From a virus (lineage: Duplodnaviria > Heunggongvirae > Uroviricota > Caudoviricetes), in the IMG/VR virus record IMGVR_UViG_3300022178_000016: 32,879 bases of DNA; one strand, written 5' to 3'. Of this stretch, positions 1 to 32,879 are shown piece by piece. The notes beneath the pieces are model-generated. The model was not told where the DNA came from and ran no database searches. It saw only the letters and a program-made list of their open reading frames with translations. A program made the position numbers and the translations under genes. How positions within the stretch are numbered: the first letter of the stretch is position 1; each line of letters opens with the position of its first letter.

Positions 1-1
1 A

Positions 2-373
2 GTTAAGGTTAAAGTTGTAGATTATTATGGAAATTTCCGCAAACGTGTAGAATTTGCAGTACCAGAAGACTTTACAAATGTGGATAATTGGACTAGAAAT
101 GGTTTAGATTTTAACCATATAATTCTAGAAGTAAAATTGAAGTACTGCAAACCTTTCTATTTAGATTCAACTGGAGTTTACCAGCATGAAGGAATACTTT
201 CAGGTAGTCTAGACCTTATCCACATAGAGTCTATTTCTAAAGCTAATCGTGGCTGGAATAGAACCTTCAACCGTAAACAGATACCTAAAATTATCTGTTA
301 CATTAAATCTTTCTTTGACAACGATAGAAGTTTATGTAATAATCTTGTTATCAAACACTGGGAACTAAATTAG
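2..373 (+). CDS. hypothetical protein, 5'-truncated by window edge
   Basis: Frame is open from position 2 (VKVKVVDYYGNFRKRVEF...) through the listed GTG at 80 to the stop at 373. Confidence 0.7.
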   Translation, partial: VKVKVVDYYGNFRKRVEFAVPEDFTNVDNWTRNGLDFNHIILEVKLKYCKPFYLDSTGVYQHEGILSGSLDLIHIESISKANRGWNRTFNRKQIPKIICYIKSFFDNDRSLCNNLVIKHWELN

Positions 374-383
374 GAGAATAATT

Positions 384-635
384 ATGAAATTACTTAGAAA
401 ATTAATAGGTAGTTGGACTTTACCAGAAGATGTATATGTTTGTAGTTTAGGAGATTACTGGATTGAGGTTGATGGTGCCCCCTACACTATAAAATGTGAC
501 AGAGGGATTTGGTACTGCGAGGATAGCGGATACAAGTACTGTTATCAAAAAATTAAACAATCTTTTTGGGGTGTCTGGATTAAGGAGACTCAGTGGTTAA
601 ATAAAGATACTGAGCTAACTAAATTAATTAAATAA
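384..635 (+). CDS. hypothetical protein
   Basis: 83 aa ORF with AGGAG SD upstream. Confidence 0.8.
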   Translation: MKLLRKLIGSWTLPEDVYVCSLGDYWIEVDGAPYTIKCDRGIWYCEDSGYKYCYQKIKQSFWGVWIKETQWLNKDTELTKLIK

Positions 636-638
636 CCC

Positions 639-667
639 TTTACAACCTTAAACAATGTAGTTAGAAT
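639..667 (+). promoter_or_regulatory. sigma70-type early promoter
   Basis: TTTACA-N17-TAGAAT, preceded by AAATAACCC shared with other promoters in the window. Confidence 0.8.
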
Positions 668-724
668 GTCCCTGTACCATGAATCTGGTTCAGAAATTTA
701 AATTAAACTTAGGAGAAATAAATC

Positions 725-907
725 ATGTGGTTTTCAGTTATTACAGGCACAGTTGTTGCTATTTTATTGAAGTATATGGGTGTTGAGTCCTTTAGTATGG
801 AATGGTGGGTTGGGGTTGTTGTCCTTAATGCCTTGCCACCAACTGCTGTTCTTATTGAGCAATTATCGACTATTCGAACTAAATATTGGGAGAATGATTA
901 TGACTAA
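725..907 (+). CDS. small membrane protein
   Basis: 60 aa with two hydrophobic segments; SD AGGAG. Confidence 0.75.
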   Translation: MWFSVITGTVVAILLKYMGVESFSMEWWVGVVVLNALPPTAVLIEQLSTIRTKYWENDYD

Positions 908-1379
908 ACAATTTAAAGGTATGAGTTTCATCGAACAACTGGAAGAACTTAAATCCACTTTACAAGAAGTTATGGTTGCTGAGAATAGTCGTTTGGAGAT
1001 GGACACTTGGATTACAGAAGAACCTACACACCACTTCTGTGATAGTATCTGTTGTATTTTTGGGTATCAAGCTGTTAAGATATCCCCCACAAAGTTTAAG
1101 TGTGATGTTGTTGGTCTGGCGGAGGTATTATCTAAGGATTTTGATGATGTGTGTATAAAAGTAATTGGATGTCCATATCTAGCCTTCTCAGTTTATCAAT
1201 CTGACTATGGGTGTCGGAAATACGAGGCAAGAGTGACTAACCTATTCACTAAAGAAGAACTGGACTCAATTGTCCACCTTAATTCAGATAACCCTACATT
1301 CCAAGATGCTATCGACTATTTGGATATTTGTATTGCTAAAACTAAAGAGTATTTACTCAAGAAAGGAGAAAATGTATAA
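900..1379 (+). CDS. hypothetical protein
   Basis: Start re-placed at ATG 900 (MTKQFKG) after GGGAG SD; the listed upstream extension overlaps the previous gene. Confidence 0.8.
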   Translation: MTKQFKGMSFIEQLEELKSTLQEVMVAENSRLEMDTWITEEPTHHFCDSICCIFGYQAVKISPTKFKCDVVGLAEVLSKDFDDVCIKVIGCPYLAFSVYQSDYGCRKYEARVTNLFTKEELDSIVHLNSDNPTFQDAIDYLDICIAKTKEYLLKKGENV

Positions 1380-1660
1380 TGACTACACAAAACAAAGAGT
1401 TGTTCCAGAAGTTCGTAGAATTTTGTGATGCACAACCGAGGGATAGGGAGATTGATCACAATAGATTCTTTTCCGACTGTGCAATAGGGGATTATGCTAA
1501 CTCCGTGGGGAAGGATATTACCAAATACCCAGAAGATATAAAGTTCGCTAAAGAGGTTCTAGGGGAGGGTGAGTTGTATTGTCTAGTAAACTGTGCTTTT
1601 AGTTCCCCTGAACTTAGGGCTTATGGAAACTATACAAAGCTTCTTAAAACCTACATCTAA
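1379..1660 (+). CDS. hypothetical protein
   Basis: 93 aa, TAATG-coupled to the upstream gene, AGGAG SD. Confidence 0.8.
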   Translation: MTTQNKELFQKFVEFCDAQPRDREIDHNRFFSDCAIGDYANSVGKDITKYPEDIKFAKEVLGEGELYCLVNCAFSSPELRAYGNYTKLLKTYI

Positions 1661-1760
1661 GCTCAATAACCACAAACCAATGCCTTTGTATAGGTAAAGG
1701 TGTTAAAACGTCCCTATGAGGCTTACAGGAGCTTGTAGGGTAGTACCCTAAAGGGTATTA
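1658..1760 (+). repeat. two-hairpin intergenic element, copy A
   Basis: TAAGCT...GCCTTT/AAAGGT hairpin, GTTAAAACGTC linker, CCCTA/TAGGG hairpin, GGGTATTA; second copy at 5728-5815. Confidence 0.7.
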
Positions 1761-1785
1761 ATGAATATAAATTAGGAGAGATAAT

Positions 1786-2019
1786 ATGGTAATTAACGAA
1801 AAAGGTATAAAGTTAGGTGATAAGGTGGTTATTAATAATAGCGACTACTCTAAGGATCTGTTTACAGTAGGAAATGTTTACAGAGTTATTGAACTAATGG
1901 AGGACAGTGTAGGTTTAGCAGATAACTTTGGCAGGGGTGATGGACTTAGTGATCTTGGTGGCTGGTGTTTTTATAATGAAGAGGTGGACTTAGTAAAAAT
2001 AAATACCAATAACCCTTGA
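1786..2019 (+). CDS. hypothetical protein, possible SH3/KOW-like barrel
   Basis: IKLGDKVVI...FTVGNVYRVI pattern; SD AGGAG. Confidence 0.7.
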   Translation: MVINEKGIKLGDKVVINNSDYSKDLFTVGNVYRVIELMEDSVGLADNFGRGDGLSDLGGWCFYNEEVDLVKINTNNP

Positions 2020-2045
2020 CAAGAGGGTTAAAACCATGATACTAT
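2010..2045 (+). promoter_or_regulatory. sigma70 promoter with inverted repeat over the -35 box
   Basis: TTGACA (2016-2021), N18, TG-a-TACTAT; TAACCCT-N7-AGGGTTA inverted repeat at 2010-2030. Confidence 0.75.
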
Positions 2046-2047
2046 TG

Positions 2048-2469
2048 GGACAGGGTGAATATTCTATTAAGTGTATTCCTCTGTCCTTCTCATTTAACAG
2101 AAATGACACTTGAGATATTTGCTACTTAGAGTAAAGTAGATCGGATTGGAGAGATATGTCTAGCAATAGCTGCACTCACCGTACCAGTCCTAAAGAGCAA
2201 GAAGATACCAAGGCTCAAAGTGTGGGGTTGTGAGGGGATAACACTGGTTTAACGCCCTGTAAGGCGTAAATCCCTAACCTGATTGATTACAGTAGGATTC
2301 AGGTTGTCGCAGCTACAGGATAGCTGTTCTGCTTTATGCAGCGGGTTCATCTCGGTTGACGGAGAATGTGTCTCGGATAAAAGAACCAATGGTTTGTCTA
2401 GGTACTTTGTTTAAAGTATATGGCAAGCTATGGGATTCTTTTATCCAAATTATCTGATTTCAAAAGAAT
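2048..2469 (+). ncRNA. candidate large structured ncRNA (or RNA-primed origin)
   Basis: No credible ORF; directly downstream of a promoter; more than 10 helices found by eye (e.g. AACCTGA/TCAGGTT, CAGCTA/TAGCTG, ACGCC/GGCGT, GGACAG/CTGTCC, TTGCTA/TAGCAA) and a possible pseudoknot. Confidence 0.5.
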
Positions 2470-2513
2470 TGTTTATATTAGTATTTAAAATAGTTATTAT
2501 AGAAGAGGTTTTA

Positions 2514-3083
2514 ATGATTAAATCACAAATAGGGAATTACACTAAAGGGAAATACAAAAGTTATTCTGAAGGTAGTCTGACAAAAGAATACCGACTTTGG
2601 AAAAGCATGTTAAATAGGTGTTACGGCAAGAGCACACCAACCAGAAAGCCAACTTACAAAGGTTGCACTGTTTCAGATAACTTTAAGGATTTTCAGTTCT
2701 TTGCAGAGTGGTGCAATAATCAAGTAGGTTTTGGGAATGAGGGTTGGCAATTGGATAAAGATATACTAATCAAAGGCAACAAGGTTTATTCTGAAGACAA
2801 TTGTTGTTTTGTACCGAAAGAGATTAATTGCCTGTTTTTAGATCATCAAGCAAAGCGTGGTAACTGCCCTATTGGGGTTAGTTACCACAAGCCCCAAAAC
2901 AACTATCAAGTGTCCTTAAGTAAGTATGGTAAAGTACACAATCTTGGTTATTTCCTTGATCCCATCAATGCACATAAGCACTACATAGTTGCCAAGATAC
3001 TACATGTAAAAGAAATTGCTTTGTCCTACAAAGAGGCTATTGACCAAAGAGTTTATGAAGCCCTTATGGCTTGGGAAGGATGA
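2514..3083 (+). CDS. free-standing HNH homing endonuclease
   Basis: YRLWKSMLNRCY...PTYKGCTV...F..F..W...WQLDKDIL...YSEDNCCFVP.EIN; start re-placed at ATG 2514 after GAGG SD. Confidence 0.85.
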   Translation: MIKSQIGNYTKGKYKSYSEGSLTKEYRLWKSMLNRCYGKSTPTRKPTYKGCTVSDNFKDFQFFAEWCNNQVGFGNEGWQLDKDILIKGNKVYSEDNCCFVPKEINCLFLDHQAKRGNCPIGVSYHKPQNNYQVSLSKYGKVHNLGYFLDPINAHKHYIVAKILHVKEIALSYKEAIDQRVYEALMAWEG

Positions 3084-3169
3084 AGAACTCATTTGATTAT
3101 TTATATTAGATATAGCAGTTAATAACATAGTTAATAAGAATAAATTATAAGGGATATTTAATATAATGA

Positions 3170-3197
3170 TTGACAGTATGTAGAACTCTGGTAGTAT
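3170..3197 (+). promoter_or_regulatory. sigma70 promoter
   Basis: TTGACA-N16-TAGTAT with TG one base upstream of the -10; very AT-rich upstream tract. Confidence 0.7.
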
Positions 3198-3228
3198 TAC
3201 AACAACTTAAACAGTTCTGGAGAATACA

Positions 3229-3783
3229 ATGAGAGAAGTGAAAAGCGTAGGTTTCACCATTGGAAGTCATGTCAACAGGTTACATTTTCTACCCACTTGG
3301 TTACGGGTAGATAAGTCCCTTACCTACCAGTCCCTTAGTTCCTTAGTTGTGTATGATAGAGACTGGGAAGAGGACACTGAAGTAGGTGCGAGTGAGTATA
3401 TAGGGGTCTGGGGGTATTCTTGGTTACAGCCTATGCAAAGCATGTGCCACCATTTTCTAATGTTGTTTGATGCATATGACATTGGTTTTAAATTAGATAA
3501 CTCCACCAGTTATGGTTTTTCCATGCATAATTTAGTGTCCACTGACGCAGATGTGGTGGACTATGACTACACATTCCAAGAATGGTGTAAGATATATGAC
3601 AAGAAGGGTTTCAATAAGAAGAAGTCTTATCAGGATTGGAAACTCTATTCCGAGATTAATTCTTATGCCTTTAAGAAAGTAGCACAATTAGCTTTTACTA
3701 TTTATGAGCTACTAGACTTCACTGACTATGAAGAGATGTACAACTGGTGCCTAGATGTGTATGATGGTAAGGTAGTAAGTTGA
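3229..3783 (+). CDS. hypothetical protein
   Basis: 184 aa ORF, GGAG SD. Confidence 0.85.
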   Translation: MREVKSVGFTIGSHVNRLHFLPTWLRVDKSLTYQSLSSLVVYDRDWEEDTEVGASEYIGVWGYSWLQPMQSMCHHFLMLFDAYDIGFKLDNSTSYGFSMHNLVSTDADVVDYDYTFQEWCKIYDKKGFNKKKSYQDWKLYSEINSYAFKKVAQLAFTIYELLDFTDYEEMYNWCLDVYDGKVVS

Positions 3784-3808
3784 CAAGTGGGTTCTTTGAG
3801 GTTAAAGT
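3780..3808 (+). promoter_or_regulatory. sigma70 promoter
   Basis: TTGACA-N17-TAAAGT; the -35 box contains the TGA stop of the upstream gene. Confidence 0.7.
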
Positions 3809-3841
3809 GGCTACAACTTAAAGAAACAAGGGGAGTTAACT

Positions 3842-4078
3842 ATGAGCCTAATTAAATATAAATACTGTTGGAAAGAGTTGACAGAAGAGGGTCTATTAAA
3901 AGAACCTAAACCTATTGGTTCACATTACAATGAGGTTAGTGTTAATGGCTTGTACCTCCATGGTTTTGATTCTGAACACGAGGCGGAGGTTTGGTACTCT
4001 GAGCTATTAAACGCTAATGAGTACAAGTACCAGATTCAACGAGACTTGGTGCTAATTAAGAGGGTGTTCTATGGATAA
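3842..4078 (+). CDS. hypothetical protein
   Basis: 78 aa, GGGGAG SD. Confidence 0.8.
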   Translation: MSLIKYKYCWKELTEEGLLKEPKPIGSHYNEVSVNGLYLHGFDSEHEAEVWYSELLNANEYKYQIQRDLVLIKRVFYG

Positions 4079-4280
4079 GCAAGAAATAGTCGGGAGAATG
4101 AACATTATAACTTCCAAAATAAGGGAGCTTGAAGACTGTAATCACGCTTTATGTGAAGACTTGTTATCGACAATTACAACTGAAGCTGATTGTCACGCTT
4201 TACTTAAAGATTTACAGGACAATATCGCACGCATGTACATAGCAGATAAACTTAGAAGTATACGGAGCGCTAATGGATAA
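4071..4280 (+). CDS. hypothetical protein (coiled-coil-like)
   Basis: 69 aa, overlaps the upstream stop. Confidence 0.7.
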   Translation: MDKQEIVGRMNIITSKIRELEDCNHALCEDLLSTITTEADCHALLKDLQDNIARMYIADKLRSIRSANG

Positions 4281-4316
4281 AGTAACAACAACTTAAACAG
4301 GACAGGAGAAGCTACA

Positions 4317-4502
4317 ATGAGAGATGTTAAATTAATTGCTGTTCGTACACCATCTGGTATCCGTCTAGGGTATGAGCGATATGTGGGTAAGGTTTTTAAA
4401 TACACAGGAAACAACTACGATGGTTTTCAAGTCATATTACAGGATGGTAGTAAGATACCCATGCTCCACTTCAACATCGAATATGTTGAACAGGAGAAAT
4501 AA
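4317..4502 (+). CDS. hypothetical protein
   Basis: 61 aa, AGGAG SD. Confidence 0.75.
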   Translation: MRDVKLIAVRTPSGIRLGYERYVGKVFKYTGNNYDGFQVILQDGSKIPMLHFNIEYVEQEK

Positions 4503-4503
4503 T

Positions 4504-4833
4504 ATGAACACACCAGACACCATCCAGACCTTATTCATTCGTGCTTGTAAGTCTAAAGATCCACATAAACGTGTCAACTCTGTGTATCGTAGGTTTTACT
4601 ACTCTAAAGGTAAAATAGATGATCGTCATCTGGTCTCTATTTTCATCAAGATTGTTGAGGGTTTCTGCCCTATGTCTCTTACTGAAGTGTTTGATAAGCT
4701 TCGTCCAGATGATTACTTCTTTGAAGATGATCCTTACTGGACTCGTGCTAAGAAAGTATTAATTAGTCATATTCGCTTGTCACACAGAGATTGTTTTGGT
4801 AGTATGCGTGTTCCATTAATGTTTAAGAAATAA
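4504..4833 (+). CDS. hypothetical protein
   Basis: Start re-placed at ATG 4504 (MNTPDTIQTLFIRACKSKDP) after AGGAG SD. Confidence 0.8.
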   Translation: MNTPDTIQTLFIRACKSKDPHKRVNSVYRRFYYSKGKIDDRHLVSIFIKIVEGFCPMSLTEVFDKLRPDDYFFEDDPYWTRAKKVLISHIRLSHRDCFGSMRVPLMFKK

Positions 4834-4869
4834 GGAGAAATAATATGAAATTCAACCTAGGAGAGTATA

Positions 4870-5061
4870 ATGGAATTATTTATAATTTGGTTCATGGTCG
4901 CAGTTGTACTATGTATTTGGCTCTTAATTTTCTTTGAAGATGATTTCAGTTATACTCACATAGGTTACTGTATCTTTTGGCCCGCATATTTAGTAAAGTA
5001 TGTACTACTGTTTTTACGGGAAGTTTTGAAAGCTTTATTCATTGACTTGATTGGGAGGTAA
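4870..5061 (+). CDS. small membrane protein
   Basis: Hydrophobic N-terminal helix plus a second TM-like segment; AGGAG SD. Confidence 0.75.
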   Translation: MELFIIWFMVAVVLCIWLLIFFEDDFSYTHIGYCIFWPAYLVKYVLLFLREVLKALFIDLIGR

Positions 5062-5062
5062 T

Positions 5063-5308
5063 ATGCACGAGTGTAAGCTGCTAAATAAGTTTACTGAGGG
5101 TTCACAGAGTCAGGTTATCATTAACTCTACCACTCACCCTACACGAATATCTGGTTGGTATGGGAACACAGAAGTATTCTCTGTACACATAGTGATGGGG
5201 AAATGGAGTACAGCCACATCAACCTGTCTTCCTAGTGATATAGAATTAGCTAAGAAATATGTTGACATAATGAACCAAGTTCTGTTAAAGTTACAAGAAA
5301 TCAACTGA
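5063..5308 (+). CDS. hypothetical protein
   Basis: Start at ATG 5063 after GGAGG. Confidence 0.8.
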   Translation: MHECKLLNKFTEGSQSQVIINSTTHPTRISGWYGNTEVFSVHIVMGKWSTATSTCLPSDIELAKKYVDIMNQVLLKLQEIN

Positions 5309-5319
5309 GGAGAGACACT

Positions 5320-5730
5320 ATGAAATTCAATCTAAGTATATCAAGAAATAGTCATAACCGTGTAGGTATTACGGTTAAATGTAAAACATCACGTCAAACC
5401 TTCCTTAAACTCGATTTATCGCTGGAGGAATACGCAGAAGTTATTACAGGGTTATCCCACGTGGAAATTGAGGGTGTTGTCAATGGAATGAATCTTGTAG
5501 GTAAAGAGAAGCTTGTAGAAGCAAGAACAGTTAGAGTAGATGAAACTATAGGGTTTCAAGGAAAAGAGTTAGTTGCAGCTTGGTTGTCACGTAATTGTAA
5601 GGAAGAAGGTTGGGAGTTAGATACGTATCTAGGTAGCCAGAAGTCAATTGTCTACGATCACACCAACATGAATTACATAATTAACTACTCTGTTTATAAG
5701 TATGTAGAGTCTGCACTGGAAGCAATGTAA
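5320..5730 (+). CDS. hypothetical protein
   Basis: 136 aa, GAGGAG SD. Confidence 0.85.
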   Translation: MKFNLSISRNSHNRVGITVKCKTSRQTFLKLDLSLEEYAEVITGLSHVEIEGVVNGMNLVGKEKLVEARTVRVDETIGFQGKELVAAWLSRNCKEEGWELDTYLGSQKSIVYDHTNMNYIINYSVYKYVESALEAM

Positions 5731-5815
5731 GCTATTTAAACCAAAACCCTAGCCTTACTATTTCTTTAAGGTTAAAACGTCTCCTAGAGCTTCTGAGAGC
5801 CTTCTAGGGGTATTA
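5728..5815 (+). repeat. two-hairpin intergenic element, copy B
   Basis: TAAGCT...AGCCTTA/TAAGGTT hairpin, GTTAAAACGTC, CCTAGA/TCTAGG hairpin, GGGTATTA. Confidence 0.7.
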
Positions 5816-5839
5816 TAGAATTATGTGGAGGAAATAATT

Positions 5840-6085
5840 ATGTCAAATTATTCAGACAACCCCAACATGTGCCGTGTAGACTTCTTCAAGTCTTCTGGTA
5901 AGTGGTATACAACAGAAGCTGTGGAGTTCTTGAGTGAACATTATCACAGTCATCCAAACACAGCATTAGCTCATGCTCTACAGAAACACTTTGGAGATAC
6001 ACCTAAACTCTCAGGAATGACTGCTGTATGCTTACATCCCTATGTTGAGAATTCTTACCCAATCAGTATTGTGAATATAGGTTAA
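5840..6085 (+). CDS. hypothetical protein
   Basis: Start at ATG 5840 after GGAGG; RVDFFKSSGKWY motif. Confidence 0.8.
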   Translation: MSNYSDNPNMCRVDFFKSSGKWYTTEAVEFLSEHYHSHPNTALAHALQKHFGDTPKLSGMTAVCLHPYVENSYPISIVNIG

Positions 6086-6106
6086 TTATTACAGGAGATT
6101 TAAATT

Positions 6107-6295
6107 ATGAAGTACTGGAAAGATTTAACATCACAAGAACAGTCAGACTTCTCTGAAGGTATTGTGGAGTTACATGGTTTTAAATGGATATGTTATTATA
6201 GGTTTGTAACAGAAGACCAAGTTGAAATTTATAGTAGCTATGGTGACTGGGCACAATCATTTACTCATTACAAGTCTATGGTGGTACTATTATGA
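6107..6295 (+). CDS. hypothetical protein
   Basis: 62 aa, AGGAG SD. Confidence 0.7.
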   Translation: MKYWKDLTSQEQSDFSEGIVELHGFKWICYYRFVTEDQVEIYSSYGDWAQSFTHYKSMVVLL

Positions 6296-6489
6296 AATAC
6301 ACATCACTAACACACAGTAGCCTTGGGGATAATACCCAAAGAGACTTTGACTGTATTGAGGATTGGGAAGATGATGTTGAATTCTCTTTTGATGTTGTCT
6401 GGAGTAAAATCTATGAAGCAAGAAGTGGGATATTGGTTAAGTCCTACTGGCCTGATGAGTTTAAAGAGTATCGAGGGGAAAATAAATGA
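6292..6489 (+). CDS. hypothetical acidic protein
   Basis: 65 aa, ATGA overlap coupling. Confidence 0.7.
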   Translation: MKYTSLTHSSLGDNTQRDFDCIEDWEDDVEFSFDVVWSKIYEARSGILVKSYWPDEFKEYRGENK

Positions 6490-6749
6490 CTATAGAAATA
6501 GACTCCACAGGTACATTACAGGATGTTGCTGAGGTCATGCTTGATATGGAAGTTAATCACGGCGTTCCAACAGGTAATGTTTATGAGATTGTGACTCCAC
6601 TCTGGTCTGGGAAATTATCAAGAGGTCAAGTGGATTACTTGATTGAAGGGTCTACCCTTAAAATAGAGCAGGAAGTGTTACTAGAAACAAAGAAACCTAA
6701 ACAGAAACATTCAATCCCCTTTTGGGCTAACAATTGGAGAAAGAAATGA
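6486..6749 (+). CDS. hypothetical protein
   Basis: 87 aa, ATGA overlap coupling. Confidence 0.75.
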   Translation: MTIEIDSTGTLQDVAEVMLDMEVNHGVPTGNVYEIVTPLWSGKLSRGQVDYLIEGSTLKIEQEVLLETKKPKQKHSIPFWANNWRKK

Positions 6750-6943
6750 CCCTCATAGATCAATCTAAAATACTTGTTGCAGACTTCTATGATACTCTCC
6801 TTACTAAATACTATGGGAAGACTTATTATGCTGTTGATTGGGCTACAGAAGGTTATGATGACCGTTCTTGTAAGATTACTTGGACAGAACATAACGGTAA
6901 GATGTATGTAACTGATATTGAATATTTGGAGAAATTGCTATGA
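6746..6943 (+). CDS. hypothetical protein
   Basis: Start at ATG 6746 (ATGA overlap, GGAG SD). Confidence 0.7.
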   Translation: MTLIDQSKILVADFYDTLLTKYYGKTYYAVDWATEGYDDRSCKITWTEHNGKMYVTDIEYLEKLL

Positions 6944-7284
6944 AACACCTAGAAGGTAAGACTGTATACCTACAACCCACAGGTAATAATGCCAGAGGTA
7001 GTTGTAAGATTAAGAAAGCTGTTATACTTAAAGTGGCGAGGGTGTTTGTGACCTTGAAGTTCGAGGGTTATTTTCATGAGAGTAAGTTTCGCTATAAGAG
7101 GAATATCTTAAAGGGTGAATGTAATTCTGAGTATGTTACCTACGAAACAGAGCAGGGCTTAGAGGATTTCTATGAGGGGCAAAAACTAGCAAACACTATA
7201 TCTAAGAAGTGTTCATATTCGTCACAACTAGAAAAGTTAGGTTTGGATAAACTTAAACAGATAATCAAATTATTGGAGGATTAA
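6940..7284 (+). CDS. hypothetical protein
   Basis: 114 aa, GGAG SD, ATGA overlap. Confidence 0.8.
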   Translation: MKHLEGKTVYLQPTGNNARGSCKIKKAVILKVARVFVTLKFEGYFHESKFRYKRNILKGECNSEYVTYETEQGLEDFYEGQKLANTISKKCSYSSQLEKLGLDKLKQIIKLLED

Positions 7285-7285
7285 T

Positions 7286-7660
7286 GTGAATAATTTAATT
7301 AAAGTAATGTGTAAATCATTGTACAACTGGTCACAGCCTGAATATAGATACTACTTGGTGTATTACTGGAGTCATGATGGGTGGTCTGAGATAATTAATG
7401 CTATTCAATTCGACTCGAAAGTTCCTTTGGGAGAAGCCTCTAAGCTAATAAGTAATTATTTCAGGAGTCCAAGTATTAAGTCTGTGGAAGATTTAAGTAT
7501 TATCAGAACTGATGACTATTTAGTTGGTAAAAGCTCCAAAGATTATTACTACAGAAAACCCAGTTCTTTGGGGCAATACACTTCTGAAACATTACCTCAA
7601 AGATATGAGGTAATTAAATACTTTAAGGGTTACTGTACCGAGATAAAAAATGATGAATAG
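7286..7660 (+). CDS. hypothetical protein
   Basis: GTG start after GGAGG. Confidence 0.75.
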   Translation: MNNLIKVMCKSLYNWSQPEYRYYLVYYWSHDGWSEIINAIQFDSKVPLGEASKLISNYFRSPSIKSVEDLSIIRTDDYLVGKSSKDYYYRKPSSLGQYTSETLPQRYEVIKYFKGYCTEIKNDE

Positions 7661-7674
7661 TTTAAAATAAACCC

Positions 7675-7703
7675 TTGACAACCACATAACAATCCTTCAT
7701 AAT
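7675..7703 (+). promoter_or_regulatory. sigma70 promoter
   Basis: AAATAAACCC-TTGACA-N17-CATAAT. Confidence 0.8.
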
Positions 7704-7737
7704 TCTCACACATTAACAACACAGGGGAATAATTATC

Positions 7738-8106
7738 ATGTCAGAGATATACAATTTTAAAGAGCGAGATCGTGCAGGTTACAGTTGGTTCACTAAGTAC
7801 CTTTTAAGCACCCCAAGAGGTGAATCCCTTTCAGAATTATCCAGTTCCGAGGGGTTCGATCCCTCCAAACTTGAAGTATCTCTTACAATCAATGGCTTCT
7901 CTTTAAGGATTGATGATTTCAACCACTTACTTGATAAATGGTCTGATATGGTGGAGGAACGGGTTAAGAAGGAGTTGGATTATATTGAATCAGAAAGAGC
8001 AGTTCTTGAGAAAGCTGAAGAGTTAATTAAAAATAAGCTTGGTAATATTCAGGATGTATTGTATGATGTTGAAAATTCACTTTGGAAACTATCACAAGAG
8101 GAATGA
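7738..8106 (+). CDS. hypothetical protein
   Basis: 122 aa, helical C-terminus. Confidence 0.8.
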   Translation: MSEIYNFKERDRAGYSWFTKYLLSTPRGESLSELSSSEGFDPSKLEVSLTINGFSLRIDDFNHLLDKWSDMVEERVKKELDYIESERAVLEKAEELIKNKLGNIQDVLYDVENSLWKLSQEE

Positions 8107-8107
8107 T

Positions 8108-8425
8108 ATGAACTCTCTACAACTAGCTCACACATTAATGACATCTTTACAGAAAGGTAAGATTTGTAAAGTACGTTGGATTAAGAATGATGGTGTACAG
8201 AGAGTGGCTAGAGTGAGGTTGTGGAGTAAATCAGGGATAACGGATTACCCTCGGATAGGTATAAACCCAGTGGTTCATACAGGTCAATACATAACGTGTG
8301 AGGATGTAGATAAGAAGAGAGCTACAGGTGGTGGTAATAAAGGCTGGATTAATGTAAGCTTAAACAATATTCTTGAAGTTAAAGTAGAGAGTAAATCATT
8401 TTTAAATTGGATAATTGGAGGTTAA
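8108..8425 (+). CDS. possible Sm-like/SH3-barrel (WYL_2/DUF2693-like) protein
   Basis: Start at ATG 8108; V-x-W-I-K-x-D-G-x-x-R ... D-V-D-K ... G-W-I-N-V-x-L-N-N-I pattern recalled for the family. Confidence 0.5.
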   Translation: MNSLQLAHTLMTSLQKGKICKVRWIKNDGVQRVARVRLWSKSGITDYPRIGINPVVHTGQYITCEDVDKKRATGGGNKGWINVSLNNILEVKVESKSFLNWIIGG

Positions 8426-8426
8426 T

Positions 8427-9254
8427 ATGTGGGTAAAGATTAGTAAACCAGAAGATACAAAGAAGTTGAAAGTGGGCGATAAAGTTCGTGTAGACGGAAC
8501 AGAGTATAAATGTACTCACACCTATTATTCACCAACAGATTATGGGTTCGATATTTATGGAAAGTTACCTCATGGTGGTAGGGTATTATCTCATGGGTGT
8601 GTTAGACGTTTTGAGTACACAATTGAATTATGGGAAGGGGAGGAAACAACTATGAACAAACAGTATAAAATTAAGTTGAGAAAAGGTGATGCTTGTAAGA
8701 TTGAAGGGTTGACAGAAGAACAATACCATCAAGTTTGTAAGAGATTTATCAATAGTGGGGCTAGTAGTGACTATTACAGAGAGAAGACCTTTCAAGAATA
8801 CCTTAAGGATTACGACTATGTTATGTGGTATTGTCTAAGTCTCTGCCCTTGTTATCGGAAGGAATTAGAACCAAACGCAACAATTTACACTTATGAACAA
8901 ATAATGGAGGAGGAAAATCAAATGTTAGAACGTGATAAAGAGTATGATATTAAACTTACTGGGGAGGAGTTGTTCCTATTCACCTTTATGCTAGGTCAAA
9001 GTAACAGTTCCCTTAGTGGCGCCACTTATGAAAAATTGAAGAAAATGTTTATCCCCGAATTCGAGAGTTTACTGAATTCCATTTCCACTTTGAAGACCAT
9101 AGACTTATATTCCCATAAGTCTGAAATTATAGGAATCATGGATAAGGTATTCCCCAAACCAGAAACAGAACAAGAGAAGAAAATCCGAGAGATGGAAGAA
9201 CAATATGCAGCTCTTGGCAAAGCTATTGAGGAAGTTAAGAAGGGAAGTAAATAA
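8427..9254 (+). CDS. modular hypothetical protein with C-terminal coiled coil; nested in-frame starts at 8652 and 8922
   Basis: GGAGG SDs precede ATG 8427, 8652 and 8922, all in one frame. Confidence 0.8.
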   Translation: MWVKISKPEDTKKLKVGDKVRVDGTEYKCTHTYYSPTDYGFDIYGKLPHGGRVLSHGCVRRFEYTIELWEGEETTMNKQYKIKLRKGDACKIEGLTEEQYHQVCKRFINSGASSDYYREKTFQEYLKDYDYVMWYCLSLCPCYRKELEPNATIYTYEQIMEEENQMLERDKEYDIKLTGEELFLFTFMLGQSNSSLSGATYEKLKKMFIPEFESLLNSISTLKTIDLYSHKSEIIGIMDKVFPKPETEQEKKIREMEEQYAALGKAIEEVKKGSK

Positions 9255-9258
9255 ACAC

Positions 9259-9287
9259 TTGACAACAACCACAGGAGTTGAAATAAT
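9259..9287 (+). promoter_or_regulatory. sigma70 promoter
   Basis: AAATAAACAC-TTGACA-N17-AATAAT with TG one base upstream of the -10. Confidence 0.7.
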
Positions 9288-9332
9288 ACCCCTACCAAGT
9301 CGTAATGACACAATAATGAAGGAGAAATAAAC

Positions 9333-9590
9333 ATGCCACAGCAACGTAAGAAGCACATTCCACTAAACGGTTTTAAAGGTGATATGCCACCAATGAAACT
9401 GGAGTTTGAATACCGTACACTTGAAGATGGTACTAAAGTTCCTGTAGCCACTCGTAGAGTTGAACAAGAACGTGGTGAGTATGTGTACCATGCGACTAAG
9501 GGGTGGAAGAAAAAGAGACAATACAATCCACATTCTGTGTTGAATGTATTGTTACAACGTATTGGTTTAAATAGTATGTATGATTATTAA
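9333..9590 (+). CDS. hypothetical basic protein
   Basis: 85 aa, AAGGAG SD. Confidence 0.8.
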   Translation: MPQQRKKHIPLNGFKGDMPPMKLEFEYRTLEDGTKVPVATRRVEQERGEYVYHATKGWKKKRQYNPHSVLNVLLQRIGLNSMYDY

Positions 9591-9602
9591 TTAGGAGGAT
9601 TT

Positions 9603-9971
9603 ATGGACAGCAGTAAGTTAATGGTTATAAATGAGATTAGTTCAGAAATCCGTAAGTTAAATGATAAATGGTGGTGTGATTTAACTACAGGAGAACCCAT
9701 AGTACGTAATGTCGGAGAATTACTTTGTCTGGTTCACAGTGAGATTAGCGAGGCTATGGAGGGTCACAGAAAGAATTTGATGGATGATAAGCTCCCACAT
9801 AGGACAATGTTTGAAGTTGAATTAGCTGATACAATGATTCGACTGTTTGATATAGCTGGAGGTTTTAACTTAGACCTAGCAGGGGCTATTATAGAGAAGC
9901 TGGAGTATAATAAAGTCCGTGAAGATCACAAGCCAGAGAATAGATTGGGGGTAAATGGTAAGAAATATTAA
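9603..9971 (+). CDS. MazG-like nucleoside triphosphate pyrophosphohydrolase
   Basis: LVHSEISEAMEG...EVELADTMIRLFDIAG (ExxE...ExxD acidic motifs of the MazG/all-alpha NTP-PPase fold). Confidence 0.85.
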   Translation: MDSSKLMVINEISSEIRKLNDKWWCDLTTGEPIVRNVGELLCLVHSEISEAMEGHRKNLMDDKLPHRTMFEVELADTMIRLFDIAGGFNLDLAGAIIEKLEYNKVREDHKPENRLGVNGKKY

Positions 9972-9979
9972 AATAACCC

Positions 9980-10007
9980 TTTACAAATAAATAAATTAGT
10001 GTAGTAT
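9980..10007 (+). promoter_or_regulatory. sigma70 promoter driving tRNA-like RNAs
   Basis: AAATAACCC-TTTACA-N16-TAGTAT; the 16-bp AAATAACCCTTTACAA is identical to 630-645. Confidence 0.75.
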
Positions 10008-10033
10008 TAATAACAAGCCCTTGGTGACAGGGG

Positions 10034-10112
10034 CATTTCTAAAGTCTTCTGGCATGGAAGTAAAAGGTAGCTCCTTTAAGGGTTCGAGTCCCTTCAGAAG
10101 ACTTTAGAAATG
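10034..10112 (+). ncRNA. minimal tRNA-like RNA with 18-bp closing stem
   Basis: Perfect 18-bp inverted repeat 10034-10051/10095-10112 enclosing GCATGGAAGTA, hairpin AAAGG-TAGCT-CCTTT and T arm AAGGG-TTCGAGT-CCCTT. Confidence 0.65.
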
Positions 10113-10122
10113 AATAAATTAA

Positions 10123-10210
10123 GTCCGGTGTACCCACATCATTCTTCTAAAGTGATGACATTAAATAGTGGGATGGAAGTCAAGTGGTTCGATACCACCA
10201 CCGGATACCA
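10123..10210 (+). tRNA. non-canonical D-armless tRNA-like RNA, anticodon TCT (Arg)
   Basis: Acceptor GTCCGGTG/CACCGGAT + A + CCA; T arm GTGG-TTCGATA-CCAC; anticodon arm CATCATT-CTTCTAA-AGTGATG; no D arm. Confidence 0.65.
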
Positions 10211-10235
10211 AACAACACAAACAAGAGGATTCTTT

Positions 10236-10430
10236 ATGAACACTTACAATCCAGAAACACATGTGGCTGTCCCTAAGACTGAGTTAGTTAAATTAGAAGA
10301 TAGTCGTATTCGGATTTATGAGTTTCTACGAGATGAGGGTTTCTTAGAATCAATACATAACCAGTATGTTATGGAGAATATAACCCGACAAATCTGGGAA
10401 GTAGCTAATAAACTTAAATGGGAGAATTGA
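10236..10430 (+). CDS. hypothetical protein
   Basis: Start re-placed at ATG 10236 (MNTYNPET) after GAGG SD; the listed extension overlaps the tRNA-like RNA. Confidence 0.75.
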   Translation: MNTYNPETHVAVPKTELVKLEDSRIRIYEFLRDEGFLESIHNQYVMENITRQIWEVANKLKWEN

Positions 10431-10431
10431 T

Positions 10432-10998
10432 ATGTTTGATAGAACTTACGTCACTACAGGAGGTGGTTCACATCACCATACTAATACAAGCACTGTGTAT
10501 GAACACAAAGCACCTACTGATCAAAGTATTGCAATTCTTAATGAGATGCAAGAAAAGACTATTACCAACTTATTAGCTAATTATACAGTATGGAACAATA
10601 CGTTTATCTATAATATTCACCTACTCTGTAAAGAAGGTTTAGAGTTTTATCGTGTATGTTATTGCTTAAATGGGCAACCTCAGCATTTTGACATACAACC
10701 TAGGGATATGAAAAGAGATGGTGACCTTTATGATGAAGTACATAGAGTTCTTCGTAAAAAGATAAGTAGACAACTTGAATCTACTATGTTAAAGTGGTTT
10801 GACCTTAAACGTTTACCTAATGTGATTGGAGATAGCCTATCTTTTGGGTACAAAGAACCAACCTCGTTCCACACAGCAAGTGACCCACAAGGTAGGAGTT
10901 CTGAAGAGTTGGGTTTAGAATGGATTAAAGAGTTAGTTAAATCTAGGTTCCAACAAGACAAGAACTTCAGAAATTTTATTGAAGACTTAGTAGAATAA
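10432..10998 (+). CDS. hypothetical protein
   Basis: 188 aa, GGGAG SD. Confidence 0.85.
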   Translation: MFDRTYVTTGGGSHHHTNTSTVYEHKAPTDQSIAILNEMQEKTITNLLANYTVWNNTFIYNIHLLCKEGLEFYRVCYCLNGQPQHFDIQPRDMKRDGDLYDEVHRVLRKKISRQLESTMLKWFDLKRLPNVIGDSLSFGYKEPTSFHTASDPQGRSSEELGLEWIKELVKSRFQQDKNFRNFIEDLVE

Positions 10999-11012
10999 TC
11001 GGGAGAATTAAT

Positions 11013-11207
11013 ATGAACACTCAAAAACTTATAGGGTTATATCGAATTAATGTTTCATGGTATGGTAAATGTATATACCTTTGTAAGTATGATCCTAATG
11101 TAAGTTCCTACAGAAGTCCTTATGAAGTTTGTATTAAGCTGGATCAGTATGAGAATGAAGGGGAAGCTTTACAAGCTGGAATTGATAAATTGTTGGGAGG
11201 GAGTTGA
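11013..11207 (+). CDS. hypothetical protein
   Basis: 64 aa, GGGAG SD. Confidence 0.75.
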   Translation: MNTQKLIGLYRINVSWYGKCIYLCKYDPNVSSYRSPYEVCIKLDQYENEGEALQAGIDKLLGGS

Positions 11208-11208
11208 T

Positions 11209-11427
11209 ATGAAATTATACGCATGGAAACCTAATGGGTATGGTGAATATAGCTTCTTTGTTTGTGCTGGGAATGAACAGCAGGCAAGAACTGTAGTAGA
11301 CGCTCATATTGAAAGTTTAAAAGATGATGAATATTTTAGTGATTATGTTACTAGTGGGTGGGGAACAGACTACTATGAACTAACTGTAGTGGAACCACTG
11401 AATGTAATCACAAACTGTAATGACTAA
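11209..11427 (+). CDS. hypothetical protein
   Basis: Start at ATG 11209 (MKLYAWKP) after GGGAG. Confidence 0.75.
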   Translation: MKLYAWKPNGYGEYSFFVCAGNEQQARTVVDAHIESLKDDEYFSDYVTSGWGTDYYELTVVEPLNVITNCND

Positions 11428-11436
11428 GGAATACCC

Positions 11437-11994
11437 ATGAAACCTTTATTATTCATTATCCTAATAGGGTTGAGCCTTCCTATAAAGCCCGTAGAGCCAC
11501 GTTATGCAGGTTACCTAGGCAATCCTATTACCGAGGTTAAGAAAGAGCTTGTAGAGCCTTCTACTGAGGTACAAAAGGTCGCTGTGATTACAGATGACCC
11601 TGACACATGGACTGAACATGAGTGTTTGGCAAGGAATGTCTACTGGGAGAGCAAGGGGGAGGGTGTTAAGGGTATGGCACTAACCGCTCAAATCACCCTA
11701 AACCGTGTCAACAGTAATAAGAGGTATTTTCCTAATACTGTATGCCAAGTAGTTAGACAAAAACTCACTAGAGGGTGCAGCTTTAGTTGGTTCTGTGACG
11801 GTAAGTCAGATAAACCTAGAGAGTTGGCAAGGTTTGAAGAAGCAAAAGAAGTTGCAACAAAGGCTTTACAAGGTGAGTACAAGGACTTAATAAAAGTAAA
11901 GTATTATAAGCGTTGTGACACTCCCAGTGACTTCTTCAATACTCTTGTTTATAAATTTAGGTATAAGAATCACTGTTACTACTCAGAGGGTTGA
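11437..11994 (+). CDS. SleB/Hydrolase_2 family cell wall hydrolase with N-terminal hydrophobic anchor/signal
   Basis: CLARNVYWESKGE...LNRVNS...FPNTVCQVV...C(S)FSW; catalytic Glu in the YWES motif. Confidence 0.9.
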   Translation: MKPLLFIILIGLSLPIKPVEPRYAGYLGNPITEVKKELVEPSTEVQKVAVITDDPDTWTEHECLARNVYWESKGEGVKGMALTAQITLNRVNSNKRYFPNTVCQVVRQKLTRGCSFSWFCDGKSDKPRELARFEEAKEVATKALQGEYKDLIKVKYYKRCDTPSDFFNTLVYKFRYKNHCYYSEG

Positions 11995-12010
11995 GGGGAG
12001 GGTATTTAAT

Positions 12011-12805
12011 ATGAAGGACATTAAGAGTTTAGAACTTAGTAAAGACTTACACGGACTGTGGACAGACCCCACTGATTTAATCAGTAAACAGTACAATGGG
12101 TGTATTATTATTGAGTATTGTGGATGGGCGTGGGACGTAACAAAAAGAAGGAAACACTGGTATAAGATAGAATGTTTTTGCGGGGCACCATTCTACACCA
12201 ATCACACGATGCTGCGGTACAACTCCATCAAAGGTTGTGGTTGTTCTAGGGAGTCTTCTAGTAAAACCCATAACAGAAGTAATGATAAGGTCTACAGGAA
12301 CTATCATGGGATGTTAAATAGGTGCTATAACCCTAAACACGATGCGTATGATAACTACGGTGGTAGAGGTATCCGTGTCTGCGATAGGTGGCGTATGAAG
12401 GTACAAGGGTTCTATAACTTCCTAGAGGACATGGGGGAGATTCCTGAGGGGTTAAGCTTAGACAGGATTGACGTTAACGGAAATTATGCACCTGATAACT
12501 GTAGGTGGGCAACTAAAACAGAACAGAATTATAATCAACGAAAGAGGAAAGATAACACTTCAGGGGTTACTGGGGTTAGGTTGGAACCTAGGTACAATAC
12601 TTGGGTTGCTTCCATAAGAATTAACAAGAAAATTATACATCTAGGTTCTTACAAAACCCGCTATGAGGCATATTTAGCTAGGATTGGAGGGGAATTACTA
12701 CACTATGGCGTAATAAAACAGCCAGTTTTTAATACTGAGGAAGACTTTTATAAGTATATACAAGGCTATGTTCAAAGTCTGTCAATTCTCCTACTGGAAC
12801 AATAA
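12011..12805 (+). CDS. free-standing HNH homing endonuclease (HNH plus AP2-like C-terminus)
   Basis: MLNRCYNP...YGGRGIRVCDRW...SLDRIDVNGNYAPDNCRWAT...QN...DNTSGVTGV; start at ATG 12011 after GGAGG. Confidence 0.9.
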   Translation: MKDIKSLELSKDLHGLWTDPTDLISKQYNGCIIIEYCGWAWDVTKRRKHWYKIECFCGAPFYTNHTMLRYNSIKGCGCSRESSSKTHNRSNDKVYRNYHGMLNRCYNPKHDAYDNYGGRGIRVCDRWRMKVQGFYNFLEDMGEIPEGLSLDRIDVNGNYAPDNCRWATKTEQNYNQRKRKDNTSGVTGVRLEPRYNTWVASIRINKKIIHLGSYKTRYEAYLARIGGELLHYGVIKQPVFNTEEDFYKYIQGYVQSLSILLLEQ

Positions 12806-13001
12806 GAATTTAGAGATAAAAGACTTGCAAGCTTATGAGAAAGTGTATAGAATAGCTACACAGGCTTTGGGAGGTAAGTTTAAAAGCTTTACAAAGACTA
12901 CTTTCTGTAAAAGATGTGATGTTGAAAGTAAGTTCTTTGATACGTTGACCTTCAAAGGTGCTGTTGGTAAGCATTGTTATTTTCAAGTAGCTAGTAGGTG
13001 A
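12768..13001 (+). pseudogene. stranded duplicate C-terminus of the SleB hydrolase
   Basis: CQFSYW...ATQALGG.FK...KRCD...FF.TL..K...HCYF aligns with the end of 11437-11994 (about 26 identities in about 69 positions by hand). Confidence 0.85.
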
Positions 13002-13029
13002 TACTGGTCAATTAATAACTGGAGGAATT

Positions 13030-13197
13030 ATGAAAACAGAAGAATATTTAGGGGATGGACTATACGTCCAGTTTGATGGGTACCAGTTAGCATTAAAAGC
13101 TAATAGTCATGAAGACCCAACAGCTGTTGTCTACTTAGATGATAGGGTGTGGGATAATTTAGTTAGGTTTGTTGAGCAATTGAAGGAGGAAATATGA
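13030..13197 (+). CDS. small hypothetical protein (55 aa, not in ORF track)
   Basis: MKTEEYLGDGLYVQFDGYQLALKANS...; GGAGG SD; ATGA overlap with the ATPase gene. Confidence 0.8.
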   Translation: MKTEEYLGDGLYVQFDGYQLALKANSHEDPTAVVYLDDRVWDNLVRFVEQLKEEI

Positions 13198-14357
13198 AAA
13201 GGTACAAACTAACGATACAACCAGAATATTGTAATGACTGGAGCATTGCTGACGCAATACGGGAGATTCTACAGAACTGTCTTGATGCTCCAAGTACCTT
13301 TGAGTGGGACGCTGGGTTAGATTACATGACCTTAACAAGTAAAAATACTCAACTCCCACAAAGCACCTTATTACTTGGTAATACAAGTAAACGTGGGGAT
13401 AAAGACAGTGTGGGCGGAAAAGGTGAAGGGTATAAACTTGCAATGATGATCCTTGTTCGTGAAGGTGTTGGTATTGAAATTCGTAATGGTAATAAACTTT
13501 GGGTTCCTATTATCGAATGGGATCAGGATTTTGAAGCTAATATGTTGGTCGTGAATGAGACAGAGTTGACAAATAATACTGATCTAACCTTCTTTATTAA
13601 AGATATAGACCAAGATACTATTGACACAGTGATACACAACTGTTTATACTTACAAGACCAAAATTCTTTTGGTAACTACGCAACAGCAGGATGTGGGAGT
13701 CGTATTTTCTTTGATGTGGAGGGGTTACTATATGTAGGGGGTCTGTTCGTTTGCTCCACTAATCTCCAGTATTCTTATGATCTACATCCAAGTAAGATCA
13801 AGCTTACAAGAGATCGGAGAGAATGTTCAGGTTGGGACTTACAAGGAGTTACAGCTAGTCTCCTTAAAGAAGTAGCAGAACCTAAACGTATTGTAGAAGC
13901 AGCACAGAAAGATGTTGCAGATGTACACCACATGCAGTATAGTTGGAGTGTGAGTAGTATACCTTCGGAAGTAGCTGATGAGGCATATAATGTGTTTAAA
14001 GAAGCTTATGGGGATGATGCAGTAGTTGCAGAAAGCTACTCTGAAATGGTAAGCTTACAGGAACAAGGGTTTGTTAAACCTGTTGTAGTGAATGATAGCT
14101 TTGCTAGATTGATTCGTAGTTCTAGTGATTATGAAACTACATTTAGTGAACAAGAAGATGCTCTTGAAGTGGAAGAAGAGAAGTCCCCTTTAGAACTTCT
14201 GGAGGAATGGAAAGCTGAATGGGGTTATAACAACTCCCCAAGTGGTTTAGAATCATTTGAAAAGATCCTTGACATCTTTCGTGAACGTGAATTAGAATAT
14301 AAGTATGCTGCAAAGAATAAAACTGTAAAGGGTGAATTTGATGACATACAGTTCTAA
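13194..14357 (+). CDS. GHKL (HATPase_c/Hsp90/MORC-like) ATPase domain protein
   Basis: N-box AIREILQNCLDA and G boxes LGNTSKRGD...GGKGEGYKLA. Confidence 0.8.
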   Translation: MKRYKLTIQPEYCNDWSIADAIREILQNCLDAPSTFEWDAGLDYMTLTSKNTQLPQSTLLLGNTSKRGDKDSVGGKGEGYKLAMMILVREGVGIEIRNGNKLWVPIIEWDQDFEANMLVVNETELTNNTDLTFFIKDIDQDTIDTVIHNCLYLQDQNSFGNYATAGCGSRIFFDVEGLLYVGGLFVCSTNLQYSYDLHPSKIKLTRDRRECSGWDLQGVTASLLKEVAEPKRIVEAAQKDVADVHHMQYSWSVSSIPSEVADEAYNVFKEAYGDDAVVAESYSEMVSLQEQGFVKPVVVNDSFARLIRSSSDYETTFSEQEDALEVEEEKSPLELLEEWKAEWGYNNSPSGLESFEKILDIFRERELEYKYAAKNKTVKGEFDDIQF

Positions 14358-14375
14358 ATTATGGAGAGTTGATTG

Positions 14376-14639
14376 ATGATTACACCGATAACCAATGAAT
14401 TTATTGTCGAGGCTAAGGCTGGTGGTTTTGGTAGTGTAAGGGTTTCTTATAAGGCACTGTCTGAAATAGTACACCCAGAGGAATACGGTATACTAGAAGG
14501 CTACACAACTGATTTCGACTATCAACCGCACTTGGATTGGTTTGCAAGCTGTGCTTGGAACTCAGAAGGAGAATCTATTCTTATATTTTTGCATAGGGAT
14601 GTATTAATAGAAGATGGGATTATTGTGGGTGGGTTATGA
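14376..14639 (+). CDS. hypothetical protein
   Basis: ATG 14376 after GGAG SD. Confidence 0.75.
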   Translation: MITPITNEFIVEAKAGGFGSVRVSYKALSEIVHPEEYGILEGYTTDFDYQPHLDWFASCAWNSEGESILIFLHRDVLIEDGIIVGGL

Positions 14640-15568
14640 CATACAGTTCTAGGCCAGAAAGAAAAGGTTACACCCTTACCGAAGAAGGTGAAAATCTTTA
14701 CTCAGATTGGCTTGACAGAGGAGGGTGTTTCTGTCACACTGGCTGTGCTCCTTGCAGTACATGTACATTCGAGGGACACCCTATTTCATTGGAAGAAACT
14801 GATGAAGTGTGGGAACCAGAGTTAGTATTTCCTGAAATGAGTCCATTTAAATCTATTTATGAAGAGTGGTCAGGTAAGAACAAAGATAAATCGTTTGCAC
14901 AACAAATATCAGAAACAGAAGGAGGTGGTATGGCAAGATATAAAATTGTAAATAAAAGTGGTGTGAAAGATCCACCAGAGTTTAAAGTAGGTAATTGGTA
15001 TAAGTGTATTGATCCTTCCAATGAAGTTTTAAGGATTGGTAAATATTACAAATTTGTCAACAAGTCTGCTTGGAATACTGGTAGATTTGAAGATGAAAAT
15101 GGTCGGGGGGTTGGTGGTTGGAATTACACACGTTTTGATGTAAACTCTGAAGCATCTTTTAACCCCATGATAGAACAACCTAGAGGTACACCGGATCATC
15201 TTTTAGATTCTTTAAGTACTTGTGTAGGTATAGTAAGACAAACAAACGATTTAACTAAACAAACTGAGGAGAAACAAACTATGAGTAATGCAAATAATCG
15301 TCGAGTTTTAACCGTGCAAGTGTTTGACCTAGATCCAGCTTTGGATGTGGAACTGTCATTGGTTCATGTGTTCAAAGATGTTGTCACAGAAGACACTAAT
15401 GAAGTAACCTTAACTGAGTTGCTTCACACAGGTCAGTTAGTTGAGCCTTTGGCTCTGCACAACAAGAAACGTGTAGCACAAGACAATAAGGACATTTTGT
15501 CGCGTACTGGTAAGAAGGTCAAACTCGAGCCAGTGAAGGTCAAGAATCTTAGCTTCAAATATGTTTAA
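14636..15568 (+). CDS. modular hypothetical protein (Cys-rich N-module; nested starts at 14930 and 15281)
   Basis: GCFCHTGCAPCSTC motif; internal in-frame ATGs with AAGGAGG and GAGGAG SDs. Confidence 0.8.
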   Translation: MTYSSRPERKGYTLTEEGENLYSDWLDRGGCFCHTGCAPCSTCTFEGHPISLEETDEVWEPELVFPEMSPFKSIYEEWSGKNKDKSFAQQISETEGGGMARYKIVNKSGVKDPPEFKVGNWYKCIDPSNEVLRIGKYYKFVNKSAWNTGRFEDENGRGVGGWNYTRFDVNSEASFNPMIEQPRGTPDHLLDSLSTCVGIVRQTNDLTKQTEEKQTMSNANNRRVLTVQVFDLDPALDVELSLVHVFKDVVTEDTNEVTLTELLHTGQLVEPLALHNKKRVAQDNKDILSRTGKKVKLEPVKVKNLSFKYV

Positions 15569-15583
15569 TTAAGTAGCTTAACT

Positions 15584-15610
15584 GGGGCTACTCTTGTAGC
15601 CCTTTTATTA
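15584..15610 (+). terminator. rho-independent terminator
   Basis: GGGGCTAC-TCTT-GTAGCCCT followed by TTTATTATTTT. Confidence 0.85.
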
Positions 15611-15630
15611 TTTTATTTAGGAGAATATTT

Positions 15631-16029
15631 ATGAACTACTCAGAACCTTGTGAAAATAGTTGGTACTTGCGGGAACAGGAATACAAAGATGATATTGCTA
15701 ACCAGCATTGGTTAGATTCATTACCTCAAAAGTACGATTCAATTGGGGAATACTCGATTCTTATTCTAAAAGGAGAGGTTTGCTCAACAGAGTATGACTG
15801 GGTATTTAATGAATACTCTTCTGATACAGCTGAATATGAACGTTTGATTTGTGTAACAGAAGATTGGCTTAATGATGAAGTTAGTCAGCAAGATGAAGAG
15901 TTTCTTTTCAATGTTGTACAAGCTGCCCTAGAAGGTGCTAGTGAAATCCTGTATGATGTTGAATTGAGTGAGATTATTACAGAGGGTAACTTCTCTCTGT
16001 CTAAAATGATTAGTGAGGTGATAGGGTGA
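15631..16029 (+). CDS. hypothetical acidic protein
   Basis: 132 aa, AGGAG SD. Confidence 0.8.
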   Translation: MNYSEPCENSWYLREQEYKDDIANQHWLDSLPQKYDSIGEYSILILKGEVCSTEYDWVFNEYSSDTAEYERLICVTEDWLNDEVSQQDEEFLFNVVQAALEGASEILYDVELSEIITEGNFSLSKMISEVIG

Positions 16030-16280
16030 ATATTGAATTTAAACGGTGGTGTTTACACACCAAACACGAATGTACTGAAGTTACTATTAAATCTGATGGA
16101 ATTATTTTATCTGAAGATCATCTGACAGATGAAGATTTATGCACCATAGGTTTTGAATTTCTAACTGAAGGGCTTCGCAACAAAGGGCGTTATGAAATGC
16201 TTCAAGCTCTAATTGATTTAGGTATTATATCGGAGGATCAGATAGTAGAGTGGGTGAGGGAACTAAATGAACGCAACTAA
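16026..16280 (+). CDS. hypothetical protein
   Basis: GTG start, GAGG SD, GTGA overlap. Confidence 0.75.
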   Translation: MNIEFKRWCLHTKHECTEVTIKSDGIILSEDHLTDEDLCTIGFEFLTEGLRNKGRYEMLQALIDLGIISEDQIVEWVRELNERN

Positions 16281-16485
16281 TATCTACAGACTGGACACAA
16301 GAGAAGCTCTCTTACAAAGAGTGATGTCTAAAATAAACAAGGAAGTTAATGATAATCAGGAACTCTTCTTAGCTAAGATCATTAAAGATAACCCTGATAT
16401 TGACTTCATGAAGTATACTATTTGCCATCAAAATATTGTTGATGATGAGAAAATGATAACTAAATGGTGGATGGAGAAGATATGA
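16267..16485 (+). CDS. hypothetical protein
   Basis: 72 aa. Confidence 0.7.
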   Translation: MNATNIYRLDTREALLQRVMSKINKEVNDNQELFLAKIIKDNPDIDFMKYTICHQNIVDDEKMITKWWMEKI

Positions 16486-16646
16486 CTGGTTTCGAGGTAG
16501 GTAGAAAAGATGCAGAAACAGATTTCTTTCTGTGGATGTGTAGGTATGATACCTCAATCCGTTCTCTCGAATGTTATCTACTTGGATTGAAACACGGCAG
16601 AGATTATATCAATGGATATGTTTCTTACATTAAGGAGTATTCTTAA
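16482..16646 (+). CDS. hypothetical protein
   Basis: Start at ATG 16482 after GGAG; ATGA overlap. Confidence 0.65.
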   Translation: MTGFEVGRKDAETDFFLWMCRYDTSIRSLECYLLGLKHGRDYINGYVSYIKEYS

Positions 16647-16664
16647 TATGGGTAAACTTACTAA

Positions 16665-16964
16665 ATGGGTAAACTTCAAGTTCTCATGGGTGAATATAGA
16701 AGACTAGAAACAGAACTTAATAAACTACAGAATGAAATCCATGCAATGGATAGGATTGACATAGACTTTGACCTACACAATCGTGGGCAGAATACAATAG
16801 TCCTTACTGGTTGTTACAAAGGAAGAGGTTATGTTCAGTTTTATGATATTCCTCGTGAAGAGTTTATTCACTATGTTGAACGACTACAACACGAAAGAAA
16901 GCATAATCTAATTAGGAATACAGACTGTCCACCCAGTATAAAAACTTACTTCAATTTTAAATAG
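16665..16964 (+). CDS. hypothetical protein
   Basis: 99 aa; its first 12 nt are duplicated at 16648. Confidence 0.75.
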   Translation: MGKLQVLMGEYRRLETELNKLQNEIHAMDRIDIDFDLHNRGQNTIVLTGCYKGRGYVQFYDIPREEFIHYVERLQHERKHNLIRNTDCPPSIKTYFNFK

Positions 16965-16974
16965 GAGGAACTAA

Positions 16975-17196
16975 ATGAACGCAAGTGATCGTGCTTTTGA
17001 AATATGGAAAGAGCTTGGAGAGTCTGCCCTAATACGTCTTGATGGATTTGATTCAGAATTAATTGCTGTCGTTACTAACTCAGGTATTAATTTAGTCCAG
17101 AGTTGGGATGAGGAATTACATCACGAGGTGTTCTTACCAGAAGACTGTTATAAAGGTTTACTTAAAATATTACAGGAGAAAGTGAATGGTAATTGA
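16975..17196 (+). CDS. hypothetical protein
   Basis: 73 aa, AGGAGG SD. Confidence 0.75.
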   Translation: MNASDRAFEIWKELGESALIRLDGFDSELIAVVTNSGINLVQSWDEELHHEVFLPEDCYKGLLKILQEKVNGN

Positions 17197-17647
17197 ATTT
17201 GTGAAAGGTTGTTTATTAGATGCCTTCGATAAAGGGGAGGCGAATGTAATTGGGCATGTCGTTAACTGTCAAGGTGTAATGGGGAGTGGTATAGCTAAAA
17301 GTATCCGTGACAAGTACCCTATAGTTTACCAAAACTACAAACATTTTGTGGGGGAATGGACTTACAAAGAAGATATGTTAGGTTATTCTCAACATATCTA
17401 TCTCCCAAACTGTTCGTCTGTTTGGAACTTGTTTGCACAATATAGGTATGGCAGTACTACTCGGGACTTAAACTATGGGGCTATGGGGAAAGCTTTGATG
17501 GAAATGGCTGACGATTTAGATGTTGACTCAAAGGTAGGATTTCCTTTCAAGATGGGATCAGACAGAGCTGGTGGAGATTGGGATATTGTTCTTGAGATGA
17601 TTGAGTTTTATTTTAAAAATTTCCAAGTTAAGATTTATAAACTTTAG
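17186..17647 (+). CDS. macrodomain (Appr-1-p processing/ADP-ribose hydrolase-like) protein
   Basis: KGCLLDA...IGHVVNCQGVMGSGIAKSIRDKYP...FPFKMGSDRAGGDW. Confidence 0.9.
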   Translation: MVIEFVKGCLLDAFDKGEANVIGHVVNCQGVMGSGIAKSIRDKYPIVYQNYKHFVGEWTYKEDMLGYSQHIYLPNCSSVWNLFAQYRYGSTTRDLNYGAMGKALMEMADDLDVDSKVGFPFKMGSDRAGGDWDIVLEMIEFYFKNFQVKIYKL

Positions 17648-17657
17648 GGGGTGGATT

Positions 17658-17825
17658 ATGAAATACTTGTTATTTATACTTACAGCACTATCAGGTTGTT
17701 GTGCAGTTGATAATAACTCAGCAGGGTATACACACCCATTCCCTGTAACGGAAGAGTGTATTGAAGGTAAATTATATTGGGTTAATGAAGATGGTAAATT
17801 AGATATAGGAGAGGTTTGTGAGTAA
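17658..17825 (+). CDS. small lipoprotein
   Basis: MKYLLFILTALSGC signal peptide with lipobox L-S-G-C; start at ATG 17658. Confidence 0.6.
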   Translation: MKYLLFILTALSGCCAVDNNSAGYTHPFPVTEECIEGKLYWVNEDGKLDIGEVCE

Positions 17826-18780
17826 TTTAATTATGAAATGTTTGTTCGGTAGTCACTTATATCAGTTGGATACGCCTAATTCAGATAAAGATTATAAAGG
17901 TATTTACTTACCAACTAAGGATGAACTTCTATTAGGTAAGTATGCCAAACATTATTCTGAGAATACTGGTAATGATACTACCAAGAACACTAAAGATGAT
18001 GTTGATTGCGAGACTTACGCTCTGCCATACTTTATTGAACTGGCTTGTAAAGGTGAGACTGTTGCTTTGGATATGTTACATGCTAAAGATGAAATGTTCG
18101 AATCCCAGTTATGTGATGTTTGGTTTGAGTTAAAAAAGAAAAGGCAGATGTTCTACACCAAAGATATGAAGTCTTACATTGGGTATGCCCGTAAGCAAGC
18201 TAATAAGTATGGTATCAAGGGTAGTAGAATGGAGGCTGTTGAGAAGGTCATTAACTTTGTGTCCTTCTCTTATAACGAGGAACAACGCCACACACTTAAG
18301 ATTAAAGATATAATTAAGAAATTACCTGAAAGTGAGTATGTGAAGATTGTTAAGATGATGGAAACAAAACAAGGTGATTTAACTTTCTATGAAGTTTGTG
18401 GCCGTAAGTTTCAAGACAGTCTGACCTTAGAACAACTTAAAATTCATTGTCAATCTATATATGATGAATACGGGGATAGGGCTAAGTTAGCTAAGATAGA
18501 TCAGGGAATTGACTGGAAAGCAGTTTCACATGCTTTAAGAGCTTCCTATCAGATGCTTGGCATACTGAAAGATGGGGATTTTGAATACCCTTTAACCCAG
18601 ACCAAGTTCCTATTAGAAGTTAAAACTGGGCAATTGAATTTTGTTAATGAAGTGCAACCAGAGTTGGATAATGTTATTAATGAGGTTGAGAAGCTGTCAG
18701 AATTAAGTTCTCTGCCAAGAAAAGTTGATAGGAATTATTGGGATCAGTGGTTGTTGAAAGTTTATAACGAATATCTTTAA
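17818..18780 (+). CDS. Pol-beta superfamily nucleotidyltransferase, T4 NrdC.11-like
   Basis: FGSHLY...PNSDKDYKGIYLP...KNTKDDVD...GETVALDMLH matches the recalled NrdC.11 pattern. Confidence 0.85.
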   Translation: MSNLIMKCLFGSHLYQLDTPNSDKDYKGIYLPTKDELLLGKYAKHYSENTGNDTTKNTKDDVDCETYALPYFIELACKGETVALDMLHAKDEMFESQLCDVWFELKKKRQMFYTKDMKSYIGYARKQANKYGIKGSRMEAVEKVINFVSFSYNEEQRHTLKIKDIIKKLPESEYVKIVKMMETKQGDLTFYEVCGRKFQDSLTLEQLKIHCQSIYDEYGDRAKLAKIDQGIDWKAVSHALRASYQMLGILKDGDFEYPLTQTKFLLEVKTGQLNFVNEVQPELDNVINEVEKLSELSSLPRKVDRNYWDQWLLKVYNEYL

Positions 18781-18788
18781 GGAGATTT

Positions 18789-20660
18789 ATGAGTGAAAAA
18801 GATAATGGAGATTTTGTAGGACATTTCTCATGTATTGCTGATGAGATACCTAATAAGAAATCCTGTAGTAGTAGTGATGGGTTGGCGATATACCAACATA
18901 AAGATGATCAAGATATACATTACGATGGATTCTGTTGGTCATGCAATCAATTCTTTAATTCAGAGGAAGTACATAAAAGTAACATCTCAAGGGAATTAGG
19001 GATAGAAAACGGAGTTGTCACAGATTCTAAGAAAGTCTCTATTAAGCCTAAAAAAGAAGCTATGACAACAGAGCAAGTTATTGCTTTTATAAAGTCAGTA
19101 GGGTATCAGTCTGGTAACTATAGGGGCATCCCTGATGAGTACAGTCAGTTTTTCGGGCACTTAACTAAAATAGATAATCAAGGTAAGGTATTAGCTAGGT
19201 TCTATCCTGAAACAGAAGATGATAAAGTGGTTGGATACAAATCTCGTATACATCCTAAAACCTTCGGTAAGCTTAATCAAGGGCGTACAGGAATTAAATC
19301 ACAACTGTCAGGTCAAGTTAAGTTTAAATCTGGAGGGAAATACCTATTAATTGTAGGTGGGGAAGAAGATAAAGCTGCTGCTTTTGGGATGCTTCGTGAA
19401 TCTCAGAAGAAGCGAGGTCAACAAGAGTTTGAACCTATCGCGGTTGTTAGTCCAACTACAGGAGAAGGGAGTGCAGCGAAACAGATAGCAGCTCAATATG
19501 ATTTCTGTAATGGGTTTGATAACATAATTGTTGCAATGGATAATGATTCTAAAGGACACGAAGCTACTGCGGAAATAGTGAAAGTTCTCCCTGCTGAGAA
19601 AGTTAAGATAGCTACATGGTCTGGTAAAGACCCTAATAAAATGTACCAAGATGGAAAGCAAGATCAATTTGTTCGGGATTTCTATAATGCAAAACCTTAC
19701 CTAGCAGATGGTGTTATTACTTCTGTAGAAGCTGATGAAAGTATTGAAGAAGAACTAGCACGACCTAAGATTAAACTCCCAGAGTTTATGAGGGTATTGC
19801 AGAACAAGATGGCAGGAGGCATTCCCCTTGGATATTGGGTTAATTGGATTGCAATGACAGGTGTGGGTAAGTCTACAACAGTTAATGAGGCGATTAGGGA
19901 GTGGGTGTATCACAGCCCTTATAAGGTAGGTATTCTTTCCTTAGAGCTTACAGATGCACAGTACATGATTTCTATGTTGAGTCGTGAAGTAGGGGCTAAG
20001 ATTAATCTTATCGAGAATCCACAAGAAGCAGTTTCTTTTGTGCAACAACCTGAGGTACAAATAGCACGTACTCACTTAAGAGAAAATGAATTTGGGGAAG
20101 AACGTTTCGTTATCTTAGATGACCGTGAAGGTAGTTTAGAACACACTAAGAAGCAGATTGAGAAGCTGATCAAGAAGCATGGGTGCCAGTTAATTGTTAT
20201 TGATCCTATTAATGATCTATTTGATGGTGTTGGTTACGAAGAACAAGCAGCCTTTATTAAGTGGATGAAAGCTATTGTTAAAACAGGGGTTACGTTCTCT
20301 TGTGTGTGCCATGTAAGAAAATCCAACAATAGTACAGATAAGAATGGTAAACGTATCGTACGGGAATTAACCGAAGATGATGTTAGCGGTCTGTCTCTTA
20401 TCACTAAGAGTGCGGGAGCTAATATTTTCTTGAATCGAGATAAGTATGCAGAAGATGTTATAGAACAAAACACTACTAAAGTTACAATGGGTAAGTGTAG
20501 GTGGACAGGTATAACAGGTAATGCAGGTTCTTGGTTTTATGATAATAAAACACACACCATGTATGACTTTGATACATACTTCTTAAAAGAGTCTGAAGGT
20601 ATTCCTTTAGAGTATTCTTCTTACGAAGAACAAGAGATAGATATAAACGATATTTTATAG
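18789..20660 (+). CDS. primase-helicase (T7 gp4-type: Zn-binding, TOPRIM, SF4 helicase)
   Basis: N-terminal Cys cluster, VGGEEDK and MDNDSKG TOPRIM motifs, Walker A MTGVGKST, LIVIDP, acidic tail. Confidence 0.95.
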   Translation: MSEKDNGDFVGHFSCIADEIPNKKSCSSSDGLAIYQHKDDQDIHYDGFCWSCNQFFNSEEVHKSNISRELGIENGVVTDSKKVSIKPKKEAMTTEQVIAFIKSVGYQSGNYRGIPDEYSQFFGHLTKIDNQGKVLARFYPETEDDKVVGYKSRIHPKTFGKLNQGRTGIKSQLSGQVKFKSGGKYLLIVGGEEDKAAAFGMLRESQKKRGQQEFEPIAVVSPTTGEGSAAKQIAAQYDFCNGFDNIIVAMDNDSKGHEATAEIVKVLPAEKVKIATWSGKDPNKMYQDGKQDQFVRDFYNAKPYLADGVITSVEADESIEEELARPKIKLPEFMRVLQNKMAGGIPLGYWVNWIAMTGVGKSTTVNEAIREWVYHSPYKVGILSLELTDAQYMISMLSREVGAKINLIENPQEAVSFVQQPEVQIARTHLRENEFGEERFVILDDREGSLEHTKKQIEKLIKKHGCQLIVIDPINDLFDGVGYEEQAAFIKWMKAIVKTGVTFSCVCHVRKSNNSTDKNGKRIVRELTEDDVSGLSLITKSAGANIFLNRDKYAEDVIEQNTTKVTMGKCRWTGITGNAGSWFYDNKTHTMYDFDTYFLKESEGIPLEYSSYEEQEIDINDIL

Positions 20661-20670
20661 TGAGGTAAAA

Positions 20671-23142
20671 GTGACAGATATTAAGAAAAGACTTCTAGCA
20701 AGTGATATTGAAGCTGTAGGGTTTTATGATGTAGTTCATACTAAAAAAGATATACACTGTTTGTGCTCCATTGATATTACTACTAACGAGGTATTTTTAT
20801 TCCATGACTATGAAGGTTTTGACAACGTATCTGTTACTGATCCCTACGACAAACAAGTTTATATCATACCTAAGAAAAATGGTTCGTTAGAAGACGGTAT
20901 TATGTTTTGGAGAAAGTCTGCGGAAGTCGGTAGCTTACTCATAATACACAACCTAGAACACTATGATAAACCTGTTATAAATAAGATTTGGCCTGATAAC
21001 TCAATACCAAATGAAGCTTATCATGACACGTTTATACAATCAAAACTTCAATGGTTTGAACGTCCTTGTCCAAGAGGGGCTAAGTCTCCCCATGGTTTGA
21101 AGGCTTGGGGTATTAAGTGTGGGGTTAACAAACCAGAGATTTCTGATTGGTCTACAATGGATGCTTTTAAGCTACATCGTGTTATTGAAGACTGTAAGAT
21201 TCAAGCCAAGACTTATTTAATGCTGGAAAAAGAACGTAAGGAATTAAAAGAAAGTTATGGTATCGACTTCACAGCAGCCCTTAAGATAGAGGCTATGTAC
21301 GCCGCTGAATGTTTCTTACAAGAGCAACGTGGGGTTAAGATAGATGTACCACATGTTAAAGAATGTTTACTAGATTTAGACACTAAACTAGAAATACTTA
21401 GGGCTGAGATTGAACCTAATCTCCCCCCTGTAGTTAAAGGTAAAGGTACTAAAATTAGTCGCTCTGAAATGGCAGAACTCTTTGGTTATAGTTCAGCTAA
21501 TATTAAAGATAATATAGTGCAGCGTAAGCGAAATGGTGTTGTAGAAGATGTAGTTGAGAAACCTTATTTTAAGCCTAGTATGAATTTTACTAAGAAAGAT
21601 AAGGTAACTTCTTATTATGGATTTAATTTATCTTACGGAGCTAGTCCTACTTTTACTAAGAAAAAGGAATTAACAGATTGGATAAAAGCAAGTTACCCTG
21701 AAACTAAACCGAAGGATTGGGATATTGAAAAGAAAGAAGAAATTTATGAAGTTCTAAATAGCCACACTTGTGAGTACTTTGGAGTAGAACCTACAGACAC
21801 TCATTTAATCAGTGGTGCTTATACAAAGGTTACTATTGAGCCTGCTACTCTTACGCAATCTGATGAAGTTAAAGCTTTTCTTATCAAATTAGGGTGGAAG
21901 GATGCAGAAGACTGGAACCTTAAAACTGATTTTGATGATAACTACATTAAGGTAGAGCAGACCACAGAAGTAAGGTGGCCAGTTAGGGCAGCTCCAGAAA
22001 ATCAAATGGTTAAGATACTAAAGAAAGGAGAATACCTAGTAAGTAGTCCTAAACTAAGTGAAGAAGATTATGACCAATTACCTGAAGGTATTGGACGTAA
22101 GATTGCGGAGTACAATACCTACCAACATCGTAGACGCTTCTTGGAAAACCCTAAAGATCCAGAGAATAAGGGGTTATTAAGTTATGTAAGAAGTGATGGT
22201 AGAATTCCAGCAGGTGTTAACAACTTCGCCACTCGTAGCGGGAGAGGGGCACAACGTATTTGGGTAAATGCCCCTTCTGACAGTGCTTTGTATGGAGAAG
22301 AAATACGTCAGTGTATCATTGCAGAAGAAGGTAAAGTTTTAGTAGGGGTAGATATGAAATCCGCACAATTATCAATTGCAGCGTACTACGCCAATAACTA
22401 TGAGTATTACAACTCTGTAGCTTGTGGACAAGAACTTGATGAAGATGGTAAATATGTAGGGCAATCAGCTCACTGTGTAAATACTAGAATGTTTGGTATG
22501 GTGAGTGAAAAGGATTGGTTACTGGCAGTAGATCAACAAGATAAAGATTTGATACATCATATCACCCTTAAAAGAAAGGCTAGTAAAGGAGGTAGTTTTG
22601 CGGTAATCTTCGGGGCTAGTGGGAAGAAAGTGGGAAAAACTATTGGTATCCCTGAGAGTGAAGGGAATGCCCGTAAAACCCAGTTCTTACAACAAATGGG
22701 TTTGGATACAACTATTGAAACTCTTAAAGTATTTGAAAATGCGTATAAGTTTAAAAATGGTTTCATGTTACCCCTTGCATTTGGTTATTGGTTGTGGAAC
22801 AATAGTAGCCACAAGAGTGTAAATACTATCGTACAAGGATTTGAAGCACTAGCTCAGAAACTTATGACAGTTCGCTTATCGAAAGAACTTAAGCGATTAG
22901 GTTTAGACCAGAAAGCTATGATGGTACTTGATGTACATGATGAAAAACTATTAGAAGTGGAGGTTGGTTATGAAGATCAAGTTGGAAAATTAGCAGGAGA
23001 GTGCTACACTTGGGCAGCGGAGCAGATTTTTAATTACCATGTTAAAAACCCTAAAACGTTTGCTAATAAAAGACCACCATTGTTTTCAATTGACTTGAAT
23101 GGTGGTTACAAAGTGGGTAAAAACTATTATGATGTGCATTAA
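20671..23142 (+). CDS. family A DNA polymerase with 3'-5' exonuclease
   Basis: ExoI SDIEA; motif A VGVDMKSAQL; motif B RKASKGGSFAVIFG; motif C VHDE. Confidence 0.95.
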   Translation: MTDIKKRLLASDIEAVGFYDVVHTKKDIHCLCSIDITTNEVFLFHDYEGFDNVSVTDPYDKQVYIIPKKNGSLEDGIMFWRKSAEVGSLLIIHNLEHYDKPVINKIWPDNSIPNEAYHDTFIQSKLQWFERPCPRGAKSPHGLKAWGIKCGVNKPEISDWSTMDAFKLHRVIEDCKIQAKTYLMLEKERKELKESYGIDFTAALKIEAMYAAECFLQEQRGVKIDVPHVKECLLDLDTKLEILRAEIEPNLPPVVKGKGTKISRSEMAELFGYSSANIKDNIVQRKRNGVVEDVVEKPYFKPSMNFTKKDKVTSYYGFNLSYGASPTFTKKKELTDWIKASYPETKPKDWDIEKKEEIYEVLNSHTCEYFGVEPTDTHLISGAYTKVTIEPATLTQSDEVKAFLIKLGWKDAEDWNLKTDFDDNYIKVEQTTEVRWPVRAAPENQMVKILKKGEYLVSSPKLSEEDYDQLPEGIGRKIAEYNTYQHRRRFLENPKDPENKGLLSYVRSDGRIPAGVNNFATRSGRGAQRIWVNAPSDSALYGEEIRQCIIAEEGKVLVGVDMKSAQLSIAAYYANNYEYYNSVACGQELDEDGKYVGQSAHCVNTRMFGMVSEKDWLLAVDQQDKDLIHHITLKRKASKGGSFAVIFGASGKKVGKTIGIPESEGNARKTQFLQQMGLDTTIETLKVFENAYKFKNGFMLPLAFGYWLWNNSSHKSVNTIVQGFEALAQKLMTVRLSKELKRLGLDQKAMMVLDVHDEKLLEVEVGYEDQVGKLAGECYTWAAEQIFNYHVKNPKTFANKRPPLFSIDLNGGYKVGKNYYDVH

Positions 23143-23160
23143 TTAACAAAGGAGAAACAA

Positions 23161-23505
23161 ATGGAAGAAGTAAACTTGAAAGACCTTCTACAACAATACT
23201 GTGTTGAGAAAGGTTATGATTTTGACCCAGAAGATAATGAAGGTTTGTATGAAACCTTTGAGTATAGTTCTAAAACAGTTTGGACAGGTGAACCAGATCA
23301 TCACCGTTGGTTCACTTATTATGATGTTATTCGTAAGCTAACTGTTGGAGGTAAGGACTATTTCTTTGAAGATACTTACATGTCTGTAGATGGGGATAAT
23401 AGTCGCCGTGATTGTGGTTGGTCAGCACCAGATGTTAGTGAGATTGTTCAGGTATTCCCTAAACAAGTTTTAACAACAACTTATGTAACAAAAGATAATT
23501 TATAG
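23161..23505 (+). CDS. hypothetical acidic protein
   Basis: 114 aa, AAGGAG SD. Confidence 0.85.
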   Translation: MEEVNLKDLLQQYCVEKGYDFDPEDNEGLYETFEYSSKTVWTGEPDHHRWFTYYDVIRKLTVGGKDYFFEDTYMSVDGDNSRRDCGWSAPDVSEIVQVFPKQVLTTTYVTKDNL

Positions 23506-23513
23506 GAGGTTTT

Positions 23514-23675
23514 ATGAATGATTATTCTATAACCGTAGGGGATATGATCTTGTCTGCCAAGACTCTGAAAGGTCTTCAGGAGATAATCGAACTTTTTGGG
23601 CTAGTAACCCCAAAGAGCGTCACTAATGTAGTCAATCTACAAGTGGTTAAAAATGAAGGAGAAACAAATGAATAA
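23514..23675 (+). CDS. small hypothetical protein (53 aa, not in ORF track)
   Basis: MNDYSITVGDMIL...; AGGAGG SD. Confidence 0.65.
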   Translation: MNDYSITVGDMILSAKTLKGLQEIIELFGLVTPKSVTNVVNLQVVKNEGETNE

Positions 23676-23841
23676 AATGTACCAAGTGGTAGACCGTACT
23701 ACGGAACAACCATTAACACCATATCCTACTTTTAATCGAGATGTTGCCAGAGTTCATAAGCAACGTCTTAAACAACAAGGTTTGGATGTAGTAATACAAG
23801 CAAGTAAAGTTCAATTAACCAATACTAAAACAATTCGATAG
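23668..23841 (+). CDS. hypothetical protein
   Basis: Start at ATG 23668 after AAGGAG. Confidence 0.75.
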   Translation: MNKMYQVVDRTTEQPLTPYPTFNRDVARVHKQRLKQQGLDVVIQASKVQLTNTKTIR

Positions 23842-23853
23842 GAGATTTAAAAT

Positions 23854-24804
23854 ATGGCTTTTAAACCAGCAGGTAGTACACAACCACAAGATGAAAACTA
23901 CATTAAGGTGGATTGGAATGAAATCAATAAACAAGTTAAGGGTGGCAGCCGTCCAGCACGAGTTAGTCTAATTGTAGACTTGGGTACACAAGAGCGTGAA
24001 GACTTTAAAGAAGAGTACAACGAGACTGACACTAAACACATCAAGGCTCTTAAAGAGCAAGATGCCAAACTGACAACGGAGGCTGATAAGACCTTTATCA
24101 ACATTCCTCAGAAGCCCCAACCACAAATCGCTGTGTTTGTTGACTTGACAAGTGATATTGTTGATTACGGTGGTGAGATTGGTAAACAACCTTATCGTCT
24201 ATTGTTGAATAAATCCTTTATGGGTGATTTAGCAGGTATTGGTTTTGCAGGTTGCTATAGTTTTGATAAGAATGGTCAGATCCTTAAAGATAAAGGTTTC
24301 ACCTTCCACTCAAACAGTATCCTTACTAAACTTGCTAAGGCAACTAAGCAGACTCAGATTGTATCTGGCAGTGGTAAAGACAACATGGATGTGTCACAGC
24401 TCCTAGGACAGCCTCTAATGGTCACTGTTGATAAAACAGAAACAACTGATGGTAAGGTATACCTTAACTATAAAGGTTGCTCAGAGGTTCCTATGATCCC
24501 TTCTGATCCATCTGATCCAGATTCAGAAGAAGTGATGATGACAGTTAAACCTTTAGTATCTCCAGCACTAGCTATCACTTTTGATGATGTTACTTTGGAA
24601 CAGAAGAAGTGGTTACGTGGTGATTTGATTAAGAAGATTAAAGCTGCTAATAACTACGAAGGTAGTAAGATGCAAGAGGTTGTAGAAGCTAAATCTGAGA
24701 AGCAGGAAGAAGATCGTAGTGGTGAAGGTGAAGTGCCAGATCCCTCTAGTGGCTATGAACCAGCTGTTGCTGAGGAAGTCGGTTCCGAAGATCCTCCTTT
24801 CTAA
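23854..24804 (+). CDS. probable single-stranded DNA-binding protein
   Basis: Located in the replication module; acidic disordered tail ending EDPPF, like SSB C-terminal tips. Confidence 0.6.
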   Translation: MAFKPAGSTQPQDENYIKVDWNEINKQVKGGSRPARVSLIVDLGTQEREDFKEEYNETDTKHIKALKEQDAKLTTEADKTFINIPQKPQPQIAVFVDLTSDIVDYGGEIGKQPYRLLLNKSFMGDLAGIGFAGCYSFDKNGQILKDKGFTFHSNSILTKLAKATKQTQIVSGSGKDNMDVSQLLGQPLMVTVDKTETTDGKVYLNYKGCSEVPMIPSDPSDPDSEEVMMTVKPLVSPALAITFDDVTLEQKKWLRGDLIKKIKAANNYEGSKMQEVVEAKSEKQEEDRSGEGEVPDPSSGYEPAVAEEVGSEDPPF

Positions 24805-24824
24805 TCTTTAAAACTTAACCAAAC

Positions 24825-24855
24825 AACGTGTTCACTCTTTGTGGGTGTTCACGTT
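24825..24855 (+). other. intergenic stem-loop containing two GTGTTCAC copies
   Basis: AACGTG/CACGTT outer stem; GTGTTCAC at 24828 and 24845. Confidence 0.5.
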
Positions 24856-24895
24856 TAATGAACAGATTATTAAAATTAATTAAGAGGAATAAATT

Positions 24896-25192
24896 ATGGC
24901 ACGTACACCTAAAGCACCAAAGAACACAGAACTTCCAAACAACCCAGCAGAACGTAAACTTCTCAACTCTATTTTAGATGAGATTGTTGGTTACATGATT
25001 GTAGGAGATAATCAAAAGCAATATATCACTGGAGCTAAAGAAACACTTACAGATAAAGATGGTAAGTTAAATCTTTGCCCTAAGTATGCTGGTCGATTGA
25101 TTAAGGCTGCTTATGACACTGTGAAGTTACAACAAGTCACTAAAGAACAACAAGAAGCTTTGGATGATTTTAAAATATTGAAGGGAGAGTAG
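24896..25192 (+). CDS. possible T4 DsbA-like dsDNA-binding protein
   Basis: Small helical protein PNNPAERKLL...LDEIVG...RLIKAAYD with the size and pattern recalled for DsbA/GapR-like proteins. Confidence 0.45.
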   Translation: MARTPKAPKNTELPNNPAERKLLNSILDEIVGYMIVGDNQKQYITGAKETLTDKDGKLNLCPKYAGRLIKAAYDTVKLQQVTKEQQEALDDFKILKGE

Positions 25193-25194
25193 TT

Positions 25195-25416
25195 ATGGGT
25201 TGGTCTGGAGGAACAGAAATCTTTGATGACGTAGTTGGTAGTCTTTATGGTATTACAGATGGAGATGGTTTACCAAGGGAGTATTGCAGACTTCTTAGGG
25301 ATCTCTTAGTTGTCTTAGAAGATCAAGATTGGGATAACCAATGTGAGTCTAATTATTATGATGATCCTGTTATTGGTACGATACTAGGTAATCCTGAATT
25401 ACTGGAGGAAGAATGA
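25195..25416 (+). CDS. hypothetical protein
   Basis: MGWSGGTEIFD start, acidic. Confidence 0.8.
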   Translation: MGWSGGTEIFDDVVGSLYGITDGDGLPREYCRLLRDLLVVLEDQDWDNQCESNYYDDPVIGTILGNPELLEEE

Positions 25417-25628
25417 AAGATATTAACACTTGGGTTCGTTGTGTAGATCTAATGGGAACTTTAGGTTTTACTTTTGAACTGCACACATCAAGAGTGACCA
25501 TAGCCAAAAATATAGGTGATGAATTATTTGAAGCTAAAGATAGTTTCACTAATGTTGATGAGCTTTATGGGTATTTGAAAGGTTATCGTGCAGCAGAGTT
25601 TCGATTTAATGGTAGAGTAAATAAATGA
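25413..25628 (+). CDS. hypothetical protein
   Basis: GGAGG SD, ATGA overlap. Confidence 0.75.
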   Translation: MKDINTWVRCVDLMGTLGFTFELHTSRVTIAKNIGDELFEAKDSFTNVDELYGYLKGYRAAEFRFNGRVNK

Positions 25629-25837
25629 ATAAACTTTACGCTATTATCTACTCTCTAATCTTCCTTGTAGCTTTAACTGCAAGAGTTATTTCTTGTACTA
25701 TGGAAGCTCTTATTGCAAGTAGGATTATGGATTTATCTTTCTTTAAGGAGGTTTTCTTGTATAACTGGAATGATTCTAACAAGTACACTTCTGTAGATGA
25801 GCATTTGGACAGGATAAAGGTGCTGTGGAATGAGTAA
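25625..25837 (+). CDS. small membrane-anchored protein
   Basis: Hydrophobic N-terminus. Confidence 0.65.
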   Translation: MNKLYAIIYSLIFLVALTARVISCTMEALIASRIMDLSFFKEVFLYNWNDSNKYTSVDEHLDRIKVLWNE

Positions 25838-26048
25838 ACTTGAAGATAAAGTTCTCTACGCAATTGTAAATAAAACTACTGGAGAAGCTTGGGGGGATGA
25901 CACATACTCTTCTCCTACAGGATGTAAGACCTCTTGGTTTCATGCTAAGAAGTATTATGACCGTGAAGCTAGAGGCTACAAGACAATCAAATTTGATGAT
26001 CAAGATGAGTATGAAATTATTAAAGTAAAATTAGTGAGGTGCTTATGA
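25830..26048 (+). CDS. hypothetical protein
   Basis: 72 aa, overlap-coupled. Confidence 0.75.
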   Translation: MSKLEDKVLYAIVNKTTGEAWGDDTYSSPTGCKTSWFHAKKYYDREARGYKTIKFDDQDEYEIIKVKLVRCL

Positions 26049-26212
26049 GTAACAAACTTTATGTCGCTAACAATGAGTTTGAAGGTGCCTTTATTGGAAC
26101 CTTCAAACAAATAGAAGAACGGATGCAAGAACAAGGATGGCAGCTTTGGTCTACCAAGTTCTATGTTGTTGGTGAAGAGGTGGCCGTTGGCCTTGGTATT
26201 CTCCATGAGTAA
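26045..26212 (+). CDS. small hypothetical protein (55 aa, not in ORF track)
   Basis: MSNKLYVANNEFEGAFIG...; GAGG SD; fills the gap with overlaps on both sides. Confidence 0.7.
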   Translation: MSNKLYVANNEFEGAFIGTFKQIEERMQEQGWQLWSTKFYVVGEEVAVGLGILHE

Positions 26213-26513
26213 TTTATTTAACAAGATTAAAGAACTGACTGAAGAAATTCAATATGCAGTTTCATTTGAACCTTATGAGTGTGCTTGGTATCAAACTGAA
26301 GATGAGATTTACTGGAACACAGACTCTAATCTTGAAGAACTTTACGATGGTAATGGATCAACTTATTCAGGAGAACTTATTGAGGGTACTCATATTCAAG
26401 ATGGCTGTTACTTTGTAAACTTGGATAATGGATGTGGACAAACTATAACCAGAGTTTTCCTTGAGAATTTAGAAGTTGATTATGGGGATTTGGAGGAGAT
26501 GTTTGATGAGTAA
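26205..26513 (+). CDS. hypothetical acidic protein
   Basis: Start at ATG 26205 (MSNLFNKIK). Confidence 0.75.
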   Translation: MSNLFNKIKELTEEIQYAVSFEPYECAWYQTEDEIYWNTDSNLEELYDGNGSTYSGELIEGTHIQDGCYFVNLDNGCGQTITRVFLENLEVDYGDLEEMFDE

Positions 26514-27522
26514 CCTAACAGCAATTATTGATGCTGACGTAATTAAGTATGGAGCATCTTTTGCTGGTCAGAAGACTTCTATTGTGGTAACACACCCCAC
26601 TCTCAACATTAATGAAACCTTTGGCACTCGTACAGATTTTTATGGGAATTACCACAAGAAAGCAGGTGGGTGGTTATCCAAATATAACGAAGGTAGAGAT
26701 AGCCCCCTACTACCTTCAGAGTTTACGATAGAGGATGTAGTTAAACCAGAGCCTATTCAGAATGTCCTACATTCAGCAAAGTCTATGTATAACAACATGC
26801 ACACTTGTATAAATGCGAAGAGACATAAAGGTTTTATTGGTAAAGGTGATAGTTTTCGTCTTGAGCGTAGCACTTTAAAAAAGTACAAAGATCGCCCTGC
26901 TCCTAAACCTTTCCATATAGATGCAGTTACTGAATATTTAGAAACTGTCTTGAAATGTGAGGTTGTAACTGTTGAGGAAACTGATGAAAGGGTTACTCAA
27001 GAATGCTACAGGAAGACCAACTGTGTGGCAATCGGGGAAGATAAGGACTACTATGGGCAACCGAACAGATTCTTTAACATAAACAAACCAGAAGAAGGTA
27101 TTGTGAGCGGGGATTGTTTTGGATCTCTTTGGCTACAAGAAAAAACTAAAACTAATGGTAAGGTTGAGTCTGAAGTTCGTGGTATAGGTCGGATGTGGTT
27201 GTACTATCAAACTCTCAGCGAGGATGCTGCAGATAACTACAAAGCACATTGTTTTTCAGATGTAACTTGGGGAAGTAAATCTGCATACAAACAGTTAGTT
27301 GGTGCTGTGGATGATAAAGAAGCAATCACTAAAATGAAGGACGGGTTTCAACTTCTTTACCCAGAACCTAAAAAAGTAATTAGCTGGAGGGGAGACGAGA
27401 TTGAAATTGACTGGCTGTATGTCATGCAGGAATGTTTTACTATGGCTAGGATGAGGAAGATTAAAGGGGAACCTGAAGTTATGTTGAAAGATGTTATGGA
27501 CAGATTGAATATTAACTACTAA
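26506..27522 (+). CDS. 5'-3' exonuclease (T7 gp6/FEN-like)
   Basis: AIIDADV, KYKDR, EETDE, GEDKDY, EDAADNY acidic motifs; start at ATG 26506 after GGAGG. Confidence 0.85.
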   Translation: MSNLTAIIDADVIKYGASFAGQKTSIVVTHPTLNINETFGTRTDFYGNYHKKAGGWLSKYNEGRDSPLLPSEFTIEDVVKPEPIQNVLHSAKSMYNNMHTCINAKRHKGFIGKGDSFRLERSTLKKYKDRPAPKPFHIDAVTEYLETVLKCEVVTVEETDERVTQECYRKTNCVAIGEDKDYYGQPNRFFNINKPEEGIVSGDCFGSLWLQEKTKTNGKVESEVRGIGRMWLYYQTLSEDAADNYKAHCFSDVTWGSKSAYKQLVGAVDDKEAITKMKDGFQLLYPEPKKVISWRGDEIEIDWLYVMQECFTMARMRKIKGEPEVMLKDVMDRLNINY

Positions 27523-27547
27523 ATTAAACGACAAGAGGAAATAAACA

Positions 27548-27805
27548 ATGACAACTAATAAAACTGTAGCAAAAACTAATACAAACGTAGCTAAGAAAGC
27601 TACACCTAAACCAGCCGTAAAGAAACCAACCATTGCAGAACTCACTAATGAGATTAAAGTTTGGGAAACTACAGTGCTAAATCTTGAGAATGAGTTAATC
27701 AAAAAGAATACTGAGATATTGAATTTGAAAGCTGATATTAAAACTCTTGAAGAACGTTCTTTGTTTGGTGAGTTTATGTTTCGTATTAGTAAGAACTTTC
27801 GATAG
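27548..27805 (+). CDS. hypothetical protein (Lys/Ala/Thr-rich N-terminus plus coiled coil)
   Basis: 85 aa, GAGG SD. Confidence 0.8.
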   Translation: MTTNKTVAKTNTNVAKKATPKPAVKKPTIAELTNEIKVWETTVLNLENELIKKNTEILNLKADIKTLEERSLFGEFMFRISKNFR

Positions 27806-27814
27806 GAGGTTCAT

Positions 27815-27907
27815 ATGATTACTTTAACTAAACCCCAACTGGCAAGTAGTGAGATTCCTGACATTTATACACAAGTTACTTGGCCTAAAATAATTCAGGA
27901 GTATTGA
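27815..27907 (+). pseudogene. stranded duplicate N-terminus of the DNA ligase (30-codon ORF)
   Basis: MITLTKPQLASSEIPDIYTQVTWPKIIQ versus ligase MLLMKQPMLACSDIPCLETQVKYPCLIQ: 13/28 identical, ungapped; AGGAGG SD. Confidence 0.85.
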
Positions 27908-28521
27908 GATTGTCTGAGTTTCCTAAGATTCCTAGAAGAAAGGGTAAAATATCTTTAATATATGGGGTAGGTTTAAATGATGCAGATTATCAAGTTGATA
28001 TTAGGGGTGAAAAGAGGCTAAGGTGCCCTTACTTCACAACGTGGTCTAATATGGTAAAGAGGTGTTATAATACAAAAACTTTATCCAGCTACCCAACGTA
28101 CACTGACACCACTGTTTGTGAGGAATGGTTGACATTTTCACGATTCAAGTCATGGATGGAAACTCAAAACTGGGAAGGTAGGGAGTTAGATAAAGACTTA
28201 CTTGGGGACGGTAGTTCCTACTCACCAGAAACATGTGTGTTTGTAGATAGACTTACGAATTGTTTCATGTTGGATTGCGGTAGTAGGAGAGGTTCTTATA
28301 AAATAGGGGTGGATTTATACAAACCATCTGGGAGATTTAGGGCGAGATGTAGTAATCCTTTTACTAATACCACAGAACACTTAGGTTACTACCCCTCTGA
28401 AGAAGGTGCCAATTCTGCTTGGAGAGAGCGTAAAAAGCAATTAGCAATAATCTTGTCAGCACTTCAAGAAGATGAAAGGGTTGCCAAGAGATTAATTCAT
28501 ATGTATGAGGAGACTATTTAA
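27904..28521 (+). CDS. free-standing HNH homing endonuclease
   Basis: YGVGLNDADY...WSNMVKRCY...VCEEWLTFSRFKSW...ELDKDLL...YSPETCVFV; TTG start with AGGAG SD; same subfamily as 2514-3083. Confidence 0.85.
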   Translation: MRLSEFPKIPRRKGKISLIYGVGLNDADYQVDIRGEKRLRCPYFTTWSNMVKRCYNTKTLSSYPTYTDTTVCEEWLTFSRFKSWMETQNWEGRELDKDLLGDGSSYSPETCVFVDRLTNCFMLDCGSRRGSYKIGVDLYKPSGRFRARCSNPFTNTTEHLGYYPSEEGANSAWRERKKQLAIILSALQEDERVAKRLIHMYEETI

Positions 28522-29394
28522 ATGTTACTTATGAAACAGCCCATGCTGGCTTGTTCGGATATTCCATGCTTAGAGACACAGGTGAAATACCCATGCCTCA
28601 TACAGTGTAAAGTTGATGGAATTAGATGTGTGGCTATTAACGGAAAAGCCTACAGTCGTAAAATGAAACTAATCCCTAATAAGTTTATACAGAAAGTATT
28701 CGCCGAGTTAGGGTTACATGGATTTGATGGAGAGTTAATGGTTCATGGGGATTTCAACAAAGTCCAATCCGCTGTTATGAGTGAGGATGGTGAACCTGAT
28801 TTCTATTATGTTGTTTATGATTGGTGGAATTTGGAACAGAACTACGAAGAACGTTTTAAGTGTGTAGTAAGTGCCGTGAGTCTATTAAACTCCCCTTACA
28901 TTGCAGCAATTGATAGTGGTGTGGTTGAGAATGCAGGACAAGCAGAGATTCAACTTGAACACTACATTAAAGCTGGCTATGAGGGAGCAATGTTGCGTTC
29001 TTTTAATAGTCCATACAAACAAGGGAGATCAACATTTAAAGAGGGCTACCTACTTAAGTTGAAGAAATTCTTAGATGATGAGGCTGTAGTGGTTGGGTTT
29101 GAGGAACGCCTACATAATACAAATGAAAAAGAACGTGATGAAAGAGGCTATGCTAAACGTTCCAGTAAGAAAGAAGGAATGGTTGGAGCCAACACACTTG
29201 GTAGCTTGATTGTAGAGTGGAAGGGTATTCTCTTTAATGTGGGCAGCGGATTCAACGATGCTCAAAGAAAAGAGATATGGGATAATAAAGAGGAATACCT
29301 AGGTAAACTAATCACCTTCCGTTACCAAGAGTTATCTGCACTAGGAGTGCCTAGGTTTGGGACATTCAAATGGTTCAGGAGAGAGTATGACTAA
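28522..29394 (+). CDS. ATP-dependent DNA ligase
   Basis: KxDG motif (CKVDGIR), FDGEL, YEGAMLR, LLKLKKF, VGSGF, PRF. Confidence 0.95.
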   Translation: MLLMKQPMLACSDIPCLETQVKYPCLIQCKVDGIRCVAINGKAYSRKMKLIPNKFIQKVFAELGLHGFDGELMVHGDFNKVQSAVMSEDGEPDFYYVVYDWWNLEQNYEERFKCVVSAVSLLNSPYIAAIDSGVVENAGQAEIQLEHYIKAGYEGAMLRSFNSPYKQGRSTFKEGYLLKLKKFLDDEAVVVGFEERLHNTNEKERDERGYAKRSSKKEGMVGANTLGSLIVEWKGILFNVGSGFNDAQRKEIWDNKEEYLGKLITFRYQELSALGVPRFGTFKWFRREYD

Positions 29395-29941
29395 TCCTTG
29401 GGATACTGATGAAGGGAGGGTAGTCTGGAAAAGGGAGGCCGACTACTGGAGCTGGTTAAGGTCGGCCCTCAGAAGGCTTTGGAGCGACTACCCCTTACGT
29501 AAGGTATGGAAGCAGTCTCAACTTCGTCCAGTGACCGCACAGGAACGTTTAGATAAGGTTTACCACCCTTCAACTAAGAACGTTGGTCAGTGTAGTTTCT
29601 GTAAGGAATGGATGGCAGGAAGTAAATTAGAGTGTGACCACTTAATCGAATCTGATGGTTGTACCTCTAAGAAAACTGCTGAATCCTTCCTGTGGCACTG
29701 TGGTGGCCTTATTGGAAAAGACTTCAGGTTGGCATGTAAACCTTGTCATAAAATTCGTTCCCATCAACAGAGGACGGGTGGGACATTTGAAGAAGCTAGG
29801 ATTGAGAAAGAAGTTATAGCTATATCAAAAGCTAAACAATCTTCTCAGTGGCTCCTTGATAAAGGTGTTGAACCTGCTTCAAATGAAACTAAGAGAAAAC
29901 AACAAATACGGGAGTTATTGTTTAATGAAGAGAAAAGATAA
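29387..29941 (+). CDS. Zn-finger HNH endonuclease of the replication module
   Basis: CSFC...ECDH...LACKPCHKIRS; start at ATG 29387. Confidence 0.75.
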   Translation: MTNPWDTDEGRVVWKREADYWSWLRSALRRLWSDYPLRKVWKQSQLRPVTAQERLDKVYHPSTKNVGQCSFCKEWMAGSKLECDHLIESDGCTSKKTAESFLWHCGGLIGKDFRLACKPCHKIRSHQQRTGGTFEEARIEKEVIAISKAKQSSQWLLDKGVEPASNETKRKQQIRELLFNEEKR

Positions 29942-30179
29942 ATTTTATTTAAACTGGAAATGGTGGGTATGCCTTCCATACCTTCTTTCAATAATTCCCT
30001 TAATACTTGTTTTCTATGTTATCTCTGGAGTGGTTTGGTTTGTTGGTGAGGTATGTATCAAGTTGCATTCTCTCTTGTGGTTGGATTTAAACTACACATT
30101 AGGTAAGTGGCTTGGTATTGGAAGACTTGGTAATTGGATATGGAAAAAAGAGGAGTTACTTAACTATGATCCTAAATGA
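29925..30179 (+). CDS. membrane protein
   Basis: Long hydrophobic helix; start at ATG 29925. Confidence 0.65.
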   Translation: MKRKDKFYLNWKWWVCLPYLLSIIPLILVFYVISGVVWFVGEVCIKLHSLLWLDLNYTLGKWLGIGRLGNWIWKKEELLNYDPK

Positions 30180-30336
30180 AGATGGTGATGAACTGTCAAC
30201 AGAACAAGTGATGAAAGAGCTATTGAAACACCATAGTCTGCATTATGTTTTATTCCTAGCAATGAGTCAGTATGGCTATGATAGCGCTGAGTATATGTCT
30301 GATAAAGTAATGAAAACTATTGATGAGGTGATGTGA
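30166..30336 (+). CDS. hypothetical protein
   Basis: Start at ATG 30166 after AGGAG. Confidence 0.7.
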   Translation: MILNEDGDELSTEQVMKELLKHHSLHYVLFLAMSQYGYDSAEYMSDKVMKTIDEVM

Positions 30337-30537
30337 ATGAGCAATATATTGTACGACCCGAAGAAGAAAGAAATCTCCAAAGGTGATTACATAGAGATGT
30401 TTGATTGTGGTGTGGAAATACTTACAGACGGTGTAGATTCCATTATACCTCTCCTAGTTAAATTGAAGACTGGCGAGTACACTCTACAACAAGCTTATGA
30501 TAAATATATCTTGTATAAAGTTAAGGGGTATTTATGA
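30337..30537 (+). CDS. hypothetical protein
   Basis: 66 aa, GAGG SD. Confidence 0.7.
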   Translation: MSNILYDPKKKEISKGDYIEMFDCGVEILTDGVDSIIPLLVKLKTGEYTLQQAYDKYILYKVKGYL

Positions 30538-30725
30538 GTAAATCTTTTCCCATGAGTCATTATGCAACATTACAAGACTTGTACAAAGCTAAGGCTGAAT
30601 ACTACGAGAAACTATTCATTCGTTGTGCTGAGATGTTAGTTGAGACAGAAGACTTGAGTTACAATAGTGAAGCGTGTATGTATTATTATACACACTCTGG
30701 TGATTTTATAGGTGAGAGTATTTGA
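30534..30725 (+). CDS. hypothetical protein
   Basis: 63 aa, ATGA overlap. Confidence 0.7.
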   Translation: MSKSFPMSHYATLQDLYKAKAEYYEKLFIRCAEMLVETEDLSYNSEACMYYYTHSGDFIGESI

Positions 30726-30892
30726 TGAGTGATGAACTAGATGTAAAGACAACTGCCGAGTTAGAGTTAGTTCAATTAGCAATGTATGCAAAGATTCTAC
30801 AAGAAGAACAGAAACCTAAAGATGAAAAGGTATGTGCGGTTACTTATGTAACTAAACTCGCAATACAAGCAGGTATATTCGCAGGAGAATAA
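30725..30892 (+). CDS. small hypothetical protein (55 aa, not in ORF track)
   Basis: MSDELDVKTTAEL...; TGATG coupling. Confidence 0.65.
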   Translation: MSDELDVKTTAELELVQLAMYAKILQEEQKPKDEKVCAVTYVTKLAIQAGIFAGE

Positions 30893-30894
30893 TA

Positions 30895-31047
30895 TTGAGT
30901 GAATTAAAACAGGAAGGGTCTCCCTCAGAAACACGGATAAAAGAGTTGGAGAATCTACTTAAGTGGGTGTGGTTTAGATCCACTGACAAGTTAATCAAAG
31001 AAACTATTGAAAGAAAACTCGCAATAGAGGGGAAGGGTATTGAATAA
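30895..31047 (+). CDS. small hypothetical protein (50 aa, TTG start, not in ORF track)
   Basis: AGGAG SD; ends overlapping the next start. Confidence 0.55.
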   Translation: MSELKQEGSPSETRIKELENLLKWVWFRSTDKLIKETIERKLAIEGKGIE

Positions 31048-32167
31048 TTTAAAACAAAGTGAAGATTTAAAGTTAAAACTAATACAACTTGTCACAGTTA
31101 AAGGGATGAGTATAGCTTCTGCTGCTAGGGAGTTGGGATTAGCCCCTAGGACTTGTCAAGAATTCTTCAGTAAAGAAAAGAATTGGCAGAAGGTATGGTG
31201 GGGTAATTATGAGAAGGAGTTAGCCCAATATGGTGAATATTTAGGTAAGAGAACTTCTGAGTTCTTAGAGAGTACAATACCTGCACAATATTCTCACCCA
31301 TTAGCCACAGAAGAGGATAAAGAAGTTTATGAAACTTATAAGCGGCTTATGAAGAATGTACATAGTGGAGAGAGTAATACCCGCATCTTTCCAGAGCTTC
31401 CTCAGAAGGTTATTGTGGATACTGGCCTAAAGATTATCGTAATTGCAGATACTCAATGTAAACCAGAAGAAGATTTGGACTACATGTCTTGGATTGGTAA
31501 GTTTGTGAATGATAAGAAACCTGATGTTGTTGTGCACATCGGAGATCATTTTGACACCCCAAGTTTATCTAGTTATGACAAAGGCAAGAAATCTTTTGAG
31601 GGGCGTAGGTTAAAAGCAGACTTAGAAGCGGGAAGAAAAGGTCTTGAGTTATTTCAAGCAGAGCTTGACGAAGATTATAACCCTCGCTTAGTATTCTGCT
31701 TAGGCAATCACGAACAGCGGATAGACAGGCTTGCGAATGACATGCCAGAACTTGACGGATTTGTAGGTACTGGTTTACTGCCGTTAAAGGAGATGGGTTG
31801 GGAAGTTTATGATTTCTTACGTCCTGTTAATATTGGCGGAATATTCTTTGTCCACTACTTAGCTAACCCTTTTAGTGGTAAACCTTATGGTGGAAGTGCT
31901 TTGAATCAATTGAAGACTGTTGGTAATAGTTTTGTAGTTGGGCATAAGCAATGTCTGGATGTAGCTATTCGACCTACGTTGAATGGGAAGCATCAGATTG
32001 GTATTGTGAATGGAGCTTGTTACCCTTTTGATGAAAGCTATAAAGGAATTCAAGGTAACAACCATTTCAGGGGTCTTACCGTACTACATGAAGTTAAAGA
32101 TGGATTTGGGACACCAATGTTTGTTTCTCTGGACTATATGAAAGCAAAGTTTTATGAAGAAGTTTGA
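31040..32167 (+). CDS. calcineurin-like metallophosphoesterase with N-terminal HTH-like region
   Basis: IADTQ, HIGDHFD, LGNHE, FVVGHKQ motifs; N-terminal SIASAARELGLAPRT. Confidence 0.85.
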   Translation: MNNLKQSEDLKLKLIQLVTVKGMSIASAARELGLAPRTCQEFFSKEKNWQKVWWGNYEKELAQYGEYLGKRTSEFLESTIPAQYSHPLATEEDKEVYETYKRLMKNVHSGESNTRIFPELPQKVIVDTGLKIIVIADTQCKPEEDLDYMSWIGKFVNDKKPDVVVHIGDHFDTPSLSSYDKGKKSFEGRRLKADLEAGRKGLELFQAELDEDYNPRLVFCLGNHEQRIDRLANDMPELDGFVGTGLLPLKEMGWEVYDFLRPVNIGGIFFVHYLANPFSGKPYGGSALNQLKTVGNSFVVGHKQCLDVAIRPTLNGKHQIGIVNGACYPFDESYKGIQGNNHFRGLTVLHEVKDGFGTPMFVSLDYMKAKFYEEV

Positions 32168-32879
32168 TTTATCGGGGACGAGCCAAGGGAGGCTTAGTAT
32201 TCTAAGGTTTGCTGATGAAAAGGTTAACGGTAGACCAGCCTATGTGTGCATCTGTTCTTGTAGTCCAGAAAGGGAGATTATCAAATCATCTACCACTCTA
32301 CGGGGTGGTACTAAGAGTTGTGGTTGCCTTCACTCCGAAAATGCCAGAAAACAATTAAAAGCCGTAGAACATCTTATTACTACACACAACATGAGTAAAA
32401 CCCCAACTTATATCGCGTGGAGAAACATGAAGGCGAGATGCGATGATCCAAACCACCAAGCATTTAAAAATTACAAAGATAGGGGTATAACGTATTGCCG
32501 TGAGTGGGCTTCTTTTGAGAACTTCTTTGCCGATATGGGAGAGTGTCCTGAAGGTTTAACTCTAAACAGGATTGATGTAAACAGCGGCTACACTAAAGAA
32601 AACTGCGAGTGGGCTACTAATCATAAACAAGGTAGAGATAGGAGAAAACCAAAAAGCGGTACAAGTAGTAAATACAAAGGGGTATCTTACAGTAAAGCGG
32701 AGGACAAATACAAAAGCTACCTCACCTTAAAAGGAGAGCGCCTACATTTAGGATATTCTTCTGATGAAGAATTATTAGCCTGTCGGTATGATGAAAAAGT
32801 AATTGAGTTGACAGGGTGTATAGGAGGTACTAATATACAATTAGGTTTGCTGGATCCAGCAAACCTAATTGTATATTAG
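32154..32879 (+). CDS. free-standing HNH homing endonuclease (HNH plus AP2-like C-terminus)
   Basis: KSCGC, YIAWRNMKARC, RGITYCREW, FFADMGECP, NRIDVNSGY...NCEWAT, SSKYKGVS; same subfamily as 12011-12805. Confidence 0.85.
   Translation: MKKFDLSGTSQGRLSILRFADEKVNGRPAYVCICSCSPEREIIKSSTTLRGGTKSCGCLHSENARKQLKAVEHLITTHNMSKTPTYIAWRNMKARCDDPNHQAFKNYKDRGITYCREWASFENFFADMGECPEGLTLNRIDVNSGYTKENCEWATNHKQGRDRRKPKSGTSSKYKGVSYSKAEDKYKSYLTLKGERLHLGYSSDEELLACRYDEKVIELTGCIGGTNIQLGLLDPANLIVY

What the first reader, a model, noticed from the sequence alone, without database searches (positions are those of the whole stretch)
2048..2469. ~420-nt densely paired non-coding region between a strong promoter and an HNH gene
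Seen: no credible ORF, a locally higher GC content and many helices. These are GGACAG/CTGTCC (2048/2081), TCATTT/AAATGA, TTGCTA/TAGCAA (2119/2161), CTCAC/GTGAG (2175/2230), GAGC/GCTC, GGGAT/ATCCC (2235/2270), ACGCC/GGCGT, AACCTGA/TCAGGTT (2276/2299), CAGCTA/TAGCTG (alternative to long-range GCTGC 2169/GCAGC 2309), TACTTT/AAAGTA and ATTCTTTT/AAAAGAAT. ACCAGT (2183-2188) can pair with ACTGGT (2243-2248) across two enclosing helices, forming a pseudoknot. I could not see group I P7, RNase P CR-I/CR-V, tmRNA or hammerhead cores. Inference, three options: a new large phage ncRNA or ribozyme; an RNA partner of the adjacent HNH (by loose analogy to HEARO/omega RNAs, although this HNH is not IscB-like); or a transcript-primed (R-loop) replication origin, since an AT-rich tract follows.
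Basis: partly seen in the sequence, partly recalled or inferred. Interest (0 to 1): 0.8.

Follow-up and report, generated by a model that had tools for sequence, protein, structure and literature searches.

The report
New structured RNA family in phages
The gene-free stretch holds a real, folded non-coding RNA of about 320 bases, a divergent member of a conserved RNA family that I found in about 100 phage records and contigs but in no RNA database; its function is unknown and it has nothing to do with the neighbouring HNH gene.

Summary
Window 2140-2477 (+ strand) encodes a structured non-coding RNA.

- **Homologue:** an 89%-identical copy sits in an unrelated metagenome contig, L046. Its flanks differ and it has no HNH gene. 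Its indels are 1, 2 and 1 nt, and it carries compensatory changes.
- **Family:** the invariant motifs GAGAUAUGUC and CACUCACCG led to a family in 65 Pseudomonas/Pectobacterium phage records (Otagovirus, Flaumdravirus) and 35 IMG/VR contigs.
- **Independent test:** a covariance model built only from 16 Pseudomonas-phage copies hits the window once, full length (44.8 bits, E about 6e-13).
- **Covariation:** across 32 distinct sequences, 93% of cells pair, against 70% shuffled and about 39% slid. 50 of 63 pairs show compensatory change.
- **Known families:** Rfam 15 has no model for any copy, and I found no paper on it.

Several of its helices are family helices (P2, P3, P4, P7). The pseudoknot and two helices are not supported. 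The central 287 nt fold no better than shuffles.

The HNH gene is a later insertion flanked by a 14-nt direct repeat. I found no origin signal.

Function is unknown. My best guess is a cis-acting leader domain of early transcripts. First readers of this scan had noted what look like copies of this family in three other genomes.

The parts
2016..2045 (+). Sigma70-type promoter: -35 TTGACA (2016-2021), 18-nt spacer, extended -10 TG-n-TACTAT (2037-2045). The transcript would start near 2052.
   Evidence: It resembles the other early promoters of this region (315, 3170, 3780, 5262).
2047..2087 (+). 5' leader hairpin of this phage only. It is not part of the conserved RNA.
   Evidence: dG -20.7, z -5.3 on the + strand against -13.5 on the - strand. 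It has no counterpart in L046 or the family.
2103..2137 (+). Two weak promoter-like sites (ATGACA-18-TAGAGT and TTGAGA-16-TAAAGT). Their -10 boxes end 8 and 3 nt before the RNA start, so either could be a proximal promoter.
   Evidence: 9 of 12 matches each. In the Pseudomonas-phage copies the -10 box ends 9-11 nt upstream of the fifth base of the model match. Inference only.
2140..2477 (+). The conserved structured RNA: a full-length match to the family model.
   Evidence: - CM R1, built from Pseudomonas-phage copies only: 44.8 bits, E 5.6e-13, model positions 1-308, the only hit in the window and in the genome.
- CM R2 (5' core): 74 bits for 2138-2252.
- 89% identity to L046 414-747, with unrelated flanks.
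2143..2190 (+). 5' core domain. P1 is GGAUUGG (2143-2149) paired with CCAGUCC (2184-2190). It encloses the invariant AGAGAUAUGUC (2150-2160), a variable hairpin (2161-2172) and the invariant CACUCACCG (2173-2181).
   Evidence: - P1 covaries between the window and L046 (GGAUUGA/UCAAUCU).
- All 7 P1 pairs covary across the family.
- The motifs are invariant in 23 diverse copies.
2195..2216 (+). P2 hairpin: GAGC (2195-2198) paired with GCUC (2213-2216), with the invariant GAAGA in its loop.
   Evidence: All 4 pairs of helix 3 covary. GAAGA is invariant.
2234..2275 (+). P3 domain: GGGAU (2235-2239) paired with AUCCC (2270-2274), enclosing the hairpin CGCC/GGCG (2253-2256 with 2263-2266), whose loop contains GUAA.
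   Evidence: The CM alignment puts these on family helices 5 and 6. Those helices covary in the family. There is no informative change between the window and L046.
2276..2305 (+). Extra hairpin AACCUGA/UCAGGUU, present only in the window/L046 lineage (an insertion relative to the family model).
   Evidence: The one change in L046 (2298) falls in the loop.
2309..2327 (+). P4 hairpin: GCAGCUA / UAGCUGU with loop CAGGA.
   Evidence: It aligns to family helix 7 in L046. G2309-U2327 becomes A-U in L046. All 4 pairs of helix 7 covary in the family.
2329..2341 (+). P5 hairpin: CUGC / GCAG.
   Evidence: It aligns to family helix 8 (CCUGC..GCAGG) in L046. All 5 pairs covary in the family.
2349..2370 (+). 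Conserved joining segment AUCUC ... GAGAAUGUG before the long hairpin.
   Evidence: Shared with phiPsa374 (AUCUC..GAGAAUGUG).
2375..2446 (+). P7, the long 3' hairpin. It has a conserved internal loop, GUCUAGG (2396-2402) opposite UAUGGC (2419-2424), that looks like a GAAA-tetraloop receptor.
   Evidence: - dG -33.5, z -6.8 on the + strand against -20.3 on the - strand.
- 4 compensatory pairs between the window and L046.
- Family helices 10-14 covary.
- AGG and UAUGG are conserved in all 18 copies.
- The likeness to a receptor is my own reading, not a test.
2468..3109 (+). Context, not part of the RNA: an HNH homing-endonuclease cassette (gene 2514-3083) bracketed by the direct repeat ATTGTTTATATTAG (2468-2481) / ATTATTTATATTAG (3096-3109).
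   Evidence: Homology to L046 ends at 2477, where the cassette begins.

Best explanation
Window 2140-2477 (+ strand) is a structured non-coding RNA, a divergent member of a conserved phage RNA family that Rfam 15 does not hold.

**How it is made.** It is transcribed early by the host RNA polymerase from the sigma70-type promoter at 2016-2045, and perhaps from a weaker proximal one at 2103-2137.

**How it folds.**
- A 5' core: helix P1 encloses the invariant loops AGAGAUAUGUC and CACUCACCG.
- Hairpins P2 to P5 follow.
- A long 3' hairpin, P7, carries a conserved internal loop.

**Relation to the HNH gene.** The RNA is a self-contained module. It has moved between unrelated phage backbones and is independent of the HNH gene, which was inserted just behind it later.

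**What is shown and what is inferred.** Shown: homology, secondary structure, strand, non-coding nature and independence from the HNH gene. Inferred: how it works.

**Mechanism.** My leading guess, at about 45%, is a cis-acting leader domain at the head of early transcripts. It would bind a factor (a small ligand, a protein or the transcribing polymerase) and so set the expression, read-through or stability of the genes behind it. A trans-acting stable RNA gets about 30%.
For: Non-coding and conserved:
- L046 holds an 89%-identical copy of 2141-2477 only; the flanks are unrelated.
- Indels of 1, 2 and 1 nt and stops in all frames rule out a shared ORF.

Structure:
- There are 4 compensatory pairs in P7 and 1 in P1 between the window and L046.
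- The hairpins are far more stable on the + strand.

Family:
- blastn found the 35-nt core in the ORF-free gap of phiPsa374.
- That gap is conserved in 65 phage records.
- In 16 copies, 27 of 63 predicted pairs show compensatory change.

Independent test:
- CM R1, built without the window, hits 2140-2477 full length at 44.8 bits, E 5.6e-13. It is the only hit in the genome.

Breadth:
- All 35 IMG/VR loci with the motif match R1.
- On 32 distinct sequences, 93.1% of cells pair, against 69.7% shuffled and 38-40% slid. 50 of 63 pairs are compensatory, and 0 of 500 shuffles reach this.

Absent from Rfam and from the papers searched.

For the cis reading:
- No terminator follows any copy that I examined.
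- In the 11 highest-scoring Otagovirus-like IMG/VR copies, 9 have a sigma70-type -10 box ending 9-10 nt before the RNA; so do 3 of the 4 copies of intermediate score.
- Divergent copies lie 25-100 nt before, or overlap, the next co-directional ORF.
Against:
- The central 287 nt fold no better than shuffles.
- The CM aligns the window's own P4-P6 region poorly. Those helices are assigned through L046.

Against the cis reading:
- The downstream genes differ between lineages: HNH, DUF7352, a small Cys-rich ORF, an SF2 helicase.
- The RNA ends 37 to about 100 nt before the next start codon in several copies.
- No expression platform was identified.

The family alignments A4 and A5 are fitted to the model, which inflates pair counts somewhat. 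The MAFFT-based A3 gives the same picture.
Confidence: 0.8

Rival explanations
1. A trans-acting stable RNA. The roughly 300-nt fold is released from the early transcript and works on its own, for example by binding or sequestering a host or phage protein or by forming an RNA particle, as proposed for other large orphan phage RNAs.
For: - It is a modular, self-contained unit found in unrelated backbones.
- The downstream genes are heterogeneous.
- Many unpaired nucleotides are invariant.
- The Pseudomonas copies have GAAA/GCAA tetraloops and a receptor-like loop, which suggests a compact tertiary fold (my reading).
- There is a strong promoter.
Against: - No terminator or defined 3' end was found.
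- 13 divergent copies have no sigma70-like promoter within 130 nt.
- There is no expression data.
Confidence: 0.3
2. A DNA-level element: a transcript-primed (R-loop) replication origin made of a promoter, a structured primer RNA and an AT-rich unwinding tract.
For: - In both the window and L046 a promoter precedes the element and an AT-rich tract follows.
- Some divergent members sit beside an SF2 helicase gene.
Against: - There are no iterons.
- The cumulative GC-skew minimum and the strand switch lie about 20 kb away, at window -17862.
- G-U pairs make the helices much weaker on the other strand.
- Covariation keeps RNA pairs, G-U included.
- AT-rich spacers are ordinary between genes in this genome.
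Confidence: 0.05
3. An RNA cofactor or guide of the adjacent HNH nuclease, after the model of HEARO/omega RNA with IscB.
For: Adjacency in the window. Phage 16Q also has an HNH gene about 350 nt behind its copy.
Against: - L046 and the other copies whose surroundings I looked at have no HNH gene nearby.
- The HNH gene is a cassette bracketed by a 14-nt direct repeat.
- It matches homing-endonuclease PHROGs and has no RuvC or IscB features.
- There is no Rfam HEARO hit.
- Recurrent homing-endonuclease insertion next to a conserved sequence explains the adjacency more simply.
Confidence: 0.02
4. A decayed gene, or chance structure with no function.
For: The central part has no excess folding energy. 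The flanking genes are orphans.
Against: - There is family-wide covariation in 50 of 63 pairs.
- The motifs are invariant across Pseudomonas and marine phages.
- Indels are not multiples of three.
- There is no protein-level similarity in any frame.
Confidence: 0.02

Closest known systems
ROOL (RF03087) and GOLLD (RF01998), large orphan structured RNAs of phages and prophages
   Same: A large multi-helix RNA carried by phages, with function unknown. Many family members lie 0.7-1.2 kb upstream of a tRNA island on the same strand. ROOL and GOLLD are also often near tRNA genes (my own knowledge).
   Different: No Rfam model matches any copy. This RNA is about 280-340 nt, against about 580 and 800 nt. 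It occurs in lytic myoviruses of about 95 kb that infect Gammaproteobacteria. It is promoter-proximal, with no terminator.
Promoter-proximal phage leader RNAs that act on the transcribing polymerase (HK022 putL/putR, lambda nut with boxA/boxB)
   Same: Its position at the very start of an early transcription unit driven by a host-type promoter. It is co-transcribed with the genes behind it.
   Different: put is about 70 nt with two hairpins (my own knowledge), whereas this is about 300 nt with 13-14 helices. There is no sequence likeness and no boxA. Read-through activity was not tested. In phiPsa374 a second strong promoter lies between the RNA and the tRNA island.
Orphan phage RNA motifs of Rfam (for example Proteo-phage-1, RF03044)
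   Same: A conserved structured RNA in early regions of Proteobacteria phages, found by comparative analysis, with function unknown.
   Different: No hit to any of the 4227 Rfam 15 models, even at E up to 10 for the window and up to 1 for five Pseudomonas-phage copies.
HEARO / omega RNA of IscB
   Same: A structured RNA of a few hundred nucleotides next to an HNH-containing gene in this window.
   Different: The HNH here is a free-standing homing endonuclease (phrog_953) that was inserted later. Other copies lack it. There is no Rfam HEARO match.
Group I introns
   Same: They are present in relatives of this phage (G001: two RF00028 hits) and often carry HNH genes.
   Different: There is no RF00028 hit here at E up to 10. 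There is no split host gene: the upstream ORF ends with its own stop codon and a promoter follows.

Membership tests
The new phage RNA family defined here (models R1 and R2) | Full-length match to a covariance model built without the candidate | tested here: met
   R1, built from 16 Pseudomonas/Pectobacterium phage copies, hits window 2140-2477 (+) at 44.8 bits, E 5.6e-13, model positions 1-308. It is the only hit in the window and in the genome.
The new phage RNA family defined here (models R1 and R2) | Helix P1 enclosing the invariant AGAGAUAUGUC, a variable hairpin and the invariant CACUCACCG | tested here: met
   Window 2143-2190. The motifs are invariant in 23 diverse copies. P1 covaries, including between the window and L046.
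The new phage RNA family defined here (models R1 and R2) | P2 hairpin with GAAGA in the loop | tested here: met
   Window 2195-2216.
The new phage RNA family defined here (models R1 and R2) | Long 3' hairpin (P7) with the conserved ..AGG.. / UAUGG internal loop | tested here: met
   Window 2375-2446. There are 4 compensatory pairs against L046, and the loop is conserved in 18 of 18 copies.
The new phage RNA family defined here (models R1 and R2) | Middle helices P3-P6 in the family arrangement | tested here: inconclusive
   P3 aligns. P4 and P5 align in L046, but in the window the CM puts them in insert states. There is one extra lineage-specific hairpin (2276-2305). P6 and the long-range 3-bp helix are not kept.
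The new phage RNA family defined here (models R1 and R2) | RNA starts at the transcription start of a sigma70-type promoter | tested here: not met
   In the Otagovirus-like copies the -10 box ends 9-11 nt before the RNA. In the window the strong promoter lies about 95 nt upstream, with a leader hairpin in between. Only weak proximal sites exist. This feature holds for a subgroup, not for the whole family: 13 divergent copies have no such promoter.
Group I intron (RF00028) | Match to the catalytic-core model, and insertion in a host gene with flanking exons | tested here: not met
   No hit at E up to 10, whereas the same search finds two introns in relative G001. The upstream ORF ends at 2019 with its own stop codon.
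HEARO / omega RNA with IscB | An RNA matching HEARO next to an IscB-type (RuvC + HNH) gene, with the pairing conserved across copies | tested here: not met
   No Rfam hit. The HNH protein is 189 aa, matches phrog_953 and has no Pfam domain. Other copies lack an HNH gene.
ROOL / GOLLD / other Rfam large RNAs | Match to the family covariance model | tested here: not met
   No hit for the window, L046's relatives or the Pseudomonas copies.
Retron msr-msd RNA | An adjacent reverse-transcriptase gene | tested here: not met
   The ORFs around the window copy carry no Pfam domain at all, so no reverse transcriptase was recognised. The six ORFs next to other copies that I scanned gave helicase, methylase and DUF domains only. 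Most neighbouring ORFs of the other copies were not scanned.
Transcript-primed origin (ColE1 RNA II, T4 oriF type) | Replication starts at the site, with a persistent RNA-DNA hybrid | not testable with these tools
   Only indirect tests were possible: no skew feature here and no iterons.
Riboswitch or other cis-regulatory leader | Ligand- or factor-dependent switch that controls a downstream terminator or ribosome-binding site | not testable with these tools
   The position fits. No expression platform was identified.

The most novel reading that the evidence does not exclude
This is a new class of compactly folded phage RNA (tetraloop-receptor type architecture, about 300 nt) with an activity of its own early in infection. 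It could be a ribozyme, a ligand sensor, or an RNA that captures a host protein or defence factor. It spreads as a module between unrelated phages of Pseudomonas, marine and other bacteria.
Probability: 0.3. Interest if true: 0.85.

Novelty: categorically new. Interest (0 to 1): 0.72.

Why it matters
Large RNA families with this much covariation and no known function are rare. Past ones turned out to be ribozymes, riboswitches or RNA-protein machines.

This family is present in cultured, genetically tractable phages used in crop biocontrol work (phiPsa374, the KIL phages, P. putida phages). Its role can therefore be tested directly by deletion, RNA-seq and pull-downs.

It also shows two practical points:
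- In at least six of the GenBank records I opened, annotators have called short hypothetical ORFs across it (for example in Bitten, VCM, M5.1, 16Q, KIL1 and phiK7A1).
- A folding-energy test alone would have dismissed its core.

Caveat on the novelty class: orphan structured phage RNAs as a phenomenon are known. What is new is this family, which matches none of them. What kind of system it is remains open.

Tried and rejected
**Known RNA families**
- Rfam at gathering and permissive thresholds gave nothing.
- ARAGORN found no tRNA or tmRNA.

**Homologues through neighbours**
- The flanking proteins are orphans.
- 14 contigs carry the upstream 77-aa protein. The five loci I compared over the RNA region are 100% identical to the window, so they give no variation.

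**Close relatives**
- G001, G002, G003, G004 and PT11-V22 hold no copy by blastn, nhmmer, tblastn, R1 or R2.

**Exact-word scans with window-specific 20-23-mers**
- IMG/VR and GTDB genomes gave nothing.
- A degenerate six-pattern scan gave one false hit in IMG/VR (L045, antisense inside a 1179-aa gene). It gave nothing in GTDB and the true hit L046 in the metagenomes.

**Spurious-ORF route**
- A search with the 57-aa minus-strand ORF of L046 found no real relatives.

**Pseudogene idea**
- No protein similarity in six frames.

**Structure from the window alone**
- Outside P7, 9 of 12 changed pairs of the window-only MFE are broken in L046. I therefore rejected the single-sequence core fold.
- I also rejected the RNAalifold closing helix 2146-2156/2452-2464, because it conflicts with P1.

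**Origin idea**
- No skew feature was found.

**Papers**
- Searches for the motifs, for Otagovirus and for structured phage RNAs found nothing relevant.

**Tools**
- A 300-nt genome-wide fold scan timed out. The 200-nt scan worked.

Full report
**Setting.** The window is part of a 96.9-kb phage genome with direct terminal repeats from IMG/VR. Its nearest named relative is Alteromonas phage PT11-V22, with 66% DNA polymerase identity. The finding lies in a region of small + strand genes, each with a sigma70-like promoter.

**The observation.**
- 2020-2429 has no ORF of 50 aa or more. It is the third longest such gap in the genome and the GC-richest of the long ones. The 250 nt at 2151-2400 reach GC 0.464, the 97.7th percentile.
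- A promoter precedes it: TTGACA, 18-nt spacer, TG-n-TACTAT at 2016-2045.
- The 431 nt fold with z -3.8 on either strand.
- That signal comes from two end hairpins only: 2047-2087 (z -5.3) and 2375-2446 (z -6.8).
- The 287 nt between them fold no better than shuffles (z -0.34, 74 of 200 as good). A genome-wide 200-nt scan agrees.
- By energy alone, most of the listed short helices are what chance gives.
- Rfam 15 has no match, even at E up to 10. There is no tRNA or tmRNA.

**Finding relatives.**
- Direct routes failed. Close relatives of the phage have no similar DNA or protein there.
- The flanking proteins are orphans.
- Fourteen contigs carry the upstream 77-aa protein. The five loci I compared over the RNA region are 100% identical to the window.
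- A degenerate multi-pattern scan of JGI metagenomes then found contig L046. It is 89% identical to window 2141-2477 and unrelated on both sides.
- L046 also has a near-consensus promoter about 70 nt upstream. An AT-rich spacer and a DUF7352 gene follow, and there is no HNH gene.
- The two copies differ by indels of 1, 2 and 1 nt, and no frame is open in both. The element is therefore non-coding.
- The long hairpin carries four compensatory double changes. It is much more stable as + strand RNA (-33.5 and -35.9 kcal/mol) than on the - strand (-20.3 and -18.5).
- Outside that hairpin, the single-sequence MFE is not supported: 9 of 12 changed pairs break in L046.

**The family.**
- A permissive blastn of the element against phage genomes gave a weak 35-nt hit, TGGAGAGATATGTCT..CACTCACCG. 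It lies in an unannotated 847-nt gap of phiPsa374-like Pseudomonas phages, right after a TTGACG-17-TAGTAT promoter.
- That gap region is conserved at 73-100% in 65 records: Otagovirus, Flaumdravirus and unclassified phages of about 95 kb, plus one Pectobacterium phage.
- Sixteen diverse copies aligned by MAFFT give an RNAalifold structure of 63 pairs, 27 of them with compensatory change.
- A covariance model built from these 16 alone (R1) hits window 2140-2477 on the + strand over its full length: 44.8 bits, E 5.6e-13. It is the only hit in the window and in the whole genome. It hits L046 at 47.4 bits.
- This is an independent test of homology, and its boundaries agree with the L046 homology block.
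- A last IMG/VR scan for GAGATATGTC-N4-16-CACTCACCG gave 35 loci. All match R1, at 28-312 bits.
- On 32 distinct sequences, 93.1% of cells pair, against 69.7% for shuffles and 38-40% for slid partners. 50 of 63 pairs show compensatory change, and 0 of 500 shuffles reach any measure. The 18-sequence set gives the same picture.
- These alignments are fitted to the model, which helps the numbers, but the margin is large and the MAFFT alignment agrees.
- Rfam has no model for the Pseudomonas or the IMG/VR copies. Paper searches found no description.
- First readers of this scan had noted similar stretches in three other genomes without follow-up. I did not test those windows.

**Anatomy in the window**.
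- P1 is 2143-2149 paired with 2184-2190. It covaries between the window and L046: GGAUUGG/CCAGUCC against GGAUUGA/UCAAUCU.
- P1 encloses the invariant AGAGAUAUGUC (2150-2160), a variable hairpin, and the invariant CACUCACCG (2173-2181).
- P2 is 2195-2198 paired with 2213-2216, with the invariant GAAGA in its loop.
- P3 is 2235-2239 paired with 2270-2274, with an inner hairpin at 2253-2266.
- A lineage-specific hairpin lies at 2276-2305.
- P4 is 2309-2327 and P5 is 2329-2341.
- A conserved AUCUC..GAGAAUGUG segment follows.
- P7 is 2375-2446. Its internal loop (GUCUAGG opposite UAUGGC) is conserved in all copies. From my own knowledge it resembles the 11-nt GAAA-tetraloop receptor, and many copies carry GAAA or GCAA tetraloops. 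This is a reading, not a test.
- The 5' core of about 100 nt is the universal part. Some IMG/VR copies match only there.
- TTGCTA/TAGCAA, CTCAC/GTGAG, ATTCTTTT/AAAAGAAT and the ACCAGT/ACTGGT pseudoknot are not supported.

**Context and distribution.**
- In the Otagovirus-like and intermediate copies the RNA begins at the transcription start, with the -10 box ending 9-11 nt before it. A CA-rich linker, a start-stop mini-ORF and a small Cys-rich ORF follow. In 11 of the 15 such IMG/VR copies a tRNA island lies 0.7-1.2 kb further on.
- In phiPsa374 a second strong promoter lies between the RNA and the tRNA island.
- Thirteen divergent IMG/VR copies have no sigma70-like promoter within 130 nt. They sit just before, or overlap, the next co-directional ORF. 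In four loci the neighbouring gene is an SF2 helicase: downstream of the RNA in three and upstream in one.
- No terminator follows any copy that I examined.
- The window phage's closest relatives lack the RNA. Two of them are complete genomes, and PT11-V22 lacks it too. The RNA is therefore a module with a patchy spread.

**The HNH gene.**
- It matches homing-endonuclease PHROGs.
- Its DNA is 70-81% identical to HNH genes of Acinetobacter phages.
- It is bracketed by a 14-nt direct repeat, and homology to L046 stops where the cassette begins.
- It is therefore a later insertion behind the RNA, and probably benefits from the RNA's promoter.
- Phage 16Q has a separate HNH gene behind its copy. 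That fits homing endonucleases settling beside conserved sequence. I did not compare the two proteins.

**Origin idea.** There are no iterons. The skew minimum and the strand switch lie about 20 kb away. G-U-dependent strand asymmetry and RNA-type covariation argue for RNA.

**Mechanism.** What is shown is a conserved + strand structured RNA. How it works is inferred. The lack of terminators, and the position at the head of transcripts or tight against the next ORF, favour a cis-acting leader domain that binds a ligand, a protein or the polymerase (about 45%). The modular spread and the varied downstream genes keep a trans-acting RNA in play (about 30%).

**Verdict.** This is a real feature and a divergent member of a family that matches no known RNA family.

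Noticed in passing
window 2468-2481 and 3096-3109: A 14-nt direct repeat (13 of 14 identical) brackets the HNH gene, as expected for an inserted cassette. The HNH DNA is 70-81% identical over 100-240 nt to HNH genes of Acinetobacter phages.
   Followed up: partly
L056 1061-1159 (Pseudomonas phage 16Q): A second case of an annotated HNH homing endonuclease lying about 350 nt downstream of a copy of this RNA. I did not check whether the two HNH proteins are related.
   Followed up: no
L048-L063, flanks of the long hairpin (for example L048 about 1665-1690 and 1775-1800): In the Pseudomonas-phage copies the long hairpin is flanked by a direct repeat of about 20-25 nt. The repeat differs between phages but matches within each phage (self score 23.2 against 12.7 non-self and 10.0 shuffled). 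The window and L046 do not show it above chance. Its meaning is unknown.
   Followed up: partly
L048 about 1850-1880 and the same place in other Otagovirus copies: A conserved start-stop mini-ORF (AAGGAG, 6 nt, ATGAAATAA or similar) follows the RNA and a CA-rich linker. It sits just before a small Cys-rich ORF (MRCKCCD...).
   Followed up: no
L024 11827-12047 and 14308-14528 (relative G001): Two Rfam group I introns (47.7 and 80.6 bits) in a 93-kb relative of the window phage. The window itself has none.
   Followed up: no
G001 68424-68753 and G002 47634-48144 (in L024 and L028): The two relatives share another ORF-free, GC-raised conserved element with no Rfam match. In G002 it is followed by an ORF starting MNNIEWRVIPDFPMYKISEYGDIYS, which looks like the start of a NUMOD4-type homing endonuclease.
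   Followed up: no
window 10001-10200: The fifth most negative 200-nt fold z-score in the genome (-4.9). ARAGORN calls no tRNA in the window, and the genome has one tRNA-Trp elsewhere.
   Followed up: no
about 17.9 kb upstream of the window start (window coordinate -17862): The cumulative GC-skew minimum coincides with the switch from - to + strand genes and with a 655-nt ORF-free gap. This is the better candidate for a divergent control region or an origin.
   Followed up: no
L072 3849-6075 and 9081-9183: A 103-nt match to the 5' core of the RNA, behind a TTGACT-18-TATAAT promoter. A 16-tRNA island follows about 3 kb downstream on the same strand.
   Followed up: partly
L069 904-2394, L071, L082, L076 5874-7256: In four divergent IMG/VR loci the RNA lies directly next to an SF2 helicase gene (ResIII + Helicase_C).
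   Followed up: partly

Follow-up and report, generated by a model that had tools for sequence, protein, structure and literature searches.

A putative tRNA-Arg(UCU) gene with a rewired, pseudoknotted D-domain in a 96.9-kb tailed phage and in other phages

Features of the locus

The window is the whole stretch of DNA that was analysed, 32,879 nucleotides from a tailed phage (IMG/VR record IMGVR_UViG_3300022178_000016). The genome of this phage is 96.9 kb in size and complete, with direct terminal repeats and a GC content of 38.5%. Pfam and PHROGs searches near the RNA locus identified only two genes, which encode a MazG-like NTP pyrophosphatase immediately upstream (9603–9971, + strand) and an HNH endonuclease 1.7 kb downstream (11915–12805). 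A sigma-70-like promoter, identified by a consensus scan only and no better than expected by chance for this region, is found at 9980–10007 (+), with the elements TTTACA and TAGTAT separated by 16 nt. It could drive a transcript holding the upstream hairpin and the tRNA gene.

The tRNA gene is an 88-nt unit at 10123–10210 (+), and is the sole copy of its family in the genome. Its 5′ portion consists of GUCCGGUG, UA, CCCAC, A, UCAUU, CUUCUAA, AGUGA, U, GAC and the linker AUUAAAUA; this is followed by GUGGG, AUGGAA, GUC, AA, GUGG, UUCGAUA, CCAC, CACCGGAU, A and CCA. Inspection of the sequence confirmed the elements listed in an earlier sequence-only reading: the 8-bp acceptor, the discriminator A, the CCA, the 4-bp T stem, the CUUCUAA loop and the pairing of CCCAC with GUGGG are all present. 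Only 8 nt (UA CCCAC A) lie between the acceptor and anticodon arms, and the partner of CCCAC lies 30 nt downstream. There is thus no contiguous D hairpin between the acceptor stem and the anticodon arm, as there would be in a canonical cloverleaf.

A second tRNA-like unit lies directly upstream at 10035–10111 (+), preceded by a small hairpin at 10017–10034. It has a perfect 18-bp stem, a 5-bp T arm (AAGGG, UUCGAGU, CCCUU) and a mini hairpin (AGG-UAGCU-CCU), has no CCA, and folds far better than shuffled sequences (z = −4.9). It has in common with the tRNA gene the octamer AUGGAAGU, which in the tRNA gene precedes the T arm, and the 9-mer UUCUAAAGU, which in the tRNA gene is part of the anticodon region. 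Because this 9-mer is shared, the 3′ strand of the upstream stem could pair with the anticodon loop. A blastn search of the phage records gave no homologues of the upstream unit and a pattern scan returned ordinary tRNAs only; its role may lie in RNA processing or stability, or it may be a derived paralogue. A match to mascRNA (Rfam, E ≤ 10) on the upstream hairpin is at chance level, and was rejected.

The tRNA gene is not detected by standard tools, as the sequence-only reading had expected. ARAGORN reports no tRNA genes in the window. None of the Rfam 15 families matches at gathering thresholds, and nothing related to tRNA matches around the site at E ≤ 10. Over the whole 96.9-kb genome at E ≤ 10, RF00005 finds a single tRNA-Trp elsewhere and nothing at 10123–10210.

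Relatives of the unit

When folded alone, the unit is only modestly better than its shuffles (z = −1.9), and the case for its fold therefore rests on its relatives. The intergenic region was compared by blastn with 50,697 phage records. Only this unit was matched, in copies 77–80% identical, from Vibrio phages D260, D254 and D51, Acinetobacter phages phiAB441 and MD-2021a, and Zobellviridae phage HSd1. The homologues in annotated phages are intergenic, and in each GenBank record examined (D260, phiAB441, HSd1 and Felix O1) the family copy is unannotated.

We then scanned viral contigs, metagenomes and prokaryote genomes with sequence patterns, and filtered the matches with a covariance model built here (R1). 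This brought the total to 37 distinct sequences from phages, viral contigs and metagenomes. The contigs range in size from 1 kb to 424 kb, and the sampled habitats are marine, freshwater, soil and gut. One member is from a Pasteurellaceae genome, where it probably sits in a prophage, since a P22-type antirepressor gene adjoins it. The window unit matches the five-helix R1 model over its full length (106.6 bits, E = 6e-30), with all five helices and an arginine anticodon. Since CCC.CA and CAU.AA..AG.GGG were prescribed by the search patterns, invariance there is partly a matter of ascertainment; the covarying positions were left free. A loose 14-base pattern produced mostly chance matches, and two loci from the genome scan (L167 and L170) matched the pattern and not the R1 model.

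The family is widespread, and the phages that carry it range from podophages of 41 kb to jumbo phages of 424 kb and include relatives of Felix O1. The nearest named relative of the window's phage, Alteromonas phage PT11-V22, is 66% identical to it over the polymerase and primase genes, and contains neither tRNAs nor a family member, which indicates that the gene is an accessory acquisition. No conserved protein partner was found using Pfam and PHROGs, and the neighbours vary between phages. HNH endonuclease genes follow the member directly in phiAB441 and in Felix O1, an adjacency that fits a cassette-like horizontal spread between unrelated phages. We note that in Acinetobacter phages a MazG-like gene is immediately downstream of the tRNA-Arg position (L002 3635–4323 and L295 1438–2127), and is split into two ORFs in phiAB441; this recurrent MazG neighbourhood may be coincidence or linkage.

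A five-helix pseudoknotted fold

The 37 sequences support five helices by covariation. Standard pairs make up 99.2% of the 925 pair cells, and 19 of the 25 pairs show compensatory changes, in which both sides differ. The covariation score is 0.72, compared to 0.20 for shuffled alignments, none of which (0/500) reached 0.72; when the helix partners were slid, the score was only 0.07–0.12. The pairing is therefore not a product of chance. All four of those proposed in the sequence-only reading hold in the relatives; the fifth, which it had missed, is added here.

The acceptor stem pairs 10123–10130 (GUCCGGUG) with 10199–10206 (CACCGGAU) over 8 bp, of which the first is a G.U pair in the window unit; seven of the eight pairs are compensatory and 99.3% of cells are paired. 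The 4-bp T stem pairs 10184–10187 with 10195–10198 (GUGG/CCAC, three of four pairs compensatory), making up with the loop UUCGAUA a T arm at 10184–10198. Together these form an 8/4 branch. The alternative 7/5 arrangement would need an A.C mismatch that is invariant in this subfamily, whereas no member lacks the pair between G8 and position 77 (36 have G-C and one has G.U), and we have therefore rejected this arrangement here; the divergent variant from Felix O1 does look 7/5. The discriminator A and encoded CCA are at 10207–10210, and CCA is encoded in 35 of the 37 members. The member on IMG/VR contig 3300025887_000069 (L162) ends in CCG rather than CCA.

The anticodon arm (10139–10155) has a 5-bp stem, pairing 10139–10143 with 10151–10155, in which all five pairs are compensatory, and a CUUCUAA loop at 10144–10150 with the anticodon UCU at 10146–10148. 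The 7-bp anticodon stem described in the sequence-only reading can form only in the window copy, and is not a property of the family, which keeps the canonical five pairs: of the outer bases, C10137 is part of the CCCAC/GUGGG helix and G10157 pairs in the pseudoknot.

The remaining two helices are long-range. CCCAC (10133–10137) pairs with GUGGG (10168–10172), and is 100% paired with covariation, occurring in other members as CCCUC/GAGGG, CCCCC/GGGGG and CCACC/GGUGG, although three of its pairs were fixed partly by the search pattern. The fifth helix pairs GAC (10157–10159) with GUC (10179–10181), and is also 100% paired across the 37 sequences. It occurs in six combinations (GAC/GUC, AGC/GCU, GGC/GCC, GUC/GAC, ACC/GGU and CAC/GUG), with four pair types at the middle position. 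As its strands are interleaved with those of CCCAC/GUGGG, the molecule is pseudoknotted. Between CCCAC and the anticodon stem, A10138 stands opposite a pyrimidine (10156), resembling the 26/44 pair of tRNA.

The long-range strands can be read in terms of tRNA architecture. CCCAC appears to occupy the topological place of the 3′ strand of the D stem, running through A10138 into the anticodon stem, and GUGGG that of the 5′ strand. The AUGGAA that follows (10173–10178) would then be a shortened D loop, with A14-like, G18G19-like and A20/A21-like bases; the GG is present in 36 of the 37 sequences. The excursion formed by AUUAAAUA, GUGGG and AUGGAA is closed by GAC/GUC. A single base separates this helix from the anticodon stem and two bases separate it from the T stem; this would be the place of the variable arm. 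On these placements, a D stem and D loop are present, built from the 5′ connector and an enlarged variable-arm loop. The sequence-only reading had described the unit as lacking a D arm: the D hairpin is indeed absent, but a D-stem equivalent and a D-loop-like A-GG-A are there in rewired form. Its description of the unit as a rearranged tRNA is supported. The 8-nt A-rich linker AUUAAAUA (10160–10167) is conserved, with A38, U39, A41 and A42 invariant, in part because the search pattern forced this; it may make groove or triple contacts.

The same reading can be followed in silico. No native sequence (0/37) is called by ARAGORN, nor is any strand-swap control. When GUGGG and AUGGAA are moved in front of CCCAC, ARAGORN calls a tRNA-Arg in 32 of the 37, although this is a soft test, as any stem and loop put at this place helps ARAGORN.

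A mechanical, ATG-started ORF (10110–10430) spans the unit. This ORF and the silence of the tRNA finders could be taken to indicate a decaying tRNA pseudogene, or the 5′ part of a protein-coding gene. Compensatory changes in five helices across 37 sequences are, however, incompatible with either decay or coding constraint. The homologues, as noted above, are intergenic, and a better start is available at ATG 10236, after the RNA and preceded by AAGAGGA, which is likely to be where the real gene behind the RNA begins. Nor do the relatives carry a normal cloverleaf at this place with a decayed copy in the window; they have the same covarying fold, and a cloverleaf is found only as a clean replacement (see below). 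We consider the pseudogene or coding explanation to be very improbable.

Anticodons and identity elements

An anticodon census was made from two patterns that leave the anticodon free. The 37 members have UCU (33), ACG (2, in L163 and in the second copy in L164), CCU (1, in L220) and UCG (1, in L225), all of which are arginine anticodons. Only two of the nine single-base neighbours of UCU are arginine anticodons, and these are the two observed. In the anticodon loop, C32, U33, C35, A37 and A38 are invariant in all 37 sequences, giving a loop of the form C-U-NNN-A-A; at position 36, 34 members have U and three have G.

The determinants for bacterial ArgRS are A20, C35, U/G36 and N73, and the main determinant in Escherichia coli is A20, following G18 and G19 (PMC9976931). 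The members carry the arginine identity set at the anticodon, with C35 throughout and U or G at position 36. An A directly follows the GG in 36 of the 37, and would correspond to A20 in three dimensions. The discriminator base is G in 19, U in 13, A in four and C in one. The T loop never varies at its U55-like and C56-like positions, and only one of the 37 lacks the G53-C61-like pair. In its sequence and fold the unit therefore has the hallmarks expected of a functional tRNA: a 12-bp acceptor/T branch, a UUCRANY T loop, a 7-nt anticodon loop, U33, a purine at 37 and CCA.

Genomic context of the family

Family members occur within phage tRNA arrays, 3–8 nt from ordinary tRNAs. For example, one (L007) is 3 nt before a tRNA-Tyr, another (L039) is 8 nt before a tRNA-Met, and the L163 member lies between tRNA-Gln and tRNA-Ser on a 2.25-kb contig with an array of 11 tRNAs.

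The members are complementary to the canonical tRNA sets around them. None of six tRNA-rich phages or contigs, some of which are incomplete contigs, has a canonical tRNA that shares the anticodon of its member. Vibrio phage D260 has 17–18 canonical tRNAs, none of them for arginine, and a UCU member. The 424-kb jumbo phage has about 55, including Arg ACG (two), CCG and CCU and not UCU, with a UCU member. A 73-kb contig has 26 canonical tRNAs covering all 20 amino acids, with ACG as its only arginine anticodon and a UCU member. L164 (19 canonical tRNAs) and L163 (11) have no canonical tRNA-Arg, and carry ACG and UCU members and an ACG member respectively. Felix O1 has 25 canonical tRNAs, with ACG as the only arginine anticodon and a divergent UCU member at 25951–26032 (40.9 bits). 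In L116, a canonical tRNA-Arg(UCU) is present, and the family is represented only by a 5′-truncated remnant.

Several further tRNA-like units were seen in these genomes. The Felix O1 member (Salmonella phage, NC_005282, L292) is 82 nt long with a 7/5 branch, a 3-bp CUC/GAG helix and a UCU loop. It is absent from the annotation, in which an HNH endonuclease CDS (26003–26395) begins inside it; this CDS start may be wrong. In D260 (L126), an unannotated tRNA-Cys-like gene at 34504–34576 is directly upstream of the family member, with loop UUGCAAA, U73, CCA and an irregular D region. It is missed by ARAGORN, and scores 36.6 bits with RF00005; this phage contains no other tRNA-Cys. The same phage has an irregular tRNA-like unit at 26333–26415, between tRNA-Leu and tRNA-Pro. 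Right after the member on L162, RF00005 matches two stretches not called by ARAGORN (1236–1313 and 1649–1765), one with a CUUCUG-type loop and one of 117 nt that is possibly a tRNA with an insertion. In the 424-kb jumbo phage (L159 10431–10518 and L147 1501–1575), ARAGORN reports a tRNA with a four-base anticodon (caca) and a CUA tRNA labeled Pyl; the latter is of amber suppressor type, and the two together hint at recoding or frameshift suppression.

Acinetobacter phages provide a direct comparison with a canonical gene. In TaPaz and Ab3-TPeters, a canonical tRNA-Arg(UCU) lies in a slot between a DNA-polymerase exonuclease gene and an NTP pyrophosphohydrolase gene, and this slot contains no family member. 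In phiAB441, the same slot holds a member followed by an HNH endonuclease gene, with flanks 89–91% identical and no canonical tRNAs in the phage. phiAB441 and TaPaz differ very little in the 70 nt upstream, a stretch with a TTGACA...TCATTAT promoter. As judged from these sequences, this is an allelic swap with the canonical tRNA-Arg(UCU), a clean replacement without any decay series.

The window's phage itself would have a use for such a tRNA: of its arginine codons 32% are AGA and 22% are AGG, and its sole other tRNA is tRNA-Trp.

Discussion

The product of the gene is probably an elongator tRNA-Arg(UCU) that works in translation, reads AGA and AGG codons, and has a D-domain rewired by way of a pseudoknot. 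On the proposed model, the phage supplies this tRNA for its many AGA/AGG codons. The features with which host enzymes make contact are kept: the 12-bp 8/4 branch, a T loop of standard form, an anticodon arm of 5 bp and 7 nt that includes C35 and U36, an A next to the GG pair on its 3′ side, and CCA encoded in the gene. CCCAC, as the 3′ half of the D stem, would directly follow the acceptor stem and continue into the anticodon stem, and GUGGG, as its 5′ half, would come with AUGGAA after the anticodon arm, in an enlarged variable region closed by GAC/GUC. Stacking of CCCAC/GUGGG onto the anticodon stem, with the GG extending to the T loop, would reproduce the L shape of tRNA. RNase P and 3′ trimming enzymes would release the unit from its transcript, host ArgRS would charge it by way of C35, U36 and the A20-like base, and EF-Tu and the ribosome would accept it. 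The predicted L shape, charging and decoding rest on identity elements and on genomic substitution patterns. The gene would move horizontally among unrelated phages, often beside HNH homing endonucleases, and could replace a canonical tRNA-Arg(UCU); a possible gain from the rewiring is escape from a tRNA-targeting nuclease or modification enzyme.

The sequence-only reading had offered two alternatives, a nuclease-resistant decoder of AGA codons and a decoy. As a decoy, the RNA would be a tRNA-Arg mimic acting outside translation, with anticodon loop, T loop and CCA end retained for soaking up an anticodon nuclease, a toxin that modifies CCA ends, or a synthetase, and the host's own tRNA-Arg would thereby be shielded in the infected cell. 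Standard tRNA models are blind to the fold, and in three complete phage records the member is the sole or nearly sole tRNA-like gene, as a counter-defence gene might be. Colicin D attacks all tRNA-Arg isoacceptors, and against a nuclease of this kind arginine-type loops would be selected in a decoy too. However, a decoy would have no reason to avoid a canonical tRNA with the same anticodon, as the family does in the six tRNA-rich phages; nor does it readily explain the one-for-one replacement of a canonical tRNA-Arg(UCU) behind the same promoter, or the decay of the family where a canonical copy exists (L116). A loop decoy would also be able to dispense with the 12-bp acceptor/T branch, the A20-like base and the C35/N36 set, all of which the family retains. 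We therefore think a decoy unlikely, and favor the decoder because of the arginine-only anticodons, the complementarity with canonical tRNA sets and the allelic swap.

Given a working tRNA-Arg, one may ask whether the rewiring was itself selected, for escape from a tRNA-targeting defence or from a phage-induced purge of tRNAs. The wide spread of the gene in unrelated phages, with 77–80% identity among those of Vibrio and Acinetobacter, a member of the Zobellviridae and the window's phage, together with the replacement of a perfectly good canonical gene, suggests that it confers a selective advantage. Evasion of tRNA-cleaving defences by phage tRNAs has been documented in the case of other specificities (PMC13096335, PMC12851939). 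Against this, no defence that targets tRNA-Arg(UCU) by way of its D arm was identified in this analysis, and both the spread and the replacement could come about without any benefit from the fold, because a neighboring HNH endonuclease could account for both. Selection for escape is therefore a tentative addition to the decoder model, which we hold to be somewhat doubtful.

The closest known counterpart is the canonical tRNA-Arg(UCU), of the E. coli argU type and as found in TaPaz and Ab3-TPeters. It shares with the rewired unit the UCU anticodon, C35, U36, A37, the T loop, the 12-bp branch, the GG-A motif and CCA and, in Acinetobacter phages, the genomic slot and promoter. The rewired unit differs in having no contiguous D hairpin, since the strands of its D stem are split by the anticodon arm, in its 3-bp pseudoknot and 8-nt A-rich linker, and in an 8/4 rather than a 7/5 branch. 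It is 88 nt long, compared to 75–77 nt for canonical tRNA-Arg, and only the rewired unit is invisible to RF00005 and ARAGORN.

Mukai et al. (2017) described (8/4) tRNAs, some of which come from phage tRNA clusters and show an enlarged variable region (PMC5389517). These and the allo-tRNAs have the same 8-bp acceptor, 4-bp T stem and 12-bp branch as the rewired unit. However, they keep a D arm and a cloverleaf, have been reported as Ser, His, Cys or Sec-like, and include no pseudoknot and no Arg (PMC5389517). The rewired unit shares their 8 + 4 branch, and has neither the D arm, the hairpin variable arm nor the Ser/His/Cys/Sec identity.

Mitochondrial tRNAs without a D hairpin resemble the rewired unit in this respect, and some carry UCU and read AGN codons. 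In contrast to it, they are small and flexible with a short connector, have Ser identity and adapted mitochondrial partners, have no compensating long-range helix or pseudoknot, and are not used by bacterial ribosomes. The tRNA-like structures of plant viruses of the TYMV type are aminoacylatable, L-shaped tRNA mimics that have a pseudoknot, are not cloverleaves, and are recognized by host tRNA enzymes. Their pseudoknot, however, builds the acceptor arm at the 3′ end of the genome; they have no free decoding role and are unrelated in sequence.

According to a 2024 paper, all known bacterial tRNAs are cloverleaves (PMC11551756). We found no description of a tRNA such as this one in bacteria or phages in the PMC and bioRxiv literature, and the fold is absent from Rfam 15. 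It is fairly likely that bacterial ArgRS, EF-Tu and ribosomes make routine use of this family as a natural elongator tRNA whose core is pseudoknotted and not a cloverleaf. Natural near-isogenic pairs are at hand in phages of the TaPaz and phiAB441 types. If this reading is true, the tRNA would be the first of its kind outside mitochondria, and would provide a scaffold ready for tRNA engineering and orthogonality. The apparent gap at tRNA-Arg(UCU) in phage tRNA arrays would be explained, the bacterial translation apparatus would be seen to tolerate a rewired tRNA core, and the rule that bacterial tRNAs are cloverleaves would need to be revised.

Follow-up and report, generated by a model that had tools for sequence, protein, structure and literature searches.

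Gene order at the locus

The window, i.e. the whole stretch of 32,879 nucleotides that was analysed, is part of the complete 96.9-kb genome of an uncultured phage with direct terminal repeats. Its plus strand carries, in this order, a complete Hydrolase_2 gene, a 16-nt spacer, an HNH-AP2 gene, and the 3' fragment of a hydrolase gene. An earlier note on this DNA had described the same three ORFs (a working hydrolase, an HNH gene, and a remnant), and all three lie where it placed them. The nuclease gene exactly fills the gap between the two hydrolase pieces, and the features of the locus are as follows:

11437–11573, plus strand: leader of the working hydrolase (residues 1–46), with a signal-peptide-like N-terminus; probable left homology arm (BLASTN-level identities and a five-way alignment)
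11574–11994, plus strand: catalytic Hydrolase_2 domain of the P0001/P0002 type, with its own stop codon (Pfam PF07486)
11995–12010, plus strand: 16-nt spacer with the Shine-Dalgarno sequence GGGGAGGG of the HNH gene; left edge of the nuclease cassette
12011–12805, plus strand: free-standing HNH-AP2 endonuclease-like gene, 264 aa (phrog_374)
12767–12781, plus strand: 15 nt at the right joint, from the end of HNH homology to the start of P0013-type homology (comparison with L002)
12782–13001, plus strand: 5'-truncated hydrolase 3' end of the P0013 type, 72 codons plus stop (L002 alignment)
13002–13033, plus strand: intergenic tail, up to the next start codon, collinear with what follows the intact P0013 gene in L002
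13030–13197, plus strand: conserved 55-aa gene that marks the right-hand backbone (gene order of relatives)

The 55-aa gene stands directly 3' of the hydrolase gene in the HNH-less relatives L011 and L020, and is fused in L009. Scans for promoters and terminators returned nothing above the shuffled background. No intron RNA was found between 11000 and 13500 (Rfam, E ≤ 1), and an in-frame intein is absent—i.e. the working hydrolase is collinear with, and equal in length to, its HNH-less homologue P0002. The view that the arrangement involves neither an intron nor an intein is thereby upheld.

The working hydrolase gene

The working gene (11437–11994, 185 codons) matches Pfam Hydrolase_2 (PF07486) over the full profile (positions 1–100 of 100; 60.4 bits, cut-off 27) and is also matched by the phrog_938 endolysin family (3.7e-15). 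Hydrolase_2/SleB-CwlJ endolysins annotated in Pseudomonas PAK_P3-like and other phages share about 31% identity with it and a whole-domain PF07486 match. Unlike those endolysins, the working hydrolase has a signal-like leader and is located among early-type small genes, and its role in lysis is putative. With the working protein as query, 5.8 billion protein clusters yielded a graded family. In 18 aligned homologues, E71, in the N-terminal half of the domain, is nearly invariant; we take this conserved acidic residue to be the catalytic Glu known from the SleB structure literature.

Per-segment identities place both halves of the core with the same relative. Specifically, the N-terminal half (residues 54–113) is 98% identical to P0002 and P0003, and the C-terminal half (residues 114–182) is 97% identical to P0002, whereas the hydrolase P0013 of relative L002 shares 43% and 38% identity with the two halves, respectively. 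The working catalytic domain is of one lineage throughout. Since both halves are 97–98% identical to P0002, the tract that was replaced is the whole catalytic domain, and it begins inside the conserved leader of about 137 nt (at about 11546–11573), not at the CQFS motif. Two claims of the earlier note fall with these figures: that the working gene is chimeric, with its joint at CQFS, and that the remnant should match the lineage of the N-terminal half, to which P0013 is only 43% identical.

The motif itself reads TGC AGC TTT AGT (CSFS) at 11776–11787 in the working gene and TGT CAA TTC TCC (CQFS) at 12779–12790 in the fragment, as had been correctly quoted. The argument once drawn from these codons, that the motif is canonical in the remnant and altered in the working gene, carries little weight: the HNH-less P0002 and P0003 genes already have the same CSFS codons as the working gene, and the lineage of the fragment has YQFS. 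In the contigs of P0002, P0003, and P0004, no HNH gene follows the hydrolase. DNA homology to L010, L006, and L008 stops at 11978, 5 codons short of the hydrolase stop, and in the alignment the homology to HNH-less relatives is lost around that stop codon.

The downstream hydrolase fragment

The 77-codon ORF at 12768–13001 overlaps the end of the HNH gene, and its homologous part spans 12782–13001. Aligned by BLASTP with residues 114–182 of the working protein, it is identical at 26 of 69 positions (38%, E = 1e-15), as had been estimated by hand. Its Pfam Hydrolase_2 score is 20 bits, under the cut-off of 27, and covers profile positions 34–100 only. As such, it does not amount to a complete domain, the leader and the N-terminal half with the E71 region being missing.

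Rather than a diverged spare copy of its neighbour, as first described, the remnant is close in DNA to another phage's intact allele. Compared with L002 (6327–6546), it has 6 differences in 220 nt (97% identity), 4 of them synonymous and 2 nonsynonymous; its product is 96% identical to P0013, the only close full-length relative of the fragment among 5.8 billion clusters. Chance could not produce a similarity of this order. The BLASTN block extends from 12782 to 13033 (L002 6327–6580, 94%), and an ungapped comparison with L002 gives noise-level identity through 12781 and near-identity from 12782, i.e. a sharp junction. The L002 flanks are more diverged than the fragment (79% identity in the leader, 76–83% downstream). 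An identity of 97% between such diverged flanks points to a recently stranded piece of a P0013-type allele and not to an old paralogue, and the suggestion that another hydrolase allele left its 3' end stranded here is borne out. In L002, the intact P0013 gene is followed by unrelated small genes, with no HNH gene at the locus.

The earlier note had homology starting at the CQFS motif. It does begin at the motif (junction at 12782), but the "C" lies at or left of the junction and is Tyr (TAT) in P0013, P0145, and P0146. What is retained of the resident 3' end starts with the Q codon of YQFS. Both the TGT "Cys" codon and the ATG of the 77-codon ORF are contained in the 15 nt at 12767–12781, and the seemingly canonical Cys codon is not ancestral.

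Comparable stand-alone fragments were absent from two full-database protein searches (5.8 billion clusters and 1.8 billion representatives). The latter search gave three short fragment matches (P0147, P0152, and P0160), among which only P0147 was traced to its contig. This match is a frameshifted hydrolase, its contig having a coverage of 1.5x, and was rejected as an HNH-linked fragment.

The HNH-AP2 gene

The HNH gene starts with the ATG at 12011, after the Shine-Dalgarno sequence GGGGAGGG, and its stop codon is at 12803–12805. Its 264-aa product matches PHROG 374, "HNH endonuclease" (2e-62). The AlphaFold model (pLDDT 85.7) has three parts: an N-terminal domain folded as a small beta-barrel; a core (residues 85–177) that aligns with PacI, an HNH enzyme (3m7k_A; Z 6.0, rmsd 3.0 over 75 residues); and a clear AP2 fold at residues 184–241 (2gcc_A, Z 6.9; 1gcc_A, TMt 0.71, prob 1.00). 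Pfam AP2 matches weakly (20.8 bits, under the cut-off of 33.3), and with the modeled AP2 fold the protein has an attached sequence-specific DNA-binding module. No HNH model of Pfam or NCBIfam matches the protein, a PDB sequence search found no relative, and Foldseek against PDB returned the AP2 domain only.

The motif of the protein reads L-D-R-I-D...N-C-R-W...N, and the canonical first His of H-N-H is absent. The Arg in its place, R152, is invariant in 45 homologues; HNH_3-type proteins have His at this position (DHID vs. DRID here). Given the DRID motif, the absence of a Pfam HNH match, and a modest fold support for the beta-beta-alpha-Me core (PacI Z 6.0), nuclease activity is only assumed here, from the PHROG annotation. 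The motif DNA of HNH-plus and HNH-less alleles contained no discriminating pattern that would mark a target site.

The nearest HNH relative, P0026 (65% identity by MAFFT, 68% by BLASTP), is encoded in L018/L019. There the gene immediately before it encodes a hydrolase with a third type of core (63% identical to P0011). The ATG of P0026 is embedded in the last codons of that hydrolase gene at the shared TATGAAGA, and a homologue of the window's 387-aa gene comes immediately after; L018 has no fragment. The HNH-type gene of the window sits exactly at the joint, as had been noted, and its nearest relative likewise adjoins the 3' end of a hydrolase gene. Homology to P0026 ends at 12751 in DNA and at about 12766 in protein, at most 15 nt before the fragment. 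The last 12 HNH codons (pLDDT 39) have no counterpart in P0026 and are a read-through into foreign DNA, with the HNH reading frame extending 24 nt into the fragment, close to the 25 or so given before. L011 and L009 have unrelated PHROG-374 genes (32–40% identity) at other places in this interval.

The leader and its mosaic relatives

The leader is the sole part shared across core types, and is common, in mosaic form, to alleles with unrelated catalytic cores. Its nucleotide identity is 93% to L004, about 90% to L010, and 79% to L002. For example, L010 and L002 have one common leader and different cores. In the five-way alignment, the window changes from L004/L006-like to L010-like within the invariant block GCTTGTAGAG, a 10-mer at about 11546–11556, and the boundary between leader and core is a recurrent crossover point. 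Compared with a P0013-type genome, the foreign tract starts at the end of the leader (about 11546–11573), takes in the whole catalytic domain together with the HNH gene, and ends at about 12781.

An HNH gene follows the hydrolase gene in the window phage and in L018/L019, and is absent after it in L002, L004, L006, and L010. The gene is thus sporadically present and absent at one locus among close relatives, as expected of free-standing homing endonucleases. HNH-less relatives, which the earlier note had proposed to look for, were found for both allele types. These phages are strongly mosaic and recombine freely.

Distribution of the arrangement

The structure is present in at least 13 contigs from several samples, all with the same gene arrangement, i.e. 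one clonal phage. Six of the contigs were compared with the window over 12700–13040 and are 100% identical, with no polymorphism. Exact look-ups of two flanking proteins returned the same structure only, with no HNH-less version of this phage, and a donor with the P0001-type hydrolase and the HNH gene without the fragment was not found in the searches made.

Searches of INPHARED, IMG/VR, JGI metagenomes, and protein clusters revealed no second fragment-bearing lineage. Among INPHARED phages, the DNA search gave short chance matches, the working protein matched at 31% identity or less, and the fragment had no match. Scans of IMG/VR with the hydrolase, the fragment, and the HNH protein gave either nothing or only HNH genes with 42–44% identity, and a scan of JGI metagenomes with a two-member HNH alignment gave one partial match (57%).

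Origin of the arrangement

Homing-endonuclease-associated gene conversion probably brought the catalytic domain and the HNH gene to this locus and stranded the resident 3' end. In such a conversion, a resident P0013-type phage would have acquired a heterologous domain of the P0001/P0002 type together with the HNH-AP2 gene in one gene-conversion-like event. The nuclease, or a copy of it from a co-infecting phage, would have cut the resident allele near the YQFS codons, and the left end would have been resected through the nonhomologous catalytic domain to the leader, the only shared DNA. Repair synthesis would then have copied the donor domain and the HNH gene, and the right end would have been resolved at the break or within a few bases of it. 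The right joint may be due to repair that was illegitimate or used short homology, or else the end paired with a fragment that pre-existed in the donor, as in the model for the WHO elements at FBA1 of Torulaspora and Lachancea yeasts, in which the fragment also serves as right-hand homology arm (Coughlan et al. 2020, PMC7282813). By either route, the old 3' end would be left as a nonfunctional fragment. The direction of the event, i.e. which allele was resident, is read provisionally from the truncation alone.

The nuclease reading gains support from P0026, which occupies the same position after the hydrolase gene in another phage, from the sharp joint with an L002-like fragment (97%), the single lineage of the working core, the left boundary in the leader, and the end of HNH homology at most 15 nt before the fragment, and from the T4 precedents cited below. 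Counting against it are the HNH gene of L018, which lacks a fragment, the restriction of the structure to one clonal phage, the DRID motif with its modest fold support, the strong mosaicism of these phages, and the failure of the searches to find a fragment-free donor or an HNH-less version of this phage.

A more specific version is possible but tentative, namely that the trio of P0001-type domain, HNH-AP2 gene, and P0013-type fragment is a self-contained, WHO-like homing unit of phages. The nuclease would cut P0013-type alleles at YQFS, with the fragment as right arm and the leader as left arm, and each homing would replace the whole divergent domain (about 40% identity) and renew the fragment from the recipient. 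Such a renewal would explain why the fragment is closer to L002 (97%) than is any flank.

Among the alternatives, the one with most in its favor, though we consider it rather unlikely, is that two co-infecting phages produced the P0001-type gene and the truncated P0013-type gene by illegitimate recombination, independently of the nuclease, with the HNH gene as a bystander that was already downstream of the P0001-type gene or later homed into the 3' end of the hydrolase. Genes at the locus are heavily shuffled among relatives, gene boundaries delimit the identity blocks, and the hydrolase gene has differing downstream neighbors, all of which would suit such an origin. The unrelated phrog_374 HNH genes elsewhere in the interval (L011, L009) suggest that insertions are frequent here, and in L018 no fragment accompanies the HNH gene that follows the hydrolase gene. 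However, it would then be a coincidence that the joint and the end of the nuclease gene are no more than 15 nt apart, and a break inside a gene is unusual where the other joints are gene boundaries. In addition, resection from a break would be expected to end at the nearest shared homology, which is where the left boundary falls.

It is very unlikely that the ORF at 12768–13001 encodes a working small protein, e.g. a partner or regulator kept by selection. In its favor, the ORF is uninterrupted, has an ATG preceded by a weak AAGG, and shows only 2 nonsynonymous changes among its 6 differences from L002, but a recent event explains the low divergence equally well. Moreover, the product would be without the leader and the half of the domain that holds the nearly invariant Glu71, and the two full-database searches contain no comparable stand-alone fragment (P0147, the one short match traced, is frameshifted).

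Even less credible is the earlier proposal that the mobile unit consists of a new hydrolase 3' end, starting at CQFS, and the HNH gene, making the working gene a chimera of native N-terminal and foreign C-terminal halves. The fragment's homology does begin at the motif, and the geometry is that of WHO elements and of fungal mitochondrial mobile ORFs. Against this, both working halves go with P0002 (98% and 97%), P0013 has 43% identity to the N-terminal half, and the HNH-less P0002 and P0003 are already CSFS. Finally, two homologous 3' ends in tandem could in principle reflect an in-situ duplication followed by divergence, an origin that we reject, because the DNA of the fragment is near-identical to the L002 allele (97%) and not to the neighboring copy (38% in protein).

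Comparison with known homing systems

The order of genes is the one found in WHO elements, in which a full-length target gene stands on one side of a nuclease gene and a 3' fragment of that target on the other, with no splicing and with the old 3' end pushed downstream. WHO nucleases are intein/LAGLIDADG-derived, whereas here an HNH-AP2-type protein is found in a phage. Because their 5' parts share 99% identity, WHO target genes turn chimeric precisely where they are cut (PMC7282813). By contrast, the alleles compared here have no DNA homology in the domain, so that replacement took in all of the catalytic domain and reached the leader; the breakpoint lies there (about 11546–11573), not at the start of the fragment as in WHO and mitochondrial chimeras. 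No clusters and no repeated integrations were seen here, and cleavage is a presumed step.

Mobile ORFs (mORFs) of fungal mitochondria create gene hybrids in atp6 of Allomyces macrogynus and in atp6, atp9, cox2, and nad3 of Glomus (PMC3630166). They share the order of an inserted foreign coding part, an endonuclease ORF, and a native C-terminal fragment, and in both cases the native fragment resembles element-free relatives much more than it does the part in use (91–98% for mORFs, PMC3630166; 97% here, to P0013 of the HNH-less L002). The mORFs replace the C-terminal portion only, and encode LAGLIDADG or GIY-YIG nucleases in organelle genomes (PMC3630166). Here, the part in use is near-identical to the element-free P0002, so it is an ordinary allele that moved rather than an element-specific recoded end. 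Recurrence in several backgrounds or clusters of fragments, by which WHO elements and mORFs are also recognized, was not observed for this structure.

In phage T4, one-sided illegitimate double-strand-break repair at microhomologies has been shown experimentally, and free-standing endonucleases cut at a distance from their own genes and co-convert flanking markers (reviewed in PMC2988022). The locus resembles such intronless homing by the Seg and Mob enzymes of T4-like phages in that a free-standing endonuclease gene lies between phage genes, the cut site may be hundreds of bp off in a neighboring gene, the flanking allele of the donor is co-inherited, and junctions at microhomologies arise when one flank is without homology. 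It differs in the AP2-fused, DRID-motif nuclease family. A term search of that review for a duplicate or remnant of the target gene gave 0 matches, and no phage description of a stranded target-gene fragment was found in the literature searched.

Implications

Phage intronless homing and the gene-end-replacing homing elements of yeasts and fungal mitochondria are known kinds of event. What this locus adds is the replacement of a whole domain, with the "before" (L002) and "cargo" (L010) alleles both sampled intact—i.e. a clean natural before-and-after pair if the gene-conversion reading is true. In that case, a phage homing endonuclease would have carried a whole, functionally equivalent, and highly divergent domain into a new genome, with a short conserved leader as the only homology. 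This would extend marker exclusion and intronless homing from the polishing of alleles to the replacement of modules, and connect the endonuclease genes of phages with the elements that replace gene ends in yeasts and fungal mitochondria. The 5' edge of the fragment also provides a specific guess for the cut site of the nuclease. In phage pangenomes, scars of this type give rise to spurious small ORFs and discordant gene phylogenies.

Endonuclease genes in the phage group

The interval between the hydrolase gene and the downstream 387-aa gene is a hot spot for endonuclease genes, because in two related contigs, L011 and L009, it holds PHROG-374 HNH genes that belong to the same family but are unrelated (32–40% identity). 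A further presence/absence endonuclease site in these phages is the interval between the phosphoribosyltransferase and NAPRTase genes, where the related contig L004 carries an HNH-like gene with an AP2 domain that is missing from L002:332-2928. The window itself has two additional HNH-AP2-like genes, of which the one extending to its end is 41% identical to the studied HNH gene.

Endonuclease genes in the window and in related contigs
L011:6702-7376, PHROG-374 HNH family member, 3' of the conserved 55-aa gene
L009:4001-4555, PHROG-374 HNH family member without AP2 domain, 3' of the conserved 55-aa gene
L004:1046-1738, HNH-like gene with AP2 (230 aa), between the phosphoribosyltransferase and NAPRTase genes
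Window 2430-3083, HNH-AP2-like gene
Window 32154-32879, HNH-AP2-like gene

The window phage lacks the phrog_12424-like gene that lies 3' of the hydrolase in several HNH-less relatives.

phrog_12424-like genes
L010:1499-2014, 3' of the hydrolase
L004:6533-7069, 3' of the hydrolase
L002:6577-7029, 3' of the hydrolase

Joints and reassortment in the hydrolase gene

The hydrolase leader (residues 1–46; window 11437-11573) assorts independently of the catalytic core, as revealed by the leaders of L002, L004, L006, and L010. Near-identical leaders are common to at least 3 core types, the cores being ~40% identical to each other, and recombination between two leader variants falls within the invariant block GCTTGTAGAG. 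In this phage group, the leader/core boundary seems to be a common site of domain swapping, with or without HNH genes.

In L018, which carries the nearest relative of the studied HNH gene, the ATG of that relative lies inside the final codons of the hydrolase, at the shared TATGAAGA, and the hydrolase C-terminus reads ..EEHKTSRIK* in place of the native ..EEYNS* (L018:1040-1100 vs L004:6510-6560). This joint looks like an insertion joint mediated by microhomology. In L009, a 250-aa product (P0006; L009:3262-4014) joins the hydrolase in frame to a homologue of the 55-aa downstream gene, a fusion that could be genuine or else an assembly error.

Comparison of the hydrolase 3' fragment and its junction codon with the intact allele of L002 reveals a G in the window and an A in L002 in three codons (12779-12781, 12869-12871, and 12911-12913; a small sample, n = 3), with A-to-G effects of Tyr-to-Cys (twice) and Glu-to-Gly (once). 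The junction codon accounts for one of these; the other two make up all non-synonymous differences between the fragment and L002.

Follow-up and report, generated by a model that had tools for sequence, protein, structure and literature searches.

The ligase gene of this phage has been exchanged as a whole, and the start of the gene that it displaced still stands upstream of it. In the window (the entire 32,879-nucleotide stretch of IMG/VR record IMGVR_UViG_3300022178_000016 that was analysed), 28 orphaned codons of a resident ligase are followed by an endonuclease-like gene and then by a complete DNA ligase of another lineage, all on the + strand. The event was a whole-gene replacement that left a 5' stub, not a swap of N-termini. 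We consider it probable that a selfish AP2-type gene came in together with the foreign ligase, replaced the resident ligase after a break at adenylation motif I and left the stub behind.

The stub forms most of a 30-codon ORF (27815-27907, + strand), which is preceded at 27804..27809 (+) by the Shine–Dalgarno sequence AGGAGG, 5 nt before the ATG. This ribosome-binding site, once that of the ligase and now that of the stub ORF, is overlapped by the stop codon of the upstream gene, here called geneX (85 aa, 27548..27805, +), which was taken from the ORF list and is conserved with the relative L113. The first-pass annotation had pointed to the 30-codon ORF with its AGGAGG, to its ungapped alignment with residues 1-28 of the window ligase (13/28 identical) and to the end of the match after Gln28, before C-K-V-D-G; all of these observations were confirmed, as was the position of the break one codon before the catalytic lysine. 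It had also proposed that the ORF is the old 5' end of the resident ligase, and the comparison with L113, the closest relative without the endonuclease gene, bore this out. In L113 a 291-aa ligase stands directly after geneX with no endonuclease gene between them. The stub lies at this ancestral ligase start: the C-terminal end of geneX (...NFR) directly precedes the ligase start in both L113 and L001, another relative without the endonuclease gene, and the position homologous to the AGGAGG of the window reads AGGGGG in L113, before a live ligase.

The stub proper (27815..27898, +) corresponds to codons 1-28 of this resident ligase, whose lineage we call O-type. Its peptide is identical at 28/28 positions to the N-terminus of the intact L113 ligase (P0018), and the similarity of the stub to ligases is therefore not due to chance. 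The codons of the two differ by 9 synonymous and 0 non-synonymous changes (18.0 synonymous and 66.0 non-synonymous sites); since these differences are only silent, the stub was the start of a working ligase until recently. The same figures bear on the idea that the stub is a decayed tandem duplicate, made in situ, of the 5' end of the present ligase. The 13/28 identity to the adjoining ligase would fit such an origin, but decay produces replacement changes and stop codons, and the complete match is to the live ligase of the other lineage; we find a tandem duplicate extremely improbable.

Among 81 loci of the endonuclease family scanned for duplication between the upstream and downstream sides of the endonuclease gene, the window scored 66, the 99th percentile of the null being 48. 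The layout was identical in two independent assemblies (L117 and L118), and 12 contigs on record have the window ligase and 8 the stub peptide, which shows that the arrangement is not an assembly artefact. DNA and protein searches of 50,697 GenBank phage records returned no close relative, the best ligase match being 47%, and no match to the stub. Another locus, L070, also had a high score in this duplication test; there the repeated sequence is separated from the endonuclease gene by ~400 nt on either side and stops at two gene starts, and it was set aside as a repeated intergenic element and not a stub. Two further candidates were rejected: P0130/L119, considered for a longer stub, has its ligase split into many small ORFs, possibly by sequencing errors, and P0129 (143 aa, on a 579-bp contig) looks chimeric.

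The extent of the foreign DNA was read from the alignment with L113. The left flank (window positions 26506-27898) is 93% identical to L113 at the DNA level, runs seamlessly through geneX into the stub and stops exactly after the CAG that ends at 27898. The two sequences align again from about 29450, within the next gene, so that the foreign tract spans 27899 to about 29450 and comprises the endonuclease-like gene, a complete ligase and ~20 codons (about 60 nt) of the next gene; the endonuclease gene is present in the window and absent from L113, and the whole ligase together with those 60 nt has been exchanged. The first-pass annotation had taken the mobile unit to be the endonuclease gene plus a replacement 5' end for the ligase. 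This has to be revised, as the incoming piece carried the entire ligase, and the ligase is no hybrid.

The right recombination junction falls in a zone (29388..29457, +) that takes in the ligase stop and ~20 codons at the start of the next gene. Across it the identity to L113 goes from 50-65% to 72-75% and then to 95-100% at about 29457, and over the same stretch the identity to L114, a relative with a ligase of the incoming lineage, falls from about 80-87% to 62-72%. The next gene, which lies directly after the ligase (29387..29941, +), codes for a second and unrelated endonuclease-like protein of 184 aa (phrog_1985, E 4e-48) that was also called on independent contigs. From about 29457 on, its nucleotide identity to L113 is 95-100%, and judged from this alignment it appears to have supplied the right-hand homology for the replacement.

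These junctions also decide between the preferred order of events and the reverse one, in which the stub and the endonuclease gene entered as one unit into a genome that already had the present type of ligase, so that the working ligase would be native and the stub foreign. The relatives L001 and L114-L116, which lack the endonuclease gene, do have a ligase with the type of N-terminus that begins at 28522 in the window, and at two other loci, L013 and L120, the 3' part of the stub seems to have moved along with the endonuclease gene. Against this, the stub and the sequence upstream of it are backbone-like, and because the L113 backbone runs into the stub and resumes only after the ligase, the ligase itself lies inside the foreign tract. 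We regard a foreign stub as very unlikely. The type of N-terminus in relatives without the endonuclease gene had been put forward as the comparison that might overturn the replacement reading, and it gave a divided answer: L113 has the 27815-type and L001 and L114-L116 the 28522-type. It is half informative, since both ligase lineages circulate without the endonuclease gene.

The left end of the foreign tract (27899..27909, +) consists of GAG TAT TGA and a 2-nt spacer and closes the stub ORF in frame. The geneX homologues in L014 and L105 terminate in ...G-Y-stop, and the GAG TAT TGA at 27899 probably represents the last two codons and the stop of the donor's geneX homologue. For the endonuclease-like gene (27910..28521, +) the most likely start codon is TTG 27910, which the TGA of the stub precedes by 2 nt; the alternative is TTG 27904. 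This choice follows from the same stop/2-nt gap/start layout in L011, from 203-residue gene calls on independent contigs and from an AGGAG at 27897-27901, 8 nt upstream. The earlier proposal was that the endonuclease gene reuses the original ribosome-binding site of the ligase, and the layout supports it: the stub keeps that site and stops 2 nt short of the endonuclease start. The proposed TTG start overlapping the stub end gives way to the more likely one at 27910. Since the old site is kept and the stub ends so close to the next start, translation of the stub probably delivers ribosomes to the endonuclease gene. A promoter and terminator scan of 26300-30200 stayed at background level.

It is conceivable that the 30-codon ORF is maintained by selection, as a leader ORF coupling translation or as a homology arm, a tentative idea that is compatible with the replacement reading and would be additional to it. 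The retained strong Shine–Dalgarno sequence and the in-frame closure 2 nt before the endonuclease start would fit, and the stub ORFs at L013, L120 and L099 are likewise unbroken as far as the endonuclease start (in L013 the stop codon comes 10 nt ahead of it, and the ORFs of L120 and L099 overlap it). The identity between L013 and L120 moreover climbs through the stub from about 30% to 80%. On the other hand, the stub is young and its frame may have had no time to break, and an in-frame join arises by chance in 1 of 3 cases.

The gene at 27910..28521 encodes a free-standing, AP2-domain homing-endonuclease-like protein of 203 aa, of the IPA-HNH class (phrog_953, E 2e-75). A tblastn search detected homology to ICP1 GP209 (30% identity, E 7e-10, on the gene 'previously called GP209'). 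By fold, the C-terminal domain is an AP2 domain (2gcc_A, Z 6.9, rmsd 1.9 Å over 58 residues; 1gcc, TM 0.66), and Pfam AP2 was found in 12 of the 48 family members. The residues invariant across these 48 are D94-K95-D96 and N117, and the full structure model places there two strands (92-94 and 110-112) and a helix (114-121) in a beta-beta-alpha-like arrangement. The first-pass annotation had named the protein an HNH endonuclease, a label that goes back to PHROG families labelled HNH and to the homology with ICP1 gp209. We treat this identity as tentative: no His, and hence no catalytic His of the HNH type, is invariant among the 48 family members, Pfam HNH matched neither the protein nor any of its 48 relatives, hhalign found no match to the one HNH_3 protein compared, the full model matched the AP2 domain and no HNH in fold searches, and a profile search of solved structures gave a weak AP2 match alone. 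The N-terminal domain folded alone yielded an unusable model (pLDDT 51). We therefore describe the protein as AP2-domain endonuclease-like, of the ICP1 gp209 type, and as a putative DNA-cleaving enzyme.

The ligase downstream (28522..29394, +) is a complete ATP-dependent DNA ligase of the lineage that we call L-type and lies entirely inside the foreign tract. Both Pfam DNA_ligase_A_M (PF01068) and DNA_ligase_OB_2 (PF14743) scored above cut-off, so the adenylation and OB domains are both there, and the working copy has the K30-V-D-G motif. It is 75-88% identical in amino acids to the L-type ligases of L001 and P0049 (70-89% in nucleotides to L001) and, over its whole length, 54% identical in amino acids and about 50-70% in nucleotides to the L113 ligase. 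A GAGGAG lies 8 nt before the ligase ATG, as had been noted. The claim that the replacement left an essential gene intact is doubtful: the relative L105 has no ligase, and the ligase is therefore probably not essential in this phage group.

The motif I region of the window ligase (28603..28620, +), with the catalytic Lys30 at 28609-28611, reads Q-C-K-V-D-G and would be the target site in an altered form, which is presumably uncleavable. At the same place the putative recipients, L113 and L001, read ATT CAG CCN AAR, and in the ligases linked to the endonuclease clade the Pro codon is replaced by TGT, CAA or GCA. The Pro codon before the motif I Lys is lost in all three endonuclease-linked ligases (C, Q and A) and kept in 12 of the 17 from loci without the endonuclease gene; the five of these 17 that lack it include the close L-type ligases P0049 (C) and P0051 (G). 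A Fisher count that ignores shared ancestry puts this association at about p 0.05, and the link between the Pro codon and the endonuclease is weak. The AP2 domain may recognise the GCC within CAG-CCN-AAR, immediately 5' of the codon for the catalytic lysine, and this would explain the frequent loss of the Pro codon in this ligase group.

Similar footprints were observed at other loci. L013 and L120 have a stub of the 31-codon type that ends 9 nt further into the ligase than the window stub (after CCT AAA CTN), beside an endonuclease that is only 38% identical to that of the window; the L013 stub is identical at 28/28 amino acids to the ligase of L014, which lacks the endonuclease gene. All three stubs (window, L013 and L120) thus end at motif I within a span of 9 nt and directly adjoin an endonuclease gene of the window's family, and the motif I codons of phage ligases appear, from these positions, to be a repeatedly used target. 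At L099 a 27-codon stub of an unrelated gene stands beside a member of the same endonuclease family. The endonuclease gene is also mobile, being present or absent between near-identical genomes: L011 and L001 have flanks that are 97.6-97.9% identical, and L011 has the endonuclease gene, with replacement of about 156 nt in geneX and about 450 nt in the ligase. By this comparison L011 is a case of ordinary homing, with no stub and with a hybrid ligase.

These loci speak against the view that the endonuclease gene is a mere passenger, the replacement being due to ordinary illegitimate recombination between co-infecting phages or to two separate events. No donor with both the endonuclease gene and an L-type ligase was found, and the closest L-type ligases (88, 83 and 81% amino acid identity) all have no endonuclease gene upstream; for this reason the arrival of both genes in one step rests on parsimony. 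A passenger would also be in keeping with a nuclease activity that is predicted at most, the catalytic His being absent, and with the general hotspot character of the ligase neighbourhood, where endonuclease genes of different kinds flank the ligase on either side. The coincidence of the stub ends at motif I speaks against it, as do the same pattern with another gene at L099 and the classic homing-type co-conversion centred on the endonuclease gene in L011 relative to L001, and we consider a passenger role unlikely.

The replacement by a homing-type gene would have proceeded as follows. The ancestor was L113-like, with geneX followed directly by the O-type ligase. In a mixed infection it would have met a donor with the order geneX homologue, AP2-type homing-endonuclease-like gene, L-type ligase and homologue of the downstream gene, and the endonuclease then probably cut both strands of the resident ligase gene, at the codon that precedes the catalytic lysine or beside it (CAG|CCG AAA). 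On the right, the ~60%-identical foreign ligase would have offered no usable homology, and recombination would have taken place only in the next gene, at about 29450; on the left, the broken end would have been joined without homology just upstream of the donor endonuclease start. The product is the 28-codon stub, the endonuclease gene and the complete foreign ligase, which, with TGT in place of the Pro codon at the break site, is probably uncuttable.

A bolder version, on which we would place rather little confidence, makes the stub a working part, namely a left arm of homology extending to the cut site and a translated leader ORF, so that stub, endonuclease gene and replacement gene start would together form a self-contained, intron-like cassette. 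If this were true, the cassette could enter, by homing, any phage that has a related ligase, irrespective of the upstream sequence, and L013 and L120 would both descend from one cassette, in unrelated backgrounds.

In fungal mitochondria, mobile endonuclease ORFs (mORFs) make hybrid genes, as in Glomus atp6, atp9, cox2 and nad3 (Beaudet et al. 2013, PMC3630166), and an atp6 mORF of Allomyces macrogynus was described by Paquin et al., as cited in that paper. As in the mitochondrial cases, an endonuclease ORF in the window lies between the working copy and a displaced duplicate of one gene end, and the displaced native end closely resembles, with silent differences, the allele found in a relative without the endonuclease, while the working copy is diverged and foreign; the stub is nearer to L113 (28/28) than to its own ligase (13/28). 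The mitochondrial mORFs replace the 3' end and are of the LAGLIDADG or GIY-YIG type, whereas in this phage the 5' end is stranded and the endonuclease is AP2-type and HNH-like; in addition, mORFs produce a hybrid gene, whereas the window ligase is wholly foreign relative to L113. The mitochondrial mORFs are the closest known system, and by analogy we regard the window as a particularly clear instance of the process described there.

T4-like phages contain free-standing homing endonucleases (seg and mob) that carry out 'intronless homing' with co-conversion of flanking markers. Like these, the family studied here is intergenic, present or absent in close relatives and associated with replaced neighbouring sequence, as in L011 relative to L001. 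In classic intronless homing both sides recombine by homology and nothing is duplicated, whereas in the window the left join is non-homologous and a stub was left. The IPA-HNH homing endonuclease genes of Vibrio phage ICP1 (gp59 and gp209) lie, according to Barth, Dunham and Seed (2023, PMC10448857), at genetic exchange boundaries. They resemble the window gene in combining a divergent N-terminal nuclease-like domain with a C-terminal AP2 domain, and the window gene also lies at an exchange boundary; in the parts of that paper reached by a word search for remnants, duplications and ligase, stranded gene ends are not described. Literature word searches whose scope took in few subscription journals did not turn up any description, in phages, of a gene start left stranded next to a homing endonuclease.

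The window thus offers a homing-type gene replacement with all pieces visible: L113 shows the allele before the event, the window shows the product, which has been assembled repeatedly from different samples, the two junctions are placed to within a few bases, and silent-site differences give an argument on the date. It suggests that AP2-type endonuclease genes can drive the exchange of a whole neighbouring gene between diverged phages, beyond short tracts, and that one-sided non-homologous repair may give rise to short translated stub ORFs that annotation pipelines call hypothetical genes. The ligase 5' regions of the L113 type and the window type would form a substrate pair for asking whether histidine-less 'HNH' proteins are site-specific nucleases.

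The first-pass annotation had seen a parallel at SleB in the same genome and had taken it for an independent case with a different endonuclease subfamily. The duplication of the SleB C-terminus is there and its endonuclease belongs to another PHROG family (phrog_374), but that endonuclease is a distant homologue of the phrog_953 protein.

The source of the window is a 96.9-kb virus record that carries direct terminal repeats. All genes of the locus lie on the plus strand: an exonuclease gene (26476-27522, phrog_107) is followed by a small gene, geneX (27548-27805), a 30-codon stub ORF (27815-27907) with AGGAGG located 5 nt ahead of its ATG, an endonuclease-like gene (27904 or 27910 to 28521), an ATP-dependent DNA ligase gene (28522-29394; Pfam DNA_ligase_A_M and DNA_ligase_OB_2) and a second endonuclease-like gene, unrelated to the first (29387-29941, phrog_1985). 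An assembly artefact is unlikely, since two independent assemblies (L117 and L118) share this arrangement, and the sequences of the ligase and of the stub were recorded on 12 and 8 contigs, respectively. The first-pass annotation had described the stub as resembling ligase residues 1-28 and ending before the catalytic lysine. We obtained the same picture: the stub aligned to residues 1-28 of the window ligase without gaps and with 13 identities, and the match stopped after Gln28, one codon ahead of the motif I lysine.

Relatives were drawn from IMG/VR and metagenome assemblies; no close relative of the window was found among GenBank phages. The related ligases fell into several lineages. The working ligase of the window is L-type, with 75% amino acid identity to the ligase of contig L001 and 88% to the ligase P0049, and the N-terminus of the O-type ligases resembles the stub. 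All 28 residues of the stub recur unchanged at the N-terminus of one O-type ligase, P0018. This ligase is encoded on a 98-kb contig, L113, the closest relative found (84-93% DNA identity to the window from the polymerase gene to geneX and 93% over 26506-27898), in which the intact ligase gene comes immediately after geneX, with no endonuclease gene between them. At base level the two aligned without a break across geneX and 84 nt into the ligase; the alignment stopped precisely after CAG at 27898, where L113 continues with CCG AAA TTA GAC GGT and the window with GAG TAT TGA. The proposal that the stub is the old ligase N-terminus was thus borne out by a relative free of the endonuclease gene. 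The stub and the L113 ligase start differ at nine positions, and all nine differences are synonymous (18.0 synonymous and 66.0 non-synonymous sites), which contradicts an origin of the stub as an in-situ duplicate of the neighbouring ligase that then decayed. By this pattern the stub functioned as the start of a working ligase through almost the entire period since the two phages diverged, and was orphaned recently. The layout of the window is derived relative to that of L113, since a 28-codon stub cannot regenerate a complete O-type ligase.

To delimit the foreign tract, ligase DNA was compared by a codon-based sliding comparison. The window ligase showed about 50-70% identity to the L113 ligase over its full length, including the 3' third, and 70-89% to that of L001. 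Identity to L113 rose stepwise, from 50-65% in the ligase to 72-75% over 29380-29456 and 95-100% from about 29457, in the downstream gene. Identity to an L-type relative, L114, showed the reverse trend (about 80-87% in the ligase, 78% to 29442, then 62-72%). Because one identity rises where the other falls, the foreign tract runs from 27899 to about 29450 and takes in the endonuclease-like gene, all of the ligase and some 20 codons of the gene that follows. The mobile unit had been proposed to consist of the endonuclease gene and a replacement ligase N-terminus; this has to be enlarged, as the ligase was replaced in full, 28 codons being all that is left of its predecessor. Had the stub and the endonuclease gene entered a genome already holding a native L-type ligase, the order of events would be inverted, but two observations contradict this: the stub and the flank upstream of it are backbone-like in identity, and the right junction lies past the ligase. 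A donor with the window endonuclease beside an L-type ligase was searched for and not found, and the endonuclease gene may have been a passenger or the replacement may have taken two steps.

In the replacement by a single foreign tract, a break end at codon 28 of the resident ligase would have been attached, without homology, to donor DNA a few bases 5' of the endonuclease start. Several relatives have geneX homologues ending in G-Y-stop, so the GAG TAT TGA that closes the stub probably represents the final codons of the donor's geneX homologue. In another related contig, L011, the preceding geneX homologue ends TTT TAG, followed by 2 nt and the endonuclease start GTG ATT GAG TTC CC; the window reads TAT TGA, 2 nt and TTG TCT GAG TTT CC. 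Given this shared spacing, the true endonuclease start is most likely TTG 27910, giving a product of 203 aa. This start was also called by gene callers on independent contigs, and an AGGAG ends 8 nt upstream.

Mobility of the endonuclease gene was apparent from a comparison of L011 with L001, which are 97.6-97.9% identical on both sides of the locus. L011 carries an endonuclease gene (65-67% identity to that of the window) that is absent in L001, its flanks are replaced over about 156 nt of geneX and roughly the first 450 nt of the ligase, and its ligase is a hybrid; it has no stub. This has the form of textbook homing with co-conversion. A second kind of stub was detected in contig L013. There, a stub of 31 codons lies between geneX and an endonuclease gene that belongs to the same family but has only 38% identity to that of the window, and a complete O-type ligase follows. 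The L013 stub matches the ligase start of L014, which lacks the endonuclease gene, at 28 of 28 positions. L120 shares the endonuclease lineage and break position of L013, but its stub is of another type and its upstream gene is unrelated. Both stubs end after CCT AAA CTN, 9 nt past the break in the window; two diverged endonuclease lineages have thus left stubs ending at most three codons apart, at motif I codons. A scan of 81 family loci revealed a third target (L099:2413-3380), where an unrelated 94-aa gene of unassigned function has left a 27-codon stub that overlaps the start of a family endonuclease gene, with the full gene downstream. Taken together, the homing pattern, the recurrent stub ends and the L099 stub point to the endonuclease-like proteins as the probable source of the breaks and to the stub ends as putative cut sites. 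Between L013:156-262 and L120:695-814 identity along the stub climbs from about 30% to 80%, compatible with a crossover within the stub during later spread. At L070, a stretch of ~60 nt is repeated (2079-2160 and 3530-3600) about 400 nt to each side of an endonuclease gene, running up to the start codon of a different gene each time, and is probably a repeated regulatory element.

The protein had been named HNH by the first-pass annotation. It matches PHROG families labelled HNH endonuclease (phrog_953, E 2e-75) and is 30% identical to ICP1 GP209, an 'IPA-HNH' homing endonuclease gene of the class defined by Barth et al. (PMC10448857). A confident full-length AlphaFold model (pLDDT 90.9) has an AP2 fold in its C-terminal part, and Pfam AP2 was detected in 12 of 48 family members. 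The N-terminal domain forms a strand-strand-helix around invariant D94-K95-D96 and N117; it contains no histidine conserved among the 48 members, and no HNH profile or solved-structure match was found in Pfam, profile and fold searches of the window protein or by Pfam on the 48 relatives. We assign the protein to the IPA-HNH class without committing to HNH chemistry. A third family member in the window lies at 2430-3083 (217 aa, phrog_953, E 2e-68).

The break region reads ATT CAG CCN AAR in the presumed recipients, L113 and L001. The Pro codon is replaced in the three ligases linked to the window endonuclease clade, by TGT (window), CAA (L010) and GCA (L011). This Pro is also absent in 5 of 17 HNH-less ligases, including the close L-type P0049 (Cys) and P0051 (Gly), which could be resistant alleles outliving a lost endonuclease or escape mutants. 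An association of Pro-codon loss with the endonuclease, as self-protection, is suggestive only. Loss of the codon removes a GCC and AP2 domains reportedly prefer GC-rich sites (Barth et al. 2023, PMC10448857); a tie between the two is speculation. Cys, Gly, Ala or Gln replaces the usual Pro before the catalytic Lys in P0049, P0051, P0053, P0056, P0068 and P0074, and the two whose neighbourhoods were looked at (P0049 and P0051) have no upstream endonuclease gene.

A similar event had been claimed elsewhere in the genome, with a different HNH subfamily. The region 11437-13001 encodes, in order, a SleB-like hydrolase (PF07486), an endonuclease-like protein of 296 aa and a 77-aa product that duplicates the C-terminal part of the hydrolase (38% identity over 69 aa, E 1e-15). 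The C-terminal duplication behind an endonuclease gene agrees with the claim; the endonuclease belongs to phrog_374 with a weak AP2 match, yet is a distant homologue of the ligase-side protein (25% identity, E 8e-5).

The observation holds and is well documented, and its first reading was mostly correct; it belongs to a known kind of event and is not a new system. The closest described system is that of the fungal mitochondrial mobile endonuclease ORFs, which introduce a foreign end of a gene and leave the native end stranded, with the native relic matching an endonuclease-free relative (Beaudet et al. 2013, PMC3630166). In contrast to these, the window is a phage case with an AP2-type endonuclease, the 5' rather than the 3' end is stranded, the whole gene is replaced, and the stub keeps a translatable open frame that adjoins the endonuclease start. 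Word searches of the literature found no phage report of such a stranded gene start. What is added is snapshot resolution and, for an endonuclease class that is poorly understood, a target site that can be tested.

The ligase had been called essential, which is unsupported, since relative L105 has no ligase gene at the locus (5528-6438): an endonuclease-like gene comes immediately after geneX there, and the exonuclease is 72% identical. Phages of this group seem able to do without a ligase of their own. An O-type ligase on an 85-kb ENA contig (L119:3501-4386) is split into ORFs of 52, 64, 69 and 74 aa, which may be real decay or assembly frameshift errors. The ligase is bracketed on both sides by mobile genes. 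The slot 3' of it holds endonuclease-like genes that differ among relatives (29387-29941; L001:4874-5473; L014:4779-5399): phrog_1985 is the occupant in L013, L113 and the window, and L001/L011 and L014/L105 have other genes.
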